NCBI GenBank assembly: GCA_902475535.1
Contig: CABRZR010000002.1
Coordinates: 2,124 to 66,123 of the forward strand
Direction of reading: 5' to 3'
DNA from: an uncultured Coriobacteriia bacterium
Lineage (GTDB): Bacteria; Actinomycetota; Coriobacteriia; Coriobacteriales; QAMH01
DNA: 64,000 nucleotides
Shown here: positions 1 through 64,000 of the stretch, in pieces
Layout of the letters: each line of letters opens with the position of its first letter
How positions within the stretch are numbered: the stretch's first letter is position 1
Program-made: the position numbers and the translations under genes
Notes under the pieces: generated by a model
Seen by the model: the letters and a program-made list of their open reading frames with translations, nothing else
What the model was told of the DNA's origin: nothing
The model's database searches: none

Positions 1-164
1 TCGTAAACACCGACATTGCGGGTGGCTCCGTCTTCCAGCAGGTGGTGGTAAGCGCGAGTGGTGGGGGCAGCTCCATCATCTACACGGTCATGTCCGTCTT
101 CGGTGCCGTCGCCCTTGCGCTCAGCGGCGTATTCGCCCGTATCACGAGGCCGAAGAAGAGGTAG
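1..164 (+). CDS. 3' end of unidentified protein with C-terminal hydrophobic anchor and basic tail (5' end outside window)
   Basis: Frame 3 is open from the window edge to TAG 162-164. The tail reads ...SSIIYTVMSVFGAVALALSGVFARITRPKKR. No family recognised. It is absent from the ORF track because it has no start in the window. Confidence 0.3.
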   Translation, partial: VNTDIAGGSVFQQVVVSASGGGSSIIYTVMSVFGAVALALSGVFARITRPKKR

Positions 165-332
165 GGAAGGGCGTTGCATTGGGATACACGAGGGCGTCTT
201 GCCCGTCCCTCCGACTAGGCGATGCGGCCCCCATCTGCAATGACGCAGCGTCTGATTTCGGACAGCGCCCTCGCATCCAGAGCACGACCCTATTTTCGAA
301 AGCGCTCTTCGCAAAAGATGCATGACAATTCC

Positions 333-361
333 TTGCGCCCGCTCGCTCATTGCTCTATCAT
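333..361 (+). promoter_or_regulatory. candidate sigma-70-type promoter for rplJ-rplL
   Basis: TTGCGC (333-338), 17 nt spacer, TATCAT (356-361), about 180 nt upstream of rplJ. Hand scan only; weak -35. Confidence 0.25.
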
Positions 362-388
362 TCCATCTCGCATTTGTAGTTTTACCCG

Positions 389-536
389 CTACCAAAGACA
401 GCCGGTGTCCCATCCGGGACTTAAGGGAAGGCAAGCCTTCCGCCCGCCGAGGTGGTCGAACATGAATGATGCTTTAGGCATGCACTCTCGTCGGCCTCCG
501 CTGTCACGCAGCGGGGGTCGATTTGTATGAAGGGAG
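389..536 (+). promoter_or_regulatory. structured 5' leader of rplJ (possible L10-leader type autoregulatory RNA)
   Basis: Long untranslated stretch directly upstream of rplJ with hairpins GGAAGGC/GCCTTCC (426-441) and CCGCTG-TCACG-CAGCGG (498-514). rplJ operons are classically autoregulated through a leader bound by L10(L12)4. No covariance model was run. Confidence 0.3.
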
Positions 537-542
537 GTGCGC

Positions 543-1061
543 ATGCCTACACAGCAAAAAGTCGAGCAAGTTGAGAAGCTCACCGAGCTTTTCAAGAACA
601 GCGAGGGTTGCTGGTTCGTCGATGCTCGTGGCCTTACCGTCAAGGAGTCCCAGGAGCTTCGTCGCAACATTCGCGAGGGTGCCGGACAGATGCACGTCTT
701 CAAGAACAACCTCGCCGCCATCGCGCTCAAGAACCTCGACCTTCCCGAAATCCCCGAGATTCTGGCTGGCCCCACGGCCTTCGTGTTCTGCGATGGTGAC
801 GTGGCCGCTCCGGCCAAGGCTCTCAAGGACTTCGCCAAGGACCATGAGGCTCTGGAGATCAAGGGTGGCATCGTCGACGGCAAGGTCTATTCCGTCGAGG
901 AGGCACTCAAGGTCGCCGATCTGCCCAGCAAGGAGCAGCTCGTTGCCATGCTTCTGTCCACCATGCTCGCACCGGTCACGGGTCTCGCCCGTGTCTGCGC
1001 GGCGCCGGCGGAGGGTTTGGCTCGCACGATTCAGGCTATCGCAGACCAGAAGGCTGCATAG
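543..1061 (+). CDS. rplJ: 50S ribosomal protein L10
   Basis: MPTQQKVEQVEKLTELFKNSEG... L10-like sequence directly upstream of rplL. ATG 543 is preferred over GTG 537 because AGGGAGG (531-537) lies 5 nt upstream. Confidence 0.93.
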   Translation: MPTQQKVEQVEKLTELFKNSEGCWFVDARGLTVKESQELRRNIREGAGQMHVFKNNLAAIALKNLDLPEIPEILAGPTAFVFCDGDVAAPAKALKDFAKDHEALEIKGGIVDGKVYSVEEALKVADLPSKEQLVAMLLSTMLAPVTGLARVCAAPAEGLARTIQAIADQKAA

Positions 1062-1124
1062 CGCCACGTTTGTTATGTATATGCAAGGTGGCGTGATTGC
1101 CGCCGCAACTGAAAGGTTTTAGTT

Positions 1125-1505
1125 ATGACTAAGGAAGAAATTCTCGAAGGTATCAAGGGCCTGACCGCTCTCGAGCTCTCTGAGCTCGTCCATGACCTGG
1201 AGGAGGCCTTTGGCGTCTCCGCCGCCGCTCCTGTTGCCGTTGCCGCCGTTGGTGGCGCTGCTGCCGGTGGCGACGCTGGCGCTGCCGAGGAGAAGAGCGA
1301 CTTCGACGTCGTGCTCGAGTCCTTCGGCGACAACAAGATCGCTGTCATCAAGGTTGTCCGCGAGGTCACCGATCAGGGCCTCAAGGAGGCCAAGGCTCTC
1401 GTCGAGAGCGCTCCTGCCACCATCAAGGAGGGCGTGAAGAAGGACGAGGCCGAGGAGATGAAGGAGAAGTTCGAGGCTGCTGGCGCCGTCGTCACCCTCA
1501 AGTAG
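1125..1505 (+). CDS. rplL: 50S ribosomal protein L7/L12
   Basis: 126 aa. N-terminal dimerisation helix [22 protein letters not shown], an Ala/Gly hinge, and C-terminal ...[19 protein letters not shown]. Confidence 0.97.
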
Positions 1506-1631
1506 TCCAGAGCACGCAATCTTGGCCTTTACCGGAGGGCTCACGTACTTAGTACGCTACGCCCTCCGCTTCAGGCCAATCTCACGCACTCTGAACTACT
1601 TGTCTTTGGGTGCGCGAAACCTGCTCGAAAG

Positions 1632-1663
1632 CCCGGATTCCGTTACGGAGTCCGGGTTTTTCT
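1632..1663 (+). terminator. intrinsic terminator after rplL
   Basis: Stem CCCGGAUUCCG / CGGAGUCCGGG (1632-1656, one G-U pair, loop UUA) followed by TTTTTCTT. It is preceded by a second long hairpin CGGAGGGC...GCCCTCCG (1533-1568). Confidence 0.75.
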
Positions 1664-1724
1664 TGTGGTAGCGTTGTAACGGGGGTAATCTATATAAGGT
1701 TATGCCCAAGCGGAGGGGGAGAAC

Positions 1725-3308
1725 ATGCTCGAGAAGGCCGATCTCAAGAAACGCATCGACAAGGAAGAGTACGAGCAGCGCAAGAACGAGCTCACCGAGA
1801 AGCTCGTGCGTTTGCAGCAGCAGTGCATCCGCGAGAAGTTTCCCGTTGTCGTATGCGTGGATGGCTGGAGCGCATCGGGTAAGGGCACGAGCATCTCCAA
1901 GCTGGTAAAGGACCTCGACGCCCGTGCGTTCACCGTGTATTCGATGAACGACCCCACGGAAGACGAGTGCCGCTATCCGCTCATGAAGCGTTTCTGGGAG
2001 CGCATCGGCCAGTACGGCACCATGACCTTTTTCGACAAGAGCTGGTATTCCGAGATCATCAAGAACCTCTCGGGCATGATCAGCGGCGACAAGGGCTCCG
2101 CCCATCTGCCGCAGCCCAAGATTCGCGACCATGTCGATTACATCGTAAAGTCGCGCAATGGCCAGACGGGCCTGTTTGCCGAGTCCACCCAGATTCTCGA
2201 GGGGCAGCTCGTCGCCGATGGATACCTCATCATCAAGCTGTTCTTCCACATCAGCAAAAGGGAGCAGACCAAGCGCATCGAGGCACTCGAGGCGGATAAG
2301 AACACTGCCTGGCGCGTCAACGACGAGGATCTCTACCAGAACAAGAACTACGACAAGATCTATCCCATCATCGACAAACTGCTCGAGCTCACCGATTCCG
2401 CCGACGCCCCCTGGCATATCATCGCCGCCGAGAATCGTCGCGTGCGTCGTATCGAGTTCCTCGAGACGCTCGTCACCGAGATCGAAGAGGGCCTCGCGCG
2501 TCACGTTAAGATGAAGGAGAACCCCGTCATCATTCCCGATGACTTTCCGCTTCCGCGCACGCGCCATGACCTCGTGAAGGTGCAGTCAGTCGAGGAGATT
2601 CGCCATGACCTTACGATTGACCCCGAGGAGTACCGCAGCGAGCTCAAGAAGGAGCAGGAACGTCTCGCCACCTTGCAGCTCGAGATGTACCGCAGGCAAA
2701 TCCCGATGATGCTCGTGTTTGAGGGTTGGGATGCGGCCGGCAAAGGTGGCGCCATCAAACGCATCGCCTCTGCCCTCGATGCCCGCGATTATCGCGTCGT
2801 TCCCTCCGGTGCGCCCACCAAGCCCGAAAAGGAGCATCCCTTCCTGTGGCGTTATTGGATTAGTCTACCCAAGAGCGGGCACACCGCAATCTACGACCGC
2901 TCCTGGTACGGCCGCGTCATGGTCGAGCGTGTGGAGGGGTTCTGCACCGATTCCGATTGGCGCCGTGCCTTCGAGGAAATCAACGATTTCGAGTGGGAGA
3001 TGTTCCGCACGGGCACGTTGCTCATGAAGTTCTGGGTCAACGTGAGCCAGGACGAGCAGCTCGCGCGTTTCGAGGCGCGCAAGAACGACCCGGACAAGGC
3101 CTGGAAGCTCACCGACGAGGACTGGCGCAATCGTGAGAAGTATCCGCAGTACTGCGTGGTCATCAACGACATGCTGCGCATGACCTCGACGTACTTCGCC
3201 CCCTGGAACATCATCGAGTCCGATGACAAGAAATACGCGCGCATCAAGACGATCAAGGCCATCAACGCCGCGATCGAGGAGCGTCTGAAGCAGGACAAGA
3301 AGAGCTAG
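1725..3308 (+). CDS. ppk2: two-domain polyphosphate kinase 2 (class II PPK2 / polyphosphate:AMP phosphotransferase-like)
   Basis: 527 aa with two tandem PPK2 modules. Each has a P-loop-like motif: VCVDGWSASGKGTS in the N-terminal half and LVFEGWDAAGKGGAIK in the C-terminal half. RBS GGAGGGGGAG lies upstream. Confidence 0.85.
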   Translation: MLEKADLKKRIDKEEYEQRKNELTEKLVRLQQQCIREKFPVVVCVDGWSASGKGTSISKLVKDLDARAFTVYSMNDPTEDECRYPLMKRFWERIGQYGTMTFFDKSWYSEIIKNLSGMISGDKGSAHLPQPKIRDHVDYIVKSRNGQTGLFAESTQILEGQLVADGYLIIKLFFHISKREQTKRIEALEADKNTAWRVNDEDLYQNKNYDKIYPIIDKLLELTDSADAPWHIIAAENRRVRRIEFLETLVTEIEEGLARHVKMKENPVIIPDDFPLPRTRHDLVKVQSVEEIRHDLTIDPEEYRSELKKEQERLATLQLEMYRRQIPMMLVFEGWDAAGKGGAIKRIASALDARDYRVVPSGAPTKPEKEHPFLWRYWISLPKSGHTAIYDRSWYGRVMVERVEGFCTDSDWRRAFEEINDFEWEMFRTGTLLMKFWVNVSQDEQLARFEARKNDPDKAWKLTDEDWRNREKYPQYCVVINDMLRMTSTYFAPWNIIESDDKKYARIKTIKAINAAIEERLKQDKKS

Positions 3309-3311
3309 CCC

Positions 3312-3773
3312 ATGTCTCTAGTGGGAATCATCTCGGATACGCACGGACGCATCAGCGACGAGGCCCTCGAGGCACTCGCTGGCGTCGACTTCATCATCCA
3401 CGCTGGCGACATAGGCTCCCTGGACGTCCTCATGGAGCTCGAGGCGATAGCGCCTACCATCGCCGTGTTGGGTAACAACGACTATAACGTCGACTACGGG
3501 CCCGGCGTGCGCGAAAGCGCGACGCAGGTCATCGATGGCGTGAGGTTGTTTGTTTCGCATTATCCCAAGGATGCCGAGCGTGCAGCTGCGAGCGGGGAGT
3601 ATGACCTGGCGATTCACGGCCATACGCACGTGCCGCGTGACGAGATGCGGGATGGCTGCCGCATCATCAATCCCGGCGGCGCCTTCCGGCCGCGCTGTGG
3701 CTCCAAACGCAGTCTCGCACTCGTTGAGCTCGAGGACGGCAAGGTCGGCTCTGTGCAGAGCGTGACGGTGTAG
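3312..3773 (+). CDS. YfcE/MJ0936-family metallophosphoesterase
   Basis: 153 aa with the calcineurin-like motifs ISDTHG, HAGDIGS, GNNDY and HGHTH. Confidence 0.85.
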   Translation: MSLVGIISDTHGRISDEALEALAGVDFIIHAGDIGSLDVLMELEAIAPTIAVLGNNDYNVDYGPGVRESATQVIDGVRLFVSHYPKDAERAAASGEYDLAIHGHTHVPRDEMRDGCRIINPGGAFRPRCGSKRSLALVELEDGKVGSVQSVTV

Positions 3774-3819
3774 TGCCTGTCGCGAAACGAGCTCCTGTGC
3801 TCGCAAGCTCGCCCAGGAA

Positions 3820-4085
3820 GCCACAATACAGGGCATATCAACATGCATCTGCCAAGAAATGCGTTCCTGTGACCGTGGGCTCGACCATGACGTCACATTA
3901 CGGGACATATTCGCCAAGAAGTGTGCTTCCATGGTCATGAGTCCGACCATAGTGCCACAGTATTGGGCGCAGCAGCACATACCTGCCAAGAAATGTGCCC
4001 TCATGACCATCTGTAAAACCACGGGGCCACATTCTGAGACGCTCACTCCCTTTTCCTATTGCCAAGAAAGATGAAATGCGCATTG
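3820..4085. repeat. array A of a ~72-bp degenerate tandem repeat (core GCCAAGNAATGYGYYYYCATGRYC plus hairpin)
   Basis: GCCAAG cores at 3851, 3913, 3985 and 4061 (spacings 62, 72 and 76 nt). Units contain ATGGTC-N8-GACCAT hairpins, for example 3931-3950. Related units occur at 16350-16555 and 18005-18210. Confidence 0.8.
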
Positions 4086-4211
4086 GGCCTGACTGACGTC
4101 AAAATAAACTTAGTTTGAGATAATAAATCACCAAAAATATACCGTTTGCCGATAAATTGGGCACGTTTACGATTGTATTTGTCTTGAAACGACCGTTCAT
4201 CCAAAAACTTC

Positions 4212-4240
4212 TTGACCCCTTATACGCGCGCGCATATCCT
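4212..4240 (+). promoter_or_regulatory. candidate rpoBC promoter
   Basis: TTGACC (4212-4217), 17 nt spacer, TATCCT (4235-4240). It sits at the 3' end of an AT-rich stretch (4085-4210), 57 nt upstream of the rpoB start. Confidence 0.4.
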
Positions 4241-4296
4241 CTCGCTCGTGTATCACCCGTTTCATAGCTTTATCGGACAACTATAAGGAGGATATA

Positions 4297-8124
<3,828 letters not shown>

Positions 8125-8127
8125 GCC

Positions 8128-12546
<4,419 letters not shown>

Positions 12547-12582
12547 AATTGTCAAGCTTTTTTAGCTGCAATTTCTAAACGG

Positions 12583-12613
12583 GAATCCCCTGGTCATTGT
12601 GACCAGGGGATTC
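12583..12613 (+). terminator. perfect 13-bp stem hairpin after rpoC (terminator-like, no U-tract)
   Basis: GAATCCCCTGGTC-ATTGT-GACCAGGGGATTC, 37 nt after the rpoC stop. Confidence 0.5.
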
Positions 12614-12662
12614 GTGCGTGATAGGGCATGAAAAAGTTTGGATACACCCGGGTGCGTGGCGT

Positions 12663-12691
12663 TTGACAGTCTTGGATTGGACGGGTAGTCT
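12663..12691 (+). promoter_or_regulatory. candidate promoter of rpsL-rpsG-fusA(-rpsJ)
   Basis: Consensus TTGACA (12663-12668), 17 nt spacer, TAGTCT (12686-12691), 72 nt upstream of rpsL. Confidence 0.5.
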
Positions 12692-12762
12692 ACCGCCTTG
12701 CGCTTTTGAAACCTGCAAAAGCACTACTACGGTAAACCGGTAGCAAAACGAAAGGAACTACA

Positions 12763-13137
12763 TTGCCTACCATTAATCAGTTGGTCCGCAAGGGCCGCGC
12801 GAAGGCAGTCGACAAATCCAAGTCGCCCGCCCTCAAGGGCAATCCCCAGAAGCGTGGGGTTTGCACGCGCGTCTACACCGCAACCCCCAAGAAGCCGAAC
12901 TCGGCTCTTCGCAAGGTTGCCCGTGTCCGTCTTGTCAACGGCATGGAAGTCACCGCTTACATCCCCGGCATTGGCCACAACCTGCAGGAGCACTCGATGG
13001 TGCTCATCCGTGGCGGCCGCGTCAAGGACCTTCCCGGTGTCCGCTACAAGATCATCCGCGGTACGCTCGATACCGCTTCCGTGTCCGACCGTGCTCAGGC
13101 CCGTAGCCGCTACGGCGCCAAGAAGCCCAAGAACTAA
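12763..13137 (+). CDS. rpsL: 30S ribosomal protein S12
   Basis: [12 protein letters not shown]...[13 protein letters not shown] start after AAAGGAA. Confidence 0.97.
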
Positions 13138-13156
13138 AGAAAGGGGAGATTGAGAA

Positions 13157-13627
13157 ATGCCACGTCGTTCAGCTGCAGTACGCCGCGAGATTACTCCGGA
13201 TGCCGTATACAACAACCGCCTTGTCACGCAGCTCATCAACAAGATCCTGCTCGATGGCAAGCGTTCGACTGCCGAGAGCATCGTCTATGGTGCCTTTGAC
13301 ATTGTCGAGGCAAAGACCGGCGAAGATCCCCTGAGCGTCTTCAAGAAGGCCATGGACAACGTCCGCCCCACGGTTGAGGTCAAGCCCCGTCGCGTCGGTG
13401 GCGCCACGTACCAGGTCCCGACCGAGGTCAACTCCCGTCGTGCCACGACGCTCGCCATCCGCTGGATCGTCGGCTACTCGCGCGATCGCAAGGAGCGCAG
13501 CATGGCCGAGCGCCTCGCGAACGAGATCATGGACGCCTCCAATGGTCTGGGCGCATCCGTCAAGAAGCGCGAGGATGTCTACAAGATGGCCGAGTCCAAT
13601 CGCGCCTTCTCTCACTATCGCTGGTAG
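13157..13627 (+). CDS. rpsG: 30S ribosomal protein S7
   Basis: [20 protein letters not shown]...AFSHYRW. Canonical position after rpsL. Confidence 0.97.
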
Positions 13628-13639
13628 GAGGTATACACA

Positions 13640-15751
13640 ATGGCAACGAAGAAAACTCCGCTCGAGGATACCCGCAATATCGGCATCATGGCCCACATCG
13701 ATGCCGGCAAGACCACCACGACCGAGCGCATCCTCTACTACACGGGCAAGACCCACAAGATCGGCGAGGTTCACGACGGCGCTGCGACCATGGACTGGAT
13801 GGTCCAGGAGCAGGAGCGCGGCGTGACCATCACCTCTGCTGCCACCACGTGCTTCTGGGAGAAGGACGGTAAGCCCTATCGCATCCAGATCATCGACACC
13901 CCGGGCCACGTTGACTTCACCTCCGAGGTCGAGCGCTCCCTGCGCGTCCTCGATGGCGCCGTCGCCGTGTTCGACGCTGTTGCCGGTGTGCAGCCGCAGT
14001 CCGAGACGGTCTGGCGCCAGGCTTCCCGCTACGAGGTTCCCCGCATCGCCTTCATCAACAAGTACGACCGCATTGGCGCTAACTACTTCCACGCGATCGA
14101 CACTATGAGGGACCGTCTGGGTGCCCACGCCATCGCCGCCCAGGTTCCCATGGGCGAGGAAGACCATTTCTGGGGCGTTATCGACCTCGTCACCATGACC
14201 GCATGGGACTTCAAGGCCGACGACAAGGGCATGACCTACCCCGAGCCCATGGACGCCATCCCCGACGAGTTCGTTGACATCGTCGAGGAGCGTCGCGCCG
14301 AGCTGCTCGAGGCTGCCGCCGATTACGACGACGAGCTCATGGAGCTCGTGCTCATGGACGAGGAGATTCCCGTCGACCTACTCAAGAAGGCCCTGCGTGC
14401 TGGCGTTCTCGCCAATGATCTCAACCTCGTGTTCGTGGGCTCCGCCTACAAGAACAAGGGCGTCCAGGAGCTGCTCGACGCCGTCGTCGACTATCTGCCC
14501 AGCCCGCTTGACGTGCCGCCTGTCGTCGGCATCAACCCCGACACGGACCAGGAGGAGGAGCGCAAGCCGTCCAACAAGGAGCCGTTTGCCTCCCTGGCAT
14601 TCAAGATCATGACCGATCCCTACGTCGGCAAGCTCACCTATCTGCGTGTCTATTCGGGCCGTCTGGATTCCGGCTCCTATGTCGTCAATGCCAACAACGG
14701 CAAGAAGGAGCGCATCGGCCGTATCCTCGAGATGCATTCCAACGAGCAGCATGACGTCGATTACTGCTCCACGGGTGACATCGTCGCAGCTGTCGGCCTC
14801 AAGAACACGACGACCGGCGAGTCCCTGTGCGATGAGGATCATCCCATCATCCTCGAGTCCATGGACTTCCCCGATCCCGTTATCGACATCGCCGTCGAGC
14901 CCAAGACCAAGGCCGAGCAGGACAAGCTCGCCGTGGGTCTGCAGAAGCTCGCCGAGGAGGATCCGACCTTCCAGGTCCACACCGACGAGGAGACCGGCCA
15001 GACCATCATCGCCGGCATGGGCGAGCTGCACCTCGAGATCATCATCGACCGCCTGACCCGCGAGTTCAAGGTCGAGGCAAACGTCGGCAAGCCGCGCGTT
15101 GCCTACCGTGAGAAGCCGGGCCATGAGGTCCTCAACGTTCAGGGCAAGTTCGTCCGCCAGTCCGGTGGTCGTGGTCAGTACGGCGACGCCATCATCAACA
15201 TGCGTCCGGGCGAGCCGGGTTCTGGCTTCACCTTCGAGAACAAGATCGTCGGCGGTGCGATTCCCAAGGAATACATCCCGTCCGTCGAGAAGGGCATCGA
15301 GGAGGCTCTGCAGAGCGGCGTCATCGCCGGTTACCCCGTCCTCGACGTCGCTGTCGAGCTCGTCGATGGTTCCTACCACGATGTCGACTCCTCCGAGGCC
15401 GCATTCAAGGTCGCTGGCTCCATGGCCATCAAGGAGGCCCTGCGCAAGTCCGATCCGATCCTGCTCGAGCCTGTCGAGAGCGTCGAGGTCGAGACGCCCA
15501 AGGAGTACATGGGCGACGTCATGGGCAACCTGAACTCCCGTCGTGGTCAGATTCAGGGCCAGGAGGAGCGTGGCACGGCTACCGCCATCATCGCGCTCGT
15601 TCCGCTGTCCGAGATGTTTGGCTACGCAACCGACCTGCGTTCTGCCACGCAGGGCCGTGCGTCCTACAACATGCAGTTCGACTCCTATCGCCCTGTTCCC
15701 AAGAGCGTGTCCGAGGAGATCATCAAGAAGGCTGGCGGCAGCGCCGAGTAG
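13640..15751 (+). CDS. fusA: elongation factor G
   Basis: 703 aa. G-domain motifs [17 protein letters not shown] and NKYD. Confidence 0.98.
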
Positions 15752-15786
15752 CGCGAATCCGCTTGATATATGGAGGTTTGAGTTAA

Positions 15787-16101
15787 GTGGCCAACAAGAA
15801 GCAAAAGATTCGCATCAGGCTCAAGGGCTACGATCACGAGATCGTCGACAAGTCGACCAAGCTCATCGTCGAGACCGCAGCTAAGACCGGTGCGCGCATC
15901 AGCGGACCCATCCCGCTGCCGACCGAGCGTAACCTGTACACCGTCATCCGCTCGCCGCACGTCAACAAGGACTCGCGTGAGCAGTTCGAGATGCGTACGC
16001 ACAAGCGCCTCATCGACATCCTCGACCCGACGCCCAACACCGTCGACTCGCTCATGCGTCTCGACCTGCCGGCTGGCGTCGACATCGAGATCAAGCTCTA
16101 G
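15787..16101 (+). CDS. rpsJ: 30S ribosomal protein S10
   Basis: [21 protein letters not shown]...[17 protein letters not shown] start after GGAGG. Confidence 0.97.
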
Positions 16102-16145
16102 GGTATAGAGCAAGCGCCGCTACGCCATAACGCGACGGCTATCGA

Positions 16146-16186
16146 GGGGAGCGTACGCGGGGAAACCTGCGGCGCTCTCCCGTTTT
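16146..16186 (+). terminator. intrinsic terminator 1 after rpsJ
   Basis: Imperfect GC-rich hairpin GGGGAGCGTACGCGGGG-AAAC-CTGCGGCGCTCTCCC followed by GTTTTGT. Confidence 0.55.
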
Positions 16187-16223
16187 GTATCCCATGCAGC
16201 TCGCTAGGCTGCATGCAGGGGAA

Positions 16224-16257
16224 GGGGACCGTTCATCAAGAACGGCCCCCTTTCTTG
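16224..16257 (+). terminator. intrinsic terminator 2 after rpsJ
   Basis: GGGGACCGTTC-ATCAA-GAACGGCCCC (one mismatch) followed by TTTCTTGT. Confidence 0.7.
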
Positions 16258-16349
16258 TGGATGGTGCTTCTCGCGATGATGCTTTTTCGTGGGCTGCAGG
16301 TGATGTTTGCGAAGATCCCGGAATGAGGGCCGATGCAGCTTTGACCACC

Positions 16350-16555
16350 ACACCACATTTTCTGGCACTCAGCATGACTTCTGCCCAGCCATGTGCTTCT
16401 GTGGTCGTGCACTTAGTCACCAGGTCACACTCCATGGCGCTTTTGCCAAGCAATGCGCTCTCATGGTCGCCTTCCCGACCATAGTGCAGCAATTTAGGGC
16501 ACATGCATGGGATTGTGCCAAGTCATGTGTTCCCATGACCGCATTCTCAATCGCT
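16350..16555. repeat. array B of the ~72-bp repeat family
   Basis: GCCAAG cores at 16445 and 16517 (72 nt apart), plus a degenerate unit upstream. Contains hairpin ATGGTC-GCCTTCCC-GACCAT (16463-16482). The segment CACACTCCATGGCGCTTTTGCCAAGCAATGCGCTCTCATGG is nearly identical to 18089-18127. Confidence 0.8.
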
Positions 16556-16774
16556 CCATCACGAATGACTTGTAATCTGTACCTGGAAATGCACCATATC
16601 GTGCATTTTCAAAGTGACGCCTGAATATGCCGCTTCGCAATTCAATGCATATAACAAGTCGTCTGTAACGGGTTACCACCAAAAGATTAGCCACAAATGC
16701 ATATTCGTCAGCTTGTGAAGGTGCGGTTACTACTACTGGTGCGTGCAAGCACGATTCGGGCTAGAGCGCAGATT

Positions 16775-16830
16775 CGGATTTCACTCGGAAAAACGCCGGA
16801 AATCACTCGGATATCTATCGGATTTCGTTC
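16775..16830. repeat. five helically phased CGGAWWW direct repeats (11-bp period)
   Basis: CGGA starts at 16775, 16786, 16797, 16808 and 16819. The larger units CGGATTTCACTCGGA (16775-16789) and CGGAAATCACTCGGA (16797-16811) repeat at 22 bp. Confidence 0.7.
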
Positions 16831-16977
16831 AGATTGTGGGGGTGGATGGCTCGGCGGCGAATTCCATAACATGCGCGGGATAGAGCGTCCTATTAGGTTG
16901 TCGTGACGGGAGGTCGTTCTTCACGACATTTTGCGTGATAACCGGGGTGCAGCTCTAGTGCGATATGGGAGGTTAAT

Positions 16978-17961
16978 TTGAGAGCGTTCGTTAATGGAAG
17001 CTCGGCATTGTTTTTCTTGCGTAGGCATACGCGCGGCAATTCAATGCTTGAATCCATTGCATATGAGCCTTTGTCAGATTGTCCTAGTTCATCCGAAGAG
17101 CTTAAAAGGCTTGGGTTACAGGCTTGCCTGTTTGGTGTTCCTCCCATTCGATTAATGGTTTGTCGAGCAGAGGAGAGGTTTATGCGTAAATCATTTAACT
17201 ATACGATTCCGCATTTCAAATTACCTTGGGATTCGTTCATACAAGTGGATGAACATGTATGTGTCGCGCGTCCGGAATTATGCTTGCTCCAAGCATTCTC
17301 GGCATACTCAACTCCAGGGTTTCTGGAGCTGTGCATGGAGTTTTGTGGGACATATGCACTAATAAAAGAAGAGCAACGGGGTTTTATAACGCGGGACTTT
17401 CAGCTTGCAACCGTAGATTCACTTTCAGATTTCGCCAGAAGATGCCATAGCTACAAAATCAATCGAGATATTGTGCCGCTTTTCAAATACATTGCCGAAG
17501 GCGCAAATTCCCCCATGGAAACACGTGAGTATCTTTTGATGTGCCTTCCTAAGAAAATGGGAGGGTATGGCTTGCCAAAGGCGAGTCTTAACATGCAGAT
17601 AAACCTGTCGGAAGAAGAACAGTTCATAGCGCAATGTAAATATTTCAAAGCGGATATGTGCTGGCCTGACCGGAAGGTAATCATTGAATATGATGGGCAT
17701 GAGGATCATGAGTCCCTTAACGATCGTGCCTATGATGCAAGGCGCCGGAATATTCTTGTCCAGAAGGGGTACACAGTCTTCACGATGACGGGGCAGCAAG
17801 TCTGCAATGCAAAAGTCTTTGATAGCGTGGTTCGAGATGTTGCTCACGCTCTCGGTCATAGGCTCAAGGGCTTTCCGGAGAATTGGCCTGAGCGAAGAGA
17901 CGGTTTGCGCGGGGAGCTTTTTAAGACCATGGGAGATTACGACGAGAGCTGGGTATGCTAG
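16978..17961 (+). CDS. DUF559 / Vsr-like endonuclease-fold protein (AbiEi-N plus DUF559 type architecture)
   Basis: 327 aa. TTG start 5 nt after GGGAGG (16967-16972). The C-terminal block SPMETREYLLM...ADMCWPDRKVIIEYDGHEDH...DARRRNILVQKGYTVFTMT matches the DUF559 pattern (E...D-x-W...EyDG...D..R...L...G). The region is visibly AT-richer than its flanks. Confidence 0.7.
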   Translation: MRAFVNGSSALFFLRRHTRGNSMLESIAYEPLSDCPSSSEELKRLGLQACLFGVPPIRLMVCRAEERFMRKSFNYTIPHFKLPWDSFIQVDEHVCVARPELCLLQAFSAYSTPGFLELCMEFCGTYALIKEEQRGFITRDFQLATVDSLSDFARRCHSYKINRDIVPLFKYIAEGANSPMETREYLLMCLPKKMGGYGLPKASLNMQINLSEEEQFIAQCKYFKADMCWPDRKVIIEYDGHEDHESLNDRAYDARRRNILVQKGYTVFTMTGQQVCNAKVFDSVVRDVAHALGHRLKGFPENWPERRDGLRGELFKTMGDYDESWVC

Positions 17962-18004
17962 ACAGTTATGCTGTGCCGATGAACACGTCCTGTTGTTCGA
18001 TATG

Positions 18005-18210
18005 CGACCATGAGGACACATTGCTTGGCACCAATCTTCGATGTGCCCTGTAATGTGTACTGGTGGTCGCAATTGCTGCCACAGCAGCACATTCCATGGC
18101 GCTTTTGCCAAGCAATGTGCTCTCATGGCTGTGCTCTCGACCACAGAACCACAATTCGGGGCGGAGACCAGGAGCGCTGTCCAATAATGTGCTCCTGTGG
18201 CCATGTTGGT
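18005..18210. repeat. array C of the ~72-bp repeat family (includes one inverted unit)
   Basis: GACCATGAGGACACATTGCTTGGCA (18006-18030) is the reverse complement of the core. A forward core lies at 18107 and a degenerate one near 18180. Confidence 0.8.
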
Positions 18211-18450
18211 AATTGCCGTAGTGCAGCTCGAGCCAAGAGCCCTACCTGTATGAATTCCCATTAATCCCAAACTTTTCCTAGCATTCCTTGACGCACAGGG
18301 GTAATATATCGAACGCTGTGCATTTTTGGCGCAGTGTGTCTATCTCCTGGCGCAAATCTCACGTGCAAAGGGAGGAGGCTCGAAGCCGCGATCCGCTGAG
18401 AGAAAGCAAAGAGCTTTCCGCCTCAAGATCGCCTGACAGTAAGGTTGGCA

Positions 18451-19071
18451 ATGGTCAATACGATTCTCGGCCGTAAGCTGGGCATGACGCAAGTCTGGGG
18501 AGAAGATGACACCATCGTTCCCGTGACCGTCATTCAGGCTGGCCCCTGCGTGATCTCGCAGGTCAAGACCACCGAGACCGATGGCTACGAGGCCGTCCAG
18601 ATCGGTTTTGGTGACATCAAGGAAAAGAAGGTCAACAAGCCCATGCAGGGTCACTTCGCGAAGGCGGGCGTAAGCCCCATGCGCTATCTGCGCGAGGTTC
18701 GCGTCGAGGACGCCTCTGAGCATGCAGTCGGTGACACGCTCACCGTCGAGGCGTTCAACGATGTCGACAAGGTCGACGTCACGGGCGTAAGCAAGGGCAA
18801 GGGTTTCGCTGGCGTTATCAAGCGCTACGGCTTCGCTGGCGGCCCCGGTGGCCACGGTCACCACTTCCACCGTGCTCCCGGTTCGGTGGGCATGTGCGCG
18901 TATCCCGCGCGCGTTCTCAAGGGTCTGCGTCTTCCCGGCCACATGGGCTGCGACCGCGTGACGGTTCGCAATCTCAAGCTGGTGCGCGTGGACGAGGAGA
19001 ACAATCTTCTGTTGGTCAAGGGTGCCGTGCCTGGTGGCAAGGGTGCTCTCGTTCAGATCCGCATGGCTTAG
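18451..19071 (+). CDS. rplC: 50S ribosomal protein L3
   Basis: MVNTILGRKLGMTQVW... ATG 18451 is preferred over TTG 18445 because AAGG lies 6 nt upstream. Confidence 0.96.
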   Translation: MVNTILGRKLGMTQVWGEDDTIVPVTVIQAGPCVISQVKTTETDGYEAVQIGFGDIKEKKVNKPMQGHFAKAGVSPMRYLREVRVEDASEHAVGDTLTVEAFNDVDKVDVTGVSKGKGFAGVIKRYGFAGGPGGHGHHFHRAPGSVGMCAYPARVLKGLRLPGHMGCDRVTVRNLKLVRVDEENNLLLVKGAVPGGKGALVQIRMA

Positions 19072-19085
19072 AGGAGGGCAGATCA

Positions 19086-19709
19086 ATGGCACAAATCAAG
19101 ATCACTGACTCCGCTGGCAAGTCTGCGGGCACGATTGAGGTCTCCGATGGCATCTTCGCCATCGAGCCCAATGGCGCATGCATCCATCAGGTCGTTCGCA
19201 GCCAGATGGCAGCTCGTCGTCAGGGCACGCACGACACCAAGACGCGTGGCCAGGTTTCCGGTGGCGGCCGCAAGCCGTTCCGTCAGAAGGGCACCGGTCG
19301 TGCTCGTCAGGGTACGACGCGCGCCGCACAGTTCCGTCATGGCGGTGTCGTCTTCGGTCCGCATCCCCGTTCCTACGCCTTCCGCGTGAACAACAAGGTC
19401 GTCAAGCTCGCCATGGCCTCCGTGCTTTCCGGCAAGCTCGCGGCAGACGAGCTCTTCGTCGTCGATGGCTTCAACTTCGACAAGCCTTCGACCAAGTCCG
19501 CTGCCAAGGCCCTCGAGGCTCTCGGCTGCAAGGGTCGTGTGACCGTCGTCGTCAACGATGAGGATGTCAACTCGTTCCTTTCCTTCCGTAACCTCGAGAA
19601 GGTTCGCGTCATTGGCGCTTCCGAGTCCAACACCTACGACCTGCTCGACAACGGGTCTCTGGTTATGACCAAGGACGCCGTCGAGTATGTTCAGGAGGTG
19701 CTGAGCTAA
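19086..19709 (+). CDS. rplD: 50S ribosomal protein L4
   Basis: [15 protein letters not shown]...[18 protein letters not shown]. Internal ATG after GAGGAGGG. The longer track ORF (18894) overlaps rplC. Confidence 0.96.
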
Positions 19710-19996
19710 TGGAGGCACGTCAGATCATCATCCGCCCGATCATCACCGAGCGTTCGTTTGATATGCAGGACTTCAACCGCTACACGTTCGAGGTCGCCAA
19801 GACCGCCAGCAAGATCGAGATTGCCAAGGCAATCGAGGAGATCTTCAACGTGCACGTCACCAAGGTGAATACTGCCAACGTGAAGTCCAAGCCCAAGCGC
19901 CAGCGCTATGTGCAGGGTCGCACGCGTACCTGGAAGAAGGCCATCGTCACGCTCGCCGAGGGTGACAAGATCGAGCTGTTCGCAAGCCAGGATTAA
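19709..19996 (+). CDS. rplW: 50S ribosomal protein L23
   Basis: 95 aa. [10 protein letters not shown]...YTFEV... Start overlaps the rplD stop (TAATG). Confidence 0.95.
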
Positions 19997-20161
19997 TCGG
20001 TTACTGAGTTTCCCCTTGGTGCGGGGAGGCTTTAAGGGTGTCGAGCGCTCGATGTGGAGCCACCCGGCACCGTGGTAAATCCGGAGTCGACAACCGTATG
20101 GAGGTGCACCACCTCCGTTCCCATAGCGGTTGAGCGGCCATCGGAGCAAAGGAGTTAGTTC

Positions 20162-20992
20162 ATGGGAGTAAGGAAGTACAAGCCGTCTTCCCCGGGACGT
20201 CGTTTCCAGACGGTCTCTGATTTTGCAGAGATCACGACGACGACCCCCGAGAAGTCGCTGCTGGAGCCGTTGCCTAAGAAGGCCGGCCGCAATAACTATG
20301 GTCGCATCACGACCCGTCACCAGGGTGGCGGTCACAAGCGCAAGTATCGCAAGATCGACTTCAAGCGTCGCAAGGATGGCATCCCGGCCAAGGTCGCGTC
20401 CATCGAGTACGACCCGAATCGTTCCGCGCGCATCGCGCTGCTCAACTATGCAGATGGCGCCAAGGCGTACATCCTGCAGCCCAAGGGCCTGAAGGTCGGC
20501 GATACCGTCGAGTCCGGTCCCGAGGCCGACATCAAGCCGGGTAACGCCCTGCCGCTGGCAAACATCCCTGTCGGTACGCTCGTGCATGCCGTCGAGTTCC
20601 AGCCGGGCAAGGGTGCCGCCATGGCTCGCAGCGCCGGCACGAGCATTCAGCTCATGGGTAAGGAGGGCGGCTACGCCATCCTGCGCATGCCGAGCTCCGA
20701 GATGCGTCGCGTCCTGCTCGACTGCCGCGCCACCGTGGGCGAGGTCGGCAACGCCGAGCACTCCAACATCCGCATCGGCAAGGCCGGTCGCAAGCGTTGG
20801 ATGGGCGTGCGTCCTACCGTCCGCGGTACCGTCATGAACCCCGTCGACCATCCGCATGGTGGTGGCGAGGGCAAGAACAAGTCCGCTGGTCGCCATCCGG
20901 TTACCCCGTGGGGTGTTCCCACCAAGGGTCATCGTACGCGTAACCCCAAGAAGGCGTCGGGTAGGCTCATCATCCGTCGTCGCAAGAAGTAA
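20162..20992 (+). CDS. rplB: 50S ribosomal protein L2
   Basis: 276 aa. [14 protein letters not shown]...GGGHKRKYR...HPHGGGEG. Confidence 0.97.
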
Positions 20993-21007
20993 TCGAAGGA
21001 GATAACC

Positions 21008-21268
21008 GTGAGTAGAAGTCTCAAAAAGGGCCCCTATGTGGAGCCGCGCCTCCTCGAGCGCATCATTGCGATGAACGAGGCTGGCGAGAAAAACGTCATC
21101 AAGACCTGGAGCCGTTCCTCGACGATCTTCCCCGAGATGGTGGGCCACACCATCGCCGTGCACGATGGTCGTCGTCACGTCCCCGTCTATGTCACCGAGT
21201 CGATGGTCGGACACAAGCTGGGCGAGTTCTCCCCGTCCCGCACGTTCCGCGCCCATAAGAAAGATTAG
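21008..21268 (+). CDS. rpsS: 30S ribosomal protein S19
   Basis: [16 protein letters not shown]...[13 protein letters not shown]. Confidence 0.96.
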
Positions 21269-21279
21269 GAGGAGCGCAA

Positions 21280-21621
21280 ATGCAAGCTAAGGCTGTTGCA
21301 AAGTACGTGCGCGTTTCTCCGCGCAAGGCTCGCATCGTCGTCGACAAGATTCGCGGCAAGGAGGTTGTCGACGCGCTCGACATCCTGCGCTTCAACGAGC
21401 GCGCCATTTCCGAGGTCGTCTCCAAGGTCGTATCGTCTGCGGCTGCCAATGCCGAGAACAAGTACGGCGTGCGCCCGGAGAACCTGGTGGTCAAGGCTGC
21501 CTACGTTGACGAGGGTCCGACCATAAAGCGTTATCGCCCGCGCGCCAAGGGTTCCGCAAGCCCCATCATGAAGCGCACGAGCCACATCACCATCATCGTA
21601 GCTACGCGAGAGGAGGCGTAA
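21280..21621 (+). CDS. rplV: 50S ribosomal protein L22
   Basis: [27 protein letters not shown]... Confidence 0.96.
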
Positions 21622-21626
21622 GGGTC

Positions 21627-22337
21627 ATGGGTCAGAAAGTTAAGCCGACAGGCTTCCGCCTCGGCATCACCGAGGATTGGCGCAGCCGCTGGTATGCGGG
21701 TAACGACTACGCCGCCACGCTCGAGAACGATCTCAAGCTGCGCAAGTACGTCGAGAAGAAGCTCAGCAATGCCGCCCTTTCTCGCGTGGAGATCGAGCGA
21801 GCTGGCGACAAGATCAAGGTCATCATCACGACCGCCCGTCCTGGCATCGTCATCGGCAAGAAGGGCGCCGAGGTTGACGTGCTCCGCAAGGAGCTCGAGA
21901 AGATCTCCGGTGGCCATGTGAGCGTTGAGGTCATCGAGGTCAAGCGCCCCGAGCTCGACGCCAATCTCATCGCGCAGTCCATCGCGGAGCAGCTCGAGGG
22001 CCGCGTTGCGTTCCGTCGTGCCATGCGCAAGGCCGTGCAGTCCGCGCGCAGGTCGGGTGCTCAGGGCATCCGTATCCAGTGCTCCGGTCGCCTTGGTGGC
22101 GCTGAGATGAGCCGCCGCGAGTGGTACCGCGAGGGTCGCGTGCCCCTGCACACCCTGCGCGCAATGATCGATTACGGCTTTGCCACCGCCCATACCACGA
22201 TGGGTTCCTGCGGCATCAAGGTCTGGGTCTACTACGGCGAGGTCCTTCCCGGCCAGGACAAGAAGAATCCTGCGCTCGAGGGCACGTCCGCCCAGCGTCG
22301 CGGCCGTGGCCGTCGTGGCGAGAGGAGGGATCGCTAA
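21627..22337 (+). CDS. rpsC: 30S ribosomal protein S3
   Basis: [24 protein letters not shown]..., KH domain, RG-rich tail. Confidence 0.97.
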
Positions 22338-22882
22338 TGTTAATGCCCAAGCGCATCAAGCACCGCAAGGTCCAGCGCGGCTCTATGAAGGGTAAGTCCA
22401 AGGGAGGCAACAACCTCAACTTTGGCTCCTACGGCATTCAGGCTCTCGAGTCGCATTGGATTACCAACCGTCAGATCGAGGCTGCTCGTATCGCCATGAC
22501 CCGCTACATGAAGCGTGGTGGCCGCGTGTGGATCACGATCTTCCCGGACAAGCCCATCACCAAGAAGCCGGCAGAGACCCGCATGGGTTCCGGCAAGGGC
22601 AATCCTGAGGAGTGGGTGGCCGTCGTCAAGCCCGGTCGCATCATGTTCGAGATCGATGGCGTCCAGCCTGACGATGCCCGCGAGGCCATGCGCCTTGCCA
22701 TCAACAAGCTGCCCATCAAGTGCAAGATGGTGATTCGCGAGGATGCCGCCGAGCGTGCTGCGGAGTATGCCAAGGCCCATGCCAAGGATTCCGCTCGTGG
22801 CCGCTCCAAGGCTGCCAAGGAGAGCACCGCTGCAGCTGCCCCCGCTGCCGCCACCACTGAGGAAGAAGGAGGCGACGAGTAA
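22337..22882 (+). CDS. rplP: 50S ribosomal protein L16 (with ~45-aa C-terminal extension)
   Basis: [15 protein letters not shown]... ATG 22337 overlaps the rpsC TAA. The track ORF start at 22121 lies inside rpsC. Confidence 0.95.
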
Positions 22883-23095
22883 ATGAAGCCTGCAGAGATT
22901 CGCGAGCTCACTACCGACGACCTCAACGATAAGCTGACCGAGGCGCGCACCGAGCTCTTTAACCTGCGTTTCCAGATGGCCACGAGCCAGCTGGACAACA
23001 CCGCGCGCGTGAAGGTCGTCAAGAAGGACATTGCCCGTATTTGCACCGAGCTGCGTGCACGCGAGATTCGCGCTGCAGCCGAAGCGACCGCTTAA
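22883..23095 (+). CDS. rpmC: 50S ribosomal protein L29
   Basis: [31 protein letters not shown]... Confidence 0.95.
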
Positions 23096-23114
23096 GGAAA
23101 GGAGCGAAGCTTAA

Positions 23115-23375
23115 ATGAACGAAGAGCGTAATCGTCGTAAGGTTCGCCAGGGCGTCGTCGTCTCGGCCACAAACGACAAGACCATCGTCGTGCAGATCGA
23201 GGAGCGCAAGCCGCACCGCGTCTACGGCAAGATGATCACCACCACCAAGAAGTTCCACGCGCATGACGAGGGCAACGAGGCCGGTGTGGGCGATACCGTT
23301 CGCATCATGGAGACTCGTCCGCTCTCCAAGCAGAAGCGCTGGCGCCTGCTCGACATCGTCGAGAAGGCCAAGTAG
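23115..23375 (+). CDS. rpsQ: 30S ribosomal protein S17
   Basis: [33 protein letters not shown]... Confidence 0.95.
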
Positions 23376-23403
23376 TCAGCTAACGTAGCAGGAAGGTATT
23401 CCC

Positions 23404-23772
23404 ATGATTCAGATGCAATCAATGCTGACTGTTGCTGACAACAGCGGTGCACAGAAGGTTCAGTGCATCAAGGTCCTCGGCGGCTCCAAGCGCCGCTACG
23501 CCGGCCTGGGCGACATCATCGTCTGCAGCGTCAAGGAGGCAGCCCCCAACAGTCAGGTCAAGAAGGGCGACGTCGTTCGTTGCGTCATCGTCCGTCTCAA
23601 GAAGGAGGTCCGTCGCAAGGACGGCTCCTACATCAAGTTCGATGAGAACGCCGCCGTCGTGGTTGACGATTCCGGCGCTCCCCGCGGCACGCGCGTTTTC
23701 GGGCCCGTCGCCCGCGAGCTGCGTGACCGCAAGTTCATGAAGATCGTCTCCCTCGCACCCGAGACGCTTTAG
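23404..23772 (+). CDS. rplN: 50S ribosomal protein L14
   Basis: [28 protein letters not shown]... Confidence 0.97.
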
Positions 23773-23789
23773 GGGAAGGTGAGAAGAAG

Positions 23790-24107
23790 ATGACGAAGAT
23801 GAATATCAAGACTGGCGATACCGTCAAGGTCATCGCTGGTAAGGACAAGGGCGCACAGGGCGAGGTCCTCTTCGCCTACCCCGAGAAGGGTCGTGTCACT
23901 GTCCAGGGCGTTAACCTTGTGCACAAGGCGTTGCGTCCGACGCAGGCCAATCCTAACGGCGGTATCGACACGCGCGAGGCGGCTATCGACGTCTCCAACG
24001 TCATGCTGGTTTGCCCGTCGTGTGGCTTGCCGACCCGCATCGGCCACAAGGTCGACGAGGATGGCAAGGTTCGCGTCTGCAAGAAGTGCGGCAAGGTTAT
24101 CGACTAA
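23790..24107 (+). CDS. rplX: 50S ribosomal protein L24 (Cys4-containing variant)
   Basis: KOW motif IKTGDTVKVIAGKDKG. The C-terminal part carries CPSC (aa 75-78) and CKKC (aa 97-100). Confidence 0.95.
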   Translation: MTKMNIKTGDTVKVIAGKDKGAQGEVLFAYPEKGRVTVQGVNLVHKALRPTQANPNGGIDTREAAIDVSNVMLVCPSCGLPTRIGHKVDEDGKVRVCKKCGKVID

Positions 24108-24256
24108 CATGAATTTCAACTTCGGGCTGGCGCACCCGAGGTGAAAACCTCGGCGCTGCTCCTGCGGAACTCGCGCGCACAGATCGCGCGCTCAGACAGT
24201 CCTCGGACCCGCAGCGCCAGGTTTTCACCTCTGCGCCAGACTCGTTGAAATTCATG
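24108..24256. repeat. ~149-bp imperfect palindrome filling most of the rplX-rplE spacer
   Basis: Termini CATGAATTTCAAC (24108-24120) and GTTGAAATTCATG (24244-24256). Internal matched blocks are TGGCGCA, GAGGTGAAAACCT/AGGTTTTCACCTC (24138-24150 and 24219-24231) and GGCGCTGC/GCAGCGCC. Confidence 0.85.
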
Positions 24257-24352
24257 ATGTCTTTCAGGTTAGGGACCTGAGTTGTAATAGGCCCTCCGTG
24301 CGGAGGGGGCGAGGTCGGAAACCCCGCCTTAAATCTCGAAGGAGTTAGAAAC

Positions 24353-24895
24353 ATGGCACCACGTCTTAAAGAGAAGTACTACAAGGAGCTCGCTCCGAAG
24401 CTCAAGGAAGAGCTCGGCATCGCCAACGTCAACGACATCCCCAAGCTCGAGAAGATCGTCGTCAACATGGGTGTGGGCGAGGCTGCGACCGACAGCAAGC
24501 TCATCGATGCGGCTGTCGAGGACCTGCGCGTCATCACCGGCCAGCAGCCGATGATCTGCCGCGCCAAGAAGTCCATCGCAACCTTCAAGCTGCGTGCTGG
24601 CATGCCGATCGGCGCTAAGGTCACGCTGCGTGGCGACCGCATGTACGAGTTCTTCGATCGCCTCATCGCGGCCGCGATTCCCCGCATCCGCGACTTCCGC
24701 GGCCTTCCCGCGAACAGCTTCGATGGCCATGGCAACTATTCCATGGGCGTTACCGAGCAGATCATCTTCCCGGAGATCGACTACGACAAGGTCGATCGCA
24801 CCCGCGGCATGGACATCACGTTCGTGACGACTGCCAAGACCGACGAAGAGGGCAAGGCGCTTCTCACCGCTTTCGGATTCCCGTTTGCGGCTTAG
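24353..24895 (+). CDS. rplE: 50S ribosomal protein L5
   Basis: [22 protein letters not shown]... Confidence 0.97.
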
Positions 24896-24997
24896 TAGGA
24901 GAATAAGGTAGAATATTCGATTGCTGTGCGTTTTTACGTGCAGCAATCGGAGTTTAGCGGGAGATACGGTTTTCCCGCGAACAGGAAAGGATGAGCA

Positions 24998-25183
24998 TTG
25001 GCAAAGAAATCGATGATCGCCAAGGCGAAGCGTGAGCCGAAGTTCAGCACGCGCGCGTATACGCGTTGCAACCGCTGCGGCAGGCCGCATTCGGTCTATC
25101 GCAAGTTCGGTCTGTGCCGAATCTGCTTGCGTGAACTTGCCCTTAAAGGCGAACTCCCCGGTGTCCGCAAGGCAAGCTGGTAA
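24998..25183 (+). CDS. rpsN: 30S ribosomal protein S14 type Z (zinc form)
   Basis: 61 aa. [16 protein letters not shown]...CNRCGRP...CRIC...W. TTG start after GGAAAGGA. Confidence 0.93.
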
Positions 25184-25285
25184 GGCAAGCCACGTAGACG
25201 CTGGGCTGCCACAAGACAGGCGCGGCCATCACGGGTGGACGCGAACCGCTTGGGAGCAGTCATCAACGAACCATAGGAGGAATCA

Positions 25286-25684
25286 ATGAGCACGACCGAT
25301 TCGATCGCAGACATGCTCACGCGTATTAGAAACGCGAACACTGCGAACAAGGAGACGGTTTCCATGCCGTCTTCGCGAAAGCTCGTCGAGATAGCTCGCA
25401 TCATGAAGCAAGAGGGCTATATCACGGAGTACGAGATCATCTCGAAGGCTCCCCAGGACGAGCTTCTCATCACGCTGAAGTACGGGGACAAGAAGGAGAA
25501 GGTCATTCGTGGCCTGCGCCGCATTTCTAAGCCCGGTCTTCGCATCTATGCTGGCAAGAACGAGCTCCCCCGCGTTCTGGGTGGCCTCGGCACTGCCATC
25601 ATTTCCACGTCCAAAGGTGTCATGACCGATCGCGATGCCCGCATTGCCGGCGTCGGCGGCGAGGTCCTGGCATACGTCTGGTAA
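25286..25684 (+). CDS. rpsH: 30S ribosomal protein S8
   Basis: [20 protein letters not shown]... Confidence 0.97.
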
Positions 25685-25706
25685 GAGCCGAGAAAGGAGC
25701 AATCGC

Positions 25707-26246
25707 ATGTCGCGTATTGGCAAGCTGCCCGTTCCGGTTCCCGCCGGAGTCGAGGTAAAGATCGACGGCAACACCGTTACCGTCAAGGGTCCCAAGGGTG
25801 AACTCACCCAGACCTTCAACGAGAATATGGCCATCAGCCTGGGCGAGGACGGCTCCATCGTCGTCGAGCGCCCCAACGATGCACGCGAGAATCGCGCGAT
25901 GCATGGCCTGACCCGTTCTCTCATCAACAACATGGTCATCGGCGTGAGCGAGGGCTATTCCAAGACGCTCGAGCTCGTCGGCGTTGGCTATCGTGCCGCA
26001 CTCAAGGGCGGCAAGCTCGAGATGACGCTTGGCTTCTCGCATCCTGTCATCGTCGATGCCATTGACGGCATCACGTTCGAGTGCCCCGAGCCCACGATCA
26101 TCAACATCAGTGGCATTGACAAGCAGCTGGTTGGCCAGGTCGCCGCGGACATCCGCGCCTTCCGCAAGCCCGAGCCGTACAAGGGCAAGGGTATTCGCTA
26201 CCAGGGCGAGCATATCCGCCGCAAAGAGGGCAAGGCTGCCAAGTAG
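25707..26246 (+). CDS. rplF: 50S ribosomal protein L6
   Basis: [31 protein letters not shown]... Internal ATG after AAAGGAG. The track start at 25635 overlaps rpsH. Confidence 0.96.
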
Positions 26247-26297
26247 TAAACGTACGCCGGTCGTTGCGCCGGTTAATTACAAGGAGAACGGTTCAGT

Positions 26298-26666
26298 ATG
26301 GATAAGCTCAAGGCAAAGAAGGCGAAACTGCAACGTCGCCAGCGCCGTGTGCGTGGCAAGGTTTCGGGTACGCCCGAGCGTCCGCGCCTGCGCGTGACGC
26401 GTTCCAATTCCAACATCTACGCTCAGGTCATCGATGATGTCGCTGCCGTCACGCTGGCAAGCGCGTCCTCGCTTGACGAGAAGGTCAAGGCCACCGGCAA
26501 GCATGGTGGCAATATCGAAGGTGCTGCCGAGGTGGGAAAGCTCATCGCCCAGCGTGCCCTCAATGCGGGTATCGGCGAGGTCGTGTTCGACCGCGGTGGC
26601 AATCTCTACCATGGCCGTGTGAAAGCGCTCGCCGAGGGCGCTCGCGAAGCCGGCCTGAAGTTTTAG
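26298..26666 (+). CDS. rplR: 50S ribosomal protein L18
   Basis: ...[18 protein letters not shown]...[26 protein letters not shown]. Confidence 0.96.
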
Positions 26667-26678
26667 GGGGAGGGAAAC

Positions 26679-27224
26679 ATGGCACAGAGGCCTAACAACA
26701 GGAAGTCAAACAGGCAGGCTGCACAGCAGGCTCCCGAACTCGAAGAGCGCGTCGTCTACATCAACCGCGTTTCCAAGGTCGTCAAGGGTGGTCGTCGCTT
26801 TGGTCTGACCGCGCTCGTCGTCGTTGGCGATCACAACGGTAACGTGGGTGTTGGCATGGGCAAGTCCGCTGAGGTGCCCATCGCCATCAGCAAGGGCGTC
26901 GAGGACGCGAAGAAGAACATGTTCAAGGTCCCGCTGACCGAGGAGGGCACCATCCCGCACGAGGTCATCGGTGAGTTTTCAGCTGGTCGCGTGCTGCTCA
27001 AGCCGGCCACGCCCGGTACCGGCGTTATCGCCGGCGGTCCGGTCCGTGCCCTGCTCGAGCTCGCTGGCGTCAAGGACGTGCTGTCCAAGTCGCTCGGCAC
27101 TGACAACGCGATGAACATCGTCAAGGCGGCTGCCGAGGGTCTCAAGGAGCTCCAGAGCCCGCAGCAGGTTGCGAAGCGTCGCGATATGACCGTTGCTGAA
27201 ATCTACGGAAAGAAGGCTCAGTAA
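26679..27224 (+). CDS. rpsE: 30S ribosomal protein S5
   Basis: ...[27 protein letters not shown]... Confidence 0.96.
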
Positions 27225-27415
27225 TGGCTAACGCAAAGAAGACGCTGCGCCTGACGCAGGTGAAGAGCTCGATTGGCTACAAGAAGGACCAGGCCGCGAC
27301 GCTCAAGGCCCTGGGCCTGGGCAAGATCGGCTCCACGGTCGAGCAGGTCGACAACGATGCCATCAGGGGCATGATCTTCAAGGTCAAGCACCTGATCGAG
27401 GTCGAGAACATCTAG
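27224..27415 (+). CDS. rpmD: 50S ribosomal protein L30
   Basis: 63 aa. LRLTQVKSSIGYKKDQAATLKALGL. Start overlaps the rpsE stop. Confidence 0.94.
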   Translation: MANAKKTLRLTQVKSSIGYKKDQAATLKALGLGKIGSTVEQVDNDAIRGMIFKVKHLIEVENI

Positions 27416-27526
27416 CACGTATTGATGGGCTGCATCATCGGGTGCAGCCCACGATGAGGAAGTCAGCCGGCGGCGAGCAGCCGGCTTCATCCGCATCAGG
27501 CGGATGAACGCGAAAAAGGAGACATC

Positions 27527-27967
27527 ATGGATCTTTCTGAACTCAAACCAGCCGAGGGCTCGACGAAGAAGCGCAAGCGCGTAGGTCGCGGCCATGGTTC
27601 CGGTCACGGTGGTACGTCCGGTCGCGGCATGAACGGCCAGGCCTCGCGTGCCGGTGGCACCAAGGGCCCGGGCTTCGAGGGTGGCCAGACGCCGCTCGCG
27701 ATGCGCCTTCCCAAGCTCCCCGGTTTCCGCAACATCAACCGCAAGGAGTACGTGCCGGTCAACGTCGGTCGTCTCAACGAGAAGTACGCTGCCGGCGAGA
27801 CCGTCAACGGCGAGACGCTTGTCGAGAAGGGCATCATCAAGCATGCCGATGCACTCGTTAAGGTTCTCGGCGACGGCGAGATTTCCAAGGCGCTGACGGT
27901 TCAGGTCGACAAGGTTTCCGCTTCTGCTAAGGCCAAGATTGAAGCGGCCGGAGGAAAGGTCGAGTAG
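27527..27967 (+). CDS. rplO: 50S ribosomal protein L15
   Basis: [34 protein letters not shown]... Confidence 0.96.
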
Positions 27968-27969
27968 CC

Positions 27970-29259
27970 GTGCTCAACGCACTCATTAACGCAATGAAGG
28001 TGAAGGAGCTCCGTCACAAGATCTTCTTCACCCTGGCAATCATAGCGCTGTACCGTGTTGGCTCGTTTATCCCCGTCCCCGGCATCCCGTTCGCCGACCT
28101 CGTGTCGAACTTCCGTGACACGAGCACGAACGCCGGCCTGCTCATGCTCAACCTGTTCTCAGGTGGCGCACTCGAGTACTTCTCGGTGTTCTCGCTCGGC
28201 ATCATGCCCTACATCACCGCGTCCATCATCATGCAGCTCATGCAGGGCATCATCCCCGCCTTGCAGCGCTGGCAGAAGGAGGGCGAGGCTGGGCAGCGCA
28301 AGGTCACGCGCATCACGCGTTACCTCACGCTCGTGCTCGGCCTGATCAACGCCATCGGCTACCTGGTCCTGTTCCAGAACGCCTTCGGTGTCGACTTCTC
28401 CACGACGGGCATGCCCACATGGCTCATCAGCACGATCATCATCGTCACGCTCGTGGCGGGCACGGCGCTCATCATGTGGATGGGCGAGCTCATCACGCAG
28501 CGCGGCATCGGCAACGGCATGTCGCTCATCATCTTCGCGAACATCATCGCGCGACTCCCAAGCGCGCTGCTTGATTCGATCCAGAACGCCACCGATCAGA
28601 TGCAGGGCATTCTCATGACGGTGCTCATCATCGCCGTGATCCTCATCACGATTCCGGGCATCGTCTTCATCGAGCGTGGTCAGCGCCGCATTCCGGTGCA
28701 GTACTCCAAGCGCGTCGTGGGCCGCAAGGTCATGGGCGGCCAGTCCACGTACCTGCCGTTCAAGGTTAACGGCTCGGGCGTCATTCCCATCATCTTTGCG
28801 TCTGCCCTGCTGTACCTGCCCGCCCAGATCGCCGCGTTCTTCAGCGACGCGGGTTGGCTGCAGGCTGTCGCCAACTTCTGCTCGGCCGGTTGGGGCAACT
28901 GGATCCTGACCTTCGGCCTGATCGTCTTCTTCGCGTACTTCTACACGTCGATGATCTATCACCCGCAGGAGACGGCGGATAACCTGAAGAACAACGGCGG
29001 CTTCATCCCGGGCGTGCGTCCGGGCGGTGCGACCGTGCAGTACATCAAGAACGTGATCAACCGCATCACGCTTCCGGGCGCGATGTTCCTCGCGGCCATC
29101 GCGATCATCCCGTCCATCCTGTACTCGTTCACGGGCAACACCCTGATCCAGCTGTTCGGCGGCACCTCCGTGCTCATCATGGTCGGCGTTGCGCTTGACA
29201 CGATGACCAAGCTGGAGAGCCAGTTGAAGATGCACAACTACGACGGCTTCTTCAAATAG
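27970..29259 (+). CDS. secY: preprotein translocase subunit SecY
   Basis: 429 aa, polytopic. ...LGIMPYITASIIMQL... Canonical position after rplO. Confidence 0.97.
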   Translation: MLNALINAMKVKELRHKIFFTLAIIALYRVGSFIPVPGIPFADLVSNFRDTSTNAGLLMLNLFSGGALEYFSVFSLGIMPYITASIIMQLMQGIIPALQRWQKEGEAGQRKVTRITRYLTLVLGLINAIGYLVLFQNAFGVDFSTTGMPTWLISTIIIVTLVAGTALIMWMGELITQRGIGNGMSLIIFANIIARLPSALLDSIQNATDQMQGILMTVLIIAVILITIPGIVFIERGQRRIPVQYSKRVVGRKVMGGQSTYLPFKVNGSGVIPIIFASALLYLPAQIAAFFSDAGWLQAVANFCSAGWGNWILTFGLIVFFAYFYTSMIYHPQETADNLKNNGGFIPGVRPGGATVQYIKNVINRITLPGAMFLAAIAIIPSILYSFTGNTLIQLFGGTSVLIMVGVALDTMTKLESQLKMHNYDGFFK

Positions 29260-29274
29260 ACTGAGGAGATTGTT

Positions 29275-29901
29275 ATGAATATCGTACTCCTGGGCGCTCC
29301 GGGCGCAGGAAAGGGAACTCAATCCGCGCGTCTCGTCGATGAGTTCGGCTTCACGCACCTTTCCACGGGAGATCTGCTTCGCGCCGCCGTCAAGGAGGGT
29401 ACCGAGCTCGGCCTCAAGGCGAAGTCCTACATGGACGCCGGAGAGCTTGTGCCCGACGAGGTCGTCATCGGCTTGGTCGAGGAAAGGCTCAAGGCCGATC
29501 CCGAGGCATCCTTCCTGCTCGACGGCTTTCCGCGCACGCCGGCCCAGGCGGTCGCGCTCGATAGCGTGCTTGCCAACCTGGACCAGAAGCTCGATTACGC
29601 CATTGCCCTCGAGGTCGACCCCGAGGCGCTCATCGCGCGTATGTCGCAGCGTCGTGTCTGCCGCGATTGCGGTTATCCCGGAACGGTCGAGACGGGCGCC
29701 GTCTGCCCCAAGTGCGGCGGCGAGATGTACCAGCGCGCCGATGACAACGAGGAGACGGTCCGCAACCGTCTTGCCGTCTACGAGAAGTCGACGAGCCCGC
29801 TCATCGACTACTATCGTGGCAACGGCATCCTCATCGAGCTCGATGGTGGGCAGTCTCCCGACATGGTCTTCGAGGATCTCAAGACGGCGATTGGCAAATA
29901 G
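29275..29901 (+). CDS. adk: adenylate kinase (zinc-lid type)
   Basis: MNIVLLGAPGAGKGTQ. Lid CRDCG...CPKCGG. Confidence 0.97.
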   Translation: MNIVLLGAPGAGKGTQSARLVDEFGFTHLSTGDLLRAAVKEGTELGLKAKSYMDAGELVPDEVVIGLVEERLKADPEASFLLDGFPRTPAQAVALDSVLANLDQKLDYAIALEVDPEALIARMSQRRVCRDCGYPGTVETGAVCPKCGGEMYQRADDNEETVRNRLAVYEKSTSPLIDYYRGNGILIELDGGQSPDMVFEDLKTAIGK

Positions 29902-29906
29902 CCGTC

Positions 29907-30674
29907 ATGAAGCGCTTTCGCCGCGACGGCGTCAAGATTAAATCGCCTGCCCAAATTGATGCAATGAAAGCAGCCGGCCACCTGAGTGCGCAAGCGCTCG
30001 AGGTGGTCGGTTCGCTTATGAGGCCAGGCGTGAGCACGGCCGAGCTCGATGCGGCTGCCGAGAAGTGCATCGTCGAAGCGGGCGGGACTCCGGCGTTCAA
30101 GGGATACGGCGGCTTTCCCGCCACTATCTGCGCCTCGGTGAACGACATGGTGGTGCACGGCATTCCGAGCCCCGACGTCATCCTCGAAGATGGCGATGTC
30201 GTCTCGATCGATACGGGCGCGATTGTCGATGGCTGGGTTGGCGACAATGCCGAGACCTTCATCGTCGGCACGCATGACAAACAGCATCAGGATCTTCTCT
30301 CTACGACGCTTGCGGCTATGTGGGCGGGCATTGACCAGGCGTTTCCCGGAAATCATCTGGGTGATGTCGGGCATGCGATACAGAAGGTCATCGAAGATGC
30401 CGGCTTCAACGTGATTCGCGAGTATTCGGGCCATGGCATCGGGCGTAGGATGCACGAGCCTCCCAACGTCCTCAACTACGGCATTCCCGGCCAGGGCGTG
30501 AAACTCGAGGAAGGCATGGTCATCGCAATCGAGCCGATGGCGGTGAGCGGGTCTCCGCGCGTGCGCACCATCTCGGATGGGTGGGGAGTCGTCACATGCG
30601 ACGGAAAGCCCGCAGCGCACTTCGAGCGAACCATAGCCATCACCAAGGATGGCCCGCTCGTCCTGACCAAATAA
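29907..30674 (+). CDS. map: type I methionine aminopeptidase
   Basis: 255 aa. Metal-ligand context ...HGIPS..., DVVSIDTG, GHGIG, IAIEPM. Confidence 0.95.
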   Translation: MKRFRRDGVKIKSPAQIDAMKAAGHLSAQALEVVGSLMRPGVSTAELDAAAEKCIVEAGGTPAFKGYGGFPATICASVNDMVVHGIPSPDVILEDGDVVSIDTGAIVDGWVGDNAETFIVGTHDKQHQDLLSTTLAAMWAGIDQAFPGNHLGDVGHAIQKVIEDAGFNVIREYSGHGIGRRMHEPPNVLNYGIPGQGVKLEEGMVIAIEPMAVSGSPRVRTISDGWGVVTCDGKPAAHFERTIAITKDGPLVLTK

Positions 30675-30763
30675 ACGTTCGCAAAAAAATCTGGAATTGC
30701 CGCTTCGTTTGAAGTAGTATGTTTCATTACGTTTGCCGTGATTCAAATGGGAGAGTTGTATTC

Positions 30764-30982
30764 GTGAGCAAAGAGGATGCCATTGAACTAGAGGGAAAGG
30801 TCATCGAGCCGCTCCCCAACGCGATGTTCAAAGTCGAGCTTGAGAATGGCCACCAGGTTCTGGCCCATATCTCGGGCAAGATGCGCATGCATTACATCAA
30901 GATCCTTCCGGGTGACAAGGTGACGGTGGAGCTTTCGCCGTACGACCTCGACCGTGGCAGGATCACCTATCGCTATAAGTAA
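30764..30982 (+). CDS. infA: translation initiation factor IF-1
   Basis: (V)[40 protein letters not shown]... The GTG 30764 start gives the usual 72 aa. The track ATG at 30719 would add a non-conserved 15-aa extension. Confidence 0.9.
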
Positions 30983-31112
30983 GGATTGCGGCATACCGCA
31001 ATGCGTGGGGTGCCTGGGTACCCCTGTCGTTTGAGCAAGAAAATTACCGCCTGCGGCTGGGCGTGACGATAAAAAAACGAAGTGTAAACACTTTCGGAAA
31101 GGTAAGGACATC

Positions 31113-31226
31113 ATGAAAGTACGTCCTTCAGTAAAGAAGATGTGCGATAAGTGCAAGATCATCAGGCGTCATGGCAAGGTGTTCGTGATTTGCGAGAACC
31201 CGCGCCATAAGCAGCGTCAAGGCTAA
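31113..31226 (+). CDS. rpmJ: 50S ribosomal protein L36 (zinc form)
   Basis: My own translation, [37 protein letters not shown], 37 aa. Below the ORF-track length cut-off. RBS AAGGTAAGGA. Confidence 0.95.
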
Positions 31227-31240
31227 GAGGGGGAGCGACA

Positions 31241-31612
31241 TTGGCTCGTATACTCGGTGTCGACCTTCCGCGCGATAAGCGCGTGGAGATTGGTCTGACT
31301 TACATTTATGGTATCGGTCTGACCCGCGCAAAGAAGATTTGCGAGGAGACCGGCGTTAATCCTGACACGCGCGTGCGCGACCTCACCGAAGAAGAGGTCG
31401 TCAAGCTTCGTGACAATATCGATGCGAACTACACGGTCGAAGGTGACCTGCGTCGCGAGACGTCGCAGAACATCAAGCGACTGATGGAGATTGGCTGCTA
31501 TCGTGGCCTGCGCCATCGTCGTGGCCTGCCTGTTCGTGGTCAGCGTACTCACACCAACGCTCGTACCCGCAAGGGCCCGCGTCGCCAGATCGGCGCTAAG
31601 AAGAGGGGCTAG
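31241..31612 (+). CDS. rpsM: 30S ribosomal protein S13
   Basis: [26 protein letters not shown]... TTG start. Confidence 0.96.
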
Positions 31613-31625
31613 GTGAGAGGACAAC

Positions 31626-32024
31626 ATGGCTAAGAAGCAACAGAGCACGACTCGCGTCCGTCGCGCAGACCGCAAGAACATCACGGTCGGTCAGGCTCAC
31701 ATCAAGAGCACGTTCAACAATACGATCGTTTCCATTACCGATACCCGCGGCAACGTCATTTCCTGGCAGTCCGCTGGCACGGTTGGATTCAAGGGTTCCC
31801 GCAAGTCCACGCCGTTCGCGGCGCAGATGGCTGCCGAGAAGGCCGCCAAGATGGCCATGGAACACGGCCTCAAGAAGGTTTCCGTGTTCGTGAAGGGTCC
31901 CGGCTCCGGCCGCGAGACCGCCATCCGCTCGCTCCAGGCAGCTGGTCTGGAAGTTGCGAGCATCCAGGACTGCACGCCCATTCCGCACAACGGTTGCCGT
32001 CAGGTCAAGCGTCGTCGCGTCTAG
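31626..32024 (+). CDS. rpsK: 30S ribosomal protein S11
   Basis: ...[22 protein letters not shown]... Confidence 0.96.
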
Positions 32025-32043
32025 CTTAGAAAGGTAATACGTC

Positions 32044-32637
32044 ATGGCAATTAACAGGACCCCGGTTCTGAAGCGCTGCCGCCAGCTTGGCATCGATCCC
32101 ATCGTTCTGGGCTATACCAAGGAATCCAAGAAGCAGCCCAAGCAGCGCCGTCGTCAGGAGAGCGAGTACGGCCGCCAGCTTCGCGAGAAGCAGAAGGCCA
32201 AGTTCATCTACGGTGTACTCGAGAAGCAATTCCGCGGCTACTTCCACAAGGCCCGCCGCATGCAGGGCGTTACGGGCGAGAACCTCATGAGGATTCTCGA
32301 GTCCCGTCTCGACAACGTCGTCTTCCGCCTGGGTTTTGCGCGTACGCGCAAGGAAGCCCGTCAGACGGTCACGCACGGTCACATCACGGTTAACGGCAAG
32401 CGCGTCGACATCCCGTCGTATCGCGTGAGCCCCGGTGATCTCGTGGCAATCGCCCCGGCAGCCAAGGAGCTTCTCGTGATCAAGAGCGCCCTCATCTCCA
32501 ACGAGCGCGTTCAGGTCCCCGCCTGGCTCGAGGTTGACATCGAGAAGCTGCAGGGCAACGTCATCTCGCTGCCGACACGAGACCAAATCGACTTGGATAT
32601 CCAGGAGCAGCTCATCGTCGAGCTCTACTCGAAGTAA
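32044..32637 (+). CDS. rpsD: 30S ribosomal protein S4
   Basis: ...[23 protein letters not shown]...[12 protein letters not shown]... Confidence 0.96.
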
Positions 32638-32682
32638 TTCTTACCCTGTCCTATCCGATTAAAGTCTCGAGGAGGCTACTTA

Positions 32683-33624
32683 ATGACTGAGTTCATGAAG
32701 CCCAATATCACCGTCGAGCAAGTCGATGACAACATTGCGCGGTTCGTCATGGAGCCGCTCGAGCGTGGCTACGGCCAGACGCTCGGCAATGGTATGCGTC
32801 GCGTCCTGCTGTCCTCCCTGGACGGCGCTGCGGCAACCGCCATCAAGATCGAGGGCGTGCAGCACGAGTTCACGTCTGCCCCCGGCGTTGTCGAGGATGT
32901 CACCGACATTGTTTTGAATATCAAAGGCCTGGTCTTCGCCCCCTTTGCTGGTGGCGAGGAGGCTACCGCCACGCTTTCCGCGCAGGGCCCCTGCGTGGTC
33001 ACGGGCGCCGATCTGGAAGTTCCCACCGAGTTCCAGCTCATCAATCCGGATCACGTCATCGCGACGCTCTCCGAGGGCGCGCAGCTCGAGATGTCGGTCC
33101 GCATTGGCGTTGGCCGCGGCTATGTCCCTGCCGAGCGCAACAAGCGCCCGGAGGATCCCATCGGCATCATCCACGTCGACTCGCTGTTCTCGCCGATTCG
33201 TCGTTGCACCATGGACGTCACGGATACCCGTGTCGCACAGCGCACTGACTACGACAAACTCATTCTCGAGGTTGAGACCAACGGCGCCATCAGCCCCGTC
33301 GATGCCGTCTGCCAGTCCGCCAACATCATCAACCAGCACATGATGGCCTTCCTGTCGCTCGACGAGAGCAACGAGGAGGTCGAGGTGACGAGCATCTTCG
33401 CCCCCGAGGGCCCGAGCAAGAACACCGAGCTCGAGAAGCAGATCGAGGATCTCGATCTGTCGGTTCGCTCGTACAACTGCCTGAAGCGCGCCGGCATCCA
33501 CTCGGTGCGTCAGCTGGTCGAGTATTCCGAGAACGACCTGCTCAACATCCGCAACTTCGGCGCCAAGTCCATCGAAGAGGTTAAGGACAAGCTTCAGTCG
33601 ATGGACCTCAGCTTGAAGCTTTAG
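32683..33624 (+). CDS. rpoA: DNA-directed RNA polymerase subunit alpha
   Basis: 313 aa. The NTD has ...GNGMRRVLLSS... The CTD has LDLSVRSYNCLKRAGIHSVRQLVEYSENDLLNIRNFGAKSIEEVKDKL. Confidence 0.97.
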   Translation: MTEFMKPNITVEQVDDNIARFVMEPLERGYGQTLGNGMRRVLLSSLDGAAATAIKIEGVQHEFTSAPGVVEDVTDIVLNIKGLVFAPFAGGEEATATLSAQGPCVVTGADLEVPTEFQLINPDHVIATLSEGAQLEMSVRIGVGRGYVPAERNKRPEDPIGIIHVDSLFSPIRRCTMDVTDTRVAQRTDYDKLILEVETNGAISPVDAVCQSANIINQHMMAFLSLDESNEEVEVTSIFAPEGPSKNTELEKQIEDLDLSVRSYNCLKRAGIHSVRQLVEYSENDLLNIRNFGAKSIEEVKDKLQSMDLSLKL

Positions 33625-33639
33625 TACGTAGGAGATTCA

Positions 33640-34392
33640 ATGAGGCATTACAAGAAGGGCCGCAAGCTGGGCACCGACGCCAGCCATACCAAGGCCATGA
33701 AGAAGAACCTTGCGGTCGCGTTGTTCACCAACGACCGCATCAAGACCACGGTCACGCGTGCCAAGGAAGTCCGCGGCACCATCGATCGCATCATCACCTG
33801 GGCCAAGAAGGGCGACCTGCACTCCCGTCGTTTGGCCATCGCCGCTCTGGGCGACAAGGAGCTCGTTCGCGAGGTCTTCGAGAAGGCCGAGCAGGGCATG
33901 TGGGCCGACCGCAACGGTGGCTATACGCGCATCCTGAAGCTCGGTCCGCGCAAGGGCGACAATGCCCCCATGGCGATTCTCGAGCTCGTCGAGGAGGCCG
34001 TCACCCCGAAGGCCAAGGCCGATGACAAGCCTGCCAAGAGCAGCAAGAAGAAGCCTGCCGCCAAGAAGGCCGCCAAGTCCGAGGACAAGAAGGACGACAT
34101 CGAGGAGTTCGCCGAAGGCGAGGCCGATCGCATCGACGCCGACGCCGAGACCGATGTCCGTGAGGACGCCGTCGAGGCCGAGAAGGCCGAGGACGAGGCT
34201 TCCATCGAAGAGGCTGTTCTCGAGGAGCAGGAGGCAGAGGTCGCAAAGGCCGAGGCCGAGAACATCGAGAAGATCAAGGAAGAGGTCGCCGAGGAGGAGA
34301 AGGAGCTTATCGACGACGTCAATCCCGTTGCCGGTGACGAGGCTGCCTTTGAGGAGACCGTCGAGGAGTCGGAGAAGCACGAGGCTGAGTAA
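33640..34392 (+). CDS. rplQ: 50S ribosomal protein L17 with ~130-aa charged C-terminal extension
   Basis: The N-terminal ~117 aa (MRHYKKGRKLGTDASHTKAM...GGYTRILKLGPRKGD) are L17. The rest is a K-rich and then E/D/A-rich low-complexity tail. Confidence 0.95.
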   Translation: MRHYKKGRKLGTDASHTKAMKKNLAVALFTNDRIKTTVTRAKEVRGTIDRIITWAKKGDLHSRRLAIAALGDKELVREVFEKAEQGMWADRNGGYTRILKLGPRKGDNAPMAILELVEEAVTPKAKADDKPAKSSKKKPAAKKAAKSEDKKDDIEEFAEGEADRIDADAETDVREDAVEAEKAEDEASIEEAVLEEQEAEVAKAEAENIEKIKEEVAEEEKELIDDVNPVAGDEAAFEETVEESEKHEAE

Positions 34393-34419
34393 CGGCCAGA
34401 GTGCATATCGGGGGTAAAA

Positions 34420-35259
34420 ATGGCGCAGGCGCTTGCCTTTGGCACCTACATTCCCGGCACGAGTCCTATCCACGCTTTGAATGCGCAGGTCAAGATTATC
34501 TTGGCCTGCGTTTTTTCTATTGCCGTCTTCTTCGTCGAGAGCTGGCTGGGGCTGCTCATCGTCACGGCGTTCGTGGCGATGCTCTATATGATGGCACATG
34601 TCCCCGTCACCAAGGCGGCGCGTGGCCTCATCCCCATCATCTTCATTCTGGTGTTCACCATCGTCGTGCATGCGTTCAGCATCAGTCTGGGATCGGCGGC
34701 GGCACCGGGCTTGAGCCAGGCGGGTTCCTTGGGGCTCACGCAGCAGTGGGTGCTCTTTGGAAGCTTCGGCATCACGCTTGATGGCCTGGCACGTGGTCTT
34801 TTCTTCGCCCTGCGCATCGTGCTGCTCGTGCTCATCTGCTCGCTGCTCACCTTCACGTCATCGATGATGGAGCTCACCGATGCGATGCTGCGCATCTTTG
34901 GGCCTTTGAGGCGCTTTGGCGTGCCGGTCGATGACATTGCGATGATGATATCGATTGCCCTGCGCTTTATCCCCACGACGGCGCGTGAGGCGCAGATGAT
35001 TCAGCTCGCCCAGAAGGCGCGTTGTGCCAACTTCGATGATGGCAATCTCTTCGTGCGTCTCAAGGCATGGATACCCGTGTTCATTCCGCTTTTTGTGCGC
35101 CTCTTCAGGCGTGCTGATGATCTTGCCGATGCCATGGATGCACGCTGCTATGCGGGCGGACGACGCACGCGCATGAATGTGGCAACGCTTTCCGGGGCAG
35201 ACGTCGCGACGCTCATCATCGGCATCGTTGCAATCGTCGCGCTCTGCGTGTTCTTGTAG
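34420..35259 (+). CDS. ecfT: energy-coupling factor (ECF) transporter transmembrane subunit EcfT/CbiQ family
   Basis: 279 aa, multi-TM. N-terminus YIPGTSPIHALNAQVKII and the conserved cytoplasmic ...ALRF..P...REA..I..AQ.AR motif region (IALRFIPTTAREAQMIQLAQKAR). Confidence 0.8.
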   Translation: MAQALAFGTYIPGTSPIHALNAQVKIILACVFSIAVFFVESWLGLLIVTAFVAMLYMMAHVPVTKAARGLIPIIFILVFTIVVHAFSISLGSAAAPGLSQAGSLGLTQQWVLFGSFGITLDGLARGLFFALRIVLLVLICSLLTFTSSMMELTDAMLRIFGPLRRFGVPVDDIAMMISIALRFIPTTAREAQMIQLAQKARCANFDDGNLFVRLKAWIPVFIPLFVRLFRRADDLADAMDARCYAGGRRTRMNVATLSGADVATLIIGIVAIVALCVFL

Positions 35260-35270
35260 GGGAGGCGGAG

Positions 35271-36044
35271 ATGTCACAGCAATCACTCGTGCTCACCATC
35301 GCCTATGACGGCACGGCATATGCGGGGTTTGCCAAGCAAAAGGACGAGCATATCGTCACGATTCAAGGCGAGCTCGAACGGGCGCTTGCAACCTATTTTC
35401 GGCATCCCGTCGAGACGGTGTGCGCGGGGCGCACCGATGCGGGCGTGCATGCGCTCGGGCAAGTCGTGTCATGCGTGCTCGATGAGGTCGAGCTTGAGGG
35501 CGTCGCGCCATCGCGCCTTGTCATCTCGCTCAACGCGCTCACGCCCGATGACATTGCCATCAAGTCCGTGCGTTTTGATGTGCCCACGTTTTCTGCTCGC
35601 TTCGATGCCAAGAGTCGCGAGTACCGGTATCGCATCGTGACGGGCTCGGTTCCGCCGCTATTCTTGCGCGGTTATGCTTGGTGGCGCAAGGGTTCGCTTG
35701 ATATCGATGTCATGCGTCAGGGCGCTGCTCATCTCATTGGCGAGCATGACTTCAAGTCCTTTTGCAAAGCGGCAAGTGCCGAGGGTAAAACGACCATGCG
35801 CTGCGTGAACGAGGTATCCATCGAGGTCGAGGAACAGATGGGGGAGGAATGCCTCGTGATAAAGGTCATCGGCAACGCCTTCTTGCATTCGATGGTGCGT
35901 ACCATCGTCGGCACGCTCGTGCAGGTGGGCGCCGGCCATCGCGCCCCCGATTGGGTTGCCGAGGTTCTGGCAGCATGCGATCGTGGCGCTGCGGGCGAGA
36001 CTGCCCCCGCCTGCGGCCTCACCTTCTGGCACGTAAACTACTGA
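35271..36044 (+). CDS. truA: tRNA pseudouridine(38-40) synthase
   Basis: 257 aa. ...IAYDGTAYAGFAKQ..., catalytic GRTDAGVHALGQV. Confidence 0.93.
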   Translation: MSQQSLVLTIAYDGTAYAGFAKQKDEHIVTIQGELERALATYFRHPVETVCAGRTDAGVHALGQVVSCVLDEVELEGVAPSRLVISLNALTPDDIAIKSVRFDVPTFSARFDAKSREYRYRIVTGSVPPLFLRGYAWWRKGSLDIDVMRQGAAHLIGEHDFKSFCKAASAEGKTTMRCVNEVSIEVEEQMGEECLVIKVIGNAFLHSMVRTIVGTLVQVGAGHRAPDWVAEVLAACDRGAAGETAPACGLTFWHVNY

Positions 36045-36114
36045 GCAACGTGTCTCATCCCCCGTTGCCAGAGACGTGACGTTTCGTTATGCTGCCCATG
36101 ACGAAAGGAGAACC

Positions 36115-36336
36115 ATGGCTACCATTGACACCATCAGGAAGATTCTCGAGGACAACCTCTCCATTGAGCCGGAGCAGGTCGAGGAAGACACCACGCTTGA
36201 TTCCATCGACATCGACTCGCTCGATCTCGTTGAGCTCATCTGCGATATCGAGGATGCCGAGGGCATCGATTTCGGCGAGCCCGAGGGTCTCGAGACCATC
36301 GGCGACATCGTCGAGCATATCGATTCGCTCAAGTAG
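36115..36336 (+). CDS. acyl carrier protein-like (phosphopantetheine-binding) protein
   Basis: 73 aa from ATG 36115 (RBS GAAAGGAG). Has the DSLD attachment motif in IDIDSLDLVELICDIEDAEGIDF. Very acidic, like ACPs. Confidence 0.75.
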   Translation: MATIDTIRKILEDNLSIEPEQVEEDTTLDSIDIDSLDLVELICDIEDAEGIDFGEPEGLETIGDIVEHIDSLK

Positions 36337-36339
36337 TTT

Positions 36340-36822
36340 ATGAATAGAATCAGCGCATGGCTCTACAAGTTCATGCAGGGGCGCTACGGCTTTGACCAGC
36401 TAGGCCAAGCCATGAGCGTTGGCGTGGTCGTCATGTGGATCTTTTCGATCCTCTGTGGCGTCCTCGCCAACATGCTGCGCCTTGTGTGGATCGCATGGCT
36501 ATCGACCATCCTCAATTGGGTCGGGCTCATCTTGCTCGTCCTCATGCTCTTTCGCATGTTGTCGCGCAACGCGGATGCGCGCCGGCGTGAGAACGAGGCG
36601 TTCCTGCGGCGTCGCACGCGTCGTGCAGAGCGCAAGCGCGCCTCGTCGAAGGACATCTCGTCAAAGGGCAAGGGCAAGACCAAGAACAAGACAAATGCCG
36701 ATGCCGGGTACAAATACCTGAGCTGCTCGTTTTGCGGGCAGCAGATGCGTGTGCCGGCTGGCAAGGGCAAAATTGCCGTGAAGTGCCCGTCATGCGGCGA
36801 GAAGACCATCGTGCAAAGTTAG
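36340..36822 (+). CDS. membrane protein with C-terminal zinc-ribbon
   Basis: 160 aa. Two predicted TM helices, a basic linker and CSFCGQQ...CPSCGEK at the C-terminus. No family recognised. Confidence 0.6.
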   Translation: MNRISAWLYKFMQGRYGFDQLGQAMSVGVVVMWIFSILCGVLANMLRLVWIAWLSTILNWVGLILLVLMLFRMLSRNADARRRENEAFLRRRTRRAERKRASSKDISSKGKGKTKNKTNADAGYKYLSCSFCGQQMRVPAGKGKIAVKCPSCGEKTIVQS

Positions 36823-36831
36823 GCAAGACGT

Positions 36832-37380
36832 ATGGAGAATTACAGCGACTATCGCGAGACCCCGCGGACGGGCAGGACGCCCGGTCATTCGGGTCATGAA
36901 CATGAACCGCAGCCCGTCGATCCGTCGGTCCTCACCGACGATCGCGACAACCCCGACCTTCTCACCTTCGAGAAGACCTGGGGACATCGCGTGTTGGCGG
37001 GTCTCGGCGTCGCGATGCTCGTTATCGCAATCATCCTCATCGCGTTTTGCATCGTGCAGCTCATCCGCGTCGCCGATGTGGCGGCACTCATGCCCGATAT
37101 CGGGCTTTTGGGTGCGTACTTGTATGGCACGGCGCTTGCGTGCGGCGTCGCGCTCATTCCGCCTGCCGTCATTGCGATTTACGTTGCCAAGCATCCGAGC
37201 AAGGTCATGATTGCCATCGTCATGGCAATCATCGCGCTCGTGCTTGTCGTTGCGTTCTTGGGATATGCTCTTGCGATGACGCCGCAGTACATGGTCACGG
37301 CACTGCTCTATGCGCTAGCGCTTGCCATTCTGCCCGTTGTCTACCTCATCGCCGCTCTCAAGATTAAGCGCTCGCTCTAG
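36832..37380 (+). CDS. hypothetical polytopic membrane protein
   Basis: 182 aa. Pro/His-rich N-terminus followed by about four hydrophobic helices. Confidence 0.55.
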   Translation: MENYSDYRETPRTGRTPGHSGHEHEPQPVDPSVLTDDRDNPDLLTFEKTWGHRVLAGLGVAMLVIAIILIAFCIVQLIRVADVAALMPDIGLLGAYLYGTALACGVALIPPAVIAIYVAKHPSKVMIAIVMAIIALVLVVAFLGYALAMTPQYMVTALLYALALAILPVVYLIAALKIKRSL

Positions 37381-37920
37381 ACGTGCGACAGGTAACCCAA
37401 CCACGTTGTCATAATCGCCCTCGATGTGGTCGACGAAGGCGCCGGCCGCACCTTGTATGCCGTAGGCGCCGGCTTTGTCGAGCGGCTCTCCTGTGGCGAC
37501 ATACGCCGCGATTTCCGCGTCGGAAAGCTCTCTGAAACAAACGTCGGTGATTTCCGCGAAGGTTTCGCAATTGCCCTCGTGCGCGAGGGCAACACCTGTG
37601 ATGACCTGGTGCGTTTTGCCCGACAGCTCACGAAGCATGCGACGGGCATCGCGTTCGTCGAGCGGTTTGCCGAAGACGCGTCCGTCGAGCACGACGATGG
37701 TATCGGCGCCGATGACGGTTGCGCTGGCGGGCTGTCCGGAAGCGACAGCGAGCGCCTTGGCACGCGCGTTGTGCATGGCAACGTCAACGGGCACCATGTC
37801 CTTCGGGGCATTCTCGTCAGCATCGCTTACGACGACGCGAAACGTGCGACCCGTCCGTGCAAGCAGTTCCTTGCGCCGGGGCGATCCTGATGCCAGTATG
37901 AGTCCGGTCTCGTCGTTCAT
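37315..37920 (-). CDS. maf: Maf-like nucleoside triphosphate pyrophosphatase
   Basis: From ATG 37920: MNDETGLILASGSPRRKELL...GAYGIQG... The track ORF extends to 38091, but the extra N-terminus is not conserved. The 3' end overlaps the convergent gene by 66 nt. Confidence 0.88.
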   Translation of the reverse strand: MNDETGLILASGSPRRKELLARTGRTFRVVVSDADENAPKDMVPVDVAMHNARAKALAVASGQPASATVIGADTIVVLDGRVFGKPLDERDARRMLRELSGKTHQVITGVALAHEGNCETFAEITDVCFRELSDAEIAAYVATGEPLDKAGAYGIQGAAGAFVDHIEGDYDNVVGLPVARLERALNLESGDEVDNGQNGKR

Positions 37921-38020
37921 GATCTGCAGTGTAGCGCGATTTACCCATACCCGCGGCGCATGACGAAAAAATGTCACAGCCCTGCGGTAGAATCTTTGGC
38001 ACCTAAAGAAAGGATGCGTT

Positions 38021-38677
38021 GTGGATACAGTACTTTTCGACATGGACGGTACCTTGCTCGATACGCTCGATGATCTGCACGTGAGCGTCAACTACGCGCT
38101 CGAGCAATCGGGTCTTCCGCTCGTCACGTTCGACGAGACGCGCGAGGCAGCCGGGTACGGCTCCATCGTGCTCATCGAGCTTCTCACCAAGCACGCCTTC
38201 GTAACGGGCTCGCCCGAGTTTCAGCGCGTCTTCGATGATTTCAACGCGCACTATAAGGCGCATTGCAATGATGCGACGCATCCGTATCCGGGCATCATGG
38301 AGCTACTCGCCGGTCTCAAGGATCGCGGTATCAAGATGGCCATCGTGAGCAACAAGATTCAACCCGAGACCGAGGCTCTGCGCAAACTTTGGTTCGCAGA
38401 TTACATTCCCGTCGCGGTTGGTCGCGTCGAGGGCATCGCTCCCAAGCCAGATCCTGCCATGGCTCTCAAGGCGCTCGAGCAGCTCGGCGCACAGCCGCAG
38501 GATGCATGGTTCGTAGGTGACTCTCAGCCCGACGTGCGCACGGGCAAGAACGCCAGATGCACGAGCGTTGCCTGCACCTGGGGCTTCAGGGATTTCGCTA
38601 CGCTTGAGGAAGAATATCCCGATTTCATCATCGATAGTCCGCTCGAGCTTCTCGACATCGTCGACGCGAGCCACTAG
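38021..38677 (+). CDS. HAD-superfamily hydrolase (phosphoglycolate phosphatase-like)
   Basis: MDTVLFDMDGTLLDT (DxDGT motif I), ...VSNK..., GDSQPD. Confidence 0.85.
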   Translation: MDTVLFDMDGTLLDTLDDLHVSVNYALEQSGLPLVTFDETREAAGYGSIVLIELLTKHAFVTGSPEFQRVFDDFNAHYKAHCNDATHPYPGIMELLAGLKDRGIKMAIVSNKIQPETEALRKLWFADYIPVAVGRVEGIAPKPDPAMALKALEQLGAQPQDAWFVGDSQPDVRTGKNARCTSVACTWGFRDFATLEEEYPDFIIDSPLELLDIVDASH

Positions 38678-38689
38678 AAGGTCTGCGCG

Positions 38690-41479
38690 ATGGGGGTAAC
38701 GACGGTCAGCACGCTTGACGCGCTGCTTGAGGCGAGTAACGCTGCTTTGCTGCGCGCACAAGGCGAAGGTGCCGCTGCCACGCTCATCGTACCCTCGCAT
38801 GCATGGGGGCAGCAGCGCAAGCTGCAGCTCCGCACACTTGTTGGCACTGGTGTCGATGTCGTGACGCATGCGCAGTTCGTGAGCCAGCTCTGGGATGTCT
38901 ACGGTGATGGCTCCACCATCGTGGCACCTGTAGAGCGCAAGGTCTTGCTGCGCCCGCTTATCACGCAGGTCGCCCTCTTCGACACCTCACCCTCTCCTGA
39001 CTTCGTCACGCAGCTTGCCGCGTTTGTCGAGGAGGCTATCTATCCGGGTCTGTGCCCGAGCACCGCGTTATCGAGCTCGGAGTCAAAGCTCATGGAGCTC
39101 GTATCGCTCTATGAGGCAAAGCTCGAGCATGAAGGCCTTGTCGAGCTTGCCCAGGCCGAGCACGTGCTCATGCAAGAGGGCGTCTGTCGGGGCATGCACC
39201 TAGTCTTCGAAGCCCCCGACTTACACAGCGCACATCTGCGCCGCTTCATCGCCGGAATCGAGCCAGGTGCGTCAGTTTCCGTCCTTCAGCAGCATCTCGA
39301 CATCAACGCGGGTGCTTTGCCAGAAGACGACGAGCTCCTTGCCTTGCGACAACGCCTTTTCACGGGCAAGGGCGGCGTTCGGGCGCAAGGCCACGTGCGT
39401 GTGGGCGAGGCTCACGGTGCGCATGTCGCAAGCGACGTGGTCACGGGTCTCGTGCGCAGCATGCACGAGGAAAACGGCATCGAGTATGCGGATATGCTCG
39501 TTTGCTGTGCCAGCGCTGCCGATGCATACCCGCGCCTGCATGATGCACTTGCGCGTGCGGGTATTCCCTTTGCCACGCAGTTTGCCGTGCCTTGTGCGCG
39601 CACGGGCCTGGGAGCCGCATTCTTTGCGCTCGAGACGATCGTGCAGGCGGGTGATGATGCGCCCTTTGAGCCCTTCGTCGATGTGCTGTGTGGTCCTTAT
39701 GCGGGGGTACCTGCCCAAGATGCTCGTGCCCTGCAAATGCGCTGGCGCGAACAAGCCGGCTCGGTGCCATACAAGAGAATGCGCGACGTGCGCGAGGGCT
39801 TCGCCCAAGGCAATGCGAGCGCTGCCATCACGCGCGAGCGTCTTGAACCTCTCGTGCAACTCATCGACGCTTCGCGCGCCGATCGCGTCAGGCTTCTCTT
39901 CGAGCACGCACGCTCGGCGCAGCTCGATGTCGACACGCTTGTCGACGACTGCGCGGCAGCCGAGGCTTTGCTGGACTATATCGAGCTCTGCGAGCGCTTC
40001 ATCTGCGAGCCCGATGCCGACGAGATGGCGAATCTTCCCGTCATGCTCAATCGCTCATACGGCAACCAGGAGGAGGCTCTTCGCATCGTCGATCCGGGCG
40101 CGCTCGGGACCATTCGCGCGGGTGCCATCATTCTATGTGATCTGGATGCGCGTCATTATCCGATGGCATTGCAGGGCGGCCCGTTCGACGCGCTCATGCG
40201 CAAGCTTGGCATCGAGCGCGCAGACACGCTTGCCCGCGACCAGCGTATTATGCTGCTCAACGCCATCGAATCGTGCGAGGGTTGCTTTGCCTTTACGCGC
40301 ACGACACACGATGCAGGTGGTGACGAAAGCTGTCCGAGCGCGCTGTTCGAGGAGCTCGTCGCCGCGTATCGCAGTTCCGAGGAAGACGAAGCGGGGCTTT
40401 CCGTCCAGGCTGTCCCGCAAGCTCTCAGGCCATGGCTGCTTGCGTTGAACGAGGCTGACGTCTTCTTCGCGAGCGAGGGGCCGCATGACGATGTCTCGGT
40501 TACGCGCGGTTCGCTTGCATTGGCTGCGATGAAGAAGGACCTGACACACGACCTCAAGGACAAGCCCCTGACGTTTTCGCCTACGGCTCTCGAGGATTAT
40601 TACCGCTGTCCGTATCGTTGGTTTGCATGTCGGCGCGTGGGCTACAATGGCATGGACGTCACATTCGATGCAGCCGCTCAGGGCAATCTCGTTCATGCGA
40701 CCATGGAGCGTTTCTACCGTCGTCTCAAGCAGGCCGGGCATGATCGCGTGACGGAGCAGAACGTGGACGAGGCGCTTGCCATTGCCAACAAGGCCTTCGA
40801 CCAGCAACTTGAAGATGACCAGTCGCGCGAGCGTCGGGGTCTCTACCTGCGCACCGAATACGACTCATGCGCGTGCGAAGAGCTGCGTCAACAGGTCTTC
40901 GACCTCGTGCGTCGTGATGCCACGTTTTTGCCGGGCTTTATCCCTATCTACTTCGAGCTTGAGCTTGGCCGTTCCTCAGAGCAGCTTCTCGAATACGCCG
41001 GCGTGCCTGTGCGTGGCAAGGTCGATCGCGTCGATGTCGATGCGGAGGGAAACGCCGTCATCATCGATTACAAGCTCAGTGGCCTTTCTGCTGGCTACGG
41101 CTTCGGCCGTGACGACGAGCTGCCGCAGCGCATCCAGACCGACATATACGCCACGCTTGTCGAGCGGCACTTCGCGGCGCTCGGCACGCCACTTCACGTC
41201 GTTGGCTCCGTCTATCGTTCATATGCCAAGAACGCGTTGCGCGGTGTCTATGCGCGCGGCATACCGTGGGGTGACACCGAGCAACTACGCGAGGACTTCG
41301 ATGCGTTGCCTCGTGCCGGTAGCGACGAGGGGTACGATGCGTATCTCACGCGTGTCGAGGATGTGCTCGCATCATGTGTCGAGCGTCTCCGTGCGGGTGA
41401 CATTGCGCCGGCTCCGCTCTCGAGCGACGTGTGCGAGTACTGCAAGGCGGCTTCGTTTTGTCCCAGGGGAGGTGCCTGA
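38690..41479 (+). CDS. AddB/RexB-like PD-(D/E)XK nuclease subunit of a helicase-nuclease complex
   Basis: 929 aa. No intact Walker A seen. The C-terminal RecB-type nuclease has GKVDRVDVD...AVIIDYKLS and the Cys motif CEYCKAASFCP. The stop overlaps the start of the downstream UvrD-type gene (ATGA). Confidence 0.7.
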   Translation: MGVTTVSTLDALLEASNAALLRAQGEGAAATLIVPSHAWGQQRKLQLRTLVGTGVDVVTHAQFVSQLWDVYGDGSTIVAPVERKVLLRPLITQVALFDTSPSPDFVTQLAAFVEEAIYPGLCPSTALSSSESKLMELVSLYEAKLEHEGLVELAQAEHVLMQEGVCRGMHLVFEAPDLHSAHLRRFIAGIEPGASVSVLQQHLDINAGALPEDDELLALRQRLFTGKGGVRAQGHVRVGEAHGAHVASDVVTGLVRSMHEENGIEYADMLVCCASAADAYPRLHDALARAGIPFATQFAVPCARTGLGAAFFALETIVQAGDDAPFEPFVDVLCGPYAGVPAQDARALQMRWREQAGSVPYKRMRDVREGFAQGNASAAITRERLEPLVQLIDASRADRVRLLFEHARSAQLDVDTLVDDCAAAEALLDYIELCERFICEPDADEMANLPVMLNRSYGNQEEALRIVDPGALGTIRAGAIILCDLDARHYPMALQGGPFDALMRKLGIERADTLARDQRIMLLNAIESCEGCFAFTRTTHDAGGDESCPSALFEELVAAYRSSEEDEAGLSVQAVPQALRPWLLALNEADVFFASEGPHDDVSVTRGSLALAAMKKDLTHDLKDKPLTFSPTALEDYYRCPYRWFACRRVGYNGMDVTFDAAAQGNLVHATMERFYRRLKQAGHDRVTEQNVDEALAIANKAFDQQLEDDQSRERRGLYLRTEYDSCACEELRQQVFDLVRRDATFLPGFIPIYFELELGRSSEQLLEYAGVPVRGKVDRVDVDAEGNAVIIDYKLSGLSAGYGFGRDDELPQRIQTDIYATLVERHFAALGTPLHVVGSVYRSYAKNALRGVYARGIPWGDTEQLREDFDALPRAGSDEGYDAYLTRVEDVLASCVERLRAGDIAPAPLSSDVCEYCKAASFCPRGGA

Positions 41480-44400
41480 TGCCTCTTACCCCTAGTCAAC
41501 AAGCTGCGGTCGAAAGTGCCCACGAGCCGTTATTCATCCAGGCTGGCGCCGGCACGGGCAAGACCTTTACGCTCACCAAGCGCATCGCATACGGCCTCTC
41601 GCAAGGGTCGGGGCCGCTCATCAGCGATGTCGATCGGCTGCTCACCATCACGTTTACCAACAAGGCTGCAGGCGAGCTTATCGGTCGCGTGCGCGCCGAG
41701 TTGCGTGCGCAGGGCCTTGACGAGGAGTCCCTCAAGATTGACGCCGCCTGGATATCAACCATCCATTCGATGTGCCGCCGCATACTGCTTTCGCATGCCT
41801 TCGATGTCGGTGTCGACCCAGGCGCAAACCTGCTCACCGAAGACGAGACGCAGGCGCTTTCCGCCCTCGCGCTCGATGCGTTGCTGCAGGACAACGCAAA
41901 GGACGCGCGCCTCATCTTGCTTTTCGACAATCTTGGCGTCGAGAGCGCGACGAAGCTCATCAACAATCTGTCAGAGTTGCTCATGCTCGCACCGGGCGGC
42001 AGGGATGATTTCGACTTGGGGCCAGCTCCTGCGTCGGCTCGCGTCATCGCCAGTCGCGTGCAAGGGCTCCTCGCCACGTATCAGGGAGCACTCGCCGAGC
42101 TCGACGAGTTGGGACTTCCCGAGGGCAAGATAACGTATGTCCAGAATCGCGATAAGGTCGCTGCGGTAGCAGCGGCTCTCGAGGCGCTGTCCACCAGCCA
42201 AAAGCGCCCTCTCTCCTGGAGCGCGCTTGCCAACGCCATCGAGGAGTGCAAGCCACCGGGTGGAGGCAATCTCTCCGCACCCTATAACGGCATCTTCGCC
42301 GAATGCAGAGATGCCTTGCTCGAGGCTGCGGCCGAGGCGCAGTCTGCGAGCGCGTACGAGCTTCTGCGAGCGGCACTCGACTTTGCGGCAGAGCATCTCG
42401 AGCGCCATCGTGCGCTCAAGCAGGCGCAAGGCGCGCTCGATACAAATGACTTGCTCATCGCGACGTACAAGCTGCTCGACGAAGACGATGAACTAGCGCG
42501 GACATATCGCGAGAGCTTCGATTCCGTCATGGTCGACGAGTTCCAGGATACGGACAACTTGCAGGTTGGCATCGTGAGCAAGATATGCGACGAGAACCTT
42601 GCGACGCTGGCCACAGTGGGTGATGCGCAGCAATCAATATACGGCTTTCGCGGGGCCGACCTCGAGGTATACCAGCGTACGCGTGCTATGATGCGCGAGC
42701 GCGGCTCCAACGAGGTCGAACTCACCGTTAACTATCGTTCGCAACCCGACATCCTGCGTTTCGTCGAGGACATCTTCTCCAAACCGGAGTTCTTCGGTGG
42801 GGAGTTCCTCAAGGTGAGTTCGGGTCGCGAGGAAGGGTTCAACCCGTCATGGCTCCTGCCAGACGAGCCACGTGTGAAGATACTCCTCTCGGCCGGTCAC
42901 AAGGCAGAAAAGGGGCAGGGAAGGACTTCGGTTGACGCGTTGCGCCAGGCCGATGCCGTGGCGCTTGCCGACGAATTCGAGCGCCTGCACGCACAGGGCG
43001 CCCCGTATGGCGACATGGCGATTCTGCTCCAGTCGACGAAGGGCGCCAAGGCAGGTCCCTATCTGCGCGAGCTGCGCAAACGCGGCATACCGGTCATCGT
43101 CTCGGGCGGTTCGGACTTCTTCTTGCAGCCTGAGGTTTCGACCGTTGTCATGCTACTGCGCGTTTTGGCAGACCGTGATGATGACGAGGCACTCTTCGAT
43201 TTGCTCGGCTCGGACTTCTTCAATGCAGGTGATGACGCGCTGCTCGTCCTGTCGGTCATCAACCGTCAGCGCCTCAGGCTCCTGCCCGGCGAGTCACGCG
43301 CCAAGCCCTCGCTCTATGACGCACTATGCCTATATATCGATGAGGCGCAGGACGATGCCGATGAGGCGCTTGCGCGTGCATTCGATACGCTCGAGTACGC
43401 GCTTGCCGCCTCGCCGAGCATCCCCCTCGCGCAGCTCGTGCGAGAGGCCATCGCGCTTTCCGGCTGGCAGGTCACGCTGTCTGCGCGCGGTATCGAGGGT
43501 GGTGCGGTTTTTGCGAATATCGAGCGCGCATGCGATCTCATCGAAGACTACGAGAAGCTTCACGGACATGCGCCCTTTGCCACGAGCGCCTATTTCCGCA
43601 GCCTTGTCGACCTCGCTCGCGAGGGCAAGGGTGCTCGTGCCAAGCTTGGAACGCTCGTAAGCTCGGGCCAGGATGCCGTCTGCATCATGACGATTCATAG
43701 CTCAAAGGGCCTGGAATTTCCCATCGTTGCCGTTGCGGAGTTCGAGAAGAGCGCACGTAATACCGGCACACCGCTCATTTCGCTTTCCGAAGAGGGCAGA
43801 CGCTATCTCGCGCTTGGCGTCACGGGGTCGAGTGCCGCTGCACGCTACCTTACCGACGAAGACCAGGACCCCGGCTCCTTCGCCTTTGCCAGTGAGGTCG
43901 CCGAGCATCGGGCTCATGCCCATCAGCTCAAGAAGCTGCGCGATGCACAAGAGCAGCAGCGTTTGCTCTATGTCGCGCTCACGCGTGCGCGAGACAAGCT
44001 CATCCTCGTGGCACATGATGGCGCTTTCGCATCCAAGGGCGACTTGTCTGCGGGCCTCGCGAGCAGCTGCCTGCATGCGGTGTTTGGCAAGGAGATTCCC
44101 ACGCAGCATGCAAGGATCAGGACAGATGCCGGGGCGCTCGTGGAGCTTGCCATCACCGAAGTTCCCTACGGGGCGCAAGAGGAGCAGGCGGACGACGAAA
44201 AGGGCTCGCTCGTCGTCATGCATCGTTATCCGGTTTTTGAATTGCCGCCGCGTATTTCGGCGCAGCCGCTTGATCGCAGGCAAATCTACTCGTATTCCTC
44301 GATTGCGCATCGCGATGCGCAGCATCGTGAGCTTGTCGCCCCCGCAGTCACCTTGCATGATCGCTCACAGGATGTCGAGACGGTCAGTCCCGTCGGCTCG

Positions 44401-44898
44401 TCGTTCCACCTTGTCGCGCAATGGCTTGCGTTGGTTCCGCGTGCCGATGAACGCAGCATTGAGCGCCGCATGCTCGCCGCCGCGCGTCGCTATGGACTCG
44501 ATGAGGAGCAACGCACGCGGCTTGCCAACGCGGTCGCTGCTTGGGTCTCATCGGAGCGCTACGCCATGGTGCAGGAGTACGCGCGTCGCTATGCGGAGTA
44601 TGCGTTCTGCGTCGATGTCGAGGGTGTTCCGCTCGAAGGCTACATTGACCTCATATGCTTTGATGACGAAGGAGGAGCCCTGGTCATCGACTACAAGACG
44701 GGCACGAGCGGACAGGGTGAGGACCTGCACGAGCGCTACGCCCTGCAGGCGCAGTGCTATGCCTACGCGCTGCTGTCTTCGGGCGCCTGCGAGCATGTCG
44801 ACATGGCGTTCGTACGTCCCGAGGCCAACATGGAGGAAGTGCTCTTTAGTTTTGACGCGAGCGATGCTCCGGCGCTTGCGCAGAAGATCCTTGCATAG
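41479..44898 (+). CDS. AddA/RecB-like UvrD-family helicase with C-terminal PD-(D/E)XK nuclease
   Basis: 1139 aa from ATG 41479 (RBS GGGGAGG). Motifs AGAGTGKTFTL, VDEFQDT, TIHSSKGLEFP and YVALTRAR. C-terminal nuclease GYIDLICFDDEGGALVIDYKTG. Confidence 0.85.
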   Translation: MPLTPSQQAAVESAHEPLFIQAGAGTGKTFTLTKRIAYGLSQGSGPLISDVDRLLTITFTNKAAGELIGRVRAELRAQGLDEESLKIDAAWISTIHSMCRRILLSHAFDVGVDPGANLLTEDETQALSALALDALLQDNAKDARLILLFDNLGVESATKLINNLSELLMLAPGGRDDFDLGPAPASARVIASRVQGLLATYQGALAELDELGLPEGKITYVQNRDKVAAVAAALEALSTSQKRPLSWSALANAIEECKPPGGGNLSAPYNGIFAECRDALLEAAAEAQSASAYELLRAALDFAAEHLERHRALKQAQGALDTNDLLIATYKLLDEDDELARTYRESFDSVMVDEFQDTDNLQVGIVSKICDENLATLATVGDAQQSIYGFRGADLEVYQRTRAMMRERGSNEVELTVNYRSQPDILRFVEDIFSKPEFFGGEFLKVSSGREEGFNPSWLLPDEPRVKILLSAGHKAEKGQGRTSVDALRQADAVALADEFERLHAQGAPYGDMAILLQSTKGAKAGPYLRELRKRGIPVIVSGGSDFFLQPEVSTVVMLLRVLADRDDDEALFDLLGSDFFNAGDDALLVLSVINRQRLRLLPGESRAKPSLYDALCLYIDEAQDDADEALARAFDTLEYALAASPSIPLAQLVREAIALSGWQVTLSARGIEGGAVFANIERACDLIEDYEKLHGHAPFATSAYFRSLVDLAREGKGARAKLGTLVSSGQDAVCIMTIHSSKGLEFPIVAVAEFEKSARNTGTPLISLSEEGRRYLALGVTGSSAAARYLTDEDQDPGSFAFASEVAEHRAHAHQLKKLRDAQEQQRLLYVALTRARDKLILVAHDGAFASKGDLSAGLASSCLHAVFGKEIPTQHARIRTDAGALVELAITEVPYGAQEEQADDEKGSLVVMHRYPVFELPPRISAQPLDRRQIYSYSSIAHRDAQHRELVAPAVTLHDRSQDVETVSPVGSSFHLVAQWLALVPRADERSIERRMLAAARRYGLDEEQRTRLANAVAAWVSSERYAMVQEYARRYAEYAFCVDVEGVPLEGYIDLICFDDEGGALVIDYKTGTSGQGEDLHERYALQAQCYAYALLSSGACEHVDMAFVRPEANMEEVLFSFDASDAPALAQKILA

Positions 44899-44938
44899 TG
44901 ATGTTGTGAAATTATGACGCTGGAGGAGGATGACCTTC

Positions 44939-45667
44939 ATGCATGCTTACGCTGAAACCTACCTTATGGACGCGATGGAGACCCTGGGCGAGATGACGGA
45001 TTACGCATCCCAAGCTTTCAGCATCGACCTTGGGCGCTTCTGGACGCTTTTTACCGTGACGACATTCGCAAGGGAATTCGAAACAGGGTCGCCTCGGGTC
45101 ATTGTCGGCATGTCGGGCATCGAGCTTGCTCTGCGGGTGGCAGAGTGTGTCGGTCTTTCGCCTATTGAGGAGCCTCTGACGGCAGGAGAGCTCGTCGATG
45201 TTTGGGCACAGGGCAAAATGCCCCTGGTGGACTATGGCCCATCCGGCCTCACTCCCGAATACTGGTGCGGCTGGGCACTCGCGTATTATCAATGGGCGAG
45301 TAATCGGACGTTTTCGAATATCAATGAGTTCTTGACCATGGAGGACGCGCTTCGGATGTACCCGACGTTTCACGAGGAGTCAGAAGAGCGTTTTGCCGAG
45401 GCCGCGGATCAAAGGGCTTTGCAAGTCGAACACGTCTCGCGCCTGCGCGAATACCGTCTCATTGCCGGTCTGTCGCAATCCGAGCTCGCGCGCCGGTCGG
45501 GTGTGGGGATTCGCGCAATCCAACAATACGAGCAGGGGGCAAAGGACATAAACAGAGCCGCCGCGCACAATGTTCAGTCGCTTGCGCGCGTGCTCCACTG
45601 CATGCCAGGTGATTTGCTTGAGCCGCAGGTGAAAATCGAATACGCGGTTGTCGATCTGGACAGATGA
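44939..45667 (+). CDS. XRE-family helix-turn-helix protein with unassigned N-terminal domain
   Basis: C-terminal LREYRLIAGLSQSELARRSGVGIRAIQQYEQGAKDI is a classic HTH_XRE. The ~165-aa N-terminus is not recognised. ATG 44939 is preferred because GGAGGAGG directly abuts ATG 44930. Confidence 0.75.
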   Translation: MHAYAETYLMDAMETLGEMTDYASQAFSIDLGRFWTLFTVTTFAREFETGSPRVIVGMSGIELALRVAECVGLSPIEEPLTAGELVDVWAQGKMPLVDYGPSGLTPEYWCGWALAYYQWASNRTFSNINEFLTMEDALRMYPTFHEESEERFAEAADQRALQVEHVSRLREYRLIAGLSQSELARRSGVGIRAIQQYEQGAKDINRAAAHNVQSLARVLHCMPGDLLEPQVKIEYAVVDLDR

Positions 45668-45742
45668 GCGCAAGCGTACGGGTCTTGGCCACTTCACTCG
45701 CAAACCTGCCGGCCCTGTATGCCCGTACCGTCTGCCTACAGC

Positions 45743-46987
45743 TCATAAATGACCGTCGTTCATGCCGCGGGTGCCGGTGTCCTTGGTCTTGAGCTTGAGC
45801 TCGCGGCCAAATTTGAGCGCTCCATCGCCAAACCTGTCGCGTACCTTGTCCGCTGCGGCAATGGCCTCGGCGTTGCCCTGTTCGGTCTCGGCGTTTGCAA
45901 ACAGGTCGAGCTGCTCGTCTTGCGTGTCGAATCCCGATATGCCCACGCCGACGAGGCGCACGGCATCGCCCTCTTGCCAGATTTCGCCGATGAGCCTCTT
46001 GGCGACGGGAATGAAGACGCCCTCGTCGTCGATGTTGGCGCCCAATCCCTGCTGGGCGCTGCGTATCGACAGGTCGTCATAGCGCAGCTTGAGCGTGACC
46101 GTATGACCCGCAAGCTGCTTGCGCCGCAGACGCCGACCAACCATCGATCCCAGGAAATCGACGGCGTCCTCGATTTCTGCACGGGTGGTGAGGTCGCTTG
46201 CGAAGGTACGCTCGTGGCTCACGGATTTAAGCGTGCGTTCGGTCACGATGGGACGCTCGTCTATTCCCGCGGCCCGGTCGCGCATGACCGGTGCGTTCAC
46301 GCCAAAGATGGGACGTAGGGTCTCCACATCCGCAGCAGCCAGTTCCCCGAGAGTGCGTATGCCTACCGCCTCGAGACGCTTTACGCTCTGCTTGCCGATG
46401 CCGGACATGATGCGAATCTTCATGGGGGCGAGAAATGCCGCCTCGCTTCCCGGGTACACCACGGTGAGACCTTGGGGCTTATCGAGGTCGGAGGCGATCT
46501 TTGCGACCGTCTTGCCGCTTGCCACGCCGATCGAGCACGTGACACCCAGCTCGGCGACATGCTCCTGGATACGCATGGCGATAGCCACGGGATCATCTCC
46601 CGTGAAGCGCCCGGGAGTGACGTCGAGAAAGGCCTCGTCAATGGAGACCTGCTCGAGCAACGGCGATTCGGCATAGAGGATATCCATGACGGCGCGGGAC
46701 ATCTCGTGATAGCGTTCGAAGTGGGGCGTCGTCCAGATGGCGTCCGGGCACAGACGCTCGGCGACAGCCGAGGCCATGGCGGAGCGCACTCCATAGGTGC
46801 GGGCTTCGTAAGAGCAGGTGGAGACGACACCGCGACGATCGGCGCGACCGCCGACGATGACCGGCTTGCCGCGCCACTCGGGATGATCGAGTTGCTCGAC
46901 GGAGGCAAAGAACGCATCAAGGTCGACGAGCAGGATCGCCTTGCCCGACCACGTGCGCTGCAATATGTCTGCCTGCTTGGAAGTCAT
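45743..46987 (-). CDS. dinB: DNA polymerase IV (Y-family)
   Basis: From ATG 46987: MTSKQADILQRTWSGKAILLVDLDAFFASVEQ...SIDEAFLDVT... The track ORF start at 47140 runs through the palindrome and is rejected. Confidence 0.93.
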   Translation of the reverse strand: MTSKQADILQRTWSGKAILLVDLDAFFASVEQLDHPEWRGKPVIVGGRADRRGVVSTCSYEARTYGVRSAMASAVAERLCPDAIWTTPHFERYHEMSRAVMDILYAESPLLEQVSIDEAFLDVTPGRFTGDDPVAIAMRIQEHVAELGVTCSIGVASGKTVAKIASDLDKPQGLTVVYPGSEAAFLAPMKIRIMSGIGKQSVKRLEAVGIRTLGELAAADVETLRPIFGVNAPVMRDRAAGIDERPIVTERTLKSVSHERTFASDLTTRAEIEDAVDFLGSMVGRRLRRKQLAGHTVTLKLRYDDLSIRSAQQGLGANIDDEGVFIPVAKRLIGEIWQEGDAVRLVGVGISGFDTQDEQLDLFANAETEQGNAEAIAAADKVRDRFGDGALKFGRELKLKTKDTGTRGMNDGHL

Positions 46988-47022
46988 GCCGACATTGTAC
47001 CTGGACGGATGACGGTGGGGAC

Positions 47023-47130
47023 GGGGAGGTGACAGGGGGACGGGGGACAGTGGGGACGGGGTTTCTGTCACGTCCATGGACGTGACAGAAACCCCGTCCC
47101 CACTGTCCCCCGTCCCCCTGTCACCTCCCC
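47023..47130. repeat. perfect 108-bp palindrome with G-quadruplex motifs on both strands
   Basis: Every position p pairs with 94153-p from 47023 to 47130, centred on CCATGG at 47074-47079. The left arm contains G5-AC-G5-ACAGT-G4-AC-G4 (47035-47061). The right arm is its exact complement. Confidence 0.95.
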
Positions 47131-47133
47131 ACC

Positions 47134-47160
47134 TTGCCACGCTCCTTCATCGGGTACAAT
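47134..47160 (+). promoter_or_regulatory. candidate promoter of the DUF47 gene
   Basis: TTGCCA (47134-47139) and TACAAT (47155-47160). The spacer is only 15 nt, so this is tentative. The -35 abuts the palindrome edge. Confidence 0.3.
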
Positions 47161-47191
47161 ATATCTTCGCAATCCGAGAAAGGTGGATGTG

Positions 47192-47860
47192 ATGGCACGC
47201 AAGCAAAAGTTTGACTACTTCGAGGCGTTCGTGGAAATCGGCAACTGCGCCGTCGAATATGCCGATGCCCTTGTCGATTATCTGACGAGTCACTATGACG
47301 AGGAAAAGCACATGGGTGCTATCAGTCCGGCGAAAGTTCTCGAGCACTATTACGTCTTGCATGCGATCGAGGAGAAGTCCGACAGCGTCGTTCAAGCCAT
47401 CACCGAGAACCTCATCCTCGAGTTCATCGCACCTATCGAGCGTGAGGACATCCTCGAGCTTGCCGATGAGCTCGATACGGTGGTTGACGAGCTCGACGAT
47501 GTCTTGCAGCGTATCTACATGCACAACATCACCGTCATCACGCCAGAGATCATCGAGATGATTCACATCGTGCAGAAGACGACCCATGCCCTTCAGGCTG
47601 CCTGCGACAAGTTCACCCACTTCAAGAAGTCGAAATCCATCAAGGACTACATCACGGAGATCCATAAGTACGAGGACGAAGGCGACCGCGTCTACATCGA
47701 GTCTGTGCATCAGATCTACAAGAAGGCCGAGGAAGACAAGTTCGAGCACGCGCTCTTCGCCGTCGGCCTCTACGGTGTGCTCTCCGCACTCGAGAAGTGC
47801 TGCGACGCATGCGAGACCGCGGGCGACATCATGGTCGCCGTGCGCCTCAAGAACTCCTAG
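47192..47860 (+). CDS. DUF47 (PhoU-like, TIGR00153-type) protein
   Basis: MARKQKFDYFEAF...IEREDILELADELDTVVDELDDV...YEDEGDRVY... are typical DUF47 helices. ATG 47192 lies 5 nt after AAGGTGG. Confidence 0.8.
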   Translation: MARKQKFDYFEAFVEIGNCAVEYADALVDYLTSHYDEEKHMGAISPAKVLEHYYVLHAIEEKSDSVVQAITENLILEFIAPIEREDILELADELDTVVDELDDVLQRIYMHNITVITPEIIEMIHIVQKTTHALQAACDKFTHFKKSKSIKDYITEIHKYEDEGDRVYIESVHQIYKKAEEDKFEHALFAVGLYGVLSALEKCCDACETAGDIMVAVRLKNS

Positions 47861-47964
47861 ATACAGCACATATATCAATTGATGACAAATGCGCTACGGA
47901 ACAGCGCACGCCTGTGAACTGGGGTACAATGCTCCATTGTCGTGCGTCTTGACGTGCGATGCAT

Positions 47965-48049
47965 GCGGGCGTGGCGGAACTGGCAGACGCGCTGGATTTA
48001 GGTTCCAGTGGAGCAATCCGTGAAGGTTCGAGTCCTTTCGCCCGCACCA
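47965..48049 (+). tRNA. tRNA-Leu (anticodon TAG), CCA encoded
   Basis: Hand-folded. Acceptor GCGGGCG/CGCCCGC, anticodon stem CTGGA/TCCAG with loop TT-TAG-GT, long variable arm, T-loop GGTTCGAGTCC, 3' ACCA. Confidence 0.9.
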
Positions 48050-48111
48050 CAGACCGAAGCGCCTCGGCGCATTCTAAGGGCGCCATGATGGCGAGGAATT
48101 TTGGAGGAACG

Positions 48112-49401
48112 TTGGAAGTCACGACGAGCACCCGCGAGGACGGCAAGACGCAGGTCACCGTTCACATGACTGCAGATGAAGTCAAGAAGCATATCGACAA
48201 GGCATTCAAGGACTTTTCGAAGACCCGCATCCCGGGCTTCCGCGCAGGCAAGGCGCCGCGCAAGGTCATCGAGCAGAACTTCGGCGGACATAACGCAGTC
48301 TATGCTCAGATCACTTCTGACATGATCAACGATGTCGCCCCGCGCGCCATCGACGAGCAAGACATCATCTTCATCGGCGATCCCGAGTTCGACGAGAACG
48401 ACCTCGCGGCTGATGGCGAGGACTACGAGTTCACGATGTTCGGCGATATCAAGCCGAGCGTCGAGCTCGATTCCTACGATCCCGTCGAGATCAAGATGCC
48501 CTCCGAGGAAGCCACCCAGGAGGACGTCGACATTCAGCTCCATGCCCTGCAGGATTACTACAATAACTTCGAGACGGTCGAGCGCGCCGCCAAGGACGGC
48601 GACTTCGTGATGATCAAGCTCGCGTCTACGGCCGATGGTGCGTCCATCGATGCCCTCACGAACGAGAGCCACCTAGTCGAGATTGGCGGCCCGATGATGC
48701 CGCAAGAGCTCACCGAGCAGCTCGTCGGCATGAAGGCGGGCGATGAGAAGGAGTTCGATTTCACGACGGAGTTTGACCCCAGCCTCGCCGGCAAGACCAT
48801 TCACACCACCGTCACCGTCAAGGAAGTCCGCGAGAAGGAGACGCCGGAGCTTGACGACGAATTCGCCAAGAAGGTCGGCTTCGACACCTTCGACGAGCTC
48901 GTGGAGCAGCTCAAGAACGAGATCACCAGCACCAAGGCCGAGCAGCTGCCGCGCCTCAAGGAGAGCCGCTGCGTGACCGAGCTTTCGCGTCGCATCAAGG
49001 GTGACATCCCCGATGCCTATCTCGATTACACGCGCGAGAACATCCTGCGTGACTTCTTCAACAGCCTGCAGGAGCAGGGCACCACGTTCGACCAGTTCCT
49101 GTCGAGCCGTGGCATCACGGGCGAGCAGTTCAGGGAGGACCTCGAGGCGCAGTCGCGCGAGGAGGCCGAGGAGTGCCTGGCGCTCGACGCACTGTTCGCG
49201 CATCTCGACATGAGCATCGGCGAGGAGGACATCGAGAAGGAGTTCAGCGTCGCCAACAATCCAGAGGCCACGCGCAAGGCGTGGGAGGACGCTGGCCGCA
49301 TGTCTATCATCCGCGAGGCCATTAGGCGTCAGCGTGCCACCAAGTGGTTGGTGGATAACGCAGTCGTTACCATCGACAATGGCACGGATGACGAGGCGTA
49401 A
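48112..49401 (+). CDS. tig: trigger factor
   Basis: (M)EVTTSTREDGKTQVTVHMTADEVKKHIDKAFKDFSKTRIPGFRAGKAPRKVIE... TTG 48112 lies after GGAGGAA. ATG 48085/48088 are alternatives. The track start at 47959 overlaps the tRNA. Confidence 0.9.
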   Translation: MEVTTSTREDGKTQVTVHMTADEVKKHIDKAFKDFSKTRIPGFRAGKAPRKVIEQNFGGHNAVYAQITSDMINDVAPRAIDEQDIIFIGDPEFDENDLAADGEDYEFTMFGDIKPSVELDSYDPVEIKMPSEEATQEDVDIQLHALQDYYNNFETVERAAKDGDFVMIKLASTADGASIDALTNESHLVEIGGPMMPQELTEQLVGMKAGDEKEFDFTTEFDPSLAGKTIHTTVTVKEVREKETPELDDEFAKKVGFDTFDELVEQLKNEITSTKAEQLPRLKESRCVTELSRRIKGDIPDAYLDYTRENILRDFFNSLQEQGTTFDQFLSSRGITGEQFREDLEAQSREEAEECLALDALFAHLDMSIGEEDIEKEFSVANNPEATRKAWEDAGRMSIIREAIRRQRATKWLVDNAVVTIDNGTDDEA

Positions 49402-49461
49402 GACGAGATATAAGTCGCGATGCTGTTCAAGGGCATTCGCACCTAGTAGTGAGGAATAAAC

Positions 49462-50103
49462 ATGAATATCATCCAGCCCGCATCTGATACGCTCATCCCC
49501 TATGTCGTGGAGCAGTCGCCGCGCGGCGAACGCAGCTACGACATCTATTCGCGTCTGCTCAACGATCGCGTCATCTTCCTCGGCGAGGAAGTCACCGACG
49601 CGTCGGCCAATACCGTCATTGCGCAGCTTTTGCATCTCGAGAGCGTCGATCCCGACAAGGACATCTCGCTCTACATCAATTCGCCCGGCGGATCGGTGAG
49701 CGCCGGCCTGGCCATCTACGACACCATGCAGTTCATCAAGCCGGACGTGAGCACCATCTGCATCGGCATGGCGGCCTCCATGGGCGCGGTGCTGCTGGCG
49801 GCAGGTGCGCCCGGCAAGCGTTTCGCGCTGCCCAATTCCACCGTCATGATTCACCAGCCGTCCGGTGGCGCGCAGGGCAAGGAGACCGATATCCAGATCA
49901 TGGCCGAGTTCATGCGCAAGACGCGCGAGCAGCTCAACGAGATTCTCTCTGCCCATACGGGTCAGCCCATCGAGACCATCCGCGAGGACACCGAGAAGGA
50001 CAATTTCATGACCGCCGAGGAGGCCAAGGCATACGGCCTGGTCGATGACGTGGTCAAGTCCCGTGCCGCTGCCAAGCTCGACGAAGAAGTGAAGAAGGAC
50101 TAA
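49462..50103 (+). CDS. clpP: ATP-dependent Clp protease proteolytic subunit
   Basis: ...[19 protein letters not shown]...[11 protein letters not shown]... (catalytic Ser context), ...MIHQP... Confidence 0.97.
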
Positions 50104-50107
50104 GCAC

Positions 50108-51406
50108 ATGGCGGAAGGACCACATGGATTTGACGGTAAGCTGCGCTGCTCGTTTTGCGGCAAGACCCAGAACGAGGTAGACAAGCTTATCGCCGGCGAA
50201 GGCGTTTACATTTGCAATGAGTGCGTCAAGCTCTGCACCGATATCATCGACGAGGAAGACGCCAGCATACGGGGCGAGGAGCTACCCGCCGCAACCGGGC
50301 GCTCCGAGGGCCTCATCACGCTCGAGACCCTGCCGACGCCCATCGAGATCCATGATGAACTTTCGCAGTACGTCATAGGCCAGGAGGACGCCAAGAAGGC
50401 GCTCTCCGTGGCCGTCTACAACCACTACAAGCGCGTCGCCCTGGGGCTTGGCTCTGACGATGACGAGGTCGAGCTCGCCAAGAGCAACATCATGCTGCTT
50501 GGCCCCACGGGCTGCGGCAAGACGCTGCTTGCCCAGACGCTCGCGCGCATCCTTGACGTGCCCTTTGCCATCGCCGATGCCACGGCACTCACCGAGGCTG
50601 GCTACGTGGGCGAGGACGTCGAGAACATCCTGCTCAAGCTTATCACTGCGGCAGATAATGACATCGATCGCGCTCAGGTGGGCATCGTCTACATCGACGA
50701 GATCGACAAGATCGCCCGCAAGGCCGAGAACCTCTCGATTACGCGCGATGTCTCGGGTGAGGGCGTGCAGCAGGCCCTCCTCAAGATCATCGAGGGCACT
50801 GACGCCGCCGTGCCGCCTACGGGCGGACGCAAGCATCCGCAGCAGGAGCTCATTCACATCGACACCACCAACATCCTGTTCATCTTGGGCGGTGCCTTCG
50901 TCGGTCTCGACAAGATCATCGGCGAGCGCATCGGCAAGCGCGGCGTGGGCTTCAATTCGGAAGTCGCCAAGCCGCATGCCGAAGAGTCGTCCGAGCTCCT
51001 TCAGAAGGTTCTTCCCGAAGACCTCAACAGCTTCGGCCTTATTCCGGAGTTTGTGGGCCGCATTCCCGTCATCACCTCCGTTCAGGAGCTTGGAGAGGAT
51101 GACCTCGTCCGCATTTTGACCGAGCCCAAAAACGCGCTCGTCAAGCAGTACCAGCGCATGTTCAGCTTCGATAACGTCAAGCTCACCTTCGAGGAAGCTG
51201 CGCTGCATGCCATCGCGCAGCTGGCCATCGAGCGCGGCACGGGCGCTCGCGGCTTGCGCTCCATCTGCGAGAGTATCCTGCAGGACACGATGTACGAGCT
51301 GCCGAGCACCGATGACGTGGCCGAAGTCATCGTCACCGAAAATTGCGTGCGCGCGGATGAAGAACCTGAGGTCGTGCTGCGCGCGACGAGCCAATTCGTG
51401 GCATAA
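50108..51406 (+). CDS. clpX: ATP-dependent Clp protease ATP-binding subunit ClpX
   Basis: N-terminal zinc motif CSFCGK...CNEC, Walker [12 protein letters not shown], and IVYIDEIDK. Confidence 0.98.
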
Positions 51407-51445
51407 AAGACGACGAATATCAGATCAAGACAAAAGGATACGAAC

Positions 51446-54133
51446 ATGCCCGAGATGCCCAAGACCTATGACGTGGCGAGTGTCGAGGAGCGCATACTCC
51501 AGAAGTGGCTGGATGGCAAATACTACGCGCGCTCCAAGGGGGAGGGGGACCGTACGGTCGTCATTCCTCCGCCCAACGTGACGGGCATGCTGCACATGGG
51601 CCACGCGCTCGATGACACGATTCAGGACACCTATATTCGCTACAGCCGCATGAACGGCTACTCCACGCGCTGGATCCTGGGCACCGACCACGCGGGCATC
51701 GCCACGCAGACCAAGGTCGACAAGAAACTCAAGAGCGAAGGCATCTCGCGCCTCGAGATTGGCCGCGAGGCGTTCCTCGAGGAGTGCCAGAAATGGCGCG
51801 ACGAGTACGGCGGCATCATCGTCGAGCAGATCAAGCGCATGGGTTGCTCCATCGATTTCGACGACGAGAAGTTCACGATGTCGCCGGAGTACGCGAAGGC
51901 CGTGCGCAAGGTCTTTTGCGATTGGTATCACGACGACCTCATCTATCGCGGCAAGCGCATCGTCAACTGGTGTCCGAGCTGCACGACGGCCATTTCGGAT
52001 GACGAGGCCGAGTACCAGGACGAGAAGGGCCATCTGTGGCATCTGCGCTATCCGCTTGTCGAGCCGGTCGATGGCATCGAGTACATCACCGTTGCCACGA
52101 CGCGTCCTGAGACGATGCTCGGCGATACGGGCATTGCCGTCTCGCCCGATGATCCGGACAAGCAGAAGTTCGTGGGCAAGATGGTCAGGCTTCCCATTGT
52201 CGACCGCGAGATCCCGATCTTCTCCGATTGGCATGTCGATGCGGGCTTTGGCACGGGCTTCGTCAAGGTGACGCCCGCGCATGACCCCAACGACTACGCC
52301 ATGGGCCAGGCGCATGACCTCCCGCAGATCAACATCTTCGACGAGCATGCCGTCGTCGTCGATGGCTACGGCGAGTTCACGGGCATGACGCGCGATGAGT
52401 GCCGCGAGGCCGTCGTCGCGTGGTTCGAGGAGCACGACCTGCTCGATCACGTGGAAGACCACGAGCACTCCGTCATGCATTGCTACCGCTGCGACTCGAC
52501 GCTCGAACCTTGGCTCTCCGAGCAGTGGTTCGTTGCCGTCGACAAGCTCAAGGGTCCCGCAACCGATGTCGTTGCCGATGGGCAGGTCACCTTCCATCCG
52601 CAGCGCTGGACGCAGACCTACATGACCTGGATGGAGAACCTCAAGGATTGGTGCATCTCGCGTCAGCTCTGGTGGGGTCATCGCATCCCCGTCTTCCATT
52701 GCGCAAAATGCGGTTGGGAAGATGCGCTCATGGAAGACACGGACGTCTGTCCCGTATGCGGCAGTCATGAGGTGCACCAGGAGGAGGACGTGCTCGACAC
52801 GTGGTTCTCGAGCCAGCTGTGGACCTTTGCCACGCAGGGCTGGCCCGACCACCCCGAGGAGCTCGTCGGCCATCATCCCACCAAGGTGCTCGTGACCGCG
52901 CGTGACATCATTGCGCTGTGGGTCGCCCGCATGATCATGAGCTCGCTGTACTTCCTGGACGAGATTCCCTTCGAGGATGTCTTCATCTACGCCACCATCT
53001 TGGCCAAGGACGGAAGTCGCATGTCGAAGTCCAAGGGCAACGGCGTCGATCCGATGGACCTCATTGCCATGTACGGCGCCGATGCGATGCGCTTCAACCT
53101 GCTTACGCTCGTCACCAATAACCAGGATGTCAAGTTCGATGCCAACATCGACAAGAAGACCCATGAGCTCATCGATTCCCCGCGCACCGAAGCCGCGCGG
53201 TCCTTCGTCACCAAGATCTGGAACGCGGCACGCTTCGTCATGCTCAACATGGATGGTTACGAGCCGGGCGAGCCCCAGGCGGCGACGGCTGCCGATGCGT
53301 GGATTCTCTCGCGTCTGGCCAAGCTTACGGCATCCGTCACGGCCGGTATCGAGGAGTATCGCTTTGGTGACATCGCCCGTGAGCTCTACGCGTTCTTCTG
53401 GAACGAGTTCTGCGACTGGTACATCGAGCTGTGCAAGGCACGCCTCGCGCAGGAGGGCGAGGCTCGTCTGGCCGCGCAGCGCAATCTCGTCTTCGTGCTC
53501 GACAGCGCCCTGCGCCTGCTGCACCCGGTCATGCCCTTCGTCACCGAGGCCATTTGGGAGTACCTGCCCGTCGAGGACGATGCTCCGGCGCTCATGGTCG
53601 CCTCTTGGCCCGATGCGGGAGAGCTTTCGCGCTGGATCGACGATGAGGCCGAGCAGGCCATCCAGCTCGTCGTGCAGCTCGTCACCTCAGTGCGCGCCAC
53701 GCGTGCTGCCTATGGCATTAGCCCACGCCAGGAGCTTGCCGTGGCCCTGCGCTTCGCGGATGACGATGAGAAGGCTGTCGCCGAGCGCACGCTCGTCGAG
53801 CAACAGCGCGATCTCATCATGGCGCTCGCCAAACTGTCGAGCCTTGATATTCTCGAGGCGGGCGCTCCGCGCCCTGCCGAGAGCGGCATCGATTTCGTGG
53901 GTGATATCGAGGTGTACACCGCGCTGTCCGGTTTGGTCGATTTTGCCGAGGAGCGCAAGAGGCTTGAGACGCGTCGCGCCAAGGCTCTCAAGGAGCTCGA
54001 GAAGCTCGACAAGAAGCTTGGCAACCAGAACTTCCTCGACAAAGCCGCACCCGAGGCCGTCGAGAAGGTCCGCACCGAGCACGCCGAGCTCACCCAAGAG
54101 CTCAAGCTCATCAAGGCGCAGCTCGAGGAGTAG
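51446..54133 (+). CDS. valS: valine--tRNA ligase
   Basis: 895 aa. HIGH-type PPNVTGMLHMGH, KMSKS (SRMSKSKGN), C-terminal coiled coil. Confidence 0.98.
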   Translation: MPEMPKTYDVASVEERILQKWLDGKYYARSKGEGDRTVVIPPPNVTGMLHMGHALDDTIQDTYIRYSRMNGYSTRWILGTDHAGIATQTKVDKKLKSEGISRLEIGREAFLEECQKWRDEYGGIIVEQIKRMGCSIDFDDEKFTMSPEYAKAVRKVFCDWYHDDLIYRGKRIVNWCPSCTTAISDDEAEYQDEKGHLWHLRYPLVEPVDGIEYITVATTRPETMLGDTGIAVSPDDPDKQKFVGKMVRLPIVDREIPIFSDWHVDAGFGTGFVKVTPAHDPNDYAMGQAHDLPQINIFDEHAVVVDGYGEFTGMTRDECREAVVAWFEEHDLLDHVEDHEHSVMHCYRCDSTLEPWLSEQWFVAVDKLKGPATDVVADGQVTFHPQRWTQTYMTWMENLKDWCISRQLWWGHRIPVFHCAKCGWEDALMEDTDVCPVCGSHEVHQEEDVLDTWFSSQLWTFATQGWPDHPEELVGHHPTKVLVTARDIIALWVARMIMSSLYFLDEIPFEDVFIYATILAKDGSRMSKSKGNGVDPMDLIAMYGADAMRFNLLTLVTNNQDVKFDANIDKKTHELIDSPRTEAARSFVTKIWNAARFVMLNMDGYEPGEPQAATAADAWILSRLAKLTASVTAGIEEYRFGDIARELYAFFWNEFCDWYIELCKARLAQEGEARLAAQRNLVFVLDSALRLLHPVMPFVTEAIWEYLPVEDDAPALMVASWPDAGELSRWIDDEAEQAIQLVVQLVTSVRATRAAYGISPRQELAVALRFADDDEKAVAERTLVEQQRDLIMALAKLSSLDILEAGAPRPAESGIDFVGDIEVYTALSGLVDFAEERKRLETRRAKALKELEKLDKKLGNQNFLDKAAPEAVEKVRTEHAELTQELKLIKAQLEE

Positions 54134-54151
54134 CAACAGTTTCGAAAGGGG

Positions 54152-54742
54152 ATGGCCGTGAAGAAGATCCTGTATGTGGATGCCTGCGTCAATCGTGACA
54201 CCTCGCGCACCGAGCGGCTCGCCCAGGCGCTTCTCGAGCGTCTGGATGGTCCGGATGTCGAGATCGAGACGCTCGTGCTCGAGGATGAGAAGAGCCTGCT
54301 GCCCCTCACGGGCGAGCTTTCCAATGAGCGCATGACGTGGTCAAAGGCCGGTGATTTCGATCACCCCGTCTTCGATTACGCGAAGCAGTTTGCCGAGGTC
54401 GACGAGGTCGTCTTCGCGGCACCGTACTGGGACTTCTCGTTCCCCGCTCTGTTGAAGATCTACTTCGAGTTGCTTTGTGCCCAAGGCGTGACCTTCGTAT
54501 ACAGCCCCGAGGGCATTCCCACGGGCATGTGCAATGCCAAGCGCGCGTATTTCGTCACGACCGTCGGTGGATACAGTGGTGACTGGGACTATGGCTATGA
54601 TCAGGTCAAGGCCCTGTGCCAGCTCTACTTTGGCATCGAGGACGTGCGTTGCTTCAGGGCCGAGGGACTCGACATCATCACGAATGACCCCGAAGCCATC
54701 ATGACCGAAGCGCTCGAGGAGCTTGCCCGCGCCCAGCTCTAG
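54152..54742 (+). CDS. flavodoxin-like fold NAD(P)H-dependent oxidoreductase (azoreductase/quinone reductase-like)
   Basis: 196 aa. KILYVDACVNRDTSRTERLAQ... and ...VVFAAPYWDFSFPALLK... are typical of the Flavodoxin_2 family. Confidence 0.7.
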   Translation: MAVKKILYVDACVNRDTSRTERLAQALLERLDGPDVEIETLVLEDEKSLLPLTGELSNERMTWSKAGDFDHPVFDYAKQFAEVDEVVFAAPYWDFSFPALLKIYFELLCAQGVTFVYSPEGIPTGMCNAKRAYFVTTVGGYSGDWDYGYDQVKALCQLYFGIEDVRCFRAEGLDIITNDPEAIMTEALEELARAQL

Positions 54743-54750
54743 GAGATGGC

Positions 54751-55461
54751 ATGGACGATTACGCCAATCTTGATTACGATCGCGCGCAACGCTGCGGTTT
54801 TCCCGAGGTCATCTACGGGGCAAGCAAGACTCCCGAGCAAATCTGCGCCATCGCCGAGCAGCTGCTCGAACGTCATGGTGTCGTCGTTGCGACGCGTGTA
54901 AGCGCCCAGGCGGCCGATGTCGTATGCGAGCATATCCGCGACGCTCACTGGTTTGAACGTTCGGGTTTTCTCTTCGCCGATCGTCGCGAGCATCCCGTTG
55001 AGGGCGACACGCTCGAGGAGATTCTGAGCTGTGCCAATCGAGCTGAGGGCCAGGTGCTCGTCGTGTGCGCGGGCACGAGCGACATGAACATCGCCGAAGA
55101 GGCGGCACTTACGGCGCGACTCATGGGCTCGCGTGTGCAGCTGCTCGCCGATGTCGGTGTTGCGGGCGTGCACCGCACGCTTGCGCATGTCGATGATTTG
55201 CGTGGTGCCCATGCTATCGTCGTGGTTGCCGGCATGGAGGGGGCCCTTGCCTCGCTCGTGGCGGGCTTGGTCGATGTCCCGGTCGTGGGCGTTCCCACGA
55301 GCGTCGGTTACGGGGCGAGCTTTGGCGGCGTCACCGCGCTGCTCTCCATGCTCAACTCATGCGCAGGGGGAGTGTCGGTCGTCAACATCGACAATGGCTT
55401 TGGGGCGGGGCAAATCGCGCATCGAATCAATTGCCCACCCGAGCGTTTTCGTGATTCCTAG
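54751..55461 (+). CDS. larB: nickel-pincer cofactor biosynthesis protein LarB (PurE-like carboxylase/hydrolase)
   Basis: 236 aa. ...DYDRAQRCGFPEVIYGASKT..., VVCAGTSDMNIAEEA..., VVAGMEGALASLVAGLVDVPVVGVPTSVGYG... Confidence 0.85.
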   Translation: MDDYANLDYDRAQRCGFPEVIYGASKTPEQICAIAEQLLERHGVVVATRVSAQAADVVCEHIRDAHWFERSGFLFADRREHPVEGDTLEEILSCANRAEGQVLVVCAGTSDMNIAEEAALTARLMGSRVQLLADVGVAGVHRTLAHVDDLRGAHAIVVVAGMEGALASLVAGLVDVPVVGVPTSVGYGASFGGVTALLSMLNSCAGGVSVVNIDNGFGAGQIAHRINCPPERFRDS

Positions 55462-55466
55462 TCGCG

Positions 55467-55544
55467 CACGGGATGTGTCGAGGGGCCAGACCCCCTGGCA
55501 CATGCACATGTGCCAGGGGGTCTGGCCCCTCGACACATCCCGTG
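55467..55544. terminator. perfect 78-bp palindrome (38-nt arms, 2-nt loop) between convergent genes; bidirectional terminator candidate
   Basis: CACGGGATGTGTCGAGGGGCCAGACCCCCTGGCACATG-CA-CATGTGCCAGGGGGTCTGGCCCCTCGACACATCCCGTG. It fills the 88-nt gap between the larB stop and the stop of the minus-strand gene. No U-tract. Confidence 0.7.
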
Positions 55545-55549
55545 CTTCT

Positions 55550-55834
55550 CTACTGGTTCTTGACGAATTTGACGACGTCCTCGTTGGTGAGTCCACGTTC
55601 GGCGATGTAGCCGGTGTAAGCCCGATATGTCTTGGAGAACTTGTTACCGAACCAGCCTAGGAAGATTGCCGCTATGGCGGCGAGTATCCAGGTGATACCC
55701 GGTGCGTTCTCGATAACGTAGTTGATGACCAGGAGATAGTACACGGCTATGGCAGCCAGGCATATGACGAGCCCGACGACGAGACGTATGAGCCATTTGC
55801 GGTATTCGGCACGCTTATTTGCGGCCTCTCGCAT
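55550..55834 (-). CDS. small two-TM membrane protein
   Basis: MREAANKRAEYRKWLIRLVVGLVICLAAIAVYYLL...ILAAIAAIFLGWFG... The start is uncertain. The track ORF extends to 55966, but no good RBS was seen for either start. Confidence 0.5.
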   Translation of the reverse strand: MREAANKRAEYRKWLIRLVVGLVICLAAIAVYYLLVINYVIENAPGITWILAAIAAIFLGWFGNKFSKTYRAYTGYIAERGLTNEDVVKFVKNQ

Positions 55835-56078
55835 GATGCTCGGTTTTTGGGTCTTGCTCTTCCCCAAGGAGGGCTCCTTTTCGCGCGGCGCGACAAACGG
55901 TAGGGGAGAGTGTACACCATGTAGCTGCCTAATTCTCTGAGTATGAGGCAATCGCCGTTTGCGCAAAAAGAGCTTCTTGAAAGCAATTCTCAGTACAGTG
56001 TGCTATTCTATATGGCGATTTTGTGGAGGATATCGAAAATGCAGACGCGCGTGAGTCATCACGGCGTTCTTTTTTCCC

Positions 56079-56084
56079 TATAAT
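56079..56084 (+). promoter_or_regulatory. perfect TATAAT -10 hexamer upstream of the small zinc-ribbon ORF
   Basis: TATAAT at 56079-56084 preceded by a T-run. No convincing -35 (TCATCA at the 17-nt position). It would give a leader of about 170 nt. Confidence 0.3.
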
Positions 56085-56262
56085 CCGCAGGTCATCGTCT
56101 TCGTCTCATCCTTGATGCGAAGACGGCCTCCTATCACTTCGATGGGAGTAAACGCCGTATCGTCTGGCAGCCGCTTGTCCCTTTTGGGACGGGCATCGGT
56201 CTAGAAGGCTGACTGACGAATAGTAGGACGTCCCGTATGGGACAAAGGAAAAGGAGTTGACT

Positions 56263-56514
56263 ATGTGTTTTAGGCCCGCAGGTGTAGAGATCGATCTCAA
56301 CTGCCCGTCGTGCGGCAAGAAGCTGCCCGTCATCGGCAACACCGTTCTCAAGAAGTGCCCGTTCTGCAAGTATGAGTTCACTGAGCAGGACATGCAGGAC
56401 TTCCAGGCTCAGCTTGGTGGCCCCGCTGGTGCTGCCGCTCCTGGCGCTCCCGCAGCCCCCGGTGCCCCCGGTGCCCCCGCCGCTCCCGGTGCTCCCAAGG
56501 CTCCTGGTGCGTAA
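56263..56514 (+). CDS. small zinc-ribbon protein with Pro/Ala/Gly-repeat tail
   Basis: 83 aa from ATG 56263 (AAGGAG 6 nt upstream). CPSCGKK...CPFCKYE, then GAAAPGAPAAPGAPGAPAAPGAPKAPGA. Confidence 0.6.
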   Translation: MCFRPAGVEIDLNCPSCGKKLPVIGNTVLKKCPFCKYEFTEQDMQDFQAQLGGPAGAAAPGAPAAPGAPGAPAAPGAPKAPGA

Positions 56515-56554
56515 GGATTTTTAGCTCGCTTTTACGCAGTTTTGCCCGTGAGAA

Positions 56555-56767
56555 GTGAGGGTGCCCGTGTCTGTCGTTAAACCAAAGAACCTCCAACTAA
56601 CGGAAGAGGATCTAGGGGGGTTACCTCTCAACGAGATCACATGTCGTGCGTGCAGTGGCTATGGCAATTGTGGATACCGTATGTATCGCATCAATGATGG
56701 AAAGCCGGTCGTCATCTGCCAGATGCGCAGGGCAAAACTGCTAGAAGAGCAGCAAGGAGACGAGTGA
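56555..56767 (+). CDS. hypothetical small Cys-rich protein
   Basis: 70 aa. GTG start. CRACSGYGNCGY...VICQ. No family recognised, so coding status is uncertain. Confidence 0.35.
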   Translation: MRVPVSVVKPKNLQLTEEDLGGLPLNEITCRACSGYGNCGYRMYRINDGKPVVICQMRRAKLLEEQQGDE

Positions 56768-56904
56768 CGATCACTTGGAATCGAGTTTTCTGGGGTCTTG
56801 ATTCTAGGTGATGGGATATCTGCCTCTTTGTTGTTGGGAAAGCTGGGGGGCTTTCCCGAATACTCATTTCTCATGATTGAGATATTGGATTTAAGGAGGG
56901 ACTG

Positions 56905-58677
56905 ATGGACGGTAAAGAGTTTACTGTTTCCGAAGTCATTGACCGCGCGGGCATTTCTGCCCACACATGGGTCGTGTTCGTTCTCTTGGCTTTCGCCATG
57001 ATTTTCGACGGCTACGACTTCATGATCGTCAATTCCACCAACACCTATGTTGCACCTACGTTCTTCGCGGCTCAGATTGCTGCCGGTCAGCCCATCGCGG
57101 CTCTTACCGGTTCTCTGACCACGTGGGGCCTGCTCGGCATGGTTCTTGGTGGCGCCGTCGGAGGTATCCTCTCCGACATGATCGGTCGTAAGAAGATGCT
57201 CACGATCGCAGTTATCTTCTACGGTCTGTTCACCCTACCCCAGGCATTCGCGCCGGATTACGCTTTCTTCTGCGCGTTCCGCCTCATCGCTGGCTTTGGT
57301 GTCGGCTCCTGCATCCCGGTTGTAACCACCGTGTTCTCCGAGAGCATGCCTTCCAAGCAGCGCGGCATTTTCGTTACCTTCGGCATGGCCTTCATGGTTA
57401 TGGGTTGGGTTATCGCCGGTCTGGTTGCAGCTCCCGTCTGCTCCAACCCGAACCCGATCATCCCTGGTCTCTGCGACGGTCAGATCACGCTCGCAACTGG
57501 CGCGACTGCTGTGCAGAACTGGCGTGTCTGCTACCTGATCGGCGCTCTGCCGGTCGTCTACGGAATCATCCTGCTCTTCGCGATGCATGAGACTCCGCAC
57601 TGGTACGCAAACCATGGTCAGAAGGACAAGGCTGTTGCCCGTCTCGAGCAGATCGTCAAGGCCACCCGCCACGTCGATGTGCACTTCGATGCCAACCTGC
57701 TGATCGTTCCGCCCAAGCCTGCCAAGTCTGGCCCCGCGGTTCTGTTCTCCAGCAAGTTCATCGTTGCCACCTGCGCTATCTGGTCCGCCTACTTCGTCGG
57801 TCAGTTCTGCGTCTATGGCATGAACGCCTGGATTCCCACCTGGTTCCAGGGCAATGGCTTCACCGCCGCCGAGTCTGTAACCCTGCAGACCTGGAACAAC
57901 GTTGCCGCTATCGCCTCGAACATCGTCGTTGGCTTCGTGTCTGACGCCATCGGCCGTAAGCGCGCACTGTGGATTGGCTGGGTCGCTTGTATCGTCGCGA
58001 TTATCGCCTGCTCCGTGTTCGTCCCGATGTTCCCGGGCGAGGCTCCCGTGAATGGCGCACCCCTCGCTGGCGCTGCTGCGGGCAACTTCGTTCCCTGCAT
58101 CTTCCTGATGCTCCTCTTCGGCTTCTGCCTGAACTACGCCATTACGGCTGTCCAGCCCCTGATGCCCGAGTCCTATCCCACCACGCTGCGCAACACTGGT
58201 ACTTCTTGGTGCCAGGCGTTCGCTCGCTTCGGTGGTTCCGGCTCCTCCATCGTTCTCGGTGCTGCTGCCGGCCTGGCCATGTTCCAGCATGACGTCAATG
58301 GCGTTATGTCCAACAACTGGTCCATGGTCGTGCTCGTTCTGCTCATCCCGTTCGTCCTGGGTCTCATCTGCACGTTGCTCTTCGTGAAGAACACGGGCGG
58401 AAAGACGATGGACGAGCTGCAGAAGCTCTCCGAGGAGAACCCGCTGTCCGAGACCGACGGCAACGGTCGTTTCTTCACTATGCTCATTGTTGTTCTCATC
58501 AACTTCATTGGCTGCATCGTGTGTCCGCTTGCCATCCCCGGCTTCTCCAAGACGGCTATGGCTCTGCCGATCATGCTCATTGCCATGCTCCTTCCGTTCA
58601 TCTACTTCTTCGTATTTGGCGGTCTGGGCCTTGGCAAGGAGAAGCAGGCAAAGGCAGAGGGTGCCAACATTCTCTAA
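56905..58677 (+). CDS. MFS transporter (extended, at least 12 TM)
   Basis: 590 aa. MFS signature GGILSDMIGRKKML and FRLIAGFGVGSCIPV...ESMPSKQRG. RBS AAGGAGGG. Confidence 0.88.
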   Translation: MDGKEFTVSEVIDRAGISAHTWVVFVLLAFAMIFDGYDFMIVNSTNTYVAPTFFAAQIAAGQPIAALTGSLTTWGLLGMVLGGAVGGILSDMIGRKKMLTIAVIFYGLFTLPQAFAPDYAFFCAFRLIAGFGVGSCIPVVTTVFSESMPSKQRGIFVTFGMAFMVMGWVIAGLVAAPVCSNPNPIIPGLCDGQITLATGATAVQNWRVCYLIGALPVVYGIILLFAMHETPHWYANHGQKDKAVARLEQIVKATRHVDVHFDANLLIVPPKPAKSGPAVLFSSKFIVATCAIWSAYFVGQFCVYGMNAWIPTWFQGNGFTAAESVTLQTWNNVAAIASNIVVGFVSDAIGRKRALWIGWVACIVAIIACSVFVPMFPGEAPVNGAPLAGAAAGNFVPCIFLMLLFGFCLNYAITAVQPLMPESYPTTLRNTGTSWCQAFARFGGSGSSIVLGAAAGLAMFQHDVNGVMSNNWSMVVLVLLIPFVLGLICTLLFVKNTGGKTMDELQKLSEENPLSETDGNGRFFTMLIVVLINFIGCIVCPLAIPGFSKTAMALPIMLIAMLLPFIYFFVFGGLGLGKEKQAKAEGANIL

Positions 58678-58720
58678 GCTGCGAGTCTGCAACTGCTGTT
58701 AGCTTTTGCTAGCGCAAAGG

Positions 58721-58760
58721 AAGGCCCCCGGTGTAATGCCGGGGGCCTTCTTGTATTTGT
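58721..58760 (+). terminator. intrinsic terminator after the MFS gene
   Basis: AAGGCCCCCGG-TGTAATG-CCGGGGGCCTT (11-bp stem) followed by CTTGTATTTGT. Confidence 0.8.
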
Positions 58761-58778
58761 CATTTCGAGCGGAGCGAA

Positions 58779-58851
58779 GGTGTGACAAGGGGACAGGTCA
58801 TTTGTCCCACTGGAACCCAGTGTGACAAATGACCTGTCCCCTTGTCACACC
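58779..58851. repeat. 73-bp near-perfect palindrome built from two inverted copies of the GTGACAAATGACCTGTCCCCTTGTCACAC motif
   Basis: Arms GGTGTGACAAGGGGACAGGTCATTTGTC (58779-58806) and GACAAATGACCTGTCCCCTTGTCACACC (58824-58851). Inner CACTGG-AAC-CCAGTG. One mismatch. Confidence 0.9.
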
Positions 58852-58864
58852 TAAAGCTCGCTGC

Positions 58865-59593
58865 CTACTTTTTTATCGAATCGCTCTTGCGCTTTTCCAG
58901 GACGTGGCCGCGCTTGTCCTTCTTCAGCTTGGAATCCTTGTGGTCGATGGGGCGACCTTCCGGCCTGATGATGCGCACGTAGGGGGAGTCGGCCTCGATG
59001 AGCTCCTGAACTTCCTCGTAGGTGAAACCCTTGTTCTCGAAGATGCGGCTCTTGAGGTTGTTGAGGAGCCCGGCAGGGGTGTAGTCGTTGCCCTCGCTCA
59101 GACCCTTCCATTCCTCCTTGATGAGGATGGCGACAAACGCCGCAACGGCAATGCGCAGTTTTTCAAGCTCATGGGCATGAATCTCATAGCACATGCCCTT
59201 GTCCTTGAAGTTGACGAGCTTGATATGCACGGCCTTGCGCTCGAAGCTCGTGAGCGTTTCCTCGACGAAGGTGCACGGGGGCTCGTGTGCGCATCCGTAG
59301 AGATCCCACACCATGCCCTCGATATAGTAGTGATGATTGATAACGAACGTGTGCAGGATGTACTCCCAGCGCTCGTAGCGAATGTAGTAGTTAAGCACGT
59401 GATTGTCGGGTTTGATGAGGCCGACCTGACCACCCATGCGGCCCATGATCTGCACTTTGTCCTTCTCCCGCTTCCAACCCTCTTTGCTCTTGAACTGAAG
59501 GAAGACGTCTCCATCCTCGTACCAAGTGTCAAAATCCTCGTGCTTGGCGATGGCATCTTGCTGGATGTAGATCTTGTTAAATTTCTGAGCCAC
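58865..59593 (-). CDS. hypothetical protein (no family recognised)
   Basis: 242 aa with protein-like composition (W/Y/K/E-rich, basic tail). Preferred over the overlapping + strand ORF 58829-59725, whose translation is L/V/A/D/G-rich in the way antisense frames are here. Confidence 0.55.
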   Translation of the reverse strand: MAQKFNKIYIQQDAIAKHEDFDTWYEDGDVFLQFKSKEGWKREKDKVQIMGRMGGQVGLIKPDNHVLNYYIRYERWEYILHTFVINHHYYIEGMVWDLYGCAHEPPCTFVEETLTSFERKAVHIKLVNFKDKGMCYEIHAHELEKLRIAVAAFVAILIKEEWKGLSEGNDYTPAGLLNNLKSRIFENKGFTYEEVQELIEADSPYVRIIRPEGRPIDHKDSKLKKDKRGHVLEKRKSDSIKK

Positions 59594-59738
59594 GAAATCC
59601 CCTTTGATTTGCGGTTACGCTTTGGCAATTATAGCCCAGATACCCTTGCAGAATTCCCCGCATGCGGTACTGTCATGAGGACGCTTTTTCGCGTGAGAAA
59701 TGGCGCATTACGCGCACTCGGATGAGAGGACTATCGTC

Positions 59739-60227
59739 ATGCTCGATGGAACAACCGTAACCCTGACTTTCGAGGGTCGTCTGCCAGATGGCTCCGTCTA
59801 CGACAAGATGACCGCCGAGAACCCCCTCGTGTTCCAGGTTGGTCACGACATGGTGCTCGATGGTTTCGAGCGCGAGGTGCGCGAGATGGCCGAGGGCGAG
59901 AAGAAGACCTTCACCATCAAGGATTGGGAAGCATTCGGCGAGTATCTCGACGAGCACACCGAGGAAATCCCGATGGAGGTCATGCCTAACATGAAGGGCC
60001 TCGAAATCGGCAAGGTCATCTGGATGATCACCGAAGACGAGGAGAAGGTTCCGGTTACGGTCAAGGACATCACCCCGGAGGCCGTGACGCTCGATTACAA
60101 CCATCCGCTGGCGGGCAAGGACCTTACCTTCGATGTCGAGCTCATCAAGGTCGATGAGTCTACGGCCGATGATCCCAATGCCCCCAAGAGGGAGATTCCC
60201 AAGGATCCCCTCGACCTTATCATGTAG
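59739..60227 (+). CDS. FKBP-type peptidyl-prolyl cis-trans isomerase, SlyD-like (with IF insert)
   Basis: MLDGTTVTLTFEGRLPDGSVYD...LVFQVGHDMVLDGFEREV...LDYNHPLAGKDLTFDVELIKV. ATG 59739 (GAGAGGA upstream) is preferred. ATG 59700 remains possible. Confidence 0.85.
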   Translation: MLDGTTVTLTFEGRLPDGSVYDKMTAENPLVFQVGHDMVLDGFEREVREMAEGEKKTFTIKDWEAFGEYLDEHTEEIPMEVMPNMKGLEIGKVIWMITEDEEKVPVTVKDITPEAVTLDYNHPLAGKDLTFDVELIKVDESTADDPNAPKREIPKDPLDLIM

Positions 60228-60238
60228 GGGATCGCGCC

Positions 60239-60652
60239 ATGTACAAGAACATTCTCGTTGCCGCCGATGGATCGGAAAACTCGCTGCGTGCAACGGAGCA
60301 GGCGGCCTACATCGCATCCCTTGAGAGCGATGTGCGGGTCAAGATCGTCTCGGTTATCGCCATCGATGTGTATTCGGACATGGTCTATGACCCGATCGAG
60401 GCGCACGGCGAGGCCCAGCGCGAGATTATCAAGGATGCGGCGCAGGTTTTGGCAGACGCCGGCATCGACCATGAGATCGTGCTGTTGCATGGCCGCCCTG
60501 CCGACGAAATCATTCGCTACGCGACGGAGTCGGAAGCCGATTTGCTCGTGATGGGCAGCCGTGGTCTGGGCGCTCTGCGCGAGTTCGCGCTCGGCAGCGT
60601 GAGCCACAAGGTTCTCACGCATGCCAAGTGCCCGGTGCTTGTCGTGAAGTAA
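60239..60652 (+). CDS. universal stress protein (UspA family)
   Basis: MYKNILVAADGSENS...ADLLVMGSRGLGALREFALGSVSHKVLTHAKCPVLVV. Confidence 0.92.
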   Translation: MYKNILVAADGSENSLRATEQAAYIASLESDVRVKIVSVIAIDVYSDMVYDPIEAHGEAQREIIKDAAQVLADAGIDHEIVLLHGRPADEIIRYATESEADLLVMGSRGLGALREFALGSVSHKVLTHAKCPVLVVK

Positions 60653-60741
60653 AGGTTTCTCCACTCCGGCGCTCCGCGCTCTCTATTGTCATTTCGAGCG
60701 GAGCAGCCGAAGGCTGCGAAGTCGAGAAATCTCGCATTGCG

Positions 60742-60776
60742 GGCAAGGCGCGTCAGGCGCGCCTTGCCTCATTTTT
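60742..60776 (+). terminator. intrinsic terminator after usp
   Basis: GGCAAGGCGCG-TCAGG-CGCGCCTTGCC (11-bp stem) followed by TCATTTTTAC. Confidence 0.75.
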
Positions 60777-61395
60777 ACATATGCAACTCGGCTCCGGGGA
60801 CGAGGATGATGCGTCCGGGAGCTTGGAATGCCTCGAGCTTGGCCTCGTCGTACTCGGCGACCGTGGCGTCGGCGGAGTCGATGGGCACCTCATGGACGGG
60901 GATGTTGTGCTTGGCACCGACGAGCTTGGCGCACTCGGAAGCCTCGTCCGCATCCATGTTGTACACCCCGTCGCAGGGGAATGCCGCATAGTCGAGCTTC
61001 ATGGCGGCAAGCTTGCCGGACTTCATGTCCTCGGTCGTGCTCGTGTCGCCCGCCGCATAGAACGAGACGCCGTCGAATTCGAGCACGTAGCCAACGCACT
61101 CGTCAGACGGGTGGTTCTCGTTGTATGCCTGCACTGCCTGGATCTTCACGCCATGAGACTCCGTGGAGAGGTACTCGCCGCTCGTGGGGTGCAGGTCCTT
61201 CGCGCGAATGACTTCGCAGCCGGGTGCATGGGGCATCTTGTCCACCGCGTCATGGTCGAAATGATCATGGGTGACCAGGACGAGGTCGGCCTCGAGCTCG
61301 TATTCCTTTCCGAAGTATGGGTCGACGTAAATGACCGTGCTGTCGTCGAGCGTGAACCTGTAGGAGCCGTGCCCCTGAAATAGCATCGTAGTCAT
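60775..61395 (-). CDS. MBL-fold metallo-hydrolase
   Basis: 206 aa. ...LVLVTHDHFDHD... (HxHxDH motif). Confidence 0.85.
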   Translation of the reverse strand: MTTMLFQGHGSYRFTLDDSTVIYVDPYFGKEYELEADLVLVTHDHFDHDAVDKMPHAPGCEVIRAKDLHPTSGEYLSTESHGVKIQAVQAYNENHPSDECVGYVLEFDGVSFYAAGDTSTTEDMKSGKLAAMKLDYAAFPCDGVYNMDADEASECAKLVGAKHNIPVHEVPIDSADATVAEYDEAKLEAFQAPGRIILVPGAELHM

Positions 61396-61433
61396 GATAA
61401 GCCTCCTCGCTCGCTTTTATATCCATATAAGAT

Positions 61434-61467
61434 TATAGGCAGCGCACAATATAATGCACTGCCTATA
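61434..61467 (-). terminator. hairpin downstream of htpG
   Basis: TATAGGCAG...CTGCCTATA (9-bp stem, 16-nt loop), 24 nt after the htpG stop. AT-rich trailing sequence on the minus strand. Confidence 0.4.
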
Positions 61468-61490
61468 ACCGAAATTATCATGAGAAATGT

Positions 61491-63401
61491 TTATTTCATC
61501 AGCTCGCAGATAGCCTCGTTGAATGCTGCCGAATCCGCGATTTCGAGACCCTCCGCCAAACGTGCCTGGTTGTAGAGCAGGTTGGCGTACTGGGCGACCT
61601 TCTCGGTCTCGCCAGCCTCTTGCGCTGCCTGCAGCGTTGCGAAGACCGGGTGATTGGGGTTGAGCTCGAGCACGTGCTTTGCCTCGGGACGCTCGCCGGC
61701 GGCAGCCGGGATGGTCGCGAAGTACTTCTCCATACCCAGGCTCACGGGGCCATCGGCGACGATGCAACAGGCCGCATCAGCCAGACGCGAGGTGGCCGTG
61801 ACATTGGTGATGTCGTCGGGGAGCGCCTCGGTCATCGCCTCGAACAGCGTGCTGTTCTCCTCACGCTGCTTGGCGACTTCCTCCTTCTCCTCCTCGGTTT
61901 CGAGGCCAAGGTCCTCGCCGCTGGCGACGTTGCGCATCTCCTTGTCGTCATAGCTGCCGATGGAGAGCAGGCAGAACTCGTCGACGTTGTCACCGCAGAG
62001 CAGGACATCGTAGCCGCGCGAGACGACCGACGTGACGCTCGGGCTCTGTGCCAGGCGCGCGACGGTGTCGCCGGAAGCGAAGAAGATGTTCTCCTGGCCT
62101 TCCTGCATGCCGGCGACGTATTCGGCCAGCGTGATGGGCTTGTCCTCCTTGGCGGAATGGAAGAGCAGCAAGTCCTGCAGCAGGTCCTTGTGCGCTCCGT
62201 AGGTGGAGTAGATGTCGTACTTGAGCACGTGGCCGAACTTGCTGAAGAAATCGACGTAGGCCTCACGGTCGTCTTTGCAGAGCTTCTCGAGCTCCTGCTT
62301 GATCTTCTTCTCGATGCGACGCTCGATGGCGATGAGCTGACGGTCCTGCTGGAGCGTCTCGCGCGAGATGTTGAGGTTGAGGTCGGGGCTATCGACGACG
62401 CCGCGCACGAAGCCGAAGCAGTCCGGCAGCAGGTCCTCGCAGTGCTCCATGATCATGACGTTGTTGCTGTAGAGTGCCAAGCCACGCTGGAAGTCCTTGG
62501 CGTACAGGTTCATGGGCGCATCCGTGGGGATGAAGAGCAACGCATCGTAGTTCAGGCTGCCTTCGGCGTGCATGGAAATCGTGCGCAGGGGAATATCGGC
62601 CGTATGGAACTGGGCCTGGTAGAAGTCGGCGTACTCCTCGTCGGAGACTTCGGACTTCTTCTTGGTCCAGATGGGAATCATCGAGTTGAGGATTTCCTCC
62701 TCGACGAAGGTCTCGGTTGCGGGCACGTAATCGTCGCCAGCGTCCTCGGGCTTCTCGAGCGTGCGCGTCTTCTCCACATCCATGATGATCGGGTAGCGGA
62801 TGTAATCGCTGTAGCGCTTCACCAGATGCTTGATGAGAGCCTGCGAGAGGTACTCGTCGTAGTTGACCTCGTCGGTGTTCTCACGCAGATGCAGGATGAT
62901 GTCCGTGCCGCGCTTCTCGCGGGTGGTCTCGCTGATGTTGTAGCCCTCGATGCCATCGCTTTCCCACTTGAAGGCCTCGTCGCTGCCGTATGCCTTCGAG
63001 ATGACGGTGACCTTGTCGGCGACCATGAACGAAGAGTAGAAGCCGACGCCGAACTGGCCGATGATGTCGACTTCCTCGAGCTTCTCGGAATCCGAGCTCT
63101 TGAATTCGAGCGAGCCCGAATGGGCGATGGTGCCCAGGTTCTTGTCGAGCTCGTCCTTGGTCATGCCAATGCCATCGTCGCTGATGGTGAGCGTGCGGGC
63201 ATCCTCATCAATGGCAATCTGAATGCGCAGGTCGCTGCGCATGATGGAGCTGTCCTTGTTCTCGAGCGAGGTGAGGTAGAGCTTGTCGAGCGAATCCGAT
63301 GCGTTGGAGATAAGCTCACGCAGGAAGATTTCGCGATTGGTGTAGATGGAGTTAATCATCAAGTCGAGCAGCTTTTTGCTCTCTGTCTTGAATTTACGCA
63401 T
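61491..63401 (-). CDS. htpG: molecular chaperone HtpG (Hsp90)
   Basis: 636 aa. ...IYTNREIFLRELISNASDSLDKL...GQFGVGFYSSFMVADKV... Confidence 0.97.
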   Translation of the reverse strand: MRKFKTESKKLLDLMINSIYTNREIFLRELISNASDSLDKLYLTSLENKDSSIMRSDLRIQIAIDEDARTLTISDDGIGMTKDELDKNLGTIAHSGSLEFKSSDSEKLEEVDIIGQFGVGFYSSFMVADKVTVISKAYGSDEAFKWESDGIEGYNISETTREKRGTDIILHLRENTDEVNYDEYLSQALIKHLVKRYSDYIRYPIIMDVEKTRTLEKPEDAGDDYVPATETFVEEEILNSMIPIWTKKKSEVSDEEYADFYQAQFHTADIPLRTISMHAEGSLNYDALLFIPTDAPMNLYAKDFQRGLALYSNNVMIMEHCEDLLPDCFGFVRGVVDSPDLNLNISRETLQQDRQLIAIERRIEKKIKQELEKLCKDDREAYVDFFSKFGHVLKYDIYSTYGAHKDLLQDLLLFHSAKEDKPITLAEYVAGMQEGQENIFFASGDTVARLAQSPSVTSVVSRGYDVLLCGDNVDEFCLLSIGSYDDKEMRNVASGEDLGLETEEEKEEVAKQREENSTLFEAMTEALPDDITNVTATSRLADAACCIVADGPVSLGMEKYFATIPAAAGERPEAKHVLELNPNHPVFATLQAAQEAGETEKVAQYANLLYNQARLAEGLEIADSAAFNEAICELMK

Positions 63402-63540
63402 GGGTATGTGTCCTTTCGCGTGCGTTATATATGTACAAACAGCGATTGTAGAAGAGGGAATATAGATTATGCACGTCCTGTCACTGACATGTTACCTAAC
63501 TGCGGTTATTTAGAATATCTAAGTCGATAGATAGCAGATA

Positions 63541-63575
63541 TGCGTGACAAATGACCTGTCCACTTGTCACACGCA
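63541..63575. repeat. single copy of the GTGACAAATGACCTGTCC(A/C)CTTGTCACAC motif
   Basis: GTGACAAATGACCTGTCCACTTGTCACAC at 63544-63572 differs at one base from the unit at 58822-58850. It is itself a hairpin (GTGACAA/TTGTCAC). It lies in the htpG/folC divergent region. Confidence 0.85.
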
Positions 63576-63600
63576 GTCTAATGATTCGTATCGATGTAGA

Positions 63601-64000
63601 ATGGCGTCCATGACTCAACACATGACATACGATGAGGCCGTTGCCACGCTCGAGGGTGCGCTCAAGTTCGGGATGAATCCCTCGCTCGAGCCGATTCGGG
63701 CGATGTGCGCTGCAATGGGCGAACCTCAGAAGCGCTACCGTTGCATACAGGTGGCTGGAACCAATGGCAAGTCATCGACGACGCGTATGACCGCGGCGCT
63801 TATGCGTGCGCAGGGTCTGCACGTCGGGTTGTATGTCTCGCCGCATTTGGTCAAGTATCCCGAGCGCATCGAGATCGACGGGCGCGTCGTGAGTGACGAA
63901 TCATTTGCGCGGGGTATCGAGGCGGCGCTTGATGTAGCTGCACGTGCGCACGTTGAGGCCACGGAATTCGAGCTGCTCACGGCTGCCGCCTTGTGGCTGT
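63601..64000 (+). CDS. folC: folylpolyglutamate synthase / dihydrofolate synthase (5' part, continues beyond window)
   Basis: My own translation, MASMTQHMTYDEAVATLEGALKFGMNPSLEPIRAMCAAMGEPQKRYRCIQVAGTNGKSSTTRM... The Mur-ligase P-loop GTNGKSS is present. The start could be ATG 63610 instead (TAGAAT at 63597-63602 would make it leaderless). Confidence 0.8.
   Translation, partial: MASMTQHMTYDEAVATLEGALKFGMNPSLEPIRAMCAAMGEPQKRYRCIQVAGTNGKSSTTRMTAALMRAQGLHVGLYVSPHLVKYPERIEIDGRVVSDESFARGIEAALDVAARAHVEATEFELLTAAALWL

Follow-up and report, generated by a model that had tools for sequence, protein, structure and literature searches.

Homing endonucleases of the EDxHD group, represented by I-Bth0305I (PDB 3R3P), combine an N-terminal non-catalytic domain with a C-terminal nuclease domain, and free-standing members of the group are mentioned (PMC3239194). 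In REPtrons and the REPIN-RAYT system (PMC3116915, PMC3337134), a single-copy gene for RAYT, an HuH Y1 transposase (IS200-like TnpA), lies between palindromic, hairpin-forming repeats, with units of 20-40 nt and tens to hundreds of copies per genome. VsrA of Caulobacter is a solitary DUF559 protein tied functionally to an unlinked methyltransferase (PMC12907096). Structured leaders of ribosomal protein genes include the E. coli S10 leader, which precedes rpsJ, and the L4-Archaeoglobi leader, which is found upstream of rplC (PMC7247131).

The window, i.e., the whole 64-kb stretch of DNA analysed here, carries between rpsJ and rplC a ~2-kb self-contained accessory cassette that occupies a pre-existing inter-operon gap. 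The cassette is most likely a selfish, repeat-linked nuclease unit (probability of about 0.6). Its protein keeps all five catalytic positions of the EDxHD homing endonucleases at near-identical spacing and has the same two-domain plan, and its gene is selfish-looking, low in GC and patchy in distribution. In contrast to the homing endonuclease genes, it is intergenic, with no intron or intein (none of the Rfam matches was an intron), its N-terminal domain has no NUMOD or HTH match, it is bracketed by repeat arrays, and no member of its family was present among the 2.9 million viral contigs searched. To our knowledge, homing endonuclease genes described so far are not bracketed in this way.

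The likeness to REPtrons lies in the single-copy nuclease-type gene between palindromic hairpin-forming repeats, repeat sequences specific to each host lineage, inverted and direct units that pair into long hairpins, an extra gene-less repeat copy present elsewhere in the gene-bearing lineage only, and syntenic, largely vertical-looking inheritance in some clades. The differences are that the protein has a predicted PD-(D/E)xK/Vsr fold, that the units are 60-140 nt long, that three arrays, one of them away from the gene, are found within 64 kb, and that the cassette as a whole is present or absent in the manner of a horizontally acquired one. With Caulobacter VsrA, the protein shares the DUF559 domain and a solitary gene unlinked to a methyltransferase; it differs by an extra ~200-aa N-terminal domain, by repeat bracketing, by a conserved candidate operator and promoter of its own, and by residing in a strain-specific cassette.

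The rpsJ-rplC junction

The features that define the junction are as follows.

15787-16101, + strand: rpsJ (S10), from the ORF list (Pfam PF00338, 1.3e-39)
16143-16190, + strand: terminator T1, hairpin 16143-16182 followed by GUUUUGU (-29.5 kcal/mol, z -4.2)
16215-16259, + strand: terminator T2, hairpin 16224-16250 followed by UUUCUUGUG (-26.1 kcal/mol, z -3.3)
18279-18307, + strand: candidate promoter of rplC, TAGCAT-N17-TAATAT, also conserved in sister strains that lack the insert
18386-18434, + strand: conserved structured RNA leader, identified by covariation, ending ~21 nt ahead of the start codon of rplC
18451-19071, + strand: rplC (L3; Pfam PF00297), 206 aa as called in relatives; a TTG at 18445 is an alternative start

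Both ribosomal protein genes were confirmed by Pfam, and the measured distance of ~2.35 kb between them agrees with the 2.3-kb insert reported in an earlier note on this DNA. The two rho-independent terminators that the note placed after rpsJ were also recovered, as none of 200 shuffles folded equally well for either hairpin. T1 is common to the window and the closest strain, L091, and is absent from the sister lineage; T2 is homologous, by alignment A9, to the sole terminator of the sister-lineage spacer (L086). Because their stems are bulged, T1 and T2 were not called by a simple consensus terminator scanner, and neither the candidate rplC promoter nor the promoter-like sequence of the nuclease gene described below was called by a consensus scan. 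Bulged stems and weak -35 elements having escaped the scanners, these features rest on folding and conservation. Upstream, rpsJ is spaced 36 nt from fusA and behaves as the final gene of an rpsL-rpsG-fusA-rpsJ unit.

The junction was compared with that of relatives, 24 long contigs that encode an identical S10 protein and from which 7 distinct arrangements are shown. As the insertion reading of the note requires, none of these 7 arrangements carries the insert. The rpsJ-rplC spacers of the insert-free relatives are 301-373 nt long; each has an intrinsic terminator 3' of rpsJ and, before rplC, a conserved promoter-like stretch of ~190 nt that is also present in the window. The post-rpsJ terminator is present in every variant, L085 included, and a terminator also follows rpsJ in L032, L037 and L040. 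At Atopobiaceae and Olsenella junctions, the two genes are 0.15-4.5 kb apart, with unrelated cargo, and at the Collinsella junction the distance exceeds 8 kb.

The RNA leader occurs once per locus and is shared by the window, the insert-free strains with identical S10, and many Coriobacteriia; among the Coriobacteriia loci examined, it ends ~21 nt before rplC wherever the junction is spaced and rplC is included. In its alignment (A8), 8 of 14 base pairs show compensatory changes, and 90.7% of cells are paired versus 77.4% in shuffled alignments (0/500). The leader is absent from Rfam 15 and from the 2020 catalogue, and Rfam scans of the gap and the rplC upstream region returned chance-level matches only (Chlorobi-1, E 0.14; mir-210, E 0.59). 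We regard it as a well-supported candidate for a ribosomal-protein leader of Coriobacteriia, located in front of rplC and without an Rfam entry. As an autoregulatory-looking structure directly upstream of an rplC-rplD... unit, it resembles the E. coli S10 leader, except that it precedes rplC rather than rpsJ, and the L4-Archaeoglobi leader (PMC7247131), except that it is bacterial. The comparison class for such an rplC-headed unit with a leader consists of S10/str ribosomal gene clusters that are split or re-partitioned.

Along the lines of the earlier note, a recent insertion would have disrupted a formerly intact rpsJ-rplC transcription unit and obliged rplC and the genes after it to gain a promoter of their own. 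A canonical tight junction of 15-20 nt does occur, at three Coriobacteriia loci (L004, L031 and L034, two of them labelled Eggerthellaceae), and the insert is both real and foreign. However, the insert-free sister strains already possess the terminator, the spacer and the conserved region before rplC, the terminator is found in all variants, and the covarying leader precedes rplC at all spaced junctions that hold the gene. A break of a working unit is thus very improbable, and this part of the note was abandoned. We conclude that the operon boundary predates the insert, since insert-free genomes carry the spacer, the terminator and the rplC upstream region, and since the leader covaries across genera. 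In the clade studied, rpsJ goes with the genes before it, and rplC is the head of a separate, probably regulated transcription unit. The cassette having entered a gap between operons, its insertion was probably tolerated without any re-wiring of ribosomal gene expression. It is tempting to infer a broken operon from foreign DNA "inside" the S10 cluster, but the one does not imply the other.

Limits, composition and distribution of the cassette

Compared with the sister lineage, the insert has the following extent and content.

16293-18255, + strand: inserted cassette, ~1.96 kb in place of ~28 nt (blastn; alignments A1 and A9)
16343-16563, + strand: repeat element B, the left array; a partial inverted unit and three direct units of ~60-72 nt, whose cores start at 16382, 16444 and 16516
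16774-16833, + strand: 11-nt periodic TCGGA(A/T)(A/T)TCAC repeats, a candidate operator that other genomes also conserve ahead of their family genes (alignment A4)
16845-16872, + strand: promoter-like GATGGC-N16-TAACAT (GATGAC-N16-TACCAT in the family, alignment A4)
16900-16934, + strand: 5' UTR hairpin and ATTTTG of the nuclease gene (scan match at 16913-16927)
16978-17961, + strand: two-domain nuclease gene, 327 aa, with a novel N-terminal domain and a C-terminal Vsr/DUF559 (EDxHD) domain
17986-18227, + strand: repeat element C, the right array; an inverted unit (17986-18039) and three direct units, with core starts at ~18045, 18106 and 18178

The proposed order of the cassette would thus be a lead of ~50 nt, array B, a spacer, the operator-like repeat with the cassette's own promoter, the 5' UTR hairpin, the nuclease gene, array C, and a trail of ~28 nt.

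The GC content of 16198-18186 is 49.1%. The nuclease ORF, with 46.4% against a window mean of 59.6%, coincides with the lowest-GC kilobase of the window, and the by-eye estimate given in the earlier note (mid-40s % versus ~60%) was close to these computed values. Codon usage, which the note had named as a check, pointed the same way: GC3 is 47.6% versus 75-90% in neighbouring genes, and a CAI-like index is 0.31 versus 0.57-0.82. The block is accessory DNA of foreign composition. The claim that the DNA was horizontally acquired is supported by this composition, by absence from relatives, and by homologues placed in unrelated genomic contexts; as to the repeats, it holds in part, for they are near-terminal in the block, yet they belong to a dispersed family.

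At least 8 independent gut assemblies have the same arrangement, as does L092, which excludes an assembly artefact. All copies of the DUF559 allele are at one locus, which gives no direct indication that the cassette has moved recently within the species. The gene is recorded as 259-aa and 327-aa products of one cluster, and the 259-aa product was used for the context look-up.

A second, independent empty site was identified in another species, where block 5479-7266 of L083 replaces 19 nt of L193. Both of its arrays lie inside the inserted block, at distances of 34 nt and 3 nt from the ends, and L193 contains no repeat at the empty site. Thus, presence and absence of the cassette are documented in two independent species; at neither insertion was a target-site duplication seen, and ~19-28 nt of target were replaced. 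A third attempt, at the msiK neighbour of L146, found only relatives with 79% aa identity, too distant for the edges to be mapped there. A classical transposon or IS was rejected given the lack of target-site duplication at the two insertions and of a transposase domain. An integron cassette was rejected as well, since inspection of the palindromes in L146, in L149 and in the window showed no R''/R' (RYYYAAC / GTTRRRY, attC) ends; the ORF list and neighbourhood contain no integrase near the cassette.

The closest strain, L091, lacks 16198-18186 (blastn, alignment), and the single repeat unit that it retains is a one-unit scar. Having lost T2 and kept one unit, L091 has the look of a deletion derivative, which would suit a history in which the common ancestor of the whole species complex had the cassette and repeated losses followed. 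The age of the arrays (54-59% identity, see below) fits such a history too, as does the retention of a family gene at one syntenic site in L081, L096 and L108 (~84% flank identity). Against it, no repeat remnant is present in the sister-lineage spacers or at the empty site of the second species, GC3 of the nuclease gene is still ~30-40 points below that of host genes, and the cluster of the DUF559 allele is tiny, with 27 members, compared with the S10 protein and its 4,629 index blocks. We therefore consider ancestral retention unlikely; acquisition by a single sub-lineage within a Coriobacteriia species complex of the human gut is the best explanation.

The nuclease and its family

The nuclease gene starts with a TTG preceded by a GGGAGG Shine-Dalgarno sequence, a start supported by the aligned N-termini of homologues. 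The hairpin in its 5' UTR is terminator-like and possibly acts as an attenuator. DUF559 (PF04480) was matched at residues 225-287 with 27.4 bits (cut-off, 20.6), in agreement with the nuclease-fold assignment of the earlier note. The AbiEi families that it also suggested found no Pfam match in the ORF (E<=1) or in 31 family members (E<=0.01), and an AbiEi-type N-terminal domain was rejected. Pfam detected nothing in residues 1-220, and a structure search returned no neighbour for the N-terminal domain. NCBIfam yielded a sub-threshold DUF559 equivalog only, and PHROGs a weak match to a family of unknown function only.

In the AF2 model (pLDDT 93.3), the C-terminal domain is predicted to adopt a Vsr-like alpha/beta nuclease fold. 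It matched 3r3p (Foldseek probability 0.97, TM 0.54) as well as viral DUF559/VSR models, and I-Bth0305I is its best solved-structure relative (profile E 3.8e-5), with similar spacing of catalytic residues. E181, D226, H244 and D253, the equivalents of Vsr E25, D51, H69 and D97, are invariant in 31 sequences. With the EDxHD/Vsr catalytic residues intact, the protein is probably an active nuclease.

The family comprises ~2,800 clusters at 50% identity; DUF559 was matched in 20 of 31 members and REase_MTES_1575 in 23 of the 31. Its genes are solitary, below host GC and fast-evolving, and their candidate promoter/operator DNA is conserved across hosts (alignment A4). Divergence takes place in situ: L155 and L157 have flanks 98.5% identical in nucleotides and proteins 69% identical in amino acids, and the corresponding values for L081 and L096 are 84.6% and 62%. 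Rapid diversification is typical of defence genes.

Flank-to-flank repeats were present at 17 of ~42 family loci, versus 6/225 and 10/136 in controls (3-7%). These repeats are long palindromes (z -3 to -7) with host-specific sequences. Many distant members have no flanking repeats and occupy conserved syntenic positions. A large DUF559-type family thereby gains a testable genomic behaviour, namely, a cassette with its own putative promoter, near-terminal palindromic arrays, edges located in two species, and rapid in-place diversification.

Repeat arrays and proposed mobility

Apart from the arrays inside the cassette, one more copy was found.

3831-4050, + strand: repeat element A, a third composite copy, upstream of rpoB (~220-nt indel relative to L186)

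The earlier note had seen two related arrays on either side of the gene, one unit being inverted; B and C were mapped as such, and the inverted unit of C was recognised by nhmmer with E 3e-10. The repeat core, TGCCAAGCAATGTGCTCTCATGG, had 4 matches versus 0.00 expected. Arrays A, B and C are 54-59% identical to each other and are therefore old rather than fresh copies; the units are too divergent for Tandem Repeats Finder, which did not detect the 60-72-nt arrays. The 64-kb window contains no further units. Units occur only at loci of the nuclease-bearing lineage, plus the one in L091, and were not found in L183-L192 or L085-L090. As a signature of insertion, the flanking repeats stood up in that they are near-terminal in the inserted block, but not in being specific to it, given element A. 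Within the species complex, co-occurrence of repeats and gene amounts to effectively one phylogenetic event.

A selfish unit of this kind, homing-endonuclease-like or REPtron-like, would most likely work as follows. The nuclease would cut DNA at repeat units or be guided by them, and break repair or recombination at the units would cause the cassette and solo arrays to be inserted, copied or excised. In this account, the nuclease activity, its target and the causal tie between nuclease and repeat mobility are inferred; what the comparisons establish is that the cassette is present or absent in two independent species, that both arrays are part of the inserted block, that L091 keeps a one-unit scar, and that a gene-less array lies near rpoB in the nuclease-bearing lineage only.

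A housekeeping or defence function is a possible but less probable alternative: the protein would be a chromosomal enzyme, either a type IV-like restriction nuclease or a solitary Vsr-like mismatch endonuclease whose partner, an m5C methyltransferase, is encoded at another locus, and its gene would have entered a permissive gap by ordinary horizontal transfer, the palindromes being passive. Caulobacter VsrA provides a precedent (PMC12907096), and the REase_MTES_1575 matches, the fast diversification of the family and its many repeat-free members fit this view. Yet no methyltransferase was present among the window genes examined, and PADLOC gave no match for the nuclease. Passive terminators, moreover, do not explain why the same palindrome is present on both sides within the inserted block in two independent insertions, or why the gene-less array is limited to the nuclease-bearing lineage. 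Terminators, insulators and recombination substrates were the passive roles considered for the palindromes.

Returning to the selfish repeat-linked unit, we tentatively raise a bolder and rather doubtful possibility, that the ~320-aa family, which joins an N-terminal domain of unknown type to an EDxHD/Vsr nuclease domain, represents together with its host-specific palindromic arrays an undescribed class of bacterial mobile or selfish element, either a PD-(D/E)xK-nuclease analogue of REPIN-RAYT or a free-standing homing cassette with terminal repeat arrays. The nuclease would then recognise or cut its own repeats and would drive insertion, excision that leaves a one-unit scar, and the dispersal of arrays without a gene, like that before rpoB. 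In array C, a long hairpin (18003-18071) is formed by the inverted unit together with the first of the direct units, and the stretch that contains it, 17998-18076, folds as DNA with -22.4 kcal/mol (z -6.1).

The gap between rpsJ and rplC

In the window, rpsJ and rplC lie 2.35 kb apart. The features of this gap, with a related repeat array near rpoB, are as follows.

Features of the rpsJ-rplC gap and the rpoB-proximal array
3831-4050: array A, gene-less repeat array, upstream of the rpoB promoter region
15787-16101: rpsJ (Pfam)
16143-16182: T1, hairpin with U-rich tail, 3' of rpsJ (-29.5 kcal/mol, z -4.2)
16224-16250: T2, hairpin with U-rich tail, 3' of rpsJ (-26.1 kcal/mol, z -3.3)
16343-16563: array B, left of the nuclease gene
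16978-17961: nuclease ORF, 327 aa, TTG start, GGGAGG Shine-Dalgarno site
17986-18227: array C, right of the nuclease gene
18386-18434: structured RNA element of three helices, conserved, ending ca. 21 nt upstream of the start codon of rplC
18451-19071: rplC (Pfam)

The earlier note, made from sequence alone, had described two terminators after rpsJ, an AT-richer block, a 327-aa DUF559 ORF and related flanking repeats with one unit inverted. This description of the gap is correct: both hairpins are strong and carry U-rich tails, the arrays were confirmed on both sides, and the ORF passed the Pfam gathering score for DUF559 (27.4 versus 20.6 bits). Windowed GC and codon usage revealed that the ORF is of foreign composition, with a GC content of 46.4% (window mean 59.6%), a GC3 of 47.6% (75-90% in neighbouring genes) and a CAI-like index of 0.31 versus 0.57-0.82; its region is the lowest-GC kilobase of the window.

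Homologues of the nuclease align over the full length at 42-55% identity, and an exhaustive profile search (E<=1e-30) returned 2,811 representatives of 50%-identity clusters, nearly all of about 320 aa. Residues E181, D226, E237, Y238, H244 and D253 are invariant, D239 and G240 nearly so, and E181, D226, H244 and D253 correspond, at the same spacing, to the E-D-x-H-D residues of I-Bth0305I. AlphaFold produced a confident two-domain model (pLDDT 93.3, pTM 0.91). Structural neighbours were found for the C-terminal domain only: the I-Bth0305I catalytic domain (probability 0.97), and viral DUF559, VSR and homing-endonuclease models. The N-terminal domain (ca. 200 residues) had no match, PADLOC gave no match for the nuclease, and no relatives were found on viral contigs.

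The nuclease gene has a terminator-like hairpin followed by ATTTTG in its 5' UTR (16900-16934); this hairpin is missing from the shorter UTRs of homologues and may attenuate expression of the gene. Elsewhere in the window, an AddB/AddA-type helicase-nuclease pair (PDDEXK_1; UvrD plus PDDEXK_1) at 38690-44898, followed by a divergent DinB-family polymerase, is ordinary repair gene content with no relation to the cassette.

A pre-existing operon boundary

An exact-protein look-up placed the S10 protein in 4,629 index blocks, and reading 24 long contigs gave seven distinct arrangements, none of which contains the nuclease gene. In five (L086-L090, 93-94% nucleotide identity) the rpsJ-rplC spacer is 301 nt; in L091, the closest strain (95.8% identical on one side and 99.2% on the other), it is 373 nt; in L085 the genes after rpsJ are unrelated. 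Homology with the insert-free sister lineage includes T2, breaks off at about 16292 and starts again at about 18256; L091 lacks 16198-18186, having lost T2 and kept one repeat unit. A 259-aa call of the nuclease gene was present in at least eight independent gut assemblies, always in the rpsJ-rplC gap and at constant spacing, and the gene is also carried by L092. In the simplest history, an empty site such as that of the sister lineage would have received a ca. 1.96-kb cassette, and an imprecise deletion in the L091 line would then have left a one-unit scar. Ancestral retention of the cassette is a less probable alternative.

An intrinsic terminator follows rpsJ in every variant, whether T1, T2 or a third, different one (L085), and the fusA-rpsJ gap is 36 nt. 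About 190 nt upstream of rplC, including a candidate promoter (TAGCAT-N17-TAATAT), are kept in insert-free strains. The structured element in the rplC leader, with consensus GRUCCKCUGRR-[variable hairpin]-CYYAWGAYC, was found in the window and ten loci, drawn from the same species complex and from other genera (L002, L003, L032, L037-L040, L042, L043, L086), exactly once per locus, but not in three tight-junction loci (L004, L031, L034). Covariation support is good: compensatory changes affect 8 of 14 predicted pairs, 90.7% of cells are paired versus 77.4% in shuffles (0/500; slid controls 33-48%), and the covariation score is 0.417 versus 0.163 (0/500 shuffles). The element has no Rfam match and is not among the candidates of the 2020 r-leader catalogue, in which the sole leader ahead of rplC is an archaeal L4 one. 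We regard the element as a candidate autoregulatory leader (L4/L3) of Coriobacteriia.

Junction length varies widely across Coriobacteriia. The three tight-junction loci, two of which carry the label Eggerthellaceae, have 15-20 nt, and L002, L003, L032, L037 and L040 have 115-386 nt. Atopobium and Olsenella have 1.1-4.5 kb with unrelated cargo (an LMW phosphatase; phosphatases together with a LytTR two-component system), and Collinsella has more than 8 kb. Given the terminators, the conserved rplC upstream region, the leader and the variable junction, the idea that the insert forces a new promoter on rplC is not supported. The operon boundary is older than the cassette, which occupies it; the insert reported in the earlier note is real, while its headline, an S10 operon split by insertion, holds only in part.

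In Collinsella (L007 and other loci, 8298-16297), the genes after rpsJ are birA, on the other strand, and a cluster for fatty-acid synthesis (fabH, fabD, fabG and others), with no rplC within 8 kb of rpsJ. In L085 (6316-12315), a 56-aa ORF, a Na/sulfate symporter, a molybdopterin oxidoreductase and a GerE regulator follow the terminator, and rplC was not seen within 6 kb downstream of rpsJ. The rpsJ junction is a hotspot of structural variation. Core ribosomal and RNAP clusters of the species complex to which the window belongs (L183-L192; rplK-rplA, rplJ-rplL, rpoB) are repeatedly interrupted by strain-variable accessory genes: a PDDEXK_2 gene, MFS, LysR and a HepT/MNT pair between L1 and L10, and PPK2, with or without a metallophosphoesterase, between L12 and rpoB. 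In L188 and L192, rpoB was not seen within 5 kb after rplL.

Repeat arrays and the inserted unit

Arrays A, B and C are copies of one composite element of ca. 220-250 nt, each made up of one inverted (partial) unit and, after it, three direct units at core spacings of 61-62 and 72 nt. Overall identity is 54-59% (75% between unit 2 of B and C), and the copies are old. Single units fold as weak-to-moderate hairpins; in array C, the inverted and first direct units form a strong hairpin directly 3' of the nuclease stop codon (the enclosing stretch, 17998-18076, folds at -22.4 kcal/mol, z -6.1). Array A is a clean ca. 220-nt indel relative to L186, and its flanks, which are ancestral sequence, already resemble the end of one unit and the start of another (GCCACAATACA ... 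TGCCAAGAAAG). An nhmmer search found units only in loci of the nuclease-bearing lineage, where they occur upstream of rpoB as well as at the rpsJ junction (five samples gave both), in L092 and, as the single scar unit, in L091; none was found in rpoB-upstream loci of ten other strains or in L085-L090. This co-occurrence, within a single lineage, suggests that repeat mobility is linked to the nuclease gene.

A second, independent empty site was found for L083, in which a DtxR-family gene and feoB flank the cassette. Locus L193 shares this synteny (flank identities 93.8% and 87.3%), with a spacer of just 119 nt and no repeat unit. A 1,788-nt block of L083 (5479-7266) stands in place of 19 nt of L193 and contains both 61-nt-period arrays, 34 nt and 3 nt from its ends; in the window cassette these distances are 50 nt and 28 nt. 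Neither insertion has a target-site duplication. The arrays therefore travel together with the gene and lie close to the two ends of the inserted unit.

In 17 of ca. 42 family loci whose flanks were adequate, one repeat is common to both sides (controls, 6/225 and 10/136); some of these loci are syntenic and hence not independent. These repeats are long palindromes that differ in sequence from host to host, some with z of -5 to -7. Many distant family members have no such repeats. Of the possible readings, a selfish nuclease cassette whose palindromic repeat arrays lie near its ends is the best supported; we infer that the nuclease causes its own movement or that of the repeats. It is less probable that the gene encodes a solitary nuclease for repair or defence and that the repeats are passive. 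A search of a literature library returned nothing on repeat-bracketed DUF559 genes or on the rpsJ-rplC junction in Coriobacteriia.

Divergence and upstream repeats in the nuclease family

Family homologues are solitary genes in unrelated contexts, with GC nearly always below that of their surroundings, and they diverge far faster than their own flanks: 69% amino acid versus 98.5% flank nucleotide identity for L155 and L157, 62% versus 84.6% for L081 and L096, and 57% versus ca. 85% for L129 and L139. Between L155 (4724-6263) and L157 (4333-5826), identity falls sharply at the edges of the nuclease gene, a pattern that points to allelic replacement or strong diversifying selection.

Close relatives keep the DNA upstream of the gene, in which TCGGAAATCAC-like direct repeats with a period of 11 nt come before GGGTGGATGACTCGG-N-TACCAT. 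The TCGGAAATCAC-like repeats are conserved at 16774-16833 in the window and upstream of the family gene in L081, L083 and L093-L108, although the family proteins of these hosts are just 45-60% identical. They may form an operator that serves autoregulation or a host factor.

Follow-up and report, generated by a model that had tools for sequence, protein, structure and literature searches.

The perfect 108-bp palindrome located at positions 47023-47130 of the window (the whole 64-kb stretch of Coriobacteriia DNA that was analysed) is very probably a lineage-specific, REPIN-like inverted dimer of a G-rich hairpin, unit G, lodged in an insertion-tolerant hot spot. Unit G would be a subfamily of a REP family dispersed among Coriobacteriia, with unit A as its canonical unit, and the hot spot would be the gap between two core promoters, which lie back-to-back in relatives and between which the strains hold different REP modules.

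The palindrome and the dinB-DUF47 spacer

The two arms of the palindrome (47023-47076 and 47077-47130) measure 54 nt each, begin with GTGACAGGGGGAC, finish with TTTCTGTCAC, and are 100% complementary, adjoining each other without a spacer (0 nt) around the centre CCATGG; the perfect self-complementarity described in an earlier, sequence-only reading of this DNA was thus confirmed by sequence comparison. The left unit (47029-47071, plus strand) is formed by a GTGACAG/CTGTCAC stem around a 29-nt G-rich loop, and the right unit (47082-47124, minus strand) is its exact reverse complement. Pairing extends past the perfect part into a quasi-palindrome at 47014-47133, through outer GGTGGGG and CCCCACC stretches, with a short left-side bulge breaking the pairing. 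Folded as single-stranded DNA, the element reaches -80.7 kcal/mol, against -32.3 +/- 3.2 kcal/mol in 200 dinucleotide shuffles, none of which (0/200) was as good (z = -15.2). There is no second copy of the arm sequences in the 64-kb window, the chance expectation being 0.

A canonical G-quadruplex (G4) motif, defined here as four or more G-runs of 3 or more with loops of 1-7, occupies the loop of the left unit on the plus strand (G5-AC-G5-ACAGT-G4-AC-G4, 47035-47061), and its mirror lies within the right arm on the minus strand (47092-47118). Both had been reported before and both are there, as are the further G4 tracts at 47017-47026 (GGGGACGGGG). These tracts fall in a flank (47003-47026, plus strand, GGACGGATGACGGTGGGGACGGGG) that corresponds to the -35/upstream region of dinB and is kept in all strains; this flank is duplicated within the palindrome arm at 47038-47061 (24 nt, 88%).

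The neighbours are, as previously stated, divergent, and the palindrome ends 36 bp from the start codon of dinB and 62 bp from that of the DUF47 gene. The former encodes a Pol IV family protein of 414 aa (IMS and IMS_C domains; 45743-46987, minus strand, ATG at 46987), and the latter a DUF47/PhoU_div protein of 222 aa (47192-47860, plus strand, ATG at 47192). A sigma-70 consensus scan of the spacer (46800-47400) found no full site, and the promoter assignments are therefore drawn from conservation across species. The putative -10 box of dinB is TACAAT at 46994-46999 (minus strand), 6 nt before the ATG, and that of DUF47 is TACAAT at 47155-47160 (plus strand), inside the conserved TTCATCGGGTACAAT; the TACAAT upstream of dinB and TTCATCGGGTACAAT upstream of DUF47 are unchanged in all strains. 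Taking into account that the arrangement of a -10 hexamer, 6 nt and an ATG before dinB is retained in four species, a leaderless dinB mRNA can be inferred. A possible -35 hexamer of DUF47, TTGCCA, lies at 47134-47139 on the plus strand, with a 15-nt spacer to the putative -10; the common allele has CAGCCA at this place, so that the window allele appears to provide DUF47 with a better -35-like hexamer. The supposition that both promoters must overlap or flank the palindrome holds in the sense that the element lies between them, adjoins both putative -35 regions and covers neither -10 box. A LexA operator at dinB was considered and rejected, as no SOS box of the GAAC-N4-GTTC type was found at 46988-47191 with up to 1 mismatch, although the LexA motif of Coriobacteriia may differ.

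Among 11 other assemblies of the species, the palindrome allele is missing in 10 and present in one (L011). The ten assemblies without it (L001-L010) encode an identical DUF47 protein and keep both -10 boxes and both flanks, the left one to about 47026 (…CGGTGGGGACGGGG) and the right one from about 47137 (GCCACGCTCCTTCATCGGGTACAAT…), with spacers of 190-245 bp, versus 204 bp in the window. In the commonest allele, that of the L001 type, which includes the GTDB representative L047, unit B, an imperfect hairpin (GGTGTGTCAGAGGGTCAGACCCCCTGACACACC), precedes unit A (GTGTGACAAATGACCTGTCCACTTGTCACA), and there are zero G4 motifs; L002 and L007 represent two more alleles, with one G4 motif each.

L011 is an independent metagenome scaffold that is 99.6-100% identical to the window, differs from it by 7 SNPs in 2.8 kb and is the only scaffold to encode an identical DinB. 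Its spacer reads GGGGAGGTGACAGGGGGAC-N18-AAACCCCGTCCCCACTGTCCCCCGTCCCCCTGTCACCTCCCC, that is, an outer stretch of the left arm and, inverted, 42 nt of the right one, around an 18-N gap at the centre. The inverted outer parts of both arms are therefore held on the two sides of the scaffold gap, and both arms exist in this assembly. Since L011 shares the palindrome while the other strains, 96-98.4% identical to the window, are without it, the palindrome is real and restricted to one sublineage.

More distant DUF47 orthologues (82% and 65% identity) show the same divergent pairing with dinB. The distance between the two -10 hexamers is 87 bp in L109, 33 bp in L110 and L111, and 12 bp in L113, versus 155 bp in the window. 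Boxes that lie only 12-87 bp apart in relatives indicate that extra material has been inserted here and that it is dispensable, the perfect palindrome filling the gap between the two -35 regions. On this comparison, the palindrome appears to be a strain-specific insert in a dispensable gap between two promoters.

A dispersed repeat family and an associated transposase

The sequence-only reading had pointed to a likeness between the GTGACAG...CTGTCAC of the arms and other palindromes of the window. This was correct, and it was the key clue to a repeat family. Searching GTDB representative genomes for the exact unit-A 20-mer GTGACAAATGACCTGTCCMC gave 69 stretches, almost all of them from Coriobacteriia (Coriobacteriales bacterium OH1046, several Eggerthellaceae and Atopobiaceae MAGs, and others); among these genomes, the MAG 'Coriobacteriia bacterium HGM04055' (96-99% identity) stands for the species of the window. 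A profile derived from the loci so obtained (consensus GTGACAAGGGGACAGGTCATTTGTCAC) detects 137 units in the 69 loci, from about 10 Coriobacteriia genomes, and 3 in the window, the isolate OH1046 alone having about two dozen unit-A loci. Pairing into close inverted dimers is frequent (58/137 units, forming 29 dimers), and the family includes at least 22 near-perfect palindromes, whose arms measure 22-51 nt and whose loops measure 0-8 nt. When 19 dimers were analysed with RNAalifold, 13 of the 32 stem pairs showed compensatory double changes and almost none was broken; compensatory changes maintain the hairpin of the family. Tandem duplications of the G-rich half-unit GTGACARGGGGACA are common among the copies, and internal G-rich duplications occur as well. 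A CRISPR array was rejected, the units being inverted and not evenly spaced direct repeats.

The gene context of the family was surveyed with a crude, home-made gene caller based on codon usage, which placed 63 of 66 clusters outside gene calls. The spacers that hold these clusters are convergent in 20/63 cases (32%), tandem in 31/63 and divergent in 12/63 (19%), against backgrounds of 20%, 63% and 17%, respectively. With divergent shares of 19% and 17%, a divergent spacer is an ordinary location for this family, and the earlier generalisation that such palindromes usually lie between convergent genes fails for it.

Three other members or likely members lie in the window. The site at 58778-58852 is a canonical unit-A inverted dimer with 36-nt arms (GTGACAAGGGGACAGGTCATTTGTCAC), and that at 55466-55545 is a perfect 80-bp palindrome whose perfect 39-nt arms are unit-B-like (GTGTCGAGGGGCCAGACCCCCTGGCAC); both are situated between convergent genes, and the 55466 palindrome is also present in independent assemblies. 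A lone unit A (REP singlet) matches the family profile at 63541-63574 on the plus strand; a listing of 11-mer repeats of the window, although noisy, exposed this extra unit-A copy at 63546. Even when as many as 3 mismatches were allowed, the unit-B consensus had no match in the window, and an Rfam search at gathering thresholds returned only a tRNA-Leu, with no RNA family for the palindromes. It can also be observed that these palindromes hamper short-read assembly, as seen in the N-gap of L011 and in the 6/7 contigs that break inside the 55466 palindrome.

The 58778-58852 site was compared across ten other strains, and its content varies among them. Five strains (L096, L099, L101-L103) have a unit-A monomer; the inverted dimer of the window is shared by L098; L095 and L100 hold a unit-B hairpin; and L097 (GCA_025992705.1) contains a palindrome with the arm GTGACAGGGGGACGGGGGTTCTGTCAC, a short unit G, which is degenerate in L094. 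Two loci, this one and the dinB-DUF47 spacer, are thus occupied by different modules in different strains.

The short unit G of L097 links the 108-bp element to the family. The unit-A profile matches each arm only through profile positions 1-13 (GTGACAGGGGGAC, the first 13 nt of the unit), with an E-value of 0.56, which is not significant alone. The window arm aligns end-to-end with the 27-nt GTGACAGGGGGACGGGGGTTCTGTCAC, with one 16-nt G-rich insertion and, in our own comparison of the two sequences, 1 substitution, and the insertion is identical in both arms of the 108-bp palindrome. In turn, short unit G and unit A, compared as 27-mers in our own alignment, are about 78% identical and have both stem halves in common. 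Unit G is known from two sites, the dinB-DUF47 spacer of the window and the L097/L094 site. A 25-mer specific to the arm gave 0 matches in JGI metagenomes and an 18-mer gave 0 matches in viral contigs, and an outer 20-mer matched 6 unrelated environmental contigs in JGI metagenomes, none of which corresponds to this locus.

The family loci were scanned for HUH and Y-x-x-N-P motifs, and three ORFs of approximately 250-290 aa carry them; they come from three genomes, and all lie beside family units. In L041, the transposase gene (296-1066, minus strand) has an inverted unit on either side, at 260-308 and 1172-1235, and those of L026 and L018 are likewise flanked by inverted units. One copy was located in the window's species, with the same gene context in five assemblies: in L104 its gene (2501-3253) has inverted unit-A-like repeats at 2453-2481 and 3254-3288, and its product, P0108, is encoded on the same 2.18-Mb contig as L097, with GACAAATGGACAGGTCATTTGTCCC upstream of the gene and the reverse complement of this sequence directly behind the stop codon. 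The units flanking the transposase are of type A, not of type G. The L041 protein matches Pfam Y1_Tnp with 53 bits (cutoff 23), and the best and sole meaningful NCBIfam match is the REP-associated tyrosine transposase (REP_Tyr_transpos), with 54.6 bits for L041 and 64.5 bits for P0108, below the equivalog cutoff of 80. The HUH and YxxNP motifs are invariant among the Y1_Tnp proteins, and 1927 homologues of the transposase were found, some of them bearing the JGI name RayT; no solved relative turned up in a PDB sequence search. A RAYT-like transposase is bracketed by inverted units, in a REP-RAYT-REP arrangement, in four genomes, including one of the window's species.

Formation of the element and competing explanations

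The perfect symmetry of the palindrome, together with the presence of the same insertion in both arms, points to two routes that these features do not distinguish. One arm could have been copied from the other, through fold-back or template-switch replication or through quasipalindrome correction; alternatively, the whole element may propagate as a single-stranded hairpin. Quasipalindrome correction and template-switch inverted duplication are mutational mechanisms rather than element families. They would explain the identical 16-nt insertion in the two arms, their 100% complementarity, and the monomer and dimer alleles at a single site; no intermediate was seen at the dinB-DUF47 locus. The G4 motifs would have arisen as a by-product when the GGGGAC core expanded, in part by copying of the neighbouring flank. 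Mobilisation, including any action of the RAYT on unit G, is a proposal supported indirectly by the different modules that strains have at these two sites; no transposition event was seen, and allele replacement by homologous recombination would yield the same strain pattern as transposition. The element is presumed to be neutral, or nearly so, for the expression of dinB and DUF47.

The alternative that survives best, although it is a good deal less likely than membership of a mobile family, is a purely local origin, in which a fold-back event inverted and duplicated the G-rich spacer in situ, unrelated to RAYT mobility. This would fit the perfect symmetry with zero spacer, the 24 arm nucleotides that duplicate the adjacent conserved flank, and the restriction of the allele to one sublineage, and the unit-A monomer and dimer found among strains at the 58778 site resemble an in-situ dimerisation. 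Nevertheless, the arm ends are those of a unit at another locus in L097, which means that the unit, at least, occurs at more than one site, and the dimer architecture is the norm of the family. Moreover, a local origin concerns the last step only and is compatible with family membership.

Rather unlikely is the possibility that the turnover of these REPINs generates natural promoter alleles. According to this proposal, the palindrome would part once-overlapping promoters to 155 bp, bring new -35 DNA and act as a supercoil sink prone to cruciform or G4 formation, and it could thereby alter the expression of dinB, and with it mutability, or that of DUF47. In a related proposal, the RAYT would target existing REP remnants, which would explain why subfamilies swap at identical sites among strains.

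An adaptive switch is more improbable still. It has been proposed in the sequence-only reading as a cruciform/G4 device dedicated to the promoter of dinB, and in this scenario the negative supercoiling produced by divergent transcription would drive extrusion or G4 formation, tuning dinB and/or DUF47. The element does lie exactly between the two divergent promoters, adjoining both -35 regions, and canonical G4 motifs are rare, with 3 in the 64-kb window (the two of the palindrome and one other) and 13 in 504 kb of related loci; the alleles of L002 and L007 also have a motif. Folding predictions that allow for G4s give a divided answer. For the isolated G-rich arm, a G4 clamped by the GTGACAG/CTGTCAC stem is preferred (-50.7 vs -22.2 kcal/mol), whereas for the whole element a plain hairpin is predicted (-136.6 kcal/mol with RNA parameters), whether G4s are permitted or not. 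The full element favours the hairpin and the lone arm the G4, and thus G4 formation would be plausible only in an arm exposed without its complement. The comparison with related strains, which had been suggested as a check, turned against the switch: other modules occupy the locus, the palindrome is absent from 10/11 other assemblies, and the commonest allele carries no G4. In relatives, the compact dinB-DUF47 spacers have neither the element nor any G4 motif, and even inside the species the motif is tied to particular alleles and is not conserved. Furthermore, the GGGGAC core and the flank duplication account for the G-runs, the spacer has no SOS-box-like site that would suggest integrated damage control, and the element probably belongs to a dispersed, RAYT-associated family. 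The idea of a dedicated device is therefore not supported, and a REPIN-like dimer is the preferred reading.

A role as terminator or insulator, the hairpin halting read-through or antisense transcription between dinB and DUF47, is very improbable. The two other long palindromes of the window do lie between convergent genes, and the family is somewhat enriched in convergent spacers (32% vs 20%); against this, both neighbours are transcribed away from the element, so that no sense transcript enters it, there is no T-tract, a scan of 46800-47400 found no terminator-like site, and most strains and all relatives are without the element. An intrinsic (rho-independent) terminator was rejected, given that there is no T-run and that both genes point away. 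Least credible of all is an assembly artefact, a chimeric fold-back creating a palindrome absent from the cell. Artefacts of this type are well known for long perfect palindromes, and assemblers struggle with this DNA (the gap of L011, the contigs ending inside the 55466 palindrome); against this, the palindrome is in a mid-contig position with correct conserved flanks on both sides, the independent L011 scaffold has both outer arm parts inverted and SNPs of its own nearby, and many isolate and MAG assemblies contain comparable palindromes that were read through (L013 and L067 from the isolate OH1046; L087, L097, L098).

Relation to known repeat systems and significance

In E. coli, REP/BIME elements are frequent in 3' UTRs between convergent genes, and they can stabilise mRNA or attenuate transcription. 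The Coriobacteriia family resembles them in consisting of extragenic palindromic units, often in inverted pairs, and in the position of the 55466 and 58778 palindromes between convergent genes. However, there is no sequence similarity, and the 108-bp copy is placed upstream of two promoters, neither of which transcribes it; the RNA-level roles of REP/BIME are therefore inapplicable to this copy. With promoter palindromes that form G4s or cruciforms, the element shares a four-run G4 motif on each strand, located approximately 40-110 bp upstream of the two putative transcription starts, and a perfect inverted repeat that could extrude a cruciform. In contrast to promoter G4 elements, its motif is not conserved in the species and is embedded in a duplex/hairpin that outcompetes the G4.

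The closest likeness is to REPIN/RAYT systems. REPINs are hairpin-forming pairs of inverted REPs that show compensatory changes, spread extragenically and are associated with RAYTs (PMC3116915, PMC3337134), the compensatory changes between arms having been reported by Bertels and Rainey (2011, PMC3116915). As in those systems, two inverted short palindromic units form a long hairpin present in dozens of extragenic copies, singlets occur beside doublets and some tandem clusters, compensatory changes are found, presence varies among strains, and a Y1/HUH transposase gene is flanked by inverted units, here of type A. Differences from the REPINs described previously (PMC3116915, PMC3337134) are also evident. 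The host belongs to the Coriobacteriia (Actinomycetota), and not to Pseudomonas or enterobacteria, and the units abut (loops of 0-12 nt) to give near-perfect palindromes of 60-108 bp, whereas REPIN units are about 70 bp apart. Unlike known RAYTs, the Coriobacteriia protein, of about 250 aa, carries some 120 aa of HTH-like extension at its C-terminus and does not reach the NCBIfam RAYT cutoff. The 108-bp copy itself departs from a typical REPIN in being a G-expanded variant of a subfamily, and it is at most a candidate RAYT substrate.

It had been anticipated that the regulatory hypothesis would fall if the element proved to be a generic REP, occurring in dozens of copies in terminator positions with no effect on the expression of dinB or DUF47. 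As far as the generic REP is concerned, this is largely what was found, since the family is dispersed, REPIN-like and RAYT-associated, with dozens of copies per genome. No description of REP or REPIN in Coriobacteriia was found in searches of the literature on Coriobacteriia palindromic repeats and on RAYT/REPIN of Actinobacteria, and a REP/REPIN-RAYT system in this class is apparently undescribed.

Thus, a tempting story about a G4/cruciform switch at a mutator polymerase is replaced by a testable explanation. The Coriobacteriia are common Actinomycetota of the human gut, and the system that they appear to harbour is characterised by unusually long, loop-less and near-perfect palindromes, with several subfamilies (A, B and G) that swap at identical sites among strains. 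Short-read assemblies of these gut bacteria are systematically broken by the palindromes, at which contigs end or N-gaps appear. Should the alleles change promoter output, they would contribute to differences in expression among strains.

RAYT-like proteins and their repeat neighbourhood

The RAYT-like proteins of Coriobacteriia, encoded in the window's species (L104, 2501-3253) and at a second locus flanked by inverted units (L041, 296-1066) and represented among the homologous proteins P0001-P0120, are about 250 aa in size and carry a conserved C-terminal extension of approximately 120 aa, with an HTH-like RQIERLTGIGR motif at its end and a weak match to a sigma-70 region-4-like domain (E = 9e-4). 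These proteins may constitute a distinct RAYT subgroup. Several repeat subfamilies lie side by side around the transposase gene of L104, where a unit-B hairpin, GTGTCGGGGGGTCTGACCCCGTGACAC, is located between cobW and hypA (4070-4096), and further unit-A-like copies are found at 1908-1934.

The dinB start and other features of the window

In four species (the window, at 46985-46999, and the relatives L109, L110 and L113), a TACAAT or TAGAAT hexamer is placed exactly 6 nt upstream of the dinB start codon, and the start is devoid of a Shine-Dalgarno sequence, suggesting a leaderless dinB mRNA conserved across all of them. On the other side of the palindrome, a tRNA-Leu (47965-48049) is located between DUF47 and tig. 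The gene callers, which yield a product of 480 aa, run the trigger-factor ORF across this tRNA, as does the ORF list, the start supported by Pfam being near 48085. The sole other canonical G4 motif of the 64-kb window is found on the minus strand at 56449-56496, and an imperfect inverted repeat of a different sequence family (42-nt arms, 76% complementary, 20-nt loop) at 1499-1602. Between 16001 and 18000, GC content falls to 0.50, versus about 0.60 elsewhere, and the word TTTGCCAAGCAATG recurs near 16442, 18004-18030, 18104 and 35328; possible explanations are a small foreign island and IS ends.

Variation among strains and hairpins on unrelated contigs

At the ortholog of window 58778-58852 in L094 (GCA_003149935.1, about 1940-3129), an IS element encoding an rve integrase with HTH_38 has inserted immediately beside a degenerate unit-G element, so this REP site is, in addition, either attractive to IS elements or permissive for their insertion. 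The poly-G tract of unit B is strain-dependent in length (G10 in L095 versus G6 in L100, about 1960-1990), which suggests homopolymer slippage inside these repeats. Furthermore, (GGGGACA)n ... (TGTCCCC)n hairpins, beginning with GTGACAGGGGGACGGGGGAC, are present on two unrelated environmental metagenome contigs of high GC (0.67-0.70), L083 (about 7175) and L084 (about 1471), and the GGGGAC-hairpin theme may reach past Coriobacteriia.

Assembly breakage at the palindrome 55466-55545

Six of the seven independent short-read contigs carrying the ortholog of this 80-bp palindrome (L087-L093) terminate within it, 22-59 nt past the stop codon of the upstream gene. L087 spans the palindrome, with one mismatch between its arms, and in L088 the 2-nt centre is inverted (TG versus CA). 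Metagenome assemblies are systematically broken up by these palindromes.
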